64,000 nucleotides of DNA from Octopus sinensis (taxonomy: Eukaryota). The notes under the pieces are model-generated. The model made no database searches. It worked only from the letters and a program-made list of their open reading frames with translations, and had not been told where the DNA came from. The translations under genes and the position numbers were made by a program. The number at the start of each line of letters is the position of its first letter. The first letter of the stretch is position 1. Shown one piece after another: positions 1 to 64,000 of this stretch. The DNA lies in contig NC_043012.1 of the NCBI RefSeq assembly GCF_006345805.1, forward strand, positions 49,104,001 to 49,168,000. Direction: 5' to 3'.

Positions 1-1819
1 GTATGAGTGTATGAGTGTGTGTGCATGCATGGATGTATATACACCTAGCTTCTTGAGAAACTTGGCATAAGACCAGCCACTAGGTTTGAACTCACGAGCC
101 ATATGTAAAAACTTGTTTGTTATTCACTGAGCCGATTTCACCTCTAGGTAAATTGAATCCAATGGAATGAAAGATTGTGTTCAAAGACAGTGCCGATATC
201 CTGCAGAGGGATAAAAACTGACGCCACTCTAAACCGATAATCCGATATCTTATCCTGTAGGTCATCTCGCCATAGGTGATATCAGTTAATATTGACCAGC
301 AACATATCTAGTGGACGAGAAAGACAAAAGCCGAAACCCAGCTGATGGTCCACAGTCGACGATATATATACTTAGCTTTTTGTTCTTTCCTGTTGTTTAT
401 TATTTTGTTTTTGTGGGTGTTGTTGTTGTTTTTGTTATTGTGGTGAGTTTGTCTTAAAAGTTATTTTATCTCTTTCAAATATGTGAAGAGCAGCATCCTG
501 ATGGAAACGATAAGACGATGATGAGAGCTTTCGACTGGCAAAGACCAAAGGTTGAGGTCAGCAGTCAAGCCGAACAGTGTCAGTATCACCTACCCCAAAA
601 TACCACTCCCATCATCACCACTATCGCGTTCTCCACCGTCACTGCCATCGCCGACCGCCTCCGCCGGCGCCGCTACCGCCACCGCCACCACCACCACCAC
701 CACCACGATATCTACGTGTCTGTATTTGATGTCATCTCCTGATCCTTTTGCTAAAGCATTGACCGGCAAACTCCTCTCCAAGAAACGTGACTCCTCTCTC
801 TCCCTTTCTTTCTCTCTCTCTCTCTCTCTCCCTCCCTGTCACTCTTCCCATCATGTACTTATCTCAATTTCCTCCTTCTACTTCGAGTTCCTCCTCCGCT
901 TCCGCCTCCTCCACTACCTGTCACCCCTTCCTCTTCGTTTCCTTCCCTCTCCACAATACACTGTGTGCTGACCTTGTGATCCCCACATAGGGCCATACAG
1001 TGGCTACTGTGCTTTCACCCTCACTCACTTTCTCGCCCTTCCTCTGTTTGCAATAACAGTCAGCTAGCTACTAGCTGCTGATCTTTAGGCCCCTATAGTT
1101 TCTCCCTGGGGACAGAAGTGTATTGAAGAAGAAATAAAATTAAAGAGAAACGAAGAACAGGAAATAAATAGAACAGTCGAGGGAAATCTTGCAATAACAA
1201 AATGGTAGCAAGTGGAATCATGGTCAGTGCTTTTAACTGATGCGTCAATGAGGAGACGCGAGTTCGAGTCCCGCTGGGCTCCAAAATATCAACTTTATGT
1301 ATATGCTTTTCTTTTGCGCTTTATTCGGCATTGGCAAGTTTAAAATATATGAAACTGAACGGCTAAGGATAGTAATATATATAAAGAAAATAATGTTTTT
1401 ATTTCTGTCTCTTCTTTATACTCAAATGGGATTGACAGATGGTGTGAGAGGGTTTGACAGAAAGAAACACACTCACATAAACACAAACATTATATATGAG
1501 TGTGTGTGTGTGGAAAGAGAGAGAGAGGGAGAGAGAGAGACAGGAGAAGTGGATAATAAATGGAAAATGAGTAAAAGATAACGTGGTGTCTCCAAATGAA
1601 AATATGAATAAAAGCAACGAGACTGAAAAGAAATCCGGTTCAAATTTCGCCGAAGTCGACCTTGCCTTTCATCCTTTCGGGGTCGATTATATAAATACCA
1701 GTTACCCACTGGGGTCAATGTAATCGATTTAATCCCCTCCCACAAACTGTCTTTGTAAAATTTTGAAATCATCATCATCATCATTATTATTAATATTATT
1801 ATTATTATTATTATTATTA

Positions 1820-1862
<43 letters not shown>

Positions 1863-2104
1863 TATTATTATTAACGTGGTGCGCTTGTAGAATTGTTTGA
1901 CTTTGGACAATACGCTTACCGTACTTCGCCCGTCTTTTCATTCAGGTTCTGCCGAAGTCGGCTTTGTGTTTCGTCCTTTCGGGGTTGAATAAAATAAGTA
2001 CAGTTGGGCACTGGGTTCCATATAATCGACTGACCCTCTGTCCCAATATTTCAGGTCTTGTGTCTTTAGTAGAAAAGATTATTATTGAATGTATATGCAT
2101 TTGT

Positions 2105-2187
<83 letters not shown>

Positions 2188-2189
<2 letters not shown>

Positions 2190-2333
2190 AGCTTGCTTAC
2201 CAACCACACGGTTCCGGGGCTCAGTTCCACTACGTGGCACCTTGGGCATGTGTCTTCTACTATAGCATCGGGACGACCAAAGCCTTGTAAGTTGATTTGG
2301 TAGACGGAAACAGAAAGAAGCCCGTCGTATATA

Positions 2334-2387
<54 letters not shown>

Positions 2388-2580
2388 TATGTTTGTCCTT
2401 CAGCATCGTTTGACAACCGATGCTGCTGTGTTTACGTCCCGTAACTTAGCAGTTCGGCAAACGAGACCGATAGAATAAGTACTAGGTGCTTACAAAGAAT
2501 AAATCCTCGGTCGATTTGCTCGACTAAAGGCGGTGCTCCAGCATGGCCGCAGTCAAATGTCTGGAACAAGTTAAAGAGAA
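2188..2580 (+). mobile_element. tRNA-derived SINE family B (CORE-like, internal (TG)n)
   Basis: GGCACCTTGGGCA.GTGTCTTCTACTATAGC core; GGCGGTGCTCCAGCATGGCCGCAGTCAAATG 3' part. Confidence 0.85.
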
Positions 2581-2610
2581 AGAGAGAGAGAGAGAGAGAG
2601 AGTAAAAGAG

Positions 2611-2695
<85 letters not shown>

Positions 2696-2764
2696 CTATC
2701 TATTTATTTATCTATCATCTCTATATTCATAATATATCTATACGCAATTATGTATATCTACATG

Positions 2765-3005
2765 TATATATGTGTGCGCCATGTTGAATCGTTAGCTCCT
2801 GCACTCATTTTTTTCTCTCCTTGTTTCTTTTCTGTGTATCTTTCTGTTGAAGAGCGTAGGCTCGAAACGTTAAAGACTTGTTTTATTTCTATTCTTGAGC
2901 GCCATACTAATACAATTGTTTGTTTGTACTCCACCTGCTTTCGTCTTTTGTTTATTTTCGTAAACCTGCCTTCGTCTTTTGTTTAAAATCGTAAGCCTTC
3001 CCGTT
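2765..3005 (+). mobile_element. Short hammerhead-bearing repeat (pseudo-LTR-like); diverged second copy at ~45685-45890
   Basis: Shared GAATCGTTA..CTCGAAACGT(T/C)AAAGACTT..CACCTG segments; TA-rich flanks. Confidence 0.55.
2839..2876 (+). ncRNA. Minimal type I hammerhead-like motif
   Basis: TCTTT-CTGTTGA-a-GAGC-GTAG-GCTC-GAAA-CGTT-AAAGA: perfect stems I and II, variant core. Confidence 0.6.
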
Positions 3006-3770
3006 ATATATGAATATATATTCGTGTCTGTAAGTATGTATAAATGTTAGTATGTATATCATTCACGAACCTTCCATGGTTTAATATCAGTGACGTAATA
3101 TAGTATGTTTGCAATTAATAACATTGGGGACCCAGCTACTCCACCAACAGCATTTTTATACTTCGTGGCACTTGGCCCACACTACACGTATTTCTTCTAT
3201 TAATCATTTGAGAACGAGAACAAAATGACAAATCATTTGAATTGTATTACTTCAAAGCCTGCAGACCGGCTTCGTGTGGTAGTTGTATTGTCGTGTCCTT
3301 TGACGTTTTAAGTTCGAAACCAGTCGATATCATGTGGGCATTTCATCCTCCTCGGGTCGATAACATAAGAAGTGTTGGAATAAAGGTCGACGAGATCAAA
3401 GTTCTCGTGACCTATTCCCTAGCGAACACACAAACACAGATATTATAAATATTGACTCCTACACCTACACAATCAAAGATACATGCACACATATACACTC
3501 ACACTCAAACACACATATTATAAATACCAGCTGCTAGATCATATTATTATATAAATACGGTCTAACATCTGTTATTTATAATATAAGGTCCCTGATGAGA
3601 ATTGAATAGCGCCTGTTGAAGCATAGGGCTTATCTTCAAATAAAAGTAAATATACTCTACGCTTGGAAAGATATTGATCATTTTTTTGAATTAGTGGTCT
3701 TCTTAATCCTTTAATTAAGATAATCTCGTGTGTGTGTCTGTATGTGTGCATGTATGTATATATATATATT

Positions 3771-3803
<33 letters not shown>

Positions 3804-4119
3804 GTATGTATATATATATATATATGTATGTATATGTATATGTGTGTGTGTATGTATGCATGTAAGTATATGTGTGTCTATATATATATATATATATAAA
3901 TATGTGTATCTGTGTGTTTGTGTGATGCATCTATATATTTATACATACATTCATACATACATACGCACATACGCATGAAACCTACACTCACACACGCGCA
4001 TGTACATACCGGATGTACAATCGACAACTTTGACTCATCTAATTTTAAAAATCCTGGTCTATTGGGATGTTCCCCTCCTTCCCAGTAAGCAAGTCCCATT
4101 CAAGTACTGGATGTAATAG

Positions 4120-4428
4120 GAGCCCTCTGTCGGTTGCGACGACGAGGGGCCCAGCTGATACGATCAACGGAACAGCTTGCTCGTGAAATTAACGTGTAAG
4201 TGGCTAAGCACTCCACAAAAACGTGTAACCTTAACGTAGTTCTCGGGGAGATTCAGCGTGCCACAGTGTGTGACAGGACTGGCCCTTTGGAATACAGGTA
4301 CTACTCATTTTTGCCAGCTGAGTGGACTGGAGCAACGGGAAATAAAGTGTCTTGCTCAAGGACACAGCACGCCGCCGGGAATTGAACTCACGACCTTACG
4401 ATCATGAGCCGAATGCCCCTAACCACTA
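4120..4428 (-). mobile_element. SINE family C-related
   Basis: Shares ACGACGAGGG..GATCAACGGAACAGC.TGCTCGTGAAATT; tRNA-like head at the right end. Confidence 0.75.
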
Positions 4429-4728
4429 ATGCAAGTGCTTTAATTGACTGTGTCCCCATTCTCTAAATGCGTAGCCTTGTTATAAGTGATTATTTTTTCA
4501 TAGTTATATCTCCCATCGACTGATGTTACCTTTTTAGCTGCGCACAAGAGACAGACATACCTTCCAGGTTAGTACACCTGTCTATCACCGATAACTTCAC
4601 CCATCGGAAGTACTGATCTGAATACTGAAAAGTCACTCATCTGGCTTTGCTGTGGACATCTTTACAATCTACGGGCATACAGAAACATACTGAGCCGTAA
4701 AGTGGGGGAAATGTGTTCAGGCTTTTAG

Positions 4729-5328
4729 GGCGGTGAGCTGGCAGAAACGTTATTACGTCGGGCGAAATGCTTAGCGGTATTTCGTTTGCCGCTACGTTCT
4801 GAGTTCAAATTCCGCCGAGGTTGACTTTGCCTTTCATCCTTTCGGGGTCAATTAAGTAACTACCAGTTACGCATTGGGGTCGATATAATCGATTTAATCC
4901 GTTTGTCTGTACTTGTTTGTCCCCTCTGTCTTTGGCCCCCTGTGGGTAGTAAAGAAATAGGTATTTCGTCTGCCATTACGTTCTGTGTTCAAATTCCGCC
5001 GAGGTCGACTTTACCTTTTAACCTTTCGGAGCCTGCTAGATAAGTACGAGTTACGCACTGTGGTCGATATAATCGACTTAATCCGTTTGTCTGTCCTTGT
5101 TTGTCCTCTCTGTGTTTATCCCCTTGTGGGTAGTAAAGAAATAGGTATTTCGTCTGCCGTTACGTTCTGAGTTCAAATTCCGCCGAGATTGACTTTACCT
5201 TTTAGCCTTTCGGGGTCGATAAATAAGTACCAGTTACGCACTGTGGTCGATGTAATCGACTTAATCCTTTTGTCTATCCTTGCTTGTCCTCACTATATTT
5301 GGCCCCTTGTAGGCAATAAAGAAATAAA
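4729..5328 (+). mobile_element. tRNA-derived SINE family A (Meta-domain-like core), internally triplicated
   Basis: GGCGGTGAGCTGGCAGAA A-box, GAGTTCAAATTCC B-box, GACTTTGCCTTTCATCCTTTCGGGGTC core; ~185-bp unit three times. Confidence 0.85.
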
Positions 5329-6502
5329 CATGTACAGGCTTTCAGGCTGCACCACATACAATTCCTCACCGAGTCTCAGATTAGTGAACAGATGATGTTA
5401 ATTAAGAGTATAGATGTTTGAGTGTGAATCCTGTCTACGTGACACAGGATGCTCGATCAACAACACCAAATGTGTTGTCAATTATTAGTACAATTTTGTA
5501 TATAAGAGCATACAGTAGGTACTTGCAACTTAAAACGAAATAGTCTGTTAGAAAGAGCTGAAGAATTTTCATTGAAAAGTTTGGTCTCACATGTTGACTC
5601 CAGTCCTTCTTTTTGAAAAGTTCGATGCTATCAGTTCCTTTTTGGTGAAGAATTTAGTAATGAAGGCGAAAATAAAGTAACACTGGTTGTGAAGCGGTGG
5701 TGGGGACCAAGCATAAGCGCAAAGGCACTCAAACACACACGCACGCACACACGCGCACGCGCACACACTCACATACACACACTACATTGCACATACACAC
5801 ACATGCTACTGAGACCCCCTTTGGTCACGACTGACCATGGAATTGCACCTAGAAAGTTACCCTCCCAGGCACAAGTTCGGACAAGGCTGTTTATGCAAGA
5901 CCAGCAGTCGCCCCAGCATACCAGCTTCCCCTCTCCACGCCACCAGTGCTATCCAAGGGAAAAGCAAAGGGGTCGATACAGCTTGGCATCAGTGACGTCG
6001 CAACTCATTTCTACAACTGAGGAAACTGGAGCAACGTGAAATAAAGTGTCTTGCTCAAGAACACAACACGCTGCCCGGTCCTGGAATCGAACTCACAACC
6101 TCACGATCGTACGCTCGACGCTCTAACCACCGAGCAATGTGCCTTCACACACACATACACACACACACACGCACACCTAATAGAAACGTAGGATTGACAA
6201 AGACTTCCTTCAGAAGTTTTATTTATTGATTTAATTATTTTGTCTTTTGTAGTCATAGAAAGAAAGAAACTACCTTAAAATTGATATCTAATTGATATAT
6301 TGGATAAATTGGTGTCAAAGAAATAACAACGGAATGTAAAGAAATGGTCATTAGTGACATACTTTTCTTCAGAGGTCAGCTGGATTAGGGTTGACCTTGG
6401 GCTAAACAATAACAGAACTCATTGCTAAGGCGATTCAACGACGAGACATATGGAGTCGCATGGATTGTACCTGCTGTGGATCTTAAGTCCTTTTCAACTA
6501 CT

Positions 6503-7203
6503 CTCTTTTACTCTTTTACTTGCTTCAGTCATTTGACTGTGGTCATGCTGGAGCACCGCTTTTAGTCGAGCAAATCGACCCCAGGACTTATTCCTTGTAA
6601 GCCTAGTACTTATTCTATCGGTCTCTTTTGCCGAAAAGCTAAGTTACGGGGACGTAAACACACCAACATCAGCTGTCAAGCGATGTTGGGGGACAAAGAC
6701 ACACAAACATATACGCACACATACAGATATACGATGGGCTTCTTTCAGTTTCCATCTGCCAAATCCACTCACAAGGCTTTGGTCGGCCTAAGGCTATAGT
6801 AGAAGACACTTGCCCAAGGTGCCACGCAGTGGGAATGAACCCGGAGCACCGCTTTTAGTCGAGCAAATCGACCCTAGGACTTATTCTTTGTAAGCCTAGT
6901 ACTTATTCTATCCATCTTTTTTTTATATCGAACCGTTAAGTTACGGGGACTTAAAAACACCATCATCTGTTGTCAAGCGATGTTGGGGGTACAAATACAG
7001 ACACACAAACGTATACACACACATGCATATATACATATATACGACGGGCTTCTTTCAGTTTCCGTCGGCCAAATCCACTCACAAGGCTTTGGTCGGCCCG
7101 CGGCAATATTCGAAGACACTTACCCAAGGTGCCACGCAGTGGGACTGAACCCGGAACCTTGTCATTCGTAAGCAAGCTACTTACCACACAGCCACCCCTG
7201 CGC
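6503..7203 (-). mobile_element. SINE family B, two consecutive copies
   Basis: Reverse copies joined near 6845. Confidence 0.85.
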
Positions 7204-7260
7204 CTACTAGAATTTCTAAAATAACCACCAGAACAATTTTGAATTTTCTACATTAATGTA

Positions 7261-7663
7261 GGATCTTTTCGGTTTGAACGGCAGTTTTTTCTAGCGGTGT
7301 CATATGAAATTGTCACCCATAAGTATGACCCTATCTGTTTTAGGTTCGGGTTAGTTAGAGTTAGGGGTGGGGGGAAGGGTATCTTTTTTTCTTCACAAAT
7401 GTAAATAAACCCAATCTGTTTCTTAAACGAGGGACATATTCATACGGCACAGGATGCTTTCACCTCAATAGACGGTCATTGATTGGTTGAAATTGCCGAA
7501 ATGCAAGAAATTAAAGACCAAATATCTTACAAACTATAGAATTTTCTCAATAAAGCAAAAGAAAAAGATGTTTTATAAACACATTCTACCAGTATACGAA
7601 GTTTAACATTTTTTAGTTACCTAGAAATTATATTAAAACCTGCCGTTCAAACCGAAAAGATCC
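7261..7663. mobile_element. MITE with ~24-bp TIRs and 8-bp TSD
   Basis: GGATCTTTTCGGTTTGAACGGCAG ... CTGCCGTTCAAACCGAAAAGATCC; TSD TTAATGTA on both sides. Confidence 0.92.
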
Positions 7664-8819
7664 TTAATGTAGATCTGCATGCTGATAAGAAGATCAAAAT
7701 TCTCAGCATGCATAACAATATTAAAGTCATATAAAAAAAAATAATGCGGTGAAAATTTGAAATACTTTAAGTGGATTGAAGAGATTTTACAAGATTGCCC
7801 TGTAAATTCAATGGGCTAGTGGTGTCACACAGAGTGTCACGTCGATTCTGTTTGATAAGAATTCCGTTAAGGAGGTCTTTGGAATACTCAGCCACTTACA
7901 GGTTAATTCGAAAAGCGAGTAATTCAGTCAATTGTATAACTGAATTCTCATTGTCGAGACCGACGGGGATACATACTATGTGAGGTGTGTGTATGTAGGT
8001 GTATGTGCGTGTATGTGTATGTGCTTTTGTGTATTTGTGGTCACGTATTAATTGATCGAAAGTGATTTGCTTGATAGGGAGTCACACAGACGGACAGACA
8101 TAGAGACAGGCAGTAAGTAGGGATTAGCACTCAGGAAGAAGGCGAAATTATTCGACCAACGGTGTGTGTGTAGGAAAGAAAAGTGAAAGACTGGGGAAAA
8201 TAGATAAAGATGGCGATTGGGGAGAAAATGCCAGAGGTGAGTTGGGTGAGTTTGTGAAATAGCAGCGCAGTGGTGGTGGTGTTGGTGTCGATGGTGTTGT
8301 TGGTGGTGGTGGTTGCGGCAGCGGCGATGGTGCTAGGTTTGGGTGGGGCAATGATGGCAGGAGGCTGATGACTGAGATGAAGGATGGTGATAAAGCAAGA
8401 TAACGTGAAGACGTATCTATTGGAGTATGAAGGTCAAACTGTTGAACAGATTCAATAGCTCCATCGTCTTCTTCATCCTCTTCATCGTTGCCTTCTTAAT
8501 TGGAAACCCCCGCTCCAACTTGTCTAATCTATCTATACATCTTCCTATCCCTTTCCTCACTCCTTGTATCGCTTCCCCCCCTCTCTCTATCGATCCATCT
8601 GTTATTCTTTTTATTAGTATCAGTCATTTCAGTGCGGATATGATGAGGATCTGGTTTGAAGGGTTTTAGTTATTTCTATCGACCCCAGTATCCTTTTGAT
8701 TCAGAAGGTACTTACTTTATCCAGCTTTATTTATCAAGTAGTGATGGGTGCATGGTGCCCTTTATTGCAAGTCCCTTCATTTTGCATTGCTTCAAGTTCA
8801 CTCGGTCAAAAAATAAAAC

Positions 8820-9222
8820 GAGTGGCTGTGTGGTAAGTAGCTTGCTAACCAACCACATGGTTTCGGGTTCAGTCCCATTGCGTGGCATCTTGGGCAAGTG
8901 TCTTCTGCTATAGCCCCGGGCCGACCAATGCCTTGTGAGTGGATTTGGTAGACGGAAACTGAAAGAAGCCTGTCGTATATATGTATATATATATATATAT
9001 GTGTGTGTGTTTGTGTGTCTGTCACCCTAGCATTGCTTGACAATCGATGCTGGTGTGTTTACGTCCCCGTCACTTAGCGGTTCGGCAAAAGATACCGATA
9101 GAATAAGTACTGGGCTTACAAAGAATAAGTCCCGTGGTCGATTTGCTCGACTAAAGGCGGTGCTCCAGCATGGCCGCAGTCAAATGACTGAAACAAGTAA
9201 AAGTGTAAAAAAAGAGTAAAGA
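8820..9222 (+). mobile_element. SINE family B
   Basis: Near full-length copy. Confidence 0.85.
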
Positions 9223-9481
9223 GTAAATAAATATGAAGAGCTTATTAACGATTACTTGGGAATCGAACATGCGATGTACTGGTGTCCTGTTTAGTGGACG
9301 GCTGTGTACGTTGCATCTTATAAACGCTAGGGCAACATAATGAGTAGGTAAGTTCGAGACGGGCTTCAACTATTTAAATCTATTTATTAAATAACTAGGT
9401 AACAATTCGAAGGGGCAAGTGTCTTCTACTTAGCCATGGTCCGGCCAAACCCTTGTGAGTGGATTTGGCAAACGTAACTAT

Positions 9482-9577
<96 letters not shown>

Positions 9578-9645
9578 GGTATCTGAGAGACACCACCATG
9601 CCGAAATAGCAGTCAAAACCCTGACTCTCTCTCTCTATATATATA

Positions 9646-10892
9646 CAGGGGCTGGACAAAATAATGGAAACACCTAGCATCATAGCATCATAATTTTGTA
9701 AATATCTATAAAACCGTCAAAAGCTTGTTTATTTTTATGTTTTTTGATTTATTATAAGTGTTGCTTAATCTGTTTTGCTAAAATTGTTGTTTCTTTTCAG
9801 ACATCATCAGAAAAAGGTAATTAAAATTCCTCAAAATGACAGATCTATCAGACTTTCAAAGAGGACAAATTGTTGGTGCTTGTACGGCTGGCGCTAGCGT
9901 AACGAAAACAGCCGAAATGTTTGGTTTATTAAGAATTACTGTATCTAAAATAATGACAGCCTTTCAGAAAGTGGGGAAACCCTCCTCGGCGAAACAAAAC
10001 TCTGGAAGAAAACCAAAACTTTCAGAAGGGACTGTCGGACTATTACGTGAATTCTTAGAAAGAATCACAAAAGTACAGCTCCTAAAATTACTGCAGAGCT
10101 TAACGACCACCTCGAGAGTCCAGTTTCCACAAAAACTGTTCGCCGGGAGCTGCACACAGCCGGATTTCACGAGAGGGCTGCAATCAGAAAGCCACTTGTT
10201 TCAAAAACAAACGTTGCAAAGCGTTTAGAGTGGAGTAAAAACCTACAGAATTGGTCCCTAGAGCTGTGGAAGAATGTTAGTTTCTTGGACGAGTCATCCT
10301 TTACTTTATTTCCGACCACCGGCGGAATATACGTGTGGAGACAGTAAAAAGAAGCATTTCCCCCAGACTGCCTTCTTCCAACTTTTAAACATGGAGGAGG
10401 ATCTGTGATGATCTAGGGAGCTATATCTTGGAAATCCGCCGGCCCAATGGTTTCCCTTCATGGCAGAAGTAATAGTCAAGACTATTTAAGCATTTTATCT
10501 GATCAAATTCATCCTATGGTTGCGGAACTGTTTCCGGAGGGAAATACAACCTTTCAGGCTGATAATGCACCAATTCACACAGCTAAATTTGTTACTGAAT
10601 GGCACGAGGAACATCATAATGACGTTGAACACCTTATCTGGCCAGCACAGTCCCCAGATCTCACTATTATTGAACATTTATGGTGCATTTTAGAAAAACA
10701 ATTAAAGAGTCGATATTTACCTCCATCATCATTACAAGAACTGGAGACTGTTATAGTTGAAGAATGGACAAAAACTCATTTGGAAACAATTCAAACTTTG
10801 TACGAGTTCATACCTCGTAGAAGTCAAGCTGTAATTACTGCCAAATGCAGACCTACCTCAAATTAGAATAAATTTGTTTTAAATTTTAAGGT
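9646..10892 (+). mobile_element. Tc1/mariner transposon with DD36E spacing (Incomer-like), decayed, right TIR lost
   Basis: TA followed by CAGGGGCTGGACAAAATAATGGAAACACC; transposase 9836-10866; 3' end abuts a Penelope fragment. Confidence 0.9.
9836..10866 (+). pseudogene. Tc1-type transposase pseudogene
   Basis: MTDLSDFQRGQIVGA HTH N-terminus, GRKPKLS, FLDESSF, FQADNAPIH, WPAQSPDLTIIEHLW; frameshift near 10030 and internal stops. Confidence 0.92.
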
Positions 10893-10984
10893 AATACATT
10901 TCTATATTTAAGAGATGATGAATTATGAACATTATTTACATTATTTACATTCGACGGATATTTGTCCCCATCATGTTTGTTGTT

Positions 10985-11030
10985 AAAACAACGTTTCGGC
11001 TGATATACGCTCCAGGCTTCTTCAGGTGTC
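10985..11030 (-). ncRNA. Minimal hammerhead in a Penelope pseudo-LTR
   Basis: Minus: GACAC-CUGAAGA-a-GCCUG...CAGCC-GAAA-CGUU-GUUUU. Lies downstream of a GIY-YIG fragment; the paralog at ~21658-21690 shows GGCUG/CAGCC pairing. Confidence 0.7.
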
Positions 11031-11303
11031 TTGAGGAAATTTCTCGTTCCTAAGGTATTTTTCGATGTTGTTATTATTATCATTATCATTATCATTATTA
11101 ATATTAATATTAATATTATTATTGTTGTTGTTGTGGTTAGTAACCCGCGGTCTTAACCACGACGCCATATGCCCGTGGGCAATTAAGGAATGAATTTTAG
11201 GGCTTATAAATATATTTTTTTTATCCTTCTTTAATACCGGTTCCCATATGCTGCTCATATCTGCACTCGGCCTGCTTAGGAGATTGTTGTGTCCTAGCAA
11301 TAT

Positions 11304-11536
11304 CTATTTCTTTACTACCCACAAGGGGCTAAACACAGAGGGGACAAACAACGACAGACAAATGGATTAAGTCGATTACATCGACCCCAGTGCGTAACTG
11401 GTACTTTTTTAATCGACCCCGAAAGGATGAAAGGCAAAGTCGACCTCGGCGGAATTTGAACTTAGAACGTAACGGCAGACGAAATACCGCTAAGCATTTC
11501 GCCCGGCGTGCTAACGATTCTGCCAGCTCGCCGCCT
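11304..11536 (-). mobile_element. SINE family A
   Basis: Full-length reverse copy. Confidence 0.85.
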
Positions 11537-11731
11537 TACGCCTCATGCCACAGCTTTGCGATGTTCGTCTACCCTTATTTTGAGGGGACGGCATGTTTCG
11601 TCTTTGTATAACCTACACAGCTGCATGGGATGGAGTACACGCAGTCTTTGGTCATATTCTCTCCTATTGGTGGTTTTATTCGAAGGAGATATTTGTGAAG
11701 TGTTGTATATATATATATACACACATACACA

Positions 11732-11818
<87 letters not shown>

Positions 11819-12254
11819 TGCATGCCTATACATGTGTGTAGTTATGTGCTTCTGTTTTAACGACGGTGTGTTTGTGCTGATATATTTGCTTGGTGCATAT
11901 CAATCTAGGTAAACCTTACAGATTGTGAATAATATATATGTATGTGTCTGTGTATGTGTGTGCGCGTATGAATGTTTTCGAGTAATTATTCTTTTTAGTA
12001 TACGTATGTTGTTTATCAATCTTGGTAAACCTTCCAAAGTGTGAATAATATATAATAATAGGATTGACATTTAGATGCACACTAATGGGCACAAATTATA
12101 TCTACAACTGGTATTAGTAGCGGTATTAGCGACAGCAGTTGTAATGATGGTAGTATTATTAAAAGCTGTGATAGTGGTGGTGGTGGTGCTAGAAGCTTGT
12201 GTCTTTGTTGTCGGGGAACAATTATATCAGTCCTGTCCAAGCAAACCTATAGCC

Positions 12255-12665
12255 TTTTACTCTTTTACACTTTTACGTGTTTCAGTCATTTGACTGTGGC
12301 CATACTGGAGCACCGCCTTTAGTCGAGCAAATCGACCCCAGGACTTATTCTTTGTAAGCCTAGTACTTATTCTATCCGTCTTTTTTATCGAACCGCTAAG
12401 TTACGGGGACGTAAACACACCATCATCGGTTGTCAAGCGATGTTGGGGGGACAAATACAGACACACAAACGTATACACACACATACATATATACATATAT
12501 ACGATGGGTTTCTTTCAGTTTTCGTCTGCCAGATCCACTCACAAGGCTTTGGTCGGCCCGCGGCAATAGTAGAAGACACTTGCCCAAGGTGCCATGCAGT
12601 GGGACTGAACCCGGAACCTTGTCGTTCGTAAGCAAGCTACTTAACACACTGCCACTCCTACGCCT
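12255..12665 (-). mobile_element. SINE family B
   Basis: Full-length; very similar to 6850-7203. Confidence 0.85.
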
Positions 12666-13893
12666 ATAGTTAAAGACTTTCTAATCATGGCCATCCCTAT
12701 GTCTGTTCCGAACATTGCATGTATTTTGAATTATCCCTAAGGTATTGAGCTGGTAGAATCGTTAGGAAGCCGGGGCAATGTTGTTAGCGGCATTTCATCC
12801 GACTTTACGTTCTGAGTTCAAATTCTGCTGAGGTCGACTTTGTCTTCCATCCTTTCCTGGTCGATAGAATAACTACCTGTTGAGCACTGGGGCCGAAGTT
12901 TTCGACTTACCCCACTACTTAAATTGCTAGCTTTTTGCCAAAACTTGAAAGCAATATTCAAGTACCCTTTCTTTTTCGAATCGTTATGTTATTATTTGAA
13001 ATACATTTGGTTACCGATTTCAGCTGAACACATAACCATTTAAAGGTCCATTTAAAGTGTTAGAGCGTATTTCGTTTTATTATGTCGAGGCGTCTGCTGC
13101 CCTTATCTTATAATGAGTTTATTAATCTACCGAAAGTGCAGCGGAATCTATTTTGAGAGATGGTATTTGTCATTGTTGTTAGTACTGGCTATTAATCGCT
13201 TTTGTTGTTGACTGTGTTTTTGTTCTTGTTTTTCTATCGTGCTTCTGAGATACATGCACTCTGTGGATTGGCTCTCCATCATCTTCAACGATGAGCATTC
13301 AGTTGTTAGACCAACTGGACTATTTGTTGAATTAACATGTAAACAAACATGTAAAGTATTTCAATCACCCTTTTGTCAGCGTACTTCTCAAACCGTTTCA
13401 GTTTGAGGTTATAAGTGATAAGGACGCCCCCTTTGAATTGTAGGTACAATTTATCTATCGGGCTTCTACACGAGTGCTGCTTACGCAGTTTCCCTCACAA
13501 AGCTTGGGCCAATTCGAGGCAATGGTAAAAACTGTTGTCCGAGATGTCATTCAGTAGAAGCGAACCGGGAACCTCATGGTCGCGTACTGAACTTTAACCG
13601 CGGCACAAATATTGAAGCTTCAGTCACTAACTCTCTATAACTACTAGATTTGCAATGTCGTTGTATCTTCTCTCTGTCATTTCCATCGATATTACAATAG
13701 CTTCTGTTTTTCTGAACTAAATTTCTGCAGACCCCTTCTACCAAGGCTTAATTAATGCAGCCATCTCTTCCTCGTCTTTCTACCCCATCTTCTCAGACCC
13801 ACTTTTTCTACCCAGAACTGCAAATCTCGTTCGCTGTTTTCTGTAAGTCATCACTCTACTTATGTTCAACTTGAACATTCGCAGTGATATTAT

Positions 13894-14333
13894 GTTAAGT
13901 TAAGTTAAGTTAATTTTTTGGCTCAAAAAGCAAAAAGCAAGGCCATGTAGGGGGACATGGAGTTATGTACAGGGAGGGTGTTCATGCAAAGAGTTCAGGC
14001 CATTTCTGGTCAAGAGAGTCTTTGAACAAAGCGGTCGTCGGCATCCTCACTATCTCGTCCGGCAGCTTATTCCACGGATCCGCAACCCGGACTGAGAAAG
14101 CCCCTGTCCTTCGATTGAGATGAAATCGTCGCAGATAGAGCTTTTCGGAGTGACCCCGCAGCCGACGCTCTGGAGCAGGAGTGAAGAACAGCTCTTTCGA
14201 GAGGTTACACTTTCTGCTTATGATGTTGTGAGCGAGAATGAGATCACCACGGCGTCGTCGTTTTTCTAGAGAATAAAGGTCGAGCGTCTTCAGCCTTTCT
14301 TCATAAGACAAATGCTTGAGACCAAGAACCATG
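13894..14333 (-). mobile_element. CR1/L2-group LINE 3' end
   Basis: LSYEERLKTLDLYSLEKRRRRGDLI..LRGHSEKL..FSVRVADPWNKLP; short 3' UTR and (TTAAC)n tail. Confidence 0.9.
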
Positions 14334-15402
14334 CGGAAGATGATGCATAGATGTGGTGGTGATAGAAAGCAACTTTAAATTTAGTTCTAAAAAAATGTTT
14401 TTGGTAATCAAAAGGAAAAAAAAAAGAACCAAAATAATTTTATATCAACAGTTGTTGTTATGTTAATGTTGTTTTTATGTTGATGTAGTTGATTACTCAT
14501 CGGTTATTCCTCAGTGAGACACCAAGGATAAAAATCTTTCTCGCCAAAATCACCATGTCAGTCTGTCGGGTGTCGTATATCTTTAGTTCTTTAATCACCA
14601 TCATAGAGAAGCCATGACTATGAACTACTTTTAAGAACTACATTATCCAATGTGACTTTTTTCTCTTCAAGACTTGACAGTGTAAATTAAGGTAAATTTG
14701 GCTGCCATTTCTTGTAGGTCTAGCAACTACATGAAAGACTCTATCGATAAAATATATTTAAGAGATTTTGAAGCATAGTCAATGCTAAGTCAAGTGGGTG
14801 TTACTTAACTACAGCTTTGGAGGCCCTTCTGCATCTTGTCTACCATTAACATTTCAGTGATAGTCACTTAGAGTATGAAGTACATTTGCGTGCTCCTGCT
14901 GAGTTTAGAATTATTTTAAATGGTGATCTAAATTCGGTACAGGCGGCCCTTACACAGACGGTACATAAATGTGGCAAAGCAATTATGTTATGTAATTGAA
15001 AATCACCATATCCCACGTCCCAACAAGATCAACGTAATTAAAGAACACTACAAATTTGTTTCTTTGATCAAGAGGAGCAGTCTTGTTTTATACCACTGCA
15101 GACGCTCTATGTGGATAACCTCTTGATGCCCGTTATTTTTTTGGTGTATGTGATTATGAGAAGTGCAAGAAGTTTTTAGAGAGGATCATTGCCAGAGGTC
15201 TTCCACCTCCCTAGAAGATATGGACCATATTTCTGATGATTGGCAAAGTACAGAAGCTCTAAATACTTATGGAAACCTCCTTTAGACATGTGACTAAATT
15301 GATAAAAGTTAAAAAATGTCCTGTTTGTAGCCAACAAGTGTTTTGAACTTTTATGATACACTATTACATATTCTGTGGAAGTGAGTTTTGCAGCAGCTGT
15401 AT

Positions 15403-15715
15403 GGTTAGTTAGTTAGTTAGTTAGTTAATTTGGCTCAAAAGCAAATAGCAAGGCCATGTAGGGGGACATGGAGTTAAGTACAGGGTGGTGTTCATGTAAA
15501 GAGTTCAGGCCACTTGAGGTCCAGGGAGGCTTTGAACAAAGCGGTCGTCGGCATCTTCATCATCTCGTCTGGCAGCTTGTTCCACGGATCCGCAACCCGG
15601 ACGGAGAAAGCTCCTCTCCTTCGATTGAGATGAAATCGTCGCAGGTAGAGCTTTTCGGAATGACCCCGCAGCCGACGCTCCGGAGCAGGAGTGAAGAACA
15701 GCTCTTTCGAGAGGG
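15403..15715 (-). mobile_element. CR1/L2-group LINE 3' end, second copy
   Basis: Close similarity to 13915-14205; (CTAA)n tail. Confidence 0.88.
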
Positions 15716-16236
15716 TTCAATAAACAGACAAGTTATTGTGACAATTAACGCAAAAGATTTAGAAAAGATGGAAATTGTTCGCATCATATCCGTTCCGAAA
15801 TATTTAAAATTAAAAGAGAATAAAATGGACAAAATAATAAGCTACTAGTGTGTAATTTATAAACAAAACAAAATAAAATGAAAATGAATTACAGTAAAAT
15901 AAAATAAACAAAATGGTCGCCTAAAGTTGAAGCTGTAGCTATTCATTTTGTACATATAACTCCACGCGTACAAGCGGTTGACATACTTCATAACAATCAA
16001 CGTTTTCTCTGTTACATCTGCACACGAGATTACCAACTATAACAAGAATATTACAATCATGGAATTTTGTCTAAATTTATACTTTAACTCTAAGCCTTTT
16101 TCCACACACTACCACAACATCTTGGATCTCGAGAGGCACAAAGTGTTAAATTAAATTCTCAACTTAACATTCAGCTGTGCTTCAGTTCCCTCATATCTTT
16201 TATTTAATAAGTTAACTTTTTTTTTCTTTTTTGCAG

Positions 16237-16261
16237 AAACGAAACAATGACCTTGTCAGTG
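16237..16261 (+). other. Candidate 25-nt microexon containing an ATG (MTLSV)
   Basis: Long polypyrimidine tract ending TTGCAG; exon AAACGAAACAATGACCTTGTCAGTG; donor GTAAGA. Confidence 0.4.
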
Positions 16262-16298
16262 GTAAGACAAACTATATTTCTCCGTATGTTGTCTAGAG

Positions 16299-16554
16299 CA
16301 CTGGTTCTCAACCGAGGTTCCTATGGCCCTTAGGGGCCCACATTAGATTTTGTTGTTAAAATTTATTTGCAATAAATTGGCTATACTTCTACAATACAGA
16401 AAATATTCTAGCAATTTTTTTAAATACAGTTCCTCACGATATTTTATTATAAAAATAAAATATAATTTTTAAAAAATCGAATGGCTATGAGTTTCCGTGC
16501 AAATAAAATAGGGATCAAAAGGGTTCATAGGCAAAAAATAGTTGAGAAACGCCG
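16299..16554. mobile_element. hAT (Charlie-like) MITE
   Basis: CACTGGTTCTCAAC ... GTTGAGAAACGCCG; TSD GTCTAGAG/GTCTAGAT. Confidence 0.8.
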
Positions 16555-17864
16555 GTCTAGATATTCCCTAAATGTTACATGGAGCATTCATTTACTGTCG
16601 TTGTCTAGAAGCGTGTTAAAAGCTGTCCGAGCATACTCCCAGGGAAAAACTACCAATATGTATTTCTGCTTCTGCTTCAACTCCTATTTTTCTTAGTGAT
16701 ACTAAAGATAAAAAATTAAGAATAAAATAAAATAAACAAAAACAAAAATAGTCTTCATAGAGACAGTGCAAATGTAATTTGTCAGGAAACTTTATTGCGT
16801 TGCTGAACAGTCTCTCTCGAACAGCAGCGTTAAAAGTACCACCATTTTGTACATATAGATTTTGATGCTTTAGCGTCAACAATTCCTTCCAGTATTTCCT
16901 TCGTTCCGCTCTTTGACTGCTTTCCTTCTTTCTGCTGTTTACCTGCCCGTCTTTCTTTCTTTCTTTCTTTCTTTTCTTTTTCTTAGTTTCTTTGTTTTTC
17001 TTTCTCACTCATTCTAATATCGCAAGTATGCGCGAGGACATTTGCCTGAGTTATACGATGGATGCATACATACATATATATCGGTAGTCATTTTTCACAC
17101 ACTGCACGTACACAAATGCACACGCATCCACCCTCACACGCACACACACACACGCACACACGCACACACACACACGCACACACACACGCACACACACACA
17201 TACACACACGCACACACACATACACACACACAAGCGCGCACACAATCAAGCATATTACACATTCAAGCACAACAATATACATATGCGTAGACCTACACAT
17301 ACACGCGCAGAGGAGAGACGACCTGCTCGGGCACATATATACACATACGACTGCAATTACTCACCACATCCGCAGGCACACAGACACAGACAAACACACA
17401 CACACACGCGCAAAATCACGCGCACGCTCATCCGCAGATGCAGATACAGACGCAAATTCTATCTGTCGACTCGATCAGAATATCTCATGATTGATGAGTT
17501 AATATAAACAAAGAATCTAATTCATCCTTTGTTCAAAACTGTGCCATTATTCTAGAAAGGAACCTTCACAAGGAGGCTTTACAGGCTAGAAATAACAACC
17601 AAACTCTCGTAAATCAACCTCCACTATTTGAAAATTGAGAGAAGCACAGGATGAAGCAGTTTTAGGTGCGCTGTTTTGTGGTAAAAAGACATGATGGTCA
17701 TGGCTGGAACAACTTTCATCATAAGCCTTATCAATAAAGGCTGCATCTGGAATCAACTGCAATCGTATTCTGCTATGCACGCACACACACACACACACAC
17801 ACACACGCAAATACACACAACCATGCCCTCCCCCACACCACACACACATATATGTATGTATATG

Positions 17865-17896
<32 letters not shown>

Positions 17897-17992
17897 ATTT
17901 ATATATATATATGTATGTATTTACATGTATACGCCCGTACTCACACTCATATATATATGTGGATGTATGTATGTATATATGTATATGTATGT

Positions 17993-18070
<78 letters not shown>

Positions 18071-18179
18071 TTGAATGTGTGTGTGTATGTGTGTGTAAGT
18101 ATACATACAGGCATACACACATATAACACATACACATGTTTGTACACTAATGTATGTCGTCTTCGGTTTATTTAATTTC

Positions 18180-18545
18180 TTCCTTCGAGAAAAGACCTGG
18201 CTTTAAACAAAAATACAAAACTCCATCGTTGGAAAGTAGATAAACAAATGATTGCCTCAAACCTCAGAAAAATCTTGCATATTTTTACTGTTCCACTTAC
18301 AGAATTTATTTGTAATGTGCGAGTTAGTTGAATGATTTGTTTTTCTGAAAATCCAAGCCTCTCAAGAATGTCAGTCATTTACTCACAAAACCAAGTGCAT
18401 CAATCGTTATTCGTATAAATGTAAACTTGTGATTTGGTTACAGAAGCTGGAGGTTTTGAATCAGCTTTCCATAGCTATCCTCTATCTCACTGATTTTCAA
18501 AGAGATATTCACATCAGCAGAGTAGCTGTCCCCTACGATAGTAAA
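18180..18545 (-). mobile_element. C-terminal remnant of a restriction-like-endonuclease non-LTR element
   Basis: NLQLL..YKFTFIRITIDALGFV..LERLGFS..QINSVSGTVKICKIFLRF resembles the C-terminus of RLE-bearing LINE ORFs. Confidence 0.5.
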
Positions 18546-18553
18546 TGCTTTTA

Positions 18554-18585
<32 letters not shown>

Positions 18586-18688
18586 GTAGGTCCCGGGTTG
18601 AGTCGGGGTTAACCACAGTAAATAAGGTACTCAATACATAGCAGAGTAAATTAATTTATTTATAGATTTATTTTATAGCTCCTTCTAT

Positions 18689-18727
<39 letters not shown>

Positions 18728-18814
18728 AATCCAAAAGGGAAACAAAAAAACAACAACAACAGGAACAATTACAGTATTATTATTAATAGGCGCTCAGGAG
18801 ATGGAAGCAGGGAG

Positions 18815-18847
18815 GTATGACGTTTCGAGCGGAGCTTCGTCGGAAAC
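18815..18847 (-). ncRNA. Degenerate minimal hammerhead
   Basis: Minus: GUUU-CCGACGA-AGCUCCGCUC-GAAA-CGUC-AUAC; short stem II, imperfect stem I. Confidence 0.4.
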
Positions 18848-19585
18848 ATAAAGAAGGAAGAGAGAGGAAAGAAAGATCCCGAGCGGGCAACAGGGAAAGA
18901 GAAAAAAGACGACTGGTGTTTACGAGTTGCACATGGTGAAAGGCGGATGTTGACGATAACAGAGCAAAGTGGGTTTTTAAAGGCAAAAGAGTGGAGACAA
19001 GGTGGTAACCCAACAGATGTGTGTGTATGTGTGAGTGTGTGCATGTGCGTGTGTGTATGTGTGTGTGTGAGGCGAGATGAAAAAACAAAAAAATATATGT
19101 GGTTATTAGTGTGTGCGTCTGTGTGTAGGCGTGTGAGGTAGGGCGAGACTAGTGGTCAGCTAGCAGACAAGAAAAAGAAGGAAGGAGGAAGGGAGGTCAG
19201 TAGTAAGAAAAAGAAGGAAGGAGGAAGGGAGGGAGGGAGGGAGGGGAAGGGGTGGGGGCGTATGTAGCGTGCCAGCGTGTGTTGAGTAGTAGTGTGTGTG
19301 TGTGTCCAGTGTCGTGGTGGTATTAATGAGTAGATAGAATGTGTGTAAGAGTGATGTATATATATAGGCAAGGTGTGTATATGTGTGCGCGTGTGTGTAA
19401 CGAAAAAGGGGGGGGTTAAGGAAAAAGGACTCCAGCTGAGGGGAAGATGGAAGAGTGGTACCGCGGAGACAGGCGTGGGAAAACCCAACGACACGCGACG
19501 GTCCCAGGAACGGGCGGGAGGTCTCGTCATATATATATATATATATTTTATAGAAGGAGCTATAAAATAAATTCTATAAAATAAA

Positions 19586-19616
<31 letters not shown>

Positions 19617-20619
19617 GCGAGATATAAATGTAGATAAATGTATTATCGACTCCAAAATTCAGGGACTGAAACTCAGAAAGTAAAGAAATATAAATACTAA
19701 TGCCACGTGACTATTGTCCAGCAGTCTCCCGATTGTATATCGTTAACCACAACATTTTCATTTCATTGTAATAGTTATCTTGCATTGTCTAGATTTAAGT
19801 AAGACCTTAAATAACGCACTCACAGTTCCTATTGCATGAAAAGCTAAGCATTTTCAGAATGTTAACTTTCTACCTCAAATACGCCGATAAAACTTCATTG
19901 CACCACAAAGAGTCTATGTAAAGCTCGTTGTAGGTAGGTATAATTTGTATTTGATTCCAGGTAGCTTTGATGTTAGATATTCATAACGTCAGAAATTAGA
20001 AGATAGCTTCGGTGGTAAAATTAGAAAATAGCCTCGGTTAAACTATGATGATAGTTACTACAGTTAAAAGGTTATATTTCTAATAAATAATGCGGCAAAA
20101 CGGTGAAGAAAATTAGAACTGGTAAACATATAGCATAAGGATTTTCTTTTTACCCTTTCTCTGTGCCCCTGTTTCAGAAGCCTATGATTTCCATGCCTGT
20201 AGATTTGATAAACCACTTTTCAGTAACAATTTAGAGACGTTCCTTTCCATTAGTTCTTGCAATACGCACACACACACATACACGATGAATATAAACAAAC
20301 TAGAAGCACTGAAATGTATATTGAGGGATAATTTATTTTTCTCCAGTCTCTGCTGTTCTATCAGCATTTATGAGTTTGAAAATAAATTATATATATATAT
20401 ATATAATGTTTGTATGTATGTATGTATGTATGTATCTATCTATCTATCTATTTGTCTGTTTGTCTGTATTATGGATTATATGTTTTGTACATATCCCAGT
20501 GACAAGGACTCAACATATGAAAATAGAGTTAATAATATATACTCATAATCCTGAGAACGCACCAAACAGAAATAAAAGAGGTTCCATTCTTGGGTTTTGT
20601 TCAAGCGATAGATGTCAGC

Positions 20620-21000
20620 ATGGAGGCGCAATGGCCCAGTGGTTAGGGCTGCGGACTCGCGGTCGTAGTATAGCGGTTTCGATTCCCAGACCGGGCGTTG
20701 TGAGTGTTTATTGAGCGAAAACACCTAAAGCTCCACGAGGCTCCGGCAGGGATGGTGGTGATCCCTCCTGTACTCTTTCACCACAACTTTCTCTCACTCT
20801 TACTTCCTGTTTCTGTTGTAGCTGTATTTCAAAGGGCCGGCCTTGTCACTCTCTGTGTCACGCCGAATATCCCCGAGAACTACGTTAAGGGTACACGTGT
20901 CTGTGGCGTGCTCAGCCACTTACACGATAATTTCACGAGCAGGCTGTTCCGTTGATCGGATCAACCGGAACCCTCGTCGTCGTAACCGACGGAGTGCTTC
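20620..21000 (+). mobile_element. tRNA-derived SINE family C
   Basis: TGGCCCAGTGG A-box, GGTTTCGATTCC B-box; 3' part shared with reverse copies at 4120-4428 and 58168-58443. Confidence 0.8.
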
Positions 21001-21594
21001 CATCCAGATGTCAGCATACATCTGTAAGAGCTGTTCAACCTGTCTATGCATTTGTAACTACTTGTAGCTTTGAACTAACAAGGTCTTTATAACTGCATTG
21101 TATCTGCATATACGTATATGTGTATGAATCTAACTATTTATGCGATATATATGTAATATTTATATATACATGGCGCACACATACTCACATATGCGCATGT
21201 AAATGTATGCAAATTATTTAGCGGAAATGTAGGATAGCTATGACTTAGACATTTCACCCGCAACAGTTCGTTAGTCACTCATGTACCACGTGCGCACACA
21301 CGCACAAATACGCACACCAGGCCATGCACATACACATACGCATGATGATATAGGTATATCTTACAAAATTTAATTCAATATCGAGTAATGTGAGGAATTT
21401 TTTTCTCTCGAAAGACAGATTCATTGGAACTGATATAATATAAGCCTGAGATTCGATAATCGTTCTCTTGGGTGGTTTTATATCTAGCCTCACTTAAGTG
21501 ACAGGCTTTACACCATCGGTTGCGGAGGGAATTTATTATTTTTTTACTCTGTCTATTGAATCAGAACATTTTTAGTAGATTTGGTAGTACTAAT

Positions 21595-22555
21595 CATACA
21601 TACAGTTCTATATTTAAGAGATGAGGAATTATGTACATTATTTACATTATTTGTCCTCAACGTTTCGGCTGATATACCCTCCAGCCTTCTTGGGTTCTCA
21701 ATCCTAAGGTATATTTCGATGTTTGGAATCGAATTCGGAATCTTGGGGTTAGTAGCCCGTGCTCTTAACCACTACGCCACGGGAATAGTGTCTCGTGGAT
21801 AAGAATGGAGTGAATTTTAGGGTTTATAAATCTAATATTTTCCTATCCTTCCTTAATACCGGTTCCCATATGCTGTTCATATCTGCACTCGGTCTGCTTA
21901 GGAGGTTGTTGTGTCCTAGCATATGTGCTGCTTCTTTTAGTTTTCGACTTTTTCCAGTGGTGTTCTCTGTCTATTATTTTAACTTTATCTCACGGGGGCA
22001 GGTGCATACATGATCAGCTATACCCGATTTATCAATGTCTCCTCGTGTCACAGCTTTGCGATGTTCCTCTACCCTTATTTTGAGGGGGAGGCTTGTTTCG
22101 CCTTTGTTTAACCTACCACTGCTGCATGGAATGGAGTACACGCAGTCTTTGATCAAATTCCCTTCTATTGGTGGTTTTACTCGGAGATATTTACGAAGTG
22201 TTGTATTACTCTTGAATACTGTCCTGATGTCATATGGGCCGCATATCTTTTGTATCTTTTCGGAGAGGCCTTTCATATAGGGTAGACAGACTGTAGACAG
22301 TTTATTGGCCTCATCCTCGCTCTTCTTTATAATTGGAGTGGATAGTATACTTTTGGGGTAGTTGTTGCGTAATAGATCGTTATTGAGCTTGGTCATTTCT
22401 TCGTGGTGTGTATCACGATCACTACTTATATTATTTGCTCGATGTTTTAGGCACTGAGCAATCCCTCTCTTTACACTGTATGGATGGTGGGAGTTGTAGT
22501 TGAGGTATCGTCCAGTAAAGGTCGGCTTGTGGTATACAGATGTCCTGAATCCATA
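21595..22555 (-). mobile_element. Penelope-like element 3' fragment (RT C-terminus, GIY-YIG endonuclease, pseudo-LTR)
   Basis: ORF 21974-22396: LPYMKGLSEKIQK..VFKSNTTL..CVYSIPCSSGRLNKGETSLPLKIRVEEHRK..SGIADH; partial hammerhead near 21658-21690. Confidence 0.88.
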
Positions 22556-22911
22556 AATCCTCAGCTATACCAGATCTATCAATATCTCCTCGTTTCATAG
22601 TTTTGCACTCTACAAGCTTAATATCGTAGTCCAAAGTCCATAATTTATATGAACATTTGCCGAACACATTGGTGAAAAGTGCCTATGATTACCGTAAAGA
22701 ATTTTCTTCAGCAAGAAATGGAATGAACATCATGAATATACTCGACTACGCAATATGGACAACCTCGAAAACGGATATGTTCATTGCTAAAACTACCACC
22801 GCTCCCACCGCCACCTTCGTGGTCGTGGTGGTGGTCATCATCATCATCATCATCCTTTAGTGGTTCTTCTAACCCCCAGTCATCAAGCAGTATCATCCTT
22901 ACTTACTTACT

Positions 22912-22970
<59 letters not shown>

Positions 22971-23942
22971 ACTACTACTACTACCACTGCTGCTGCTGGT
23001 GGTGCTTCTGCTGTTGGTGCTTCTGCTGTTGGAGCCATTGAAAGGCCATTTTCCAACAAGAATTTTCAGCAGAGTTCTTCTTAAAACGAACCCCACACAA
23101 TCTCATATATACATACAACCCCTCTACATGTAGAATTTTGCCCTATAAACATTGCTGCCACAACCACATAACAAACAACCCCCGCTTTTATGATTTGACT
23201 ATGTGACTCTTCTCATTAGAATCCCTCAGATATACGTGAATAAAACGGAAAACACTTTCGTAATCTAAGAAGATAAAAAATAAGCAAAAGCTCCTGAAAC
23301 AACATCCACCACCACCACCACCACCACTACCACCTCCACCACCACCACCACATATAATTACTTTTCGTTCAGTTCAGCAAATCACAGCCAACGATATTGC
23401 ACTAAATACACACGGTAAATTTATTTAGAAGCTTAAAAAACAAAATTTGTCCCCAAAGGCAACACCGAAAAAACATAATTTAAATAACACAACTGAAATA
23501 GCCAACCTAATAAAAATCCAGAGATAACCTCAAACACATCGCGCCAACACCGCACATAAAACTCAACATCAAACAAACAAAACAAGAAAATATCCAAGAA
23601 AATAAAACAAACATAACCAGAAAACAGGCAAATATTTGTATCCAATATAAACTATAAAGCAAGCAGTGAAATCACGATGCAAATTAACTAGCAACATTAA
23701 CAACTCGAATAACAAACACATCCAGGCTCGTGCAAAGCTGATTATTGGCACAGGCCAGATGTGAAATTCAGGCTCATACAGCCAGGCTTATACATCAACA
23801 AACTACTTGATATTACGTCCAACAACACCTGTTACGATGCCTATCACAATACATAAATCCTCGTGAACATTTGGAGATCGAAGCATCGTCAAAATGAAAC
23901 CTAGATAATTCTCCCTAAATATTTATTGATTCTGCGAACAGT

Positions 23943-24345
23943 AGGCGCAGGCTGAGTGGTAAGAAGCTTAATTCCCAACCATATGCTTCCGGGTTCGGTC
24001 CCACAGCGTGGCACCTTGGGCAAATGTCTTCTACTAAAGCCTCGGCCGACCAAACCCTTGTAAATGGGTTTGGTAGACGGAAACTGAAAGAAGCTCGTCG
24101 TATATATGCATGTGTGTGTGTGTGTATGTTTGTGTGCGTGTGTGTGTGTTTGTGTCTGTGTTTGGCCCCGTCACCGCTTGACAACCGGTATTGGTGTGTT
24201 TACGTCCCTGTAACTTAGCAGTTCGGCAAAGAGTGGCCTACAGAATAAAAATAAGCACCTGGGCCTATTTAGTCGACTAGAAATTCTTTAAGGCGGTACT
24301 CCAGCATGGCCGCTGTCTAATGACTGACACAAGTAAAAGGTACAA
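23943..24345 (+). mobile_element. SINE family B
   Basis: Full-length copy. Confidence 0.8.
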
Positions 24346-24968
24346 GATGGAAAAAATGATCCCGTCTCCTTCAACAGTACAATGAAACATCACATTGCAT
24401 ATCTGAAAAAAAAACAATTCTTACCTAATTCCGTTGAATATGAATATTATGCCACAAGAATTTTCAGCTTATCCCAACCACTGATTGTCGCTTTTGGCCA
24501 ACACACATTCTCAACACAGAAAAGATCGTATGTCAACTATTCTTCTCAAGGGCCAGGAAATAGTTAAATCCTCCCACAAATCAACCTTATACAAAGCTCA
24601 AGTACGCACGCTATGGAATATTACTCCCGAATCTGAGACGGTATTGCAGCTAAACACACAATTATTACAGACGTTAAAAAAAGCCACTTGATTAACTGGC
24701 ATAAAGTCACTTACAAACACATATCGTTATGAGGCTTACATCATCTGCTCTTTATCTTTATTTTTTAAAAACACTCACAATGACCACCGATCGTCTGTGA
24801 TGGAGCCTCGAGCCATCTCAACTCCAGCGTGACACAACCCTTTTTCTCATGTCACCTCCTCGAATCTTGCCCTAGTAACTATACTTAGTTTTTCCTGGCC
24901 ATAACATTGGCTCTCTGGACTTCCTTCATTGCACATGCTGTCAACTCGCAGTTTATAACAGTTTAAGT

Positions 24969-25288
24969 CAGTAATTCTCAACCATTTTTCATCCATGGGC
25001 CCCTTTGATTACCATTTTATTCCGGTGGACCCTCATAGCCGCTCTATGTTTAAAAACTAATTTTATAGCTACTTCTTTCAAAATTACTATTTTGTTTTTT
25101 CACATATTAACTTGCGTAGGTTGAACTATGTGAAACATTAGAGTAAGAAACCTAACCGTTTCTTGCAATAAATACAACTATAGCAACATTTTTTCATGGA
25201 CCATTAAAATTATATCGAGGGACCAATTTATGAATTTGCTTATATGAACCATAAAAATTCTTATATGGACCTCAATTAAGAACCACTG
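24969..25288. mobile_element. hAT-like MITE
   Basis: CAGTAATTCTCAA ... TTAAGAACCACTG; perfect 8-bp TSD GTTTAAGT. Confidence 0.8.
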
Positions 25289-26700
25289 GTTTAAGTGGAA
25301 CGTTAACTGCCTCAGTCTCACCAAATTTGGAGTTTTCCGAGTTCCACGAGCGCAACATCATTCTCAACCCCAAATCAATACAGATCCCACGTGGAATGCA
25401 ATCCCCGTTTCAAACTGCTCATTAAGGATTTTAGTAATAAGGACTAAATACAGATACTGTTAAGGTTCTCACCATATCTTTATGGATTTCTGATGGAGTG
25501 ATGCCTTTCAAATGAAGGTACTTTATGACAGCACGATACTCAGTTTTCTCCATTTTCCTTGTAACCTCGACACTTGTTTATTCAAAAATCTGCACCAAAA
25601 AAAAAAAAAAAATTAAAATATCAGAATCATGACAATGAGCAAGAATACTCCGAAAAGACTGTACTTACCAGAAAAAATTGCTTTAGCTACCTAGCAGCCC
25701 TGTTCCTAGGTTAGGCTCCAAACTTTTCATACACCCCTCGTAATTTATGAATGAGTTATATCAACTCAGTGGAGGCTGATTTAAATGGATACTGTACAAC
25801 ATTGTAGTCTTAAAGAGGGGACATACTTGATATTACGTCCAACAACACCTGTTACGATGTCTATCACAATACATAATTCCTCGTGAACATTTGGAAATCG
25901 AAGCATCGTCAAAATGAAACCTAGATACTTCTCCCTAAATATTTATTGATTCTGCGAACAGTAGGCGCAGGCTGAGTGGTAAGAAGCTTGCTTCCCAACC
26001 ATATGCTTCCGGATTCTGTCCCACAGCGTGGCACCTTGGGTAAGAGTCTTCTACTAAAGCCTCGGGCCGACCAAACCCTTGTAAATGGGTTTTGGTAGAC
26101 GGAAACTGAAAGAAGCTCGTCGTATATATGCATGTGTGTGTGTGTTTGTGTGCGTGTGTGTGTGTTTGTGTCTGTGTTTGGCCCCTTCACCGCTTGACAA
26201 CCGGTATTGGGTTTGGTAGACGGAAACTGAAAGAAGTTGTAGTCTTAAAGATGGTCCATACTAAGGAATCACCCCTGACGTCTGCCCCACAGTACATCCC
26301 CTCCATTATCTATATCATTATAGACTTGCTAGACATAGTAGTCAAATCTTCATAAAAGGAAGAATGTTACTGTTTGGAAGGTTGTTAATCATAGGACACG
26401 TAGAGTTTGATTTGGGCGTAAAGAAGAGCAGCAATAACATCAATTGCAAATTAGGCGAAAAAAGAAATGAAGTAACGTCTATGCAGTCGCTCTGTTAGCA
26501 AGAAATAGCAACCAAATTCTCTCCATTCACATTATTTTCCCTTTAAACAGGAAGGACAGGAAGGACAATGTGTTCAAGATACAGTAAGAAGACGAGATGG
26601 TCAAGGCTAGAATGTCTTTGATCATAGATTTGATAGTATAAGGAAGCTGACCTGGTGCTAAAGAAGAACAAGACACAACCTCATTATAACCACCACCACC

Positions 26701-26732
<32 letters not shown>

Positions 26733-27347
26733 CAACAATAACATCAACACCCACAAAAAACAGTCTAAGCAATTTCATACCACAACCACAAGCATCATCG
26801 TCAACACAACAATAAAAGCTGCCTCACTGCTTTCATAATTTTGCTACTGCAAGGTCACACCCTCCACCCCTTTGCTACCCATCCCACTCTTTCCAACGAT
26901 CGAAGCATCTTTATTCGCCATCAACACAGCCGACATTACACATCATGTGCGGCTCACCATATTACACACACACGCACACACACACAAACCCCCACACAGA
27001 CCTACACACAGACATACACAAACCGACACATTGAGACACAGAGTCAGAGTAGCCTTGTTTGATGTGTGCGTACGATAAGCTTGTGACGTAGGAGCAGCAG
27101 AGGTAGCGGGAAAGGTGACAAAATGGCGGAGTCGATAGATTTCCCAGGAGACAGAAGAAAATAATGAATGTCTTTTATCTTTTATAAAGAACATATCGCA
27201 ACACTGTCGAGAGACGATGCCAAATGAATGAATGCTTAACACAACGTATTGCGGTTTCACTCTGCTATCTCTCAATCACTTCTTTTTTTTTCACACACGA
27301 TCTCTCTGTCTCTCATTCACCCCTTCTTTCCCTTTATATATATATGT

Positions 27348-27391
<44 letters not shown>

Positions 27392-27667
27392 ATTTATATA
27401 TATATGTGTGTGTGTATCTATGCATATCGATCGATCCATCCAACCGCTGTCTGTCTCTGTCTCTTTCTCTCTCACATACACACTCTATGTATGCATAGAC
27501 ACATATATATATATATATGTGTGTATGTGTGTGTGTGTGTGTTTATATTTATATGTATACATATTCTGTCTCATCCTACATTTCTTGCTTACTTCACATG
27601 ACCCATATCCATCGCTATTATTATCACCATCTCCGTCGTCATCGTCGTGGTCGTCGTCGTCATCATC

Positions 27668-27743
<76 letters not shown>

Positions 27744-27915
27744 ACATCATCATCAGAACAATGAATGCCGACGCTAAAACGTTGTAGTAGACAATACATC
27801 AACATGGGCTAACATCTCTCTCTTTCACTCTGTCTCGCTCCCTTTACTCTTCTCTCTATATAATGCCTATACATATATACATACATACGTACATACATAC
27901 ATACACACATATATA

Positions 27916-29170
27916 CAGGGTGTTCGGGCTAAATTTCTCCCTTTTTTTTTATATGTGTCTCCCTTTTCAGGAACACCTTGCTGTATTAGCGAGCAGTCAA
28001 TGGAGCATAAAGATTAAAGTTGTAGTTGAAAAACAAATTAGTTGATATGGAAGAATGGAAGCTATCGCAATATTGGAAAAAAGTTCCTTGTATCATGATA
28101 ATACTCGCCGGGTAACCAAATGCCAACACCATGACTGCTGCTCAATCTTCTATGACATGGACAGCTGCAACGGAGACTACGAAGCCATGGCCAGCAGGAA
28201 TGGACACAGTAGCCGTTCTGACTGCATCCGTATGCTGGAATTCATACAGCTATAGGACAACTTGATGGAAAATCCGAGGAAGGGAATCCGCGCTTTTAGC
28301 GAGGGAGGGAGAGAGAGAGAGAGACTGGTTTTGGTGTTTCCACCATGAAGCTGACCCTCAATTATGACCTTCGCTACCATATGTACAAAAGGCATAAATG
28401 AAAATTTCTAACCGCCAAGTTTAAGGAGAAGCGCTTGACGAAAGCAAAGAAACTTCTGAACAAGCCGAAGAATTTTGTTTAGCCGGGAAGGATTCCGTTC
28501 TTCTGAAAGGTAAAGAACTTCTCCAGGACCAGTTGCACAACACACAGAACAACACATACTTTGCTTACAATCCATGTAATGTCCCTCGAATCATGAAAAT
28601 TAAGACCCTCCTCCAACTGTGAGGAAGTTTGGGTGTGTCGCCATTGAGGGTGACATCACTTCTCCCTAGATGATTGAACTGGACCTTAGGCTCAATTCAG
28701 ATGGCTATACGAAGCGGGTGGAGATTATGGTAAAAACCTGGCAGGAAAGGTTTGCAACAGGAAGCTATAAGTGTGACAGTAAGATTCGGCTCCTTGCCAT
28801 ACCAGAGTCAGAATTGGATGTCGGAAAATTTCTACGACCACACCAGTCCCTATTTCTGGGCTCTTAATCCTCTCGATTTAATACCGTTGGGCGCAGTTCG
28901 GAAAGCGATTCGCTCTGCCTGCAGCACCAAGGCCGATCATTGAGGGGTTCGAATATTTTCCACGGGCATAGGGAGGAACGTATGCACCAGGTTCTGGAGC
29001 CATTTTGAGGCTGTGGCGGAAGTTGAAGTCGGGTACTTTAAGTAAACTGTTATCGTCCAGCCATAATATAGTTGATATTTTCATTGAGATTTTATATTAC
29101 TTTTATTTTCGGATGGAATATTGTTTTCTTTAATTTTTATACCAACTGTGAAATTAGCCCCTATACCCAG
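27916..29170 (+). mobile_element. Degenerate Tc1/mariner element, maT (DD37D)-like
   Basis: TA+CAGGGTGTTCGGGCTAAATTTC matched imperfectly by GAAATTAGCCCCTATACCCAG. Peptide relics QDQLHNTQNN..NVPRIMK, LRLNSDGY, DSAPCHT, SQNWMSENFYDHTSP..LNPLD. Confidence 0.75.
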
Positions 29171-29187
29171 TTTGTTCATACGTACAT

Positions 29188-29228
<41 letters not shown>

Positions 29229-29984
29229 ACCGAATCACTCCACACTTCAATGTTTGTATATAAATATATATTTTCTATGCACGTGTGCGTATTCAAAGAT
29301 ACATTCACGCGCACTCACACACGCACATACACACACACACGCACACACCTACATATAATCCACCCCACACGCACTCACATGCTATCCTGTGTGCATGGAT
29401 AACATCATATTGTATAGAACACGACTTGAAATCATGAATATAATCCATTTTTAAAATCACGCTATAGGGATTTACGTACTTGCATTTCTAGCCACTATCT
29501 TGTATTTTCATAGAAGAACAGGTTTTCTCAAGAACCAAGTCTCCTTTTAATCTGCGGTGTCGTATTATAACTAATATAAATTCCTACTTTCATATTACAA
29601 GTTTAAAAGCCGGAGCGGGAGTCTCTGCAGGACCACTTATTCTGGTAGAAATAGCAGTTGCACTGTGTGGTACTTTATTTTATCAAACTTTTTAAGCACG
29701 AAGGGTGAAGTTGACCTCAATGTACCTCAACTTAGGCAGTAACTAAATGCCACAAGACATCTTATGTGATGCTCTAACAACTCTGTGAGACCTCTGCCTC
29801 CAATAATAATTCCTAACAATGGTCAAGGTCAGAAAGTTGGAGAGAGAACATATCAGATTAGATCGGCTCCAGTACTTGACAAGTATTTCATTTTAACGAT
29901 TGCACAAGAAAGACAGGCTAAGACTGAGCTTCAGCGAAATTAGATCCCTAAACTAAAAATTATGTATCTAAATGTTCTACCGTT

Positions 29985-30402
29985 TCTTTTTTCTTTATTG
30001 CCCCACAAAGAGCTGAACATAGAGGGGACAAACAAGGACAGACAAAGGGATTAAGTCGATTACATCGACCCAGTGCGTAACTGGTACTTAATTTATCGAC
30101 CTCGAAAGGATGAAAGGCAAAGTCGACCTCGGCGGAATTTGAACTCAGAACGTAACGGCAGACGAAATACCTATTTCTTTACTACCCACAAGGGGCTAAA
30201 CACAGAGAGGACAATCAAGGACAGACAAACGGATTAAATCGATTACATCGAACCCACTGCGTAACTGGTACTTATTTAATCGACCCCGAAAGGATGAAAG
30301 GCAAAGTCGACCTCGGCGGAATTTGAACTCAGAATGTAGTGGCAGATGAAATACCGCTAAGTATTTCACCCAGCGTGCTAACGCTTCTGCCAGCTCGACG
30401 CC
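29985..30402 (-). mobile_element. SINE family A, tandem dimer
   Basis: Two consecutive reverse units. Confidence 0.85.
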
Positions 30403-30849
30403 CTCATTCTACCGTTTCTGATATACCACTGCCCCGTTGATTGTAATAAATATACTTTCAATCACAGGCATAAGGCATGAAATGTTGGAGGAGGAATCTA
30501 GTTGATTACATGGACCCTTGTACTCAATTGGTATTTGTTTTATCGACATCGAAAAAAATAAGAGACAACCGGACACAGTAGAATTTGAACCCATACGTAA
30601 AATCACTGCGTATTTTGTCCTGCGTACTAACGATTCTGCCAGCTCGCTGCCTTTCTACTTCAGGACAAAGCCTGAAATTTGTGGCGAGCTAGCTAGTGAT
30701 TACACTGACCCCAGTACTTGACTGGTACCTAGTCTATCGACCGCAAAAAGATAAAATGCCTTGCTGACTATGATAATAACAATAACACTAACAACAAAGT
30801 ACAAAATATATTCCGGATATAGATAATTTAAAGGTATTTACCAGCGGTT

Positions 30850-31330
30850 ATAATACCCATTTGGAGATGCTACTAAATAAATTAGATGAATTCAACAGTG
30901 ATTTCAAAATGAGTTTAAGATTAGATAAACGTATGAAAGTGATTCTAAGAAGAGGCTATTAATTAAAATTCAAAACATTAAGTTAGATTTAAAGACTGAA
31001 ATAAGAGAACTAGACCAGAACTAACGAGGCAAATACTTGGAATTTAATGAAACTGAAGGAGAAAATTACAACTGAGTAATGCAGACGAGAGAGTCAGTGT
31101 GGTATTAAAAACAGAACTTAATGCCAGAATTACGGTTGTAGGTAAAAATAACCAAGTCCGTTGCACTTATAAATTACAGTTTCAATATAATAAATGAGAA
31201 AAGTGAAACGTAAAGCTTGCCGAAGAAAATAATAAAACTACTCAGTGCAATCCGAACCCATCTCTTTAAAGTAACAATGAAGAGAAGTCTGTGTGTAGTA
31301 CATACGAACGAAGAGAGAACGCTTCATACA
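30850..31330 (+). mobile_element. Highly decayed R4/Dong-like RT remnant
   Basis: FNSDFKMSLRLDK, KYLEFNE, VLKTELNARI, YSFNII relics parallel the 40850 copy. Confidence 0.55.
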
Positions 31331-32346
31331 AATAAGAAATATTTTACAATACACCGACTGTAATTCTAGCAAAATACGGAGCGGGTAAGAGAGGATAGGT
31401 TGATTACAGTGTAACACGGGTTTTTTTCCTTTAGTAGCAACTGTTATTTCCTATTTGCTTGCTCCTAGAAAGTATCAAAAATGGCTAATATTTCTTTCAT
31501 TTTGTTATATTCAAACCTTCAAAGAATCCTTCTCAATACATGGTTATGACGCTCCCCAACTACTCCTGCACATGATCAGAGATGCGCATATTATCAGTCA
31601 CAAAGAGACATGCTCAAGTGGTTAAGGTCAAGCAAATGAGAAGCAAATCTGTGGTATTGAGCAGAATATTTACTATAAAGGTATTTCTACTTTAGCAACT
31701 CAGCGTTGAATCTGTCTGAAATGTGAGGGAAAATAAGTCAGTTTCAAAACATTGATGTCCGGGTCACAAAAGCAAAGTTTCCTTTCATTTCTAAATAGAA
31801 GCAAATAGGAAATAACTCTTACTGATCCAAGACAGAAAAAGCAAAACAAAACAAACAAACAAAAACAAAAAATACAAAACAAAACAAACCATGTTACATA
31901 GTGTTATATTAATATAATTGACAAAGGAATAAGTTAAAACGAAATAAAAGTGATTTTCTTTATTAGTGAGCGCGGGACTGACTGAGTAATTAAGGAATAG
32001 TCTGAGGTTTTGTAATTAAGAAGTCTACTTCTCAGCTACGTAGTTTTGACATCTAAGGCAAGTTTCCTCTATTATTGTCTCGGATCTACTTTGAGTGAAA
32101 TTTGAAAAATGGAAACTGTGTGGACGGCTCTCCCATCGTATATACGCATATGTGCTTGCATGTGCATGAGTGTGTATGTTTGCTGGTTGTCATGCCTTGC
32201 AACTTAGCGGTTCGATTCAATAAGTAGCAGACTTAAGTGTAAGTACGTGGTTCGGTTAACACATGAAGATAGTGCTCCCTCGTGACCACGGTACAATGGC
32301 TGAAACAATAGAAGGATAAAACAATGCATGAAGACAATAAAATACA

Positions 32347-32577
32347 TATTTCTTTACTACCCACAAGGGGCTAAACACAGAGAGGACAAACAAGGACAGA
32401 CAAACGGGTTAAGTCGATAATTCGACCCCATTGCGTAACTGGTACTTATTTAATCGACCCCGAAAGGATGAAAGGCAAAGTCGATCCCGGCGGAATTTGA
32501 ACTCAGAACGTAGCGGCAGACGAAGTACCGCTCAGCATTTCGCCCAGCGTGCTACCGATTCTGCCAGCTCGCCGCCT
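32347..32577 (-). mobile_element. SINE family A
   Basis: Full-length reverse copy. Confidence 0.85.
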
Positions 32578-34849
32578 TGACAATAAAATACCAGCAAGAA
32601 AATAATGATAACATGGAATACAATGGTTTAAATAAAGGTAGAAGAGCAGCCAAGACACACAAAAATATAATAAAATAAAGCTAAACTTCAATTGTATTAA
32701 AAATAAAAAATAGAATAAAACAAACCCATGCTCGCTATTTTGCGAGAGTCCATCCTTTAATGATAGAGAAGCTAACAACTGCTCAATAGCTTTGAAGTAA
32801 AAGAAAAACTGGGAGGTTTGATTAGATCAATGTTACAGCACTAAATTATCAAAACACGACGTGAATGTCAAATGTAGACGATGCAATCCCCATAAGAAAT
32901 GATCAGGCAAATTATTTTACAACTAACTAGTCAGCTCAAAGACAGAGAATATCCACAGACATGATCGAATAGGTAGCTTCTTCCACTGGACAGTGTGCAG
33001 GTACTTTATCATCAAACAGAAAAGTGGTTTTGGCACGCACCAAAGCCACTATTTGACAATGATACGGCTTGGATACTATGGGACATGTATGTCCAGTCTG
33101 ACAAAGTGAAGCTCTAGAGTATCTTAATCAAATAAGTTAATGAAAATCTATTTACTATAATAGCCATCTCTCTCTCTCTCTCTTGTGACAGATACATCAC
33201 ACGGAAGAAAGTTGAACGTACAAATTCGAAATGGCAGGTTGTGAAGTATGAGACTAAAAACGGCAGCAACAGTACAAGTGTGTAATAGAAATAACATGAA
33301 CAAAGACAAAGTGTCTTCGCCAGTTGTTCGCTGTTTGACACACAAACGACATTTTAACTCCGCACTGTACTGCATACCGCCCACAATGAATACAATTCAG
33401 TTATATAGCATATTCTATAAAATCACCTCCTAATTTTATAAAGCATTTCGCAATACACTAGAGCAGCATTGAAACAATGATTAATCGTCTAAAAATATGT
33501 TATCATTAAAAAAAAAAACATTCCCTGTTTATTAGCTTTATATCATTCGAGTGTATATTCACAGTTTATATATGTTCTATGTTGTGGGCAAGTTGGTAGA
33601 ATGGTTAGCACGTTGGACTGTTCAGCGGCATTTCTTACAGCCCTATACGTTTTGAGTTCAAATACTGCTTAGGTCAACTTTACCTTTCATTTTTTTGGGG
33701 TCGATAAAATAAGTACCAGCTGAGCACAGTCGTTAATGTAATCGAGATACTCCTACTCCCTCAGAGTTGCTTCTCTTGTGTCAAAATCAAAATAAATGTA
33801 CGACATAATGTTTCATTCAGCTTCACTTCTGATCGCCAACCGGTGTCTAATGCCAACAAGAAGTCTTTAATTCTAAATTATGGGTGTTGATGCTTTGTTA
33901 TCCACCATGCACATTTACTCATGTATACCACAGAGACATGTGGTTAATACCTCTAAAGCGTTTTAAGATAATACGGTACACACTCTGGAACAAAAATATA
34001 GAGTTGGAAATGAGTGATGAATTCATAAACAAACATGAAACTGTTGAATACACACGAGTAATAATCCCTTCCGTTATATGCCGGATCGAAGTCTGCGTAA
34101 AGATTTGTTTCCAGTGATGAGAAAGACGCGCAATCCTTTGCCGCACAGCTTGATTTATCCGCAACTGGTCCAGTGGCAAGAAGAAAATTCATATACGACT
34201 TGGGTCGGGAACGAGCGCTTCGAGCTGCTGCATCCACAGTATGTCAAAGGGCCTGTAATTTGCATGTGTGCTATGGGGGAAGGACTAGTCGATGTCATCG
34301 ACACCCCAGTAATCAGCTGGTACTTATTTTATCGACCTTGAAAGGAAGACAGGCAAAGTCGAAATTGGTAGCATTTTTAGTTAGAGTATAAAGACGAACG
34401 AAATGCTTCTAAGCATTTTGTCCGGCACTCAGAATATGAAGACGGACAAAATGCCGATAAACGTTAACTTCGGCATGCTAACAATTCTTCCAGCTTTCCG
34501 TCTTAGATTTTGTTTTTATTGGAAAGAGAATTCGTTGGTATTATATAACCACAGGTCAGCCATTACCTAGCAAAGGCATTCCAGCCGTGACTATTCATTT
34601 TTGTAGGTGTAATTTTTATCTTTTACTTGTTTCAGTCATTAGACTGCGGCCATGCTGGGGTACCGCCTTGAAGAATTTTTAAGGGAAATGATCCGCCCCA
34701 TTACTTAATTTTTTTCCAAATTTGGTACTTAGTCTGTCGGACGTAAACACACCAACATCGGTTGTCAAGTGGTGGTAGTGAACAAATACAAACACGAAGA
34801 CATATATACTTGGATGTGTATATACATACGTGTGTGTGTGTGTGTGTGT

Positions 34850-34969
34850 ATCAAACCGTTTGATTCAAATTCCGTGCAACTTAAAGTTTCAAAGCACGTG
34901 GAGCTTACCGTTGGGCCTCGCGAGCTTTGAAAGTTTAAGTAACATGGAATTTGAATCAAACCCTTTTGA
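34850..34969. repeat. ~120-bp palindromic mini-element nested in a SINE; half copy at ~39084-39143
   Basis: TTTGATTCAAATTCCGTG..TTCAAAGC mirrored by GCTTTGAA..CATGGAATTTGAATCAAA. Confidence 0.7.
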
Positions 34970-35922
34970 TCCAGACATGCAACTCTCAGTAAAGGTGTTG
35001 AGTGCTCTTCTTTCGTTTGTCCACTCACTCGTATACACACACACACACACACACACACACGTACACACACATACATACATACACGACGGGCTTCTTTCAG
35101 TTACGGTCTATCAAATCCACTCACAAGATTTCGTTGGCTCGACGCTATAGTAGAAGCATTTGCTCCAAGGTGCCATGCCGAATCCAGAACCATATGGTTG
35201 GGACGCAAACTTCTTAGTACGGAGCAACATCCGATTTGCCGTTTCCATACTGAAAACGAAAGTCTGGAATCTGATGGAAATTTGTCAAAAATTTCAAGTA
35301 AGGTGAGCTACCACATCAAGACTCCACTTTTTGACTGACTGTATAAAGAGAAACATTCGAATGAATGTAGGTTCCTCTCAGTGTCAAACTGAATAAGTCG
35401 TCTAATCTAGGGAGATAACACTTGGATCATTACCACCCTTCTTAGACATGAATGATTGTCACATCATCCAATTCGTCTTCCAGTTCCGAAATAATCGTAA
35501 GCAGCTGGGACGTGTCGCTTAGGCAGGCAAGGTAGGTATCGCCTTGCCTTGAATAAAATAGATCGATAGCAACATTTTCCTTTTATGGCCAAATATGCAC
35601 CAAATTCAATAAAATTATGAAGCTTACTCTGACTACTATGCATAAAATGCAAAATATTTCATTGTTTTATAGATTATAATTCACCATTGCCTTTCAATCT
35701 CAGTATTTAAGCCACGCATAGTACTGCTGTAGTACATGTGCTGCGTACACTCCTACAAGACAATTTTCTTTACGTGATGAAATGGCAGAAGTAAATCTGC
35801 CTTCAACTCAGTCACGCACCTGTGTTTCGTTTATTTTTAATGTTTTTTTTTTTACAACATAAACATCACCAACTGCCTACCCTGAGTAATTACTGACGGC
35901 ACGTGCTTGGTAAGCAGCTATT

Positions 35923-35956
<34 letters not shown>

Positions 35957-35963
35957 GCTACTA

Positions 35964-35994
<31 letters not shown>

Positions 35995-36469
35995 CGCTGT
36001 TGCTGCTGTTAGTACTGCTACTGTTACAGCTGCCGACGGTGATGATGATGATAATGGTGACGGTGGTGGTGGTGGTGGTGGTGGTGGTAGTGGTGGTGAT
36101 GATATAATGATGATAATGATGATGTTGTTGTTGATGATGATGATGATGAGGAGGAGGAGGAGGATGATGACATAAAATGAAGAAAAAAAACGAGCTTATA
36201 ATATTTTACACACACGCACCACACCCATTCAAAATCACGCTTACGCATGCTGATCACACTTTAGTTTTCTTTCTTTCTTTCTTTCTTTCCTTTCTTTCCT
36301 TCCTTTCTTTCTTTCCTTTCATCCTTTCTTTCTTTCTATGCTTATTTTTCTGTATCTATCTCCTTCTCTTTGTCTTTGCATTTAGATGTGAGCATATGTG
36401 GGCATATGTGTGCGTATGTATATCTGTATATATATGTGTGCGAATGTGTGTGCGTGTATAAATACACAC

Positions 36470-36508
<39 letters not shown>

Positions 36509-36609
36509 TATATATATATATATATATATATACATACCATTATCTATAAATCTCTCTCCCTATATATATATATATATATACACATCATTATCTATAAATC
36601 TATCCCCCT

Positions 36610-36675
<66 letters not shown>

Positions 36676-36927
36676 GCATGCACCAGCCATATCTCCACTT
36701 GTATTGAATTTCTCGTTCAATTACAGGAAAATGATTAATTTTGAAAGATGAGATACATGTATTTACATCGTATCAATCATACAAGGCTGTCTTTAAAATA
36801 TATGGACATATAATACAGTATTATATAGACATTGGTGCTGAGGTGTATATACTTACTATAAATATGTACAGATGTACACAAAAGTATACGCCTCAAACAT
36901 TTCCCCGTTTTCACAAAAAAATTACAT

Positions 36928-36958
<31 letters not shown>

Positions 36959-37017
36959 GCATGCATGTTGGTATGCATGTATGTGTGTGTGAGTATTAGA
37001 TATCTATCTGTGTGTGT

Positions 37018-37104
<87 letters not shown>

Positions 37105-37484
37105 ATATATATATGTATATACTTATATGCATGTGTGCATGTTTGTATTGAAATAGGTATAGATAGATTAGTAAGCAATAGTAAGTTCTGAAGCTAATTT
37201 AGTCTAGAGATGACCATTGAAGCTCTCGTGTTCACATACTGTATAATGGGTATGTCAGATTGGTAAAGATTTCCACTATCTATTTTACATCGACAGCAGT
37301 TGAGTCCTACAGAACTTAGCTGAAAAATACACTTGTGGATTTCAAAATGCAGATATTGTTATATATTTAAGCACACTCTACAAACAGACATGCATATACC
37401 GTTATATAAATATAATCATACACATACATATTCATATATTGTAGATAGATAAACAGACGGATATATATATATATATATATATAT

Positions 37485-37650
37485 AGGAGTAAACACATAA
37501 ATGTGAAACAAGGTGGAAAAAGAGTACCCAAATACCAGAGGTAGAGTAATATGCTTTATTTAACAAAACTGTTAACAAAACTGTCCGACTAACGGGAACG
37601 TGAAACTCCGAGTAACAGCTTTTGTTAAATTTCTGCTGCTTTTAAATAAA

Positions 37651-37705
<55 letters not shown>

Positions 37706-38022
37706 ATATATTGTGTGTGTGTGTATATATATATATATTATATATATATATATATATAGATAGATAGATAGAGAGATATATAGTAAGATACATACATACA
37801 TACATACATACATACATACATACATACATACATAAATACATATATAAAAAGGCACTTTATTTAAGAGCAGCAGAAATAGGACAAAAGCTGTTACTCAGAG
37901 TTTCACGTTCCCGTGAAGCTTTTGTTATATTTCTGCTGCTTTTAAATAAAGCATATTACTCTACCTCTGGTATTTGAGTACTCTTTTTACCACCTTTTTT
38001 CACATTTATGTGCTTACTCCTG
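37485..38022. mobile_element. Rearranged Penelope-type pseudo-LTR fragments in a (TA)n tract
   Basis: 37485-37562 is the reverse complement of ~37945-38022, and 37592-37651 of ~37853-37913; hammerhead motif. Confidence 0.6.
37577..37624 (+). ncRNA. Degenerate type I hammerhead
   Basis: AAAACTGT-CCGACTA-ACG-GGAA-CGT-GAAA-CTCCGAG-TA-ACAGCTTTT; all three stems present, two core mismatches. Confidence 0.55.
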
Positions 38023-38555
38023 TATATAAAAAGGTAGGTAGATAGCAAGCTACGTATTATGTTTACATGTGTGGCCTCAAATTCTAAAGTCATTAGAACC
38101 TACTCGAGTCAAACTAGTAGCACTATCGCTCGATAAACGATTGAGACGTCGTTCGAATTTCGTAGTAGCATCTATTTTCATCTCCCCGCTCACACACATT
38201 TGAAGCCGTGTTACGCAAAGAAATTTTATATTAGATGCAGAAGTTTACGTTTGAACAAAGTTCCTCATTTGTTAACATAAACCTTGGATCTCTTCGGTTT
38301 GAACGGCAGTTTTTTAAAATAATTTCCACGTAACTAAACACTTTTAAACTTCGTATACCGGTAGAATGTGTTTATGCAACATTTGAAATCAGAGCGTCAA
38401 GTCAGAGGAAATGCCGCTAAGCCATTTTTCCAGTGTGATAACCACTCTGCCGACTCGCAGCCTTTAAACACATGCATACATACTGATATATGTTATCATC
38501 ATCATCATCATCATCATCATCATTATTATTATTATTATTATTACTATTATACAGA

Positions 38556-38955
38556 GGCGTAGGAGTGGCTGTGTGGTAAGTAGCTTGCTTACGAACCACC
38601 CGGCTCCGGGTTCAGTCCCACTGCGTGACATCTTGGGTAAGTGTCATCTACTATAGCCACGGGCCAACCAAAGCCTGGTGAGTGGATTTGGTAGACGGAA
38701 ACTTAAAGAAGCCCGTCGTATATATGTATATATATATATATGTATGTGTGTGTGTATGTGTTTGTCTCCCCACCCCCAACAACGCTTGACAACCTATGCA
38801 GATGTGTTTACGTCCCCGTAACTTTGCGGTTCGGCAAGCGAGTCCGATTGAATAAGTACTAGGCTTACAAAGAATAAATACTGGGGCCGATATGCTCGAC
38901 TAAAGGCGGTACCCCGGCATGGCCACAGTCAAATGACTGAAACAAGTAAAAGAGT
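38556..38955 (+). mobile_element. SINE family B
   Basis: Full-length copy. Confidence 0.85.
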
Positions 38956-40765
38956 ATATGTATGTCAATTTATATATGATAAATACGAGTTTCGTAACGA
39001 ACGGCGTTTTCATTCCGTCGGTCGATCAAACACGTTACTTATCCTTCTTTATACTTACATAAATCAGCATTGCATGGTCTTAGTCAAACCGTTTGATTCA
39101 AATTCCGTGCAACTTAAAGTTTCAAAGCACATGAAGCTTACCGTCGTTTTGTATCATTCCAAGTTTATAATTTATTCATATGAAATGCGATACATTGTAT
39201 GCATTTTAAAAATTTATTCTCAATTAAAAAGAGAAAGAGAACATAAATGGATACATTCAAACTCACGCGCATATACCAAATATAAAGCCGCTTACAAGAC
39301 TAACCATCTTCAATTTCGGATATTGAAACTTGACACTTCCAAATGTACTCGTGAGCGACTTCGGTGTCAGCCAAGAGGAGACAAATGCAGTGTCACTTTA
39401 GGTGTTGAACTTTAGCTCTGTATAGACTATTGGTCTGCTTTTAAATTGGTTTTTCAAAAATTTATGTTGCATATATTCCTCTTTAATTAGCAAACATTTT
39501 TCGTCCTTCCTCCAAGTCGTAGTCTTTGGTTTATGTTGGAGAAGGAAGTTCCTTCCCTGTATCGCATACTCCATTACCAGTCTAATGCTTTCTTCTCATT
39601 GACAATGATATTGTTTCGCTTACTTTCTCTCCGGATATTTAGAAATAGAATCGAAAATACTTTAGAAACAGCATTAGCAGCAGCAGCGAAGGTCGTCAAT
39701 TCTGACCCCTGACATTGCTGCTATTAGCGACCCTCTTTTCATTTTCTTTTTCATCTTCCAGACAGATCCTCAAGCTACCTTTGTTAACCACATGTGTATC
39801 AACTGGGCCTTTTCCTCTGCACCACTGACCTGTATTTTCGTCAATCCCTTGGTGAGGTACAGCTCCAGCATTCCAGAATTATCCTGCTGTTTTTTTGGGC
39901 CAACCAGACATTCAGGCCCTCGCAGATCCTACCAGACCACGTGTTGTTGCAGAGGTCCCCTAACACATAATCCCCTTCCAGACTGCTTCAATGGGGATAA
40001 TAAATCAAGGGCGAACGTTAATGTCAATATCCCTGACTGCGGTTCTTGAATTCTTTTTCTCCATACTGTGGCATTAGCCTGCGAGCAGGTGTCTGGAGCC
40101 TCAGCCTTGTCTGATTTATCCCATGTCCCCTGGTTTTACAAACTGGGTATACACTTCTATGTGCTCTCTCGATTGGCTGGAGTATACATCACCCACACAC
40201 CAGCTTTCTCCAACTCCTCTTTCGAAGGCGTACGAAACCCAACTCCGTAACTTAAAAGACAATCGAAAGGAAAAAAAAACAGAAGTCTTTAACGCATAAA
40301 TTTCTTAGGCAAGGATGCACGAGTTTTTGTGCCATATTTTCCGTACACCTTTTCTGTTGAATGATGTTAACCGATCTATAGAATTTCTTTTTGGTATGCA
40401 ACACTTCAAAGGATGGGTTGCTGTTGTGTGTGAAAGTGCTTTTCTTTGTCATATTTATGCTTATTTTTTTTTCACTGGATGCATTGGTGTTTGCAAACCT
40501 AAACGTGTACAATAAAAAATATCTCAGGATGAATCTTCCATTATACACAGAATAGTGGGGGGTGGACGTTCAATACTTGGAAGCCATTTGTTGTACACAG
40601 AATGAAAGCGACATGCCCTCTTTGGAACCGTTCATATTCTTGGAAAGGTACTTTATGTGAAAGGTTTTGTTAAAGCTTTGGAGTTTATATAAAACATAAC
40701 AAAAAGTAGTATTTCATATCATCCTGTGCAATGAATTATTATCATTATTGTTGTTGTTGTTGTTG

Positions 40766-40803
<38 letters not shown>

Positions 40804-40849
40804 ATTGACGACGAAGATAACAACAACAACAACAACAACAACAATATTG

Positions 40850-41368
40850 GATCATCTATTTTTACATGGATGATTTAAAGCTCTTCGCAAAAGTAACGAG
40901 CAGCTACAAGGCCTGCTATCTGTTGTAAAACCGTTTAGTGACGAAATTAGGATGGAATTTGGCTCTGACAAATACAAAAAGCAACCGTCATCAGAGGGAA
41001 ACATCCGACGTTAAACTTGATTGGTAAAATGCTATAAAGGACTTAGAACCAGGGGAAGGCTATAATTACTTGGGAGTATGTGAAGGCTAGAGAATCAAAG
41101 GCACAACAATGAGGAAAAAGATAAGAAAAGAATGCTATCCCAGAGTAAGGCACTACTCAAGACACCAGAAACAAAACAGAAGAAATTAATATTTTAGCAA
41201 TGCCTGTCGTAACTTATAGTTTCAATATAATTAATTGATGAAATGCTGAATTATGTGTGTTTGATAGAAAAATAGGGAAATTTTAAACAATCAATAAAAT
41301 GCATCGCCCTAAAGCAGTCAGAACGACTTTACTTACCAAGAAGAGAAGGTGGCCGTGAACTCCTACAT
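40850..41368 (+). mobile_element. R4/Dong-like non-LTR RT remnant
   Basis: YMDDLKLFAK, FSDEIRMEFGSDK, YNYLGV, INILAMPVVTYSFNIIN, ERLYLPRREGGR; adjacent (TAA)/(CAA) repeats. Confidence 0.8.
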
Positions 41369-42081
41369 GGAGTCCGCTTTCGACCACTTGTCATTTTTGT
41401 CGGTCAAGTATTCATCTCTTGTTGCTATAGCGCCACGAATATAAAGAATGAAAGTCCAATGTCCCTAGAAGCCTTGGTTTTGTGTCGTTCAGTGTCTTTA
41501 GAGATGCAGATATACATGGCCTTCCTCCAGGATATAGACGGGAGGTAGATAGGTGGTTTCATTGGTTAGACAGGTTTTGTCTCTTCTAGGTCACATTTAT
41601 TTGAACCTTCTTTAAGGGTTTCGAGTTTAGTGAAATAGCTCAAAACAAGGCTCTTGAGCATTAATTATTACTTTCTTCGTTCTCCCCCCCCCCACCAAAA
41701 AAAGAAAAACAGAAAAAAAGCAGAAAGTGCTCTTGTGATACTATTGTCAACAGTTCAAATTGTTCAACCTGACATCTTTCAAAGCCAGCAGAATCGTTAG
41801 CTCACTGGGCAATATGCTTAGTGGTATTTCGTCCGTCTGCATGCTCTGAGTTAAATTTCGCCGGAGCCGACTTATCCTTTCATCCATTTGAGTCGATAAA
41901 ATATGTACCAGTTGCACACTGGGGTCGAGGTACTCAACTCATCCTTACCTCCCCAAGCTGCCCTTGTTGCAAAAACCTGAAATAATAGTTATTATTGTTA
42001 TACTTCTCAGAGCGCATGGTCTTGTTTGCTCTGGTAGAATCAGTGAGAACGGACAGCAGCCTGCTGTCAGTAGTATTTTTA

Positions 42082-42290
42082 AGGCAGGGAGCTGGCAGAA
42101 TCGTTAGCACATCGGACGAAATGCTTCGTGGCGTTTCGTCTGTTTTTACATTCTAAGTTCAAATTCCGCCGAGGTCGACATTGCCTTTCATCCTTCCGGG
42201 GTCGATAAATTAAGTACCAGTGAAACAGTGGGGTCGATGTAATGCACTAGTCCCCTCCTTCAAAATTTCAAGCCTTGTGCCTATAGTATA
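42082..42290 (+). mobile_element. SINE family A (older subfamily)
   Basis: Head and core match; different tail. Confidence 0.8.
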
Positions 42291-42903
42291 TTATTGAAGA
42301 TGCATGGCCTAGTGGTTAGGGTGATGCGCTCACGATCGTGAGTTCGTGGTTTCAATTTCTAAATCGGGCGGTGCGTTGTGTTCTTGAGCAAAACACTTTA
42401 GCTCACGTTGCTCTCTGCGATCATTTCGACTCCTGACGCATGGTACTCCGTGCACTTGTTCGGGCAACGTCGATTTGAAGGAGCGTGAGTGAGCTAATAA
42501 TGTACAGCACATACATTTGGGAAGATCGTTCTGAAAAAGTTAAACACTCATACGTCGTCTTCGACGGGAGGGTCCATCATTATTATTATTGTATATTGCA
42601 CTTGTCTTTTACATAATTTCCATGATGGTGCGTCCATGCTTGCTTAATGGGTCACTTTTGAAGCTGGAAAGCATTTTGAGTTCAATGTAAAGAAAGATAC
42701 AAAAAAACCCCAACAATAAAGGTATACCCAAAGGGTCAAACACTATGTTTTCCCTGCCGCGAGGATAAATGCCCAATGCATTCCAGGAAGTTCAATGTTG
42801 AAAATCATTTGCGAAGAAACATTTTCCTGCAGCTGTATTTGGTAAAAATATACTTAGCATGTTTTGCAACACGCCTGTACCGTACAGAGCAAACAAAATG
42901 ATG

Positions 42904-43170
42904 AATGATTAATGATGATGAGGATGATGATGATGATGATGATGATGAGGATGATGATGATGATGATGATAATGATGATGATAATGATAATAATAACGAT
43001 GATAATGATGATGAGGATGATGATGATGATGACGACGATGCCGAAGACGTTGCTGCTGTTGATGATGATAACGGTGATGATGATGAGGATGATGACGACG
43101 ACACCGAAGACGTTGCTGCTGTTGATGATGATGATGACAATGACGACGACGACACCGACGCGGACAATAA
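42904..43170. repeat. (GAT)n microsatellite with an internal ~60-bp duplication
   Basis: Direct reading; CCGAAGACGTTGCTGCTGTTGATGATGAT occurs twice. Confidence 0.9.
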
Positions 43171-43797
43171 TCATGTTGAGTGTCTTTATCAAGATGACTT
43201 TATCATAATAACAGGGATTTAAAAAAAAAATTAAAATCAATTTGAATAATTATAACAATTTGAAGAAAAAGAAGGAGAAAATATAGGAAAAAGAACGAAA
43301 ACTGAAATAGCAGTATTAATATTTATAGATTATAACAGATACAGCAGCAAAATTGTAGGAGAAACAGCAGCAATACGTTTGACATGCTTTCTGAGATAGT
43401 TCGTCTGTTACTTTAAAGCATCATGTGTATTAGTAATAGGGTGATGATCTCATAGCAAGCAGTTTGTATGAGTGTAGGGGTGGGGTATTGATGAAGAAAG
43501 TGCATCCATGTTAGTGCCAGATAATCAATCAATGTACTAGTGTATTCAGACTCAATTCGATCATCTTAGATGTTAACTGTAAGATGTTTTACCCCTTGAG
43601 GACAGTTTGGATCCACAGAGAGGTTATCGAAAAATTCTAAACGTTGCAGTCAGCCTGGAACAAAATGATCAATGAGCAGCTGATGAGTAATTAGTTCGAT
43701 GTTTAGGCAAATAATCATACGGCGCCTGATCCAACACATCAGTACATACATAGATACATAAACACGCACGTGCATGTTTACATATACGTATATACGC

Positions 43798-43836
<39 letters not shown>

Positions 43837-44004
43837 ACACACGCTCACTCATACACATGTACCCAATGCACACTAACCAAAATTAATATGATATCGGATC
43901 GGAGGAGGCCTGTTGATGTGTTGACGACTAATTTCCTGATGCATCAAAAAAAAAAAAAGCAATATTAGTAAATACTGTTCAACGTTGTAAGAAGTAAAGG
44001 TATA

Positions 44005-44235
44005 AGGCGGCGAGCTGGCAGAAACGTTAGCACGCCGGGCGAAATGCGTAGCCGTATTTCGTCTGCCGTTACGTTCTGAGTTCAAATTCCACCGAGGTCG
44101 ACTTTGCCTTTCATCCTTTCGGGGTCGATAAATTAAGTACCTGTTACGCACTGGAGTCGATATAATCGACTTGATCCGTTTGTCTGTCCTTGTTTGTCCT
44201 CACTATGTTTAGCCCCTTGTGGGTAGTAAAGAAAT
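44005..44235 (+). mobile_element. SINE family A
   Basis: Full-length copy. Confidence 0.85.
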
Positions 44236-44259
44236 ATGTATGCACACCCACATAATAAC

Positions 44260-44327
<68 letters not shown>

Positions 44328-44334
<7 letters not shown>

Positions 44335-44632
44335 GTAATATGTGACAATTATTCGGTAGCCAAGATAAAACTCTGAGTTTCGGATGCCGACGAGGAAATC
44401 CACGCCACCATCTCTTCAGTTATCCGGCCATGATCAATGAGCAGCTGATGAGTAATTAGTTGATTAATTAATAAGAGATGGTGGCGTGGATTTCCACCTC
44501 GGCATCCGAAACTCAGAGTTTTATCTTGGCTACCGAATAATTGTCACATATTACATTTACAGATAAATTCCTCTATTTACATAATATTGAGGTTTCTTTC
44601 TTTCTTTTGTTATCTTACCGTTTTTACCAATA
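44328..44632. mobile_element. Penelope-type pseudo-LTR fragment with 5' inverted segment
   Basis: Inverted arms ~44328-44416 and ~44473-44560; hammerhead motif; microsatellite flanks. Confidence 0.65.
44363..44425 (-). ncRNA. Type I hammerhead ribozyme in a Penelope-type inverted insert
   Basis: Minus: GGAUAA-CUGAAGA-GAUG...CAUC-c-GAAA-CUCAGAG-UU-UUAUCU. Stem I GAUAA/UUAUC, stem III ACUC/GAGU, GUU triplet. Confidence 0.7.
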
Positions 44633-44854
44633 CATATATATAAAAGCGATAATGGTGTCATTGAGACCCAAAGGTGAAAGGTAATGCAGAATAAGTGCTA
44701 TAGACAGACCACAGTTAAGTTCCAGAATCGGTAATATTGCGAATAAAGGGTTCAACGTTGGTTCTATATCAGCGTGTGTATATATGAATTTTTTGCATAA
44801 TGAGATAAAAAAAACCCAAGGCTGTATAGATATTAGAGCATTTATAGATAGAAG

Positions 44855-44909
44855 GTCTTACAGCTGTTTCTAGAATATTAATTAATAATAATATCCCTTC
44901 ATCCGAGAC
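44855..44909 (-). ncRNA. Hammerhead-like motif (one core substitution)
   Basis: Minus: GUCU-CGGAUGA-a-GGGAUAUU...AAUAUUCU-a-GAAA-CAGCUG-UA-AGAC; palindromic stem III ACAGCUGU. Confidence 0.65.
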
Positions 44910-46183
44910 GGTGTGAGAGGAAAAGTTGTCATAGTTAGTTTCGATGTGATATAAATAGAGAGTGAGGTGGAGGAAAGAAAATAGATGTAAGATGTATGGT
45001 TATTGAATTCGTAAATCCGTTTTATAGGCATAATGGTATATATGTGTATTATTCCAATATCCTTTGAGTAAAATCCAAAAGTCCAACAGAACTCAATAAC
45101 CATACATATCTTACATCTATTTTCTTTCCTCCACCTCACTCTTTATTTCGTAGCAGAAGCGAAATATGGGATTCAAGTTTTTGAAGGCGAAACCCTTAGT
45201 TTATTCTTGGATCGATCAATCGAGCTATCCGTCCGTCCACCCGTCTGACTGTCCATCCAGCCTCAGTCGGTCAGTCACCCAGCCATCCAGCCATGCGTAC
45301 GCAGATAGTCATAGATTTATATATTTTAACTTATACTTGCTGAACAAGTCGAGTCCTGCATATATTTCTAAACTCTCGTTCATATTCCATCGGTCTCTTT
45401 TAACGAACCATCAAAGTACGGGACGTAAACAAACCAACACCGGTTGACAGGCACACACGTACAATCATATATATATATATATATATATATGACGGGCTTC
45501 CACACAGTTTCTCTCTACCAAATTATCCCACAAGGCATTAGTCGGCAAAGGGGCTGGAGTTAGTAGAAGTCTTTTGCCCAAATTGCCATACATATATATA
45601 TGTATGTATGTATAATGTATATATATATATATGTATGTATACGTGTTTGTATGTGTGTTTTTTGTACATGTATGTATATATGTAAGTGGAATCGTTAATC
45701 TCGTTACACTTTTTTCTCTCACCATTTTTTCTTCTCTCCCTATTTTTTCCTATCATCCCATGGCGTCGTAGAGCTTAGCCTCGAAACGTCAAAGACTTTT
45801 CTGTTTTTCCCCAGTGTCAAACTCCTAACTTTATCTGCTTGTTGTTTCCTCACCTGTCTCTGTGTTTTGTTTTCTTTACATTTGAACCATATACATATAT
45901 ATGACATGACTACAATATGAACTGACAAATCTAACATTCATTCATCAAAGTGGACCATCTGAAAATGAAGCAGAATTTCGGCGTAGATATAAAACAGTAG
46001 AAATCTCAAAAGACGGACAGCGTATATAGACATAACCATCTAGTTCTGTACGTTCTCTCTTGTATCTTGTATATGTGTATCTATACACACCTATAATTCA
46101 TATTTTGTGAGTCTCTGTGCAAAAGTCTGTATCTAGGTCTGTCTGTCTTCTGTCTGTCTGTCTGTATGTGTGTATGTACGTAT

Positions 46184-46609
46184 AGGCGCAGAAGTGGCTA
46201 TGTGGTAAATAGCTTGCTTACCAACCACATGGTTCCGGGTTCATTCCCATTGCGTGGCACCTCGAGTAAGTGTCTTCTACTATAGCCTCGGGCCGACCAA
46301 AGCCTTGTGACTGGATTTGGTTGACGGAAACTGAAAGAAGCCCGTCGTATATATACATTTATGTGTGTGTGTGTGAGTGTGTGTGTTTGTGTGTGTGTTT
46401 GTGTGTCTGTGTTAGTCCCTCCAACGTCGCTTGACAACCGATGGTGGTGTGTTTACGTCCCGGTTACTTAGCGGTTCGGCAAAACAAACCGATACAATAA
46501 GTACCAGGCTCCCAAAGAATAAGTCCCGGGGTCGATTCACGTGACTAGAGGTGGTGCTCCAACATGGCCACAGTGAAGTGATTGAAACAAGTAAAAGAGA
46601 TAAAAGAGA
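46184..46609 (+). mobile_element. SINE family B
   Basis: Full-length copy. Confidence 0.85.
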
Positions 46610-46629
46610 TGTATGTATGTATGCATGTA

Positions 46630-46707
<78 letters not shown>

Positions 46708-47135
46708 CATAGATAGATAAACAGAGAGAGAGAGAGAGGGGGAGAGATAGAGGGGGAAAGAGAGAGTGAGGAAGATAAATTGAGAGAGAGAGAGAGAGAG
46801 AGACGGAGAGAGAGAAACACAAACAGAGAGACAATCATTTAGAAACAATGTTTTCGCAGATTTTCTGGCAAAAAGAAAAGAAAAGAAATAAAAGATTGTT
46901 CTAAGGTTTTGCAACGTAATCTTTGAACCGAAGTAGCAATATATTGCTTATGAAATTTATGAAAAATGAGATTCTTAATGTAAAACTAATTCTTGCGCTT
47001 AAACCCCTCCATAATACACGGTCACGTGATAGGAATTTTGTGTTAATAAAAATACCTCTTAGTGACTACGTGACTACTTAATGAATAATAATAGGTTGTG
47101 GCAATACAACATCATGAATCCAATATTGTAACTAG

Positions 47136-47220
<85 letters not shown>

Positions 47221-47224
47221 AATA

Positions 47225-47263
<39 letters not shown>

Positions 47264-47282
47264 TGATAATAATAATGGTATA

Positions 47283-47765
47283 AAAGATGGGCTACAGTAA
47301 ATACTCTGCTCAATACCACAGATTTGCTTGCCAGTTGTTTGACCGTAACCAGTTGAGCATGTCCCTTAGTGGCTGACGATATGTGCATCTTTGATCACGA
47401 GCAGAAGTAGTGGGGGAGCATCATAGCCATGTGTTGAGAGGGATTCTTTGAGGTTTGAATAATTCACCCCTAGAAACTTCGGTATTTCAGTTAACATCCT
47501 TAAACAACCCTTATTCAGGGACCTTATGAGCGGGATGGGTTACTCGACCTGAAGAAAATTCTAACTGGGCCCCACCTGTAAGGTCATGTGCTGTTTATCT
47601 TGGTTTGAGATCACCATGTCGCGCACATATGTTTGTGATGCATGTGCCTGGTGTACCCTTATCAGACGGGTAGTCATGATGGGTATACTGGGCTTCGTAT
47701 ATCTTACCCCAGTGTCACTTTGATGGTATACACTGCTCTCTCACTCAATAATAATAATAATAACA
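47283..47765 (+). mobile_element. Non-coding retroposon within a (TAA)n tract, with (TAA)n tail; partial reverse copy at ~31520-31680
   Basis: Two homologous copies in the window; ends CTCTCTCACTCAATAATAATAA. Confidence 0.6.
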
Positions 47766-48013
47766 AAAGAATAATATATGTGTGTGTATGCGTTCGTGTT
47801 TGTGAATGAGCGAGTGTGTGTGTAGGCACATGCAAGGATGTGTACACAGACAGCACACACACGCACACACACATCTTTGATTGTAAGTATTTTCTCTTCA
47901 CCCAACCGGCAATACATTGAAACTATGCAAAGGCTCGAGATCATTCTGCTTACTGTTTCCTAACCAGAAAGAAATTTGTACACCCAGAGTTAAAAGTAGA
48001 AAGAAATCACCAT

Positions 48014-48014
<1 letters not shown>

Positions 48015-48080
<66 letters not shown>

Positions 48081-48240
48081 GCTACTACTACTACTACTAC
48101 TAGTGCTGCTGCTACTACTACTACTACTACTACTGCTACAACTGATGATGATGATGACGTTGATAATAATACTGCTACAACTGATGATGATGATGATGTT
48201 GATAATAATACTGCTACAACTGATGATGATGATGATGTTG

Positions 48241-48296
<56 letters not shown>

Positions 48297-48345
48297 TATA
48301 ATAATAAGAAGAAGAACAAGAAGAAGCAGAAGAAGAAAAAGAAGA
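48015..48345. repeat. Compound trinucleotide microsatellite (CTA/GAT/ATA/AGA)
   Basis: Direct reading. Confidence 0.9.
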
Positions 48346-48354
48346 ATTGTTTCA

Positions 48355-49020
48355 AATTTTGGCACAAGGCCAGCAATTTCGAAGAAGGGGTAGGTCGATT
48401 ACGTCGACCTAGTACTCAATTGGAACCTATTCTATTGATCCTAGAAGGATGAAAAGGTAAAGTCGAGCTCGGTGGAATTTGAACTTAGAACATAAAGACA
48501 GACAAATATATATATATATACATTATGTCCGGCGTGCAAACGATTCTGGCAGCTTACCGCCTTAACAACGATAGCAGCAACAGCAGTAACAACAACAACA
48601 ACAATAATTATTAATATTATTTCTACTCTAGACTCAAGGCATTGAAAAGTTTTTGGGGAAGAGAGCTAGTCGATTACATTGACCCCAGTGCGCAACTGGT
48701 ATTTATTTCCTCGATCCCGAAGGGATAGAGAGGCAAGGTCAACCCCAGCGGAATTTGAACTCAAAATCTAGCGGCAGATGAAATACCTATTTCTTTATTA
48801 CCCACAAGGGGCTAAACACAGAGAGGACAAACAAGGACAGACAAACGGATTAAGTCGATTATATCGATCCCAGTGCGTAAATGGTATTTAATTTATCGAC
48901 CCCGAAAGGATGAAAGGCAAAGTCGACCTCGGTGGAATTTGAACTCACAACGTAACGGCAGACGAAATACCGCTAAGCATTTCGCCCAGCGTGCTAAAAA
49001 TTCTGCCAGCTCGCCACCTT
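48355..49020 (-). mobile_element. Cluster of SINE family A copies
   Basis: Three reverse units. Confidence 0.8.
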
Positions 49021-50416
49021 AAAAACAGCAGCAGCAGTTGTAACAACAACAACAGCAACAATTATTGGCTCTAGGGCAGTAATTGTAATGAAGTGCTAGG
49101 CATGGCGTGGATATCAGCATTTTACTGGTACCTTATATATTACTGATCTCTCAGAGCTTGTCGGAAAAAGACTTCGCCAGTCTTTGAACTCGAAACATAA
49201 AGAGGGAGAACAAATGCCAGAAAGTATTTTGCCGACGCTGTGTCCATTCAGGCACCACGCAGCGATTTTCATAATATTGATTCTAATTCGGGCACAAAAC
49301 CAGAAATTTGAGGGGAAGGGTTTAGTGGCAGAACTATTACGTTTTGGAACCGGGAAGAGGAAATAAAGATGTCCTCGGTGATTTTTGGAGTCGGAAGAAA
49401 TACCACAAGGCATTTTCTGACACAGCAATGAATCTTGCAAGCGAAAGAAAGAGGATGAAGGAAGGAAGCAACAACAACAACAGCAACAACAACGACAATA
49501 ACAACAAGAACAACAACAGTATAATGTAAGATTATAGATATAAAATAATAGGGATATAATAAGATAATAGATATAAATACGCTAGCCATGCCAGTTATAA
49601 ATTACAGCTTCAGTATAACAAAGTGGAGGCTAAGTGAGTTAAAAAGAATAGGAAAAGGCAAAAGATCATTGGCAGCGCACGGAAGCCACCATTCCAAAGG
49701 AGATACAGAATATACCAATCTCACACGCAAAGGAATGGTAGCCTGACACAAATAGAAGACTACTATCAACTATCAACAATCGGACTGGAAAAGTACTTAA
49801 AAACAAAAAGTGGAAGACTGATGAACGTAAAAGAGAGACATGAAAAAGAAAAAGAAAAAGAAAAAAGAAGCAAAAAGAATAAATAATAAAAAAATAAGTA
49901 AGAAATAACATCTTTTCTGTATACAAATGGAAGCGATAAAGCACAAACAGAAAGGCTAAAATGAAACGATAATTTTAGATAAAAACACAACAAAAATTGT
50001 AGAAGAGGTAAAATATAATGCTAGAGTAGTCACAGAATATACTAAAGACGGTACAGACGAGAAAACGAAGCTACTCGTCAGTTAATACTACAGAAACGTC
50101 GACCGAGGAGACGTAAGCCAAAGTGAATGCCAGCAATGATTCAAAAGTTCCAGACTAAAAGCAGAAACGAAAGGACTCGTTCGCATGCACAAGGCTATTA
50201 CCTGATCACAAGCAATCATGAAAGGGAAAGCAAAAAAAAAAAAGTGAAAATACAGAATATGCAACCAGCACAATGAGACGGTTGACAACATCATCTCTGG
50301 CTGGGCAGTGTTTGCAGAATTCGAAAACATGCACACGGATAGATATCGAAATCAATGCGGCTTGAAAACGCAGGAGAAGACCATATTGTAGGGGAAAGCG
50401 ATGAAATTCAGAAATG

Positions 50417-50837
50417 GGATCTTTTCGGTTTGAACGGCAGTTTTTAACATAATTTCTAGGTAACTAAAACATTTTAAACTTCGTATACTGGTAGAATGTG
50501 TTTATTAAAAATCTTTTTCTCTTGGCTTTATTGAGAAAATTCTATAGTTTGTAAGATATATGTTGTTTTTTCTTCAATTTCTGCAATTTCAACCAATCAA
50601 TTACGTCTATTGAAGTAAAAAGCATTCGGTGCCGTATGAATATGTCCCTCGTTTAAGAAACAGATTGGGTTTATTTACATTTGTGAAGAAAAAATGATAC
50701 CCTTCCCCCCACCCCTAACCCTAACCCTAACCCTAAAACAGATTGAAATGCAATAGATCGATACTAGGGTCATAATTATGGGTGACAATTTCATATGACA
50801 CCGCTAGAAAAAACAGCCGTTCAAACCGAAAAGATCC
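50417..50837. mobile_element. Same MITE family, opposite orientation; partial third copy at ~38286-38378
   Basis: Same TIRs; TSD CAGAAATG/TAGAAATG; internal (CCCTAA)4. Confidence 0.92.
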
Positions 50838-51034
50838 TAGAAATGTACTAAATGCAAATTATATACAGGGCCATGAACACCGAAATTTCACACAGAGTAA
50901 GAGTAGGATGGAAAAACCTTGTGTATGAATCTCCTTAACAGCACCGTCCTATCTGCGCTCTTATATGCAAGTGAGATGTGGACTACGATGCAGAAAACTG
51001 ATTGCCTACAACTCTAAGGTCTTGGAAAGATATC

Positions 51035-51490
51035 CTCTTTTACTCTTTTACTTGTTTCAGTCATTTGACTGCGGCCATGCTGGAGCACCGCCTTTAGTCG
51101 GGCGAATCGACACCAGGACTTATTCTTAGTAAGCCTAGTACTTATTCTATCGGCTCCTTTTGCCGAACCGCTAAGTCACGGGAACGTAAACAGACCAGCA
51201 TCGGTTGTCAAGTGATGTTGGCGAGGGGGAACAAAAACAGACACACAAACATATAGACACACATACATATGTATATATATATACACACGCACACACACAC
51301 ACACACATATATATATACATATATACGACGGGCTTCTCCCAGTTTCTGTCTACCAAATCCACTCACAAGGTTTTGGTCGGCCCGAGGCTATAGTAGAAGA
51401 CACTTGCCCAAGGTGCCACGCAGTGGGACTTAATCCGAAACTATGTCGTTCGTAAGCAAGCTACTTACCACACAGTCACTCCTGTGCCTA
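51035..51490 (-). mobile_element. SINE family B
   Basis: Full-length reverse copy. Confidence 0.85.
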
Positions 51491-51879
51491 TGATGAAAGT
51501 TTCATTGAAAGCCAATATTAGCTCATAAGGCCCAAACAAGAATGTCGAAGAGAGCTCAGATTAGTTAAGACGTAAAGGCTGTGGAAAGGCCAGTGCTAAG
51601 GATTCCATAGCAAGAGCATATCTGTATGATTTTGCTGGAGAACTCAGGGGAGAGAAAGATGTGATCATGGAATACCAAAAACCTCATTACAATGTAGCAG
51701 AGCAGTTGTGGGGAAGAAAGAAAACACCTTTTGACCAGCGATCTTTAGGGACATCTCATAGTTTCATTGATGTAAAGAAAAAAAAAACCCACAGGGATAA
51801 AAAACGGTAAATGACCCATTAAACAACTATTATTCATGGGTGACTTAATATTTTTAAGTTAGAATGAAAATCAATCTGA

Positions 51880-52085
51880 TACATTAGGGAACAACGGACG
51901 GGTATTAAATGAAATCATAAGAATGGAATTTAGCAGCAATAAGTGTAGCATCCTTTTCCTGGAAGTAGGCAAATTTTTTGAGAGAGGAATTGACATCCCA
52001 ACAGGTGAGAATATAAAAGAAACTGATAACACAGCCGAGTATAAGTATTTAGGAAATTGGAAACATGAAAGACAAAATGAATGAA

Positions 52086-52133
<48 letters not shown>

Positions 52134-52297
52134 GGTAAGAGTGCACTGAAAATATGAATGCCACAAGGACCAAGAATTTATCAAAATCCCGTCTGAAATG
52201 TAAAGATGTTATCGCAACTATCAACTGAAGTGCAGACATCAACTGAAACAGCAAAGAACTGCAAGATATTGATAGGAAAACTAGAAACATACTGACA

Positions 52298-52335
<38 letters not shown>

Positions 52336-52930
52336 ACTTTGCAAAAAAGATGATATTGATAGACTTTAGAAGTAAACAAAAATGGTGGAAATAGTTTGAT
52401 AAGAGTGAAAAATTTTGTTGAAATGGAGGAACACTGTCTGCACAAATATGTGGTAGAGAATAACGAAAAATGCTGAGAGCTGTCAAAAAAGAAGGAACAC
52501 TAAAAGCCAGAAAAAACAAAGGGAAAATATAAAATAAAATAAAATAAAATGAAATACTGACATGAAAATGTATGGTATTTGCTTCAGAAACATCGTATAT
52601 AGGACTTGAACTTGGGACTAGTAAAGAAAATGTGTTTAAAGAAGGCCACAAAATGTACTAAAACGACAACCGAAGAACATGCCATAGAAACACGAGTAAT
52701 TAAAACAATCCATACAAAAGGAGTCTGTATTGCTACTATGCGACGAGAGAAGCCACCATCCACTCTGTGTCACAGTGTGAGAAGCTGACTGCAAAGCAAT
52801 TGCATTTATGATTACACACTGATGTGTAAAACATAAAATAGAGGATACAGAAAAGAGACATGAGCAGAAATGAATTCAAGTTATCGAAAATGAACAGGGG
52901 TAAAAATTATGGGACATGAAAATCCTAGCA
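51880..52930 (+). mobile_element. Decayed R4/Dong-like LINE remnant with microsatellite insertions
   Basis: IRMEFSSNKC, YKYLG and ELQDIDRKTRNILT relics. Confidence 0.55.
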
Positions 52931-53263
52931 AGGAAGGATATGGAGTTCTTAACCTTCTCACTGCGGTAATCAGACATATCCTCTCAAATTTTCATTGCAA
53001 GTATCTGCCGAAAACAGTTTCATGTACCAATGTATCTTTCGTTGAGGAATGTCAAGGTTTGAAACTATATTTTCTCTTGTTGAAATATGTCAGGTTTAAA
53101 GCAGCAACGTGACTTGTAGAAAATACTGACCGTATTTTTGATAGATATTTACCATCATTACTGGAATAACCATAAAATTTAATTTCACATTTAAAGGTTT
53201 AATACCAGAGTTCGTTATAATAGGGAAAGCTATTTGAATTGTCATGATAATAGATGAAGCCTG

Positions 53264-53333
<70 letters not shown>

Positions 53334-53467
53334 TATATATATATAACAATTTAGGAGTGACCCTAACAGGTCACTCGTCCACCAGAAAGAGCAGCCATAA
53401 CTCACACCGCCAAGTAGTAGTAATTCAGAAATTAGGTGAAAATTTAAAAACATTTACCCTAATTCAT

Positions 53468-53567
53468 CTTTTAGACGTTGCAACGTTTCTGTGTCATTAA
53501 TGATTAAATTAGCTTAATTAAATTAAATTAAGCTAATCTACCATAGGTTACACTTCATCAGTAAAAA
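53468..53567 (-). ncRNA. Type I hammerhead ribozyme, unit 1 (intact core)
   Basis: Minus strand reads UUUUUA-CUGAUGA-a-GUGU...ACAC-a-GAAA-CGUUGCAACG-UC-UAAAAG; stems I, II and III can all pair. Confidence 0.75.
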
Positions 53568-53940
53568 ACCTGGGAGAGACAAATATACACGAGGCGTCTG
53601 TATCGATGCCTACGGAATATCTGTCTTAAAATTTTCAAGACTGACGTATTCGCGCCAAACTTATCAGCAGTAAATATAAACTGCCGATTCAATCTCAGAA
53701 TTATTCAGAAAATTATCAATTAGTCAATTTAGGGTAGCAAAAAAATTCAATAGAAATTTATCGCTACCAGCGGCCTGGTGGAAAAGAGAAAATAGTCATC
53801 GACTAAATATATAAATATAACAATTTAGGAGTGACCCTAACAGGTCACTCGTCCACCAGAAAGAGCAGCCATAACTCACACCGCCAAGTAGTAGTAATTC
53901 AGAATTAGGTGAAAATTTAAAAACATTTACCCTAATTCAT

Positions 53941-54040
53941 CTTTTAGACGTTGCAACGTTTCTGTGTCATTAATGATTAAATTAGCTTAATTAAATTAAA
54001 TTAAGCTAATCTACCATAGGTTACACTTCATCAGTAAAAA
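53941..54040 (-). ncRNA. Type I hammerhead ribozyme, unit 2 (intact core)
   Basis: Same motif as unit 1. Confidence 0.75.
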
Positions 54041-54286
54041 ACCTGGGAGAGACAAATATACACGAGGCGTCTGTATCGATGCCTACGGAATATCTGTCTT
54101 AAAATTTTCAAGACTGACGTATTCAATTGACTAATTGATAATTTTCTGAATAATTCTGAGATTGAATCGGCAGTTTATATTTACTGCTGATAAGTTTGGC
54201 GCGAATACGTCAGTCTTGAAAATTTTAAGACAGATATTCCGTAGGCATCGATACAGACGCCTCGTGTATATTTGTCTCTCCCAGGT

Positions 54287-54385
54287 TTTTTACTGATGAA
54301 GTGTAACCTATGGTAGATTAGCTTAATTTAATTAATTAAGCTAATTTAATCATTAATGACACAGAAACGTTGCAACGTCTAAAAG
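54287..54385 (+). ncRNA. Type I hammerhead ribozyme, unit 3 (intact core)
   Basis: TTTTTA 54287-92, CTGATGA 54293-99, GAAA 54364-67, palindromic ACGTTGCAACGT, GTC 54377-79, TAAAAG 54380-85. Confidence 0.78.
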
Positions 54386-54759
54386 ATGAATTAGGGTAAA
54401 TGTTTTTAAATTTTCACCTAATTTCTGAATTACTACTACTTGGCGGTGTGAGTTATGGCTGCTCTTTCTGGTGGACGAGTGACCTGTTAGGGTCACTCCT
54501 AAATTGTTATATTTATATATTTAGTCGATGACTATTTTCTCTTTTCCACCAGGCCGCTGGTAGCGATAAATTTCTATTGAATTTTTTTGCTACCCTAAAT
54601 TGACTAATTGATAATTTTCTGAATAATTCTGAGATTGAATCGGCAGTTTATATTTACTGCTGATAAGTTTGGCGCGAATACGTCAGTCTTGAAAATTTTA
54701 AGACAGATATTCCGTAGGCATCGATACAGACGCCTCGTGTATATTTGTCTCTCCCAGGT

Positions 54760-54854
54760 TTTTTACTGATGTAACCTATGGTAGATTAGCTTAATTTAAT
54801 TTAATTAAGCTAATTTAATCATTAATGACACAGAAACGTTGCAACGTCTAAAAG
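54760..54854 (+). ncRNA. Hammerhead, unit 4, core disrupted by a 5-nt deletion
   Basis: Reads CTGATGTAACC where other units read CTGATGAAGTGTAACC. Confidence 0.65.
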
Positions 54855-55228
54855 ATGAATTAGGGTAAATGTTTTTAAATTTTCACCTAATTTCTGAATT
54901 ACTACTACTTGGCGGTGTGAGTTATGGCTGCTCTTTCTGGTGGACGAGTGACCTGTTAGGGTCACTCCTAAATTGTTATATTTATATATTTAGTCGATGA
55001 CTATTTTCTCTTTTCCACCAGGCCGCTGGTAGCGATGAATTTCTATTGAATTTTTTTGCTACCCTAAATTGACTAATTGATAATTTTCTGAATAATTCTG
55101 AGATTGAATCGGCAGTTTATATTTACTGCTGATAAGTTTGGCGCGAATACGTCAGTCTTGAAAATTTTAAGACAGATATTCCGTAGGCATCGATACAGAC
55201 GCCTCGTGTATATTTGTCTCTCCCAGGT

Positions 55229-55328
55229 TTTTTACTGATGAAGTGTAACCTATGGTAGATTAGCTTAATTTAATTTAATTAAGCTAATTTAATCATTAAT
55301 GACACAGAAACGTTGCAACGTCTAAAAG
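55229..55328 (+). ncRNA. Type I hammerhead ribozyme, unit 5 (intact core)
   Basis: CTGATGA 55235-41, GAAA 55307-10, GTC 55320-22, TAAAAG 55323-28. Confidence 0.78.
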
Positions 55329-55700
55329 ATGAATTAGGGTAAATGTTTTTAAATTTTCACCTAATTTCTGAATTACTACTACTTGGCGGTGTGAGTTATG
55401 GCTGCTCTTTCTGGTGGACGAGTGACCTGTTAGGGTCACTCCTAAATTGTTATATTTATATATTTAGTCGATGACTATTTTCTCTTTTACACCAGGCCGC
55501 TGGTAGCGATGAATTTCTATTGAATTTTTTTGCTACCCTAAATTGACTAATTGATAATTTTCTGAATAATTCTGAGATTGAATCGGCAGTTTATATTTAC
55601 TGCTGATAAGTTTGGCGCGAATACGTCAGTCTTGAAAATTTTAAGACAGATATTCCGTAGGCATCGATACAGACGCCTCGTGTATTTGTCTCTCCCAGGT

Positions 55701-55799
55701 TTTTTACTGATGAAGTGTAACCTATGGTAGATTAGCTTAATTTAATTTAATTAAGCTAATTTAATCATTAATGACACAGAACGTTGCAACGTCTAAAAG
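55701..55799 (+). ncRNA. Hammerhead, unit 6, GAAA reduced to GAA
   Basis: CTGATGA 55707-13 intact, but GACACAGAACGTT lacks one A (mutation or sequencing error). Confidence 0.6.
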
Positions 55800-56028
55800 A
55801 TGAATTAGGGTAAATGTTTTTAAATTTTCACCTAATTTCTGAATTACTACTACTTGGCGGTGTGAGTTATGGCTGCTCTTTCTGGTGGACGAGTGACCTG
55901 TTAGGGTCACTCCTAAATTGTTATATTTATATATTTAGTCGATGACTATTTTCTCTTTTCCACCAGGCCGCTGGTAGCGATGAATTTCTATTGAATTTTT
56001 TTGCTACCCTAAATTGACTAATATATAT

Positions 56029-56141
<113 letters not shown>

Positions 56142-56170
56142 TAATATATATATATATATTATATACATAG

Positions 56171-56203
<33 letters not shown>

Positions 56204-56246
56204 TACATACATACATACATATATATATATATTAATATATATTATA

Positions 56247-56279
<33 letters not shown>

Positions 56280-57204
56280 ATATATATATACATATATATA
56301 AAATAATAGTTATCGCCATACTAATATGGCATTCTTATAAAAATAAGAAAAAAGCTGTCCGCTTATTAGCTCCATGAGGCCATCGCCTTAAGTTAGCTAT
56401 TTGATACACAAACTGTATCCATATAATATATATATGTACGGAAAAAAGCGGTGGATACTGGCGCACGGGGGATTGTCGCAGCGTCCGTGTAACAACTACT
56501 AGGTCAGCTTGGAATCGAGATTCGCAAAACAATATCGACTATGAAACGCCTGTCAGAGATAACACAGTGTTCAATGGGGTTATAGGCGAGAAGGAATGAA
56601 AGATGAACATGAAAAGGAATTCAGCAAGCTACTAAATATAGGAGGAAGGAAACCCAATTTGAAAGAGTGCAAGTTGGAGCGATGGTCTTTGAGGCCGGGC
56701 AGTAAGCTCCCTCCCACAAAGGTTCCTGAGTTCAATCCCCACAAAATAAGGCATTTAAATAACAGTAGGATGACACCTAGGAGGCACTAACTAGGGATGA
56801 GGTCGGATTCCTTAGAGCACCAGGAACTAACCGGCCCAAATACTAGTTAGGTGGGAATTCTTCTGAAAATTTGTCCTGCTGTTCGCTCGCTCGTTGCAAG
56901 TTTCCGCATGTATGTATGTATATATCTACATAAATGTACACACACACACACGCGCACGCACGTACACACACATGTGTATATATACTTACATGTCTCTTTA
57001 TCCTCTTATTCTCTTGCAGGTTAGCCATTTTATTCACCTGAGGAATTATATAAATCTAGCCATTCCAAACCAATAAACTTCTCTTCATAAGTCCAAAGGT
57101 TCAACTATCTAAAGGCAGTGCTCCACCATGGCCGCAGTCAAATGACTGAAACAAGTTAAAGAATAAAAGGATATCTAAGTGAAAGAAATATGGTTACCAG
57201 CGAT

Positions 57205-57435
57205 ACCTATTTCTTTACTACCCACAAGGGGCTAAACATAGAGGGGACAAACATGGACAGACATAGGTATTAAGTCGATTACATCGACCCCAGTGCATAA
57301 CTGGTACATAATTTATCGACCCCTAAAGGATGAAGGACAAAGTCGACCTCGGTGGAATTTGAACTCACAACGTAACGGCAGCCGAAATACCGCTAAGCAT
57401 TTCGCCCGACGTGCTAACGATTCTGCCAGCTCGCC
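57205..57435 (-). mobile_element. SINE family A
   Basis: Full-length reverse copy. Confidence 0.85.
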
Positions 57436-58167
57436 GCGATACCGTCTTGCACTGAAGCTCGGCAGGAGTATTTGAACGATAAGGTTTTTGACCACGTACA
57501 ATAGATGTAAATGAGTAACTGAGTATTTTCAAAGATGTTTAGTGAAAGAATTTCAATTTGTTAACTGTTGTTACTTCTTTAAGAACTTGGGCGATTTCTC
57601 TATAACCCTAATATTATCCACACATATGCATGTCTTCGAAAGCCATGTATAATACATCGCAATATATACAGCGCTTCTAGATTTGGTGTTGGGTGCAAAA
57701 CTCTCTTAAAAATCTATAACATGTTTATAACATGAAGTATTTTCCCAGCTGCTACATGAGCATATATAATCTACCATTATCCAATATATTAGTTTTCGAT
57801 ATTTCATGTTGTATAATATATACTGGTATATAATAAAAATATATCATCTAAAAATAATGTATTTACAATACGTTACTGTGGATTTTTCTTAAGAAATGTG
57901 TTTAGGAAAATGTTGCAATCAAGTGTCAAATATTATGGGGCCTCTTAATTTTGATTTTAATGAAAAATTTAACTATCAATATTACACATGGAGTCTTACG
58001 GTATCTATAATGTTAAGTATGACAGGTATTGTTACGAAGTAGTCGTTTGAAGATCCCCGAACTAATATCTTCCGGAAAAAAACTATTGTATTGCCCGTTG
58101 TTATTGCACGTTTTTATGGAAGCGCATTTTATGAAAAGAAGACAAAAAAAAAGAAAGAAAACTAGTA

Positions 58168-58443
58168 CTCCGTCAGTTACAACGACGAGGGTTCCAGTTG
58201 ATCCGATCAACGGAACAGCCTGCGTGTGAAGTTAACGTGCAAGTGGTTGAGGACTCCATAGACATGAGTACACTTAATGTAATTTTCAGAGAGATTCAAT
58301 GTGATACAGAATGTGAGAAGACCGGCCCTTTGAATTACAGGTACCACATAAAATAATGTGTCTTGCTCAAGGGTACATCGCACCGCCGGAAATCGAACCC
58401 ACGATAGTGAGCTGATTACTCTAACCACTAAGCCACGCGCCTT
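58168..58443 (-). mobile_element. SINE family C-related
   Basis: Homologous to 4120-4428. Confidence 0.75.
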
Positions 58444-58936
58444 CACAGATGTTATACCCAAGCTTCAAACACATTTACCGAATCAACCGACAGGTGGTTC
58501 AGGTGACTGGCATCCCATCAATAACGGAAGCACTCCAGCTTCTAGCCTACAGTCTTGCTGCCTCCAAACTCAGTCTTTTCTCTCTCTACTATAATATTCT
58601 CTGCACCTCGAAGACAACTGGTCTCACTGCCAACCCTAACACGCACCTGACCCCCTCATTTCTCAATCTCTTATCAGCCTTGTTGCGTGCAATAATTCTT
58701 TCGTTGCTCCAACTGCTGTCTTCACTCTTTTCCCTCAGAACATTGGTTCTCAGAAAACTCCCTGTTTATGTATTTTCCAAATGCCATGACCCTGGCATTA
58801 TGTTTGTATACTCTTCTATCTTTATATATGTATATATGAGTATGTGTATGTGTACATATGTGTGTATGTGAGTCTATGTGTGTGCGTATATATATATATA
58901 TGGATATTTTCAACTCAGCCACATATTTTTAAATTA

Positions 58937-59362
58937 ATTTTTTTAACTTAACAGTTCAAACTTTGGATGTATCAGGTAGAACACGGTTTATTCTGAACGT
59001 TTTTGACAAAATTTTGTATTTTAGAAGTTATTTTGCGTTAAAGTTGTTGTATTTGGATAATTTTAACCAATCAATGACGTGTATTCAGCTGAAGAAAGTT
59101 ACTGCTGTTTGCAAAAGTAATAGAAGATCAACTTCCGGGTCATCGGGTCATGAAAGAGAGAGAGAGAGAGAGAGGTGGGAGAAAAGTATAAAAGATAAGA
59201 GAGGTGGGTGAGAAAAACAGAAAGTTTTTTTATAGGGAATACACACGTGTGTGCGTATGTATTTTTTTTCCATCTTTTGTCAAAAACGTTCAGAGTAAAC
59301 CGTGTTCTACGTGACTCATTCAAGCAGTATCCGAAGTTTCAAACTGTTTAGTTAAAAAAATT
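58937..59362. mobile_element. MITE with long imperfect TIRs
   Basis: GTAGAACACGGTTTATTCTGAACGTTTTTGACAAAA is mirrored by TTTTGTCAAAAACGTTCAGAGTAAACCGTGTTCTAC, plus outer arms. Confidence 0.75.
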
Positions 59363-59600
59363 TACATACACAAAATTACATACCTATATGTATATATACG
59401 ACGGGCTTCTTTTAATGTCCGTCTATCAAATCCACTCACAGGTGTTTGGTCGGCCCGACGCTATAGTAGAAGACATTTGCCCAAGGTGCCATGCAGTGGG
59501 ACTGAACCCGGAACCATGTGGTTGAGAAGCTAGCTTCCTATCACACAGCTACTCCTGCGCCTATATATATATATATACGTATACATATACATATACATAC

Positions 59601-59651
<51 letters not shown>

Positions 59652-60129
59652 GCGCACGCGCACACTCACACACACATACACACACACATACTTACATATG
59701 ATGCAGTCACACATGTTAGTTAGTTATTATTTTATTGGGAATAATATTTTACGTGCTGCAGAGTCGTTTCGCTATTTACATAATTCTTCGGAGATACATA
59801 AGAAATAATTGAGTTTTATTATATTTATAAATACAATAAAACTCAATTATTTCATATATATCTCCGAAGAATTATGTAAATAGTGAAACCAGCTTGAAGC
59901 CCGTAAGATAATATTCTCAAAATAAACATACTTTACATTCCAAACGTATTGACTTCTTCTCTTCTTGGAATTGTGGATCGCCTCATCTTACGATCTGGTA
60001 TCTTTTTCTCTTACCCAATTCCAACTTCTCAGTTTCTCACACAAGCTTTGTCCGTCCGTCCGTCCATCCGTCCATCCGACCGTCCGTCTCTCCGTCTGTC
60101 CATCCGTTTGTCCGTCCGTCCGTCCGTCC

Positions 60130-60163
<34 letters not shown>

Positions 60164-60190
60164 GCATCTTCCCTGTTGTGTGTGTATACA

Positions 60191-60229
<39 letters not shown>

Positions 60230-60253
60230 AGAGAAGAAAGTATACTTACGCCG

Positions 60254-60291
<38 letters not shown>

Positions 60292-60416
60292 CAAAATGGG
60301 ACAAGAACGCAAAACATCAAAATAGACGATACAAAAAACACGGATGGGTCATTCGAAGCCTTAATCTTCAGTCAAGAACCGGATCATTCTCGCAATTTCG
60401 GCTGATATACATACAT

Positions 60417-60471
<55 letters not shown>

Positions 60472-60729
60472 CAGGGTACATATGTTTCTCAGCTAGCTTA
60501 TCTTCTGTCATAATAATTACTCAACGAGGAGTACTCAGCTAAGCTACTCCTCAGTCTGAGAACACCTTAATTCCATGAAGTTTACTTTGTCCTTTGTAAC
60601 CTTCCACGCCTATAAATTGTTATTGTTCCTGACTGTACTGTACACTGTCCACTTTTTCTTTTCTGTACCTGCCACAGACTGTTTGAAGCTTACGCACCTC
60701 CTACTCTTCGATGCCTGAATTTCATCCAT

Positions 60730-60872
<143 letters not shown>

Positions 60873-61224
60873 TTACAACACACACACACACACACTCACA
60901 CACACTAACAGACGGACATGACGAGCCTTTAAGCATTCCTGAACAAAAGATTGTCTAAATAAGAAATTTCTAGTTGTAAAACAAACATTAGTTAACCACG
61001 GTTGTTTTAGTAAATTAGTAGACAACGCAACAGACCGATCCAAATGCAAACTCCCTCGTAATTGTTTGGCATACTCAGTACCAGACAGAATTGCTCAATT
61101 TCTTACGATGCGTGTATTATAATGCTATAATATAATTCATCCTGGTTACCTAATGCGTTGAAACGATTACATCTCATAAAACAGAACACAATATGTGCCA
61201 CAGCTAACAACAACCCAATCTTAC

Positions 61225-61850
61225 AAACACCAGAATGAAAACCCTTTTATTACGACAAAACCACAAACCACCACGCAGCAGAACCTTTTTCAAACAACCA
61301 AAATGATTTATGAATTCTAGTGCAAAATTGAAAGCAGTGAAGTTTATGAATTATTGGTACATTAGTCATACAAGTACAACACTGTCTCGTCACTTGAGCA
61401 TGCATTTACAACAAGGAGCCATCGTAACACACCACGATGTAATATATGTGAACAACAATTGATTGACAATCAATATCTGACAATACGATTCTAAAAAGAA
61501 TTCTACAAAATGCAAGATGAATATCAACAGAGATTAACAAACAAAATATAAGTCATAATTCAAAACATACAATGTACCCGATATCATCTACGAAAACTGC
61601 TGGACTTAACCGATCAATAATTCTTAAACTTAGCAGCGAAAAAGGAAACAAAAAAAATGCCAAAAGAGAAAAATATCACTAACACTCCCATAATCCTTTG
61701 CAACCTAACACATAGTGTGAAAACGTTTGCAACGCTACAATGTTACATCCTTATTTGAATGATGAGGCTGCGATAGCATCGCAATGATAATAGAGCAACG
61801 GATTTAAGAACGCATACATTCCAGACCGAGAATAAAGTATTAATAAGGAA
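61225..61850 (+). mobile_element. Old Penelope-like GIY-YIG remnant
   Basis: MIYEF*C near 61303 and YISHTSTTLSRHLSMHLQQGAIVTHH from 61358, resembling the PLE YIG..TTTLSRRLTMH motif. Confidence 0.65.
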
Positions 61851-63164
61851 ATATGAAATGTCGTTAATAAAATGGATCAAACACGAACATAGTCGTGTCT
61901 TAAATACATATCTGCATCAAAAGCTACTCTTAATCTATACGCCCGCCCACACACGTGCATATACATGCATGCATACATACATACATACATACATACATAC
62001 ATACATACATGGTGGCTGCCCCCTCGTTATCGAGTATGGAGATTGCACGAAGTCTAATCAATGTTGTCATCGTGCAATGCCTGTGCAAGAAGATTTTTTT
62101 AAAGTGAGGAAAAGCTGTGCACTGAGTCAATCCCACTCACTAAGCAAGATCAGCCATAATCCGAAAAGATACATACATACATACATACATACATACATAC
62201 AAGAAGTGATTAAGATTCAGTTGAATTAGGTACTTAAGTTGAGACACCAAGTCAGTCAGGTATTATCCGCATAGCGCGAACTAAGGCGACTAAAACGCAA
62301 ATAAGTAACAAGAATATATATATATATATATATATATAGTATATGTTTGTGCATATATGTATATCTAACTATGCACCTGTCTGTGTGTATGTCTATATAT
62401 TTATCTATCTATATACATATATGCATGTATATATATGTATATATATAGAGAGAGATAAATTGATAGATAGACAGACAGAGAGATACACACATACATCACG
62501 CACATTACAAATATAATTTATTGCAATAGCTTCTCGCTGTATATACACGGATAGATTATGAGGGTGTGTTGTATGTCCAATGAAACAGTTTGTACCTTGA
62601 AGTTTGCAATTTTCACGCTTGCACAAAGTGGTATAAATTACTTTAATTTACTGTAATTTGGAGTTTATTCAATCGGTTGCAAGCTTACAGATTATATACA
62701 ATGGCATATTTGCATATGCAATGATATATTTGCATATCAGTACAGAAATAGCGTATCTGTACATGGTCACTGACAGGGCTAGAAATGTCAGCCAAATTTC
62801 TTTCAGATCTTACCCTATCAGCCCCAGTATGTTTAGAATGGTCACGGCTAGAACATCGTCGATAAAAGAGCTGCTCAACTATGGTGGAACTGTGGTTTGA
62901 ACAACAATTAAAAAGAAAAGTTTATCATGCAAAATAACAATACGAAGTATCGTTATCATGAAAGAACAAGACCGATTCTGGCAGAAAGCAGAAAGTTATG
63001 GAGAAGGAGCACTTATCCATATCATCTTCAGTATTTATGTTAATCCTTAGAATATATATATATATATATATATTATATTTATAAATATTTTGTGCATATA
63101 TGTATATCTAGCTATGCACCTGTCTCCGTGTATGCCTATCTATTTATCTATCTATATACACATA

Positions 63165-63220
<56 letters not shown>

Positions 63221-63822
63221 AGAGAGAGAGGGAGAGAGAGAGAGAGAGGGAAGAGAGAGAGAAATTGATAGATAGACAGACAGAGAGATACACACATTCA
63301 TCACGCACATTACAAATATAATCTATAAGCGGAACAAAAGAAAGATGCAAGGCTTTTTCCAAGCTCAAAATGTGAAATCGACCTCTGCGGAATTTGAACC
63401 ATGAACGCATCTAATTTAGGCACAAAGCGAAGAATTTTGAGGCTAAGGGAGTTTGCCAATGACATTTACTCCAGTAATTATCTCGTACTTTGTTTTATCG
63501 AAGGAAGAAGTTTTTAGCCAACCTCGGCGGTATTCCAGCTATGCACATAAAGGACCGTACCTAATGCAAAGCGACTGAGTTGATTTTTGTTGGTCACAAA
63601 GCGGAACGACGCATAAAATGCAAGCATCTTACGATCCAATGATGCTTCTCATGCTTCAAAATAGAATGTGTTTTAGTCTTACTAAAGACTTTTCTCTTGG
63701 GACTATTCTTGCAGCGAAAGAACTTATCACGTCCGAACATGTCCGAACGTGTTCATCATGACTCTCTACATGGATACATCAACATATACATACATATATT
63801 ACATTATTTTATTTTATATCGT

Positions 63823-64000
63823 ACTAGCAGTATCGCCCGGCGTTGCTCGGGTTTGTAAGGGAAATAACTATAAAGCATTTTTAGAGAGTTATAGCTAAAA
63901 AATAGCAAAAAATGCATTCAAAATGGAAAAAAAATTATGGTAAATTTTTTTTAAATCGGTGACTCATCGTAGACATTTTTAGAGAGTTACTTCCCTTATG
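63823..64000 (+). mobile_element. Probable Helitron/Helentron-type non-autonomous element end (runs off the window)
   Basis: ACTAG followed closely by the hairpin CCCGGCGTTGCTCGGG; internal direct repeat CATTTTTAGAGAGTTA. Confidence 0.5.

Follow-up and report, generated by a model that had tools for sequence, protein, structure and literature searches.

A mismatch-closed type I hammerhead motif with a predicted stem II pseudoknot in a young non-coding repeat of Octopus sinensis

The window analysed here is the whole 64,000-nucleotide stretch of Octopus sinensis DNA (contig NC_043012.1, positions 49,104,001 to 49,168,000). Inside a (TA)n run it holds a six-unit tandem and inverted array, every unit of which carries a hammerhead motif (four intact, two damaged copies). 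The initial annotation had described one motif at 54293..54367, without noticing that it recurs six times; those coordinates omit stem III, the GUC and stem I, and the motif runs beyond them. The stretch 54293-54379 is a complete type I hammerhead motif closed by a mismatch, with A·A at 10.1/11.1. The features are as follows, with the evidence in brackets.

53341..56021, both strands: whole insertion, two units on the minus strand set back to back with four on the plus strand (both flanks (TA)n)
53474..53561, minus strand: intact ribozyme copy (sequence)
53947..54034, minus strand: intact ribozyme copy (sequence)
54283..54287, plus strand: 5' strand of the predicted pseudoknot, AGGUU, immediately 5' of stem I (duplex energy, alignment)
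54288..54292, plus strand: stem I, 5' strand UUUUA (98.7% of cells paired; two-sided change in three of five pairs)
54293..54299, plus strand: core C3-A9, CUGAUGA (sequence)
54300..54300, plus strand: A10.1, facing A11.1 (sequence, family copies, superfamily clusters)
54301..54304, plus strand: proximal stem II, 5' strand GUGU, partner 54359-54362 (fold, alignment)
54305..54309, plus strand: 5' side of the internal loop, AACCU, also the 3' strand of the predicted pseudoknot (duplex energy, alignment)
54310..54353, plus strand: distal stem II hairpin, about 18 bp here and about 7-10 bp in older lineages (99.6% paired)
54354..54363, plus strand: internal loop, 3' side, then ACAC as the 3' strand of proximal stem II, then A11.1 (54363) (sequence)
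54364..54379, plus strand: GAAA, 12-nt palindromic stem III and GUC, with the predicted cut after C17 at 54379 (sequence)
54367..54378, plus strand: stem III, ACGUUGCAACGU (sequence)
54380..54384, plus strand: stem I, 3' strand UAAAA (sequence, covariation)
54498..54508, plus strand: end motif A, CCTAAATTG 3' of a hairpin, one of two fixed 3' insertion ends (left arm of the array)
54594..54606, plus strand: end motif B, CCTAAATTG 3' of a hairpin, 96 nt downstream of A (right arm of the array)
54766..54848, plus strand: damaged ribozyme copy, core with a 5-nt deletion (sequence)
55235..55322, plus strand: second intact plus-strand ribozyme copy (sequence)
55707..55793, plus strand: damaged ribozyme copy, GAAA one A short (sequence)

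The ends of the insertion (53341 and 56021) are uncertain by a few bases within the TA runs. The unit, of 469-474 bp, is non-coding, the longest ATG open reading frame having 43 aa, and its predicted circle folds far better than shuffled sequences (z −7.3). Elsewhere in the window lie what we take to be fragments of a Tc1/mariner transposase (9821-10866, plus strand), of a LINE C-terminus (13982-14374, minus strand) and of the RT-thumb and GIY-YIG region of Penelope/Poseidon (21974-22564, minus strand).

The positions C3-A9, G12-A14, A15.1-U16.1 and H17 follow one another at 54293-54379 in the type I order, and the three helices are backed by covariation, in the alignment and among the clusters described below. 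A base pair at 10.1-11.1 belongs to the usual hammerhead consensus, with known natural exceptions; this pair is absent here, which makes the motif a variant and not a canonical member of the type I hammerheads. The letters had been described correctly, i.e. CUGAUGA (54293-54299), A (54300), GUGU (54301-04) facing ACAC (54359-62), A (54363) and GAAA (54364-67), and the extended stem II of about 64 nt is indeed present, 64 nt being counted between A9 and G12. The fold of the motif has a z-score of −3.3. A descriptor scan of 654 kb, covering the window and 59 genome stretches, gave 21 matches, while the reversed sequence and three shuffles gave 0; nine of the matches have a 1x1 mismatch, eight a 5' bulge and one a 3' bulge, and three are canonical.

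With Rfam, no hammerhead match was obtained in the window at E<=1, nor at the locus at E<=10, and the gathering threshold of Hammerhead_1 was not reached. Among eight relatives only one (L209) obtained a score, of 18 bits compared with a threshold of 34. As Rfam is silent and, in the part of their report available to us, Perreault et al. (2011, PMC3088659) rejected search matches with 10.1-11.1 mispairs, the expectation that standard searches would miss an A·A hammerhead was correct. The reason proposed for it, the A·A core, is not supported: relatives closed by G-C or G·U are likewise missed by Rfam, so that the long stem II suffices to hide the motif.

The family is dispersed over many contigs of the genome and has been recently mobile, with at least 244 matches at 95-100% identity in the 40 best of 1,118 candidates; the 40 family loci are those among the matches listed, and three of them are one insertion present on three contigs. 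A·A together with an intact GAAA was found in 148 of the 175 anchored family copies and A·A is present in all 40 loci. The other copies have A·C (14/175, all at one locus) or small indels and other changes (13/175), and none has G-C. A canonical closing pair in the family consensus, which the initial annotation had named as speaking against its reading, was thus looked for and is absent, the consensus being A·A.

The position was then compared across a wider superfamily, defined by a pattern made of the core and a conserved downstream motif, with 5,208 genome matches versus 1 in the control; 600 of the 5,208 have a stem II of 36-52 nt. The loci in hand comprise 172 distinct superfamily sequences in 38 clusters, of which five with a 3' bulge were left out. 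In the remaining 33 clusters, 10.1-11.1 is A·A in 14 (five of these being derivatives of the 54293 family), A-U in 11, A·C in three, G·U in three and G-C in two. Standard pairing is present at 10.1-11.1 in 16 of the 33 clusters, compared with 31, 32 and 32 at 10.2, 10.3 and 10.4, with many pair types. On a tree of the 33 rows built with the closing-pair columns excluded, the position requires 14 state changes, and A·A needs at least five. The nearest sister (L221) has an identical GUGU/ACAC stem closed by A-U.

These alignments indicate that A·A replaces the closing pair and that 10.1/11.1 is labile. A·A is placed at the 10.1-11.1 pair because the G-C relatives have a proximal stem of equal length; the same observation rules out two separate insertions around a kept G10.1-C11.1, as does the base adjoining the mismatch, which is U or A in many lineages. 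A sheared A·A pair exchangeable with A·G found no support in the superfamily, where the partner is A, U or C; A·G closure was observed only in the 44855 family described below. A first genome pattern for A·A, badly spaced, gave 2 matches versus 2 in the control. Some superfamily lineages (L225, L226, L263, L265, L281-L289) carry, besides A-U closure, one bulged A on the 3' strand between 11.1 and G12, and in L228 a one-base slip of the 5' strand yields A·A, while the distance of the pseudoknot strand from the core is unchanged.

Three other hammerheads of the window had been compared with this motif. The one at 44855-44909, on the minus strand, had been described as unrelated and with the same A·A closure, and both statements stand (A·A in 30 of 31 copies); its CGGAUGA core is a private change. 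Its family (L031-L060, L069) is abundant, with 2,276 candidates; the consensus core, CCGAUGA (U4C), is present in 26 of 32 copies, closure is by A·A or A·G, stem II is plain and of 7-8 bp, and stem III is an 8-nt palindrome. The copies have about 1 kb of common non-coding sequence upstream, and no partner ORF was found for them; a Neptune-like ORF beside one copy was a chance neighbour (1 of 30 loci). The motifs at 2839-2876 and 10985-11030 do have the extra A that had been reported, on the 5' side only and with minimal stems III. It is a different feature, the published bulge of Penelope-like elements (PLEs), in which a conserved extra base after A9 lies over a kept G10.1-C11.1 (Cervera & De la Peña 2014, PMC4209133, in the part available). 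The 2839 and 10985 families belong to the PLE min-HHR type, with an unpaired base only between 9 and 10.1, and the 54293 motif does not. The core at 2844 (plus strand) reads CUGUUGA and not CUGANGA; this change (A6U) occurs in four copies of its minimal family (L076, L082, L109, L075, L122), other copies having CUGUAGA or CUGCAGA, although A6 is normally conserved. In L082 (−7082) and L122 (4459, 4381), hammerheads with a U3-A8 core swap were observed, one of them closed by U·U. The recurrent core variant proposed initially is thus upheld in that separate lineages, and the unrelated 44855 family too, have A·A, but it is one state of a labile position and not a defined variant.

The long stem II has the claimed length and an organisation that had not been seen, built around an internal loop able to form a pseudoknot. 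In the lineages examined, a proximal helix of 3-6 bp is followed by an internal loop, above which stands a distal hairpin of about 7-19 bp, and the AACCU of the internal loop (54305-09) is complementary to AGGUU (54283-87), the five bases upstream of stem I. In an alignment of 15 long-stem sequences (A1), 95.7% of cells are paired and two-sided changes occur in 12 pairs. Its covariation score was reached by 0 of 500 shuffles, a control that ignores relatedness, and controls with slid strands pair in 24-48% of cells. The four central pairs of the pseudoknot are standard in 59 of 60 cells of A1 and show the two-sided exchanges G-C/A-U and C-G/U-A; the two outer ones are open in most cells, giving 77% over the six pairs.

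Among the 38 clusters, the three core pseudoknot pairs form in 29, with the best of seven registers chosen. The nine misses comprise five copies with an upstream flank replaced at a junction, one mis-anchored row and three single mismatches. In 22 lineages, the duplex between the upstream strand and the loop has a mean energy of −5.6 kcal/mol, compared with −3.6 kcal/mol for 200 shuffled loops, none of which attains the cognate value, and −2.4 kcal/mol for the upstream strand with the other side of the loop. Cognate pairs exceed non-cognate ones by a small margin (p 0.044 and 0.012, 22 related lineages), because GG/CC hardly varies. The data thus comprise at least four covariation-supported pairs joining a stem II loop to the stem I region, as in pseudoknot-stabilised hammerheads, together with a modest cognate test.

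Therefore, energies and alignment strongly suggest that AGGUU/AACCU forms a pseudoknot. By analogy with other hammerheads, in which stem I/II pseudoknots brace about 40% of cases and were required for rapid cleavage in the cases tested (Perreault et al. 2011, PMC3088659, available part), it would brace the fold, and it may be the cause of the relaxed closing pair. It is not required for A·A to persist, because the 44855 family keeps A·A with a plain stem; by inspection, no pseudoknot partner is visible in that family. The predicted pseudoknot within the long stem is more informative than A·A itself.

Stem III is a perfect palindrome in 35 of 38 clusters. It is weak as a hairpin (−0.9 kcal/mol) and strong as a self-dimer (−17.9 kcal/mol), so that cleavage would likely take place between neighbouring units. 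Arm starts at the cut were counted. Of the 56 arm starts in the 40 family loci, 4 fall within 10 nt of the cut for 2.5 expected, i.e. no enrichment. In the sister families closed by A-U and A·C, 75 matches for copies beginning at the cut were obtained, compared with 11 at the control position. Inspection of 30 of the sister matches gave 13 cut-site arm starts, 2 deletions ending there, 4 nearby microhomology switches and 11 small indels, and 9 of the 11 control matches are arm starts. With 8 more judged from four letters, the sister families have at least 21 cut-site arm starts versus 9 (p 0.02). The 54293 clade has 16 matches, 6 of which are arm starts, against at most 1 of 6 controls. Classification was from four upstream letters only for 45 of the 75 sister matches and for all 6 control matches of the 54293 clade.

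Pooled, arm starts at the cut number 27 versus 10 (p 0.004, about 2.5-fold), an enrichment that rests on one control position per clade. Strict A·A copies provide only 2 of the 6 cut-site starts of the clade, both blurred by a 2-nt microhomology. This enrichment gives indirect support for cleavage after C17; it could also come from stalling of the reverse transcriptase at the palindrome or from microhomology or complementarity in stem I. One-base insertions at the cut were considered as a ligation scar and rejected: the 54293 clade has 8 for about 1.5 expected, the sister families about 9 versus 8 (background), the copies are noisy round the palindrome, and a deletion starting at the cut is found in one array only. 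In a distinct array of at least 12 units (G000:C13:24734568-24739519), with a period of about 290 nt, each unit begins at the predicted cut of a sister family; it may be a shortened derivative without the ribozyme.

Variants private to a locus are common to all covering units in 8 of 17 cases and unfixed in their array in 9 of 17. In one array, the five bases after C17 are missing from all three ribozyme copies, in both arms. The fixed private variants and this shared deletion fit repeated copying of one template, while the nine unfixed variants fit it less well. Along the 12-unit arm of locus L125, three variants repeat with a 4-unit period, which may reflect a multimeric template or a later duplication.

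The unit was also matched in assembled contigs of seven runs (X7, X11, X12, X16-X19) under five organism labels; the runs are not recorded as RNA. Contigs of X11 and X12 carry the A-U closure of a sister subfamily and a compensated stem III, and the family is probably shared by related species. At the loose end of a low-depth contig of X11, corresponding to 55205-55305 of the window, nearly every A reads G across GAAA, stem III and stem I. This pattern, from a single contig of another organism label, is what A-to-I hyper-editing of double-stranded RNA would be expected to leave. RNA of that kind would arise from inverted arrays, and editing there would destroy the hammerhead core.

The insertions have two fixed ends. 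All the arms of the 40 loci end 3' at A or B, with scattered 5' ends, and 31 of the 33 inverted loci, or 29 of 31 once duplicates are removed, combine one A end with one B end. A microsatellite target, 5' truncation and inversion, and a tail at one end are thus all present, as expected of PLE mobilisation. According to Craig et al. (2021, PMC8557442), EN+ PLEs of the Neptune/Naiad type favour (TA)n targets and are 5'-truncated, with an inverted copy at the 5' end and a tail at only one end, and an anole PLE uses two internal reverse-transcription start sites (Frangieh et al. 2024, PMC11167929), as given in the available parts of these reports. The two fixed ends in inverted loci match a PLE tail and two such start sites, which points to a Penelope-type signature. 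The repeat differs from these elements in that it encodes no protein, its tail has 96 nt compared with 30-40, and its arms reach 8 + 10 whole units.

A family of RT-GIY-YIG elements with a CxxC linker in this genome has the same (TA)n target and two-end pattern as the repeat, with 17,667 candidates (loci L298-L327 and L328:2104-4518) and two 3' ends about 40 nt apart; the frame in L328 has 804 aa, with Pfam RVT_1 just over the cut-off. From its motifs, we take this family to be Neptune. Its copies have no canonical hammerhead, and the 3' UTR contains a GAAAC-palindrome-GUC stretch. It has no sequence in common with the unit. An autonomous partner sharing sequence with the repeat was searched for and not found, and no PLE ORF adjoins any of the 40 family arrays; the flanking RT-GIY-YIG ORF of an autonomous PLE or pseudo-LTR is thus missing. 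A same-strand pair 3.4 kb apart, considered as a possible partner, turned out to be a segmental duplication. At L278:2936-9001, a tandem and inverted repeat of about 560 nt with end hairpins lies in (TA)n and adjoins a superfamily copy.

With regard to known systems, the repeat is a short non-coding tandem repeat, dispersed and recently mobile, with a type I hammerhead in consecutive units and without LTR, PBS or ORF. It resembles in this the metazoan non-LTR retrozymes (PMC7229834; Li et al., bioRxiv 10.64898/2026.07.22.740005, available parts), which have non-coding tandem units with one type I hammerhead each, low GC, a highly self-paired predicted circle and a link to PLEs. The unit here has 474 nt compared with the 170-400 reported, and stem II has 40-69 nt with a predicted internal-loop pseudoknot where metazoan retrozymes have loop1-loop2 contacts; most of the arrays, known here from DNA sequence, are inverted and have two fixed ends within (TA)n, unlike those of metazoan retrozymes. 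On these sequence features, the repeat appears to work like a metazoan non-LTR retrozyme.

The PLE pseudo-LTR hammerheads (PMC4209133, available part) are alike in being of type I with a short stem I, a palindromic dimer stem III and an extra purine after A9, and a D. willistoni PLE family forms 450-bp tandem repeats. Their helix II has 7-8 bp with the 5' bulge, whereas here A replaces 10.1, no ORF is present and a pseudoknot is predicted. In the pseudoknot-stabilised hammerheads (PMC3088659; Zhan et al. 2024, PMC11300833, available parts), stem II loop/stem I pairing likewise takes the place of loop-loop contacts. The published partner is a terminal loop or a tail; here, in a repeat of a eukaryote, the partner would be one strand of an internal loop topped by a further helix. 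Part of that pseudoknot analysis excluded the highly repetitive type I hammerheads (Fig. S4 legend; PMC3088659/PMC11300833).

Mismatched closure has precedents as well. In axolotl HHR_Amex2, a U·U mismatch closes helix II at its base (Cervera & De la Peña 2020, PMC7229834), and a natural U10.1·U11.1 mismatch and very weak stems II were reported (PMC3088659, PMC11300833), in the portions available. The novelty of A·A is reduced by what appears to be a published PLE example. In Fig. S3 of PMC4209133, one of 56 rows, row 29, has AGAAA (machine-read PDF, column order assumed). By row order, this appears to be the PLE of the Cotesia congregata bracovirus, in which the 5' A is present as well, and A·A would have been drawn there without comment in the available text. 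Our literature search found neither a description of an A10.1·A11.1 family nor an internal-loop pseudoknot in a retrozyme, and the supplements of PMC7229834 and PMC4209133 (file 1) may show such variants; the available part of PMC9901934 has nothing on 10.1/11.1. Precedent thus exists singly for mismatch closure, the pseudoknot brace, the dimer stem III, the chemistry and the element class.

The sequence evidence supports a real, selected hammerhead fold in a young PLE-type retrozyme. We consider it probable that the motif lies in a young non-coding repeat mobilised by a Penelope-type element, with A·A tolerated through the predicted pseudoknot brace, in the following mechanism. The core, stem I, the proximal and distal stem II and the palindromic stem III are kept by compensating changes, as sequence and covariation show, and 10.1/11.1 is not. 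The internal loop, 4-5 bp above the core, very likely pairs with the strand upstream of stem I, and this pseudoknot would substitute for the usual loop1-loop2 contact while the distal hairpin caps the internal loop. Neighbouring units would then cleave as a dimer, freeing 474-nt monomers that a host ligase would circularise. As the anatomy of the insertions suggests, a PLE reverse transcriptase/GIY-YIG protein acting in trans would nick (TA)n and prime at two internal sites 96 nt apart, one per target strand, and run-through over several unit lengths would yield the back-to-back tandem arms.

The ribozyme may also be active without the pseudoknot being behind the mismatch, 10.1/11.1 drifting since PLE-type hammerheads need only slow cleavage, or being compensated by the 12-bp dimer stem III or a protein. 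The unrelated 44855 family, A·A in 30 of 31 copies over a plain stem II, agrees with such drift, as do the apparent A·A of the Cotesia bracovirus PLE hammerhead with its short stem II, the poor in vitro cleavage of PLE min-HHRs (both PMC4209133, available part) and the natural U·U closures (PMC7229834, PMC3088659). We nevertheless regard it as unlikely: in the alignment of 56 PLE hammerheads the 10.1-11.1 pair is called highly conserved (PMC4209133), against standard pairing in 16 of the 33 superfamily clusters. It is more doubtful still that the A·A lineages are folded but catalytically weak or dead, with the structure kept for reverse-transcriptase or template recognition or for RNA stability, and the arrays derived from multimeric read-through transcripts. 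Core letters and a compensated palindromic stem III are kept across deep lineages, although the search pattern itself required the core; A·A lineages were amplified repeatedly and recently, at 95-100% identity; and cut-site arm starts exist, one array having a deletion that begins exactly at the cut in all three copies. In favour of a weak or dead ribozyme are the absence of enrichment of such starts in the 40 family loci, the variants polymorphic within arrays, one set of which has a 4-unit period (L125), and the lizard PLE PAc, whose insertion in vitro proceeded without hammerhead cleavage (PMC11167929, available part).

A further reading, in which the repeat would be no separate retrozyme but an autonomous PLE pseudo-LTR, or else a satellite or foldback element at the DNA level, is largely refuted and seems to us very improbable. 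PLE pseudo-LTRs do bear hammerheads and form partial tandems and inversions (PMC4209133, PMC8557442, available parts), but homology among the short-stem relatives compared stops no more than about 460 nt from the ribozyme and carries over into the next unit, and no PLE ORF adjoins a family array. The fixed 3' and variable 5' ends fit target-primed reverse transcription and not DNA transposition. The Penelope-mobilised retrozyme with a pseudoknot-braced hammerhead is thus the reading we retain.

More tentatively, and somewhat beyond what we would hold to be likely, in thousands of animal retrozymes a helix-capped internal-loop pseudoknot of stem II might free 10.1-11.1, allowing every form (G-C, G·U, A-U, A·C, A·A or bulged) to cleave and to spread, their insertions recording a PLE reverse-transcriptase dimer that primes both target strands at sites 96 nt apart on one circular RNA. 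If the motifs cleave, they would constitute a natural allelic series (G-C, G·U, A-U, A·C, A·A, bulge) at the most conserved stem position of the hammerhead in one homologous background, and thereby a direct test of whether a tertiary brace can replace the closing pair. With more than 5,000 copies in the O. sinensis genome, animal hammerheads would be undercounted by descriptor and Rfam searches. Finally, the near-fixed pairing of two ends in inverted insertions may serve as a genomic readout of priming by PLE proteins, a process that is poorly understood.
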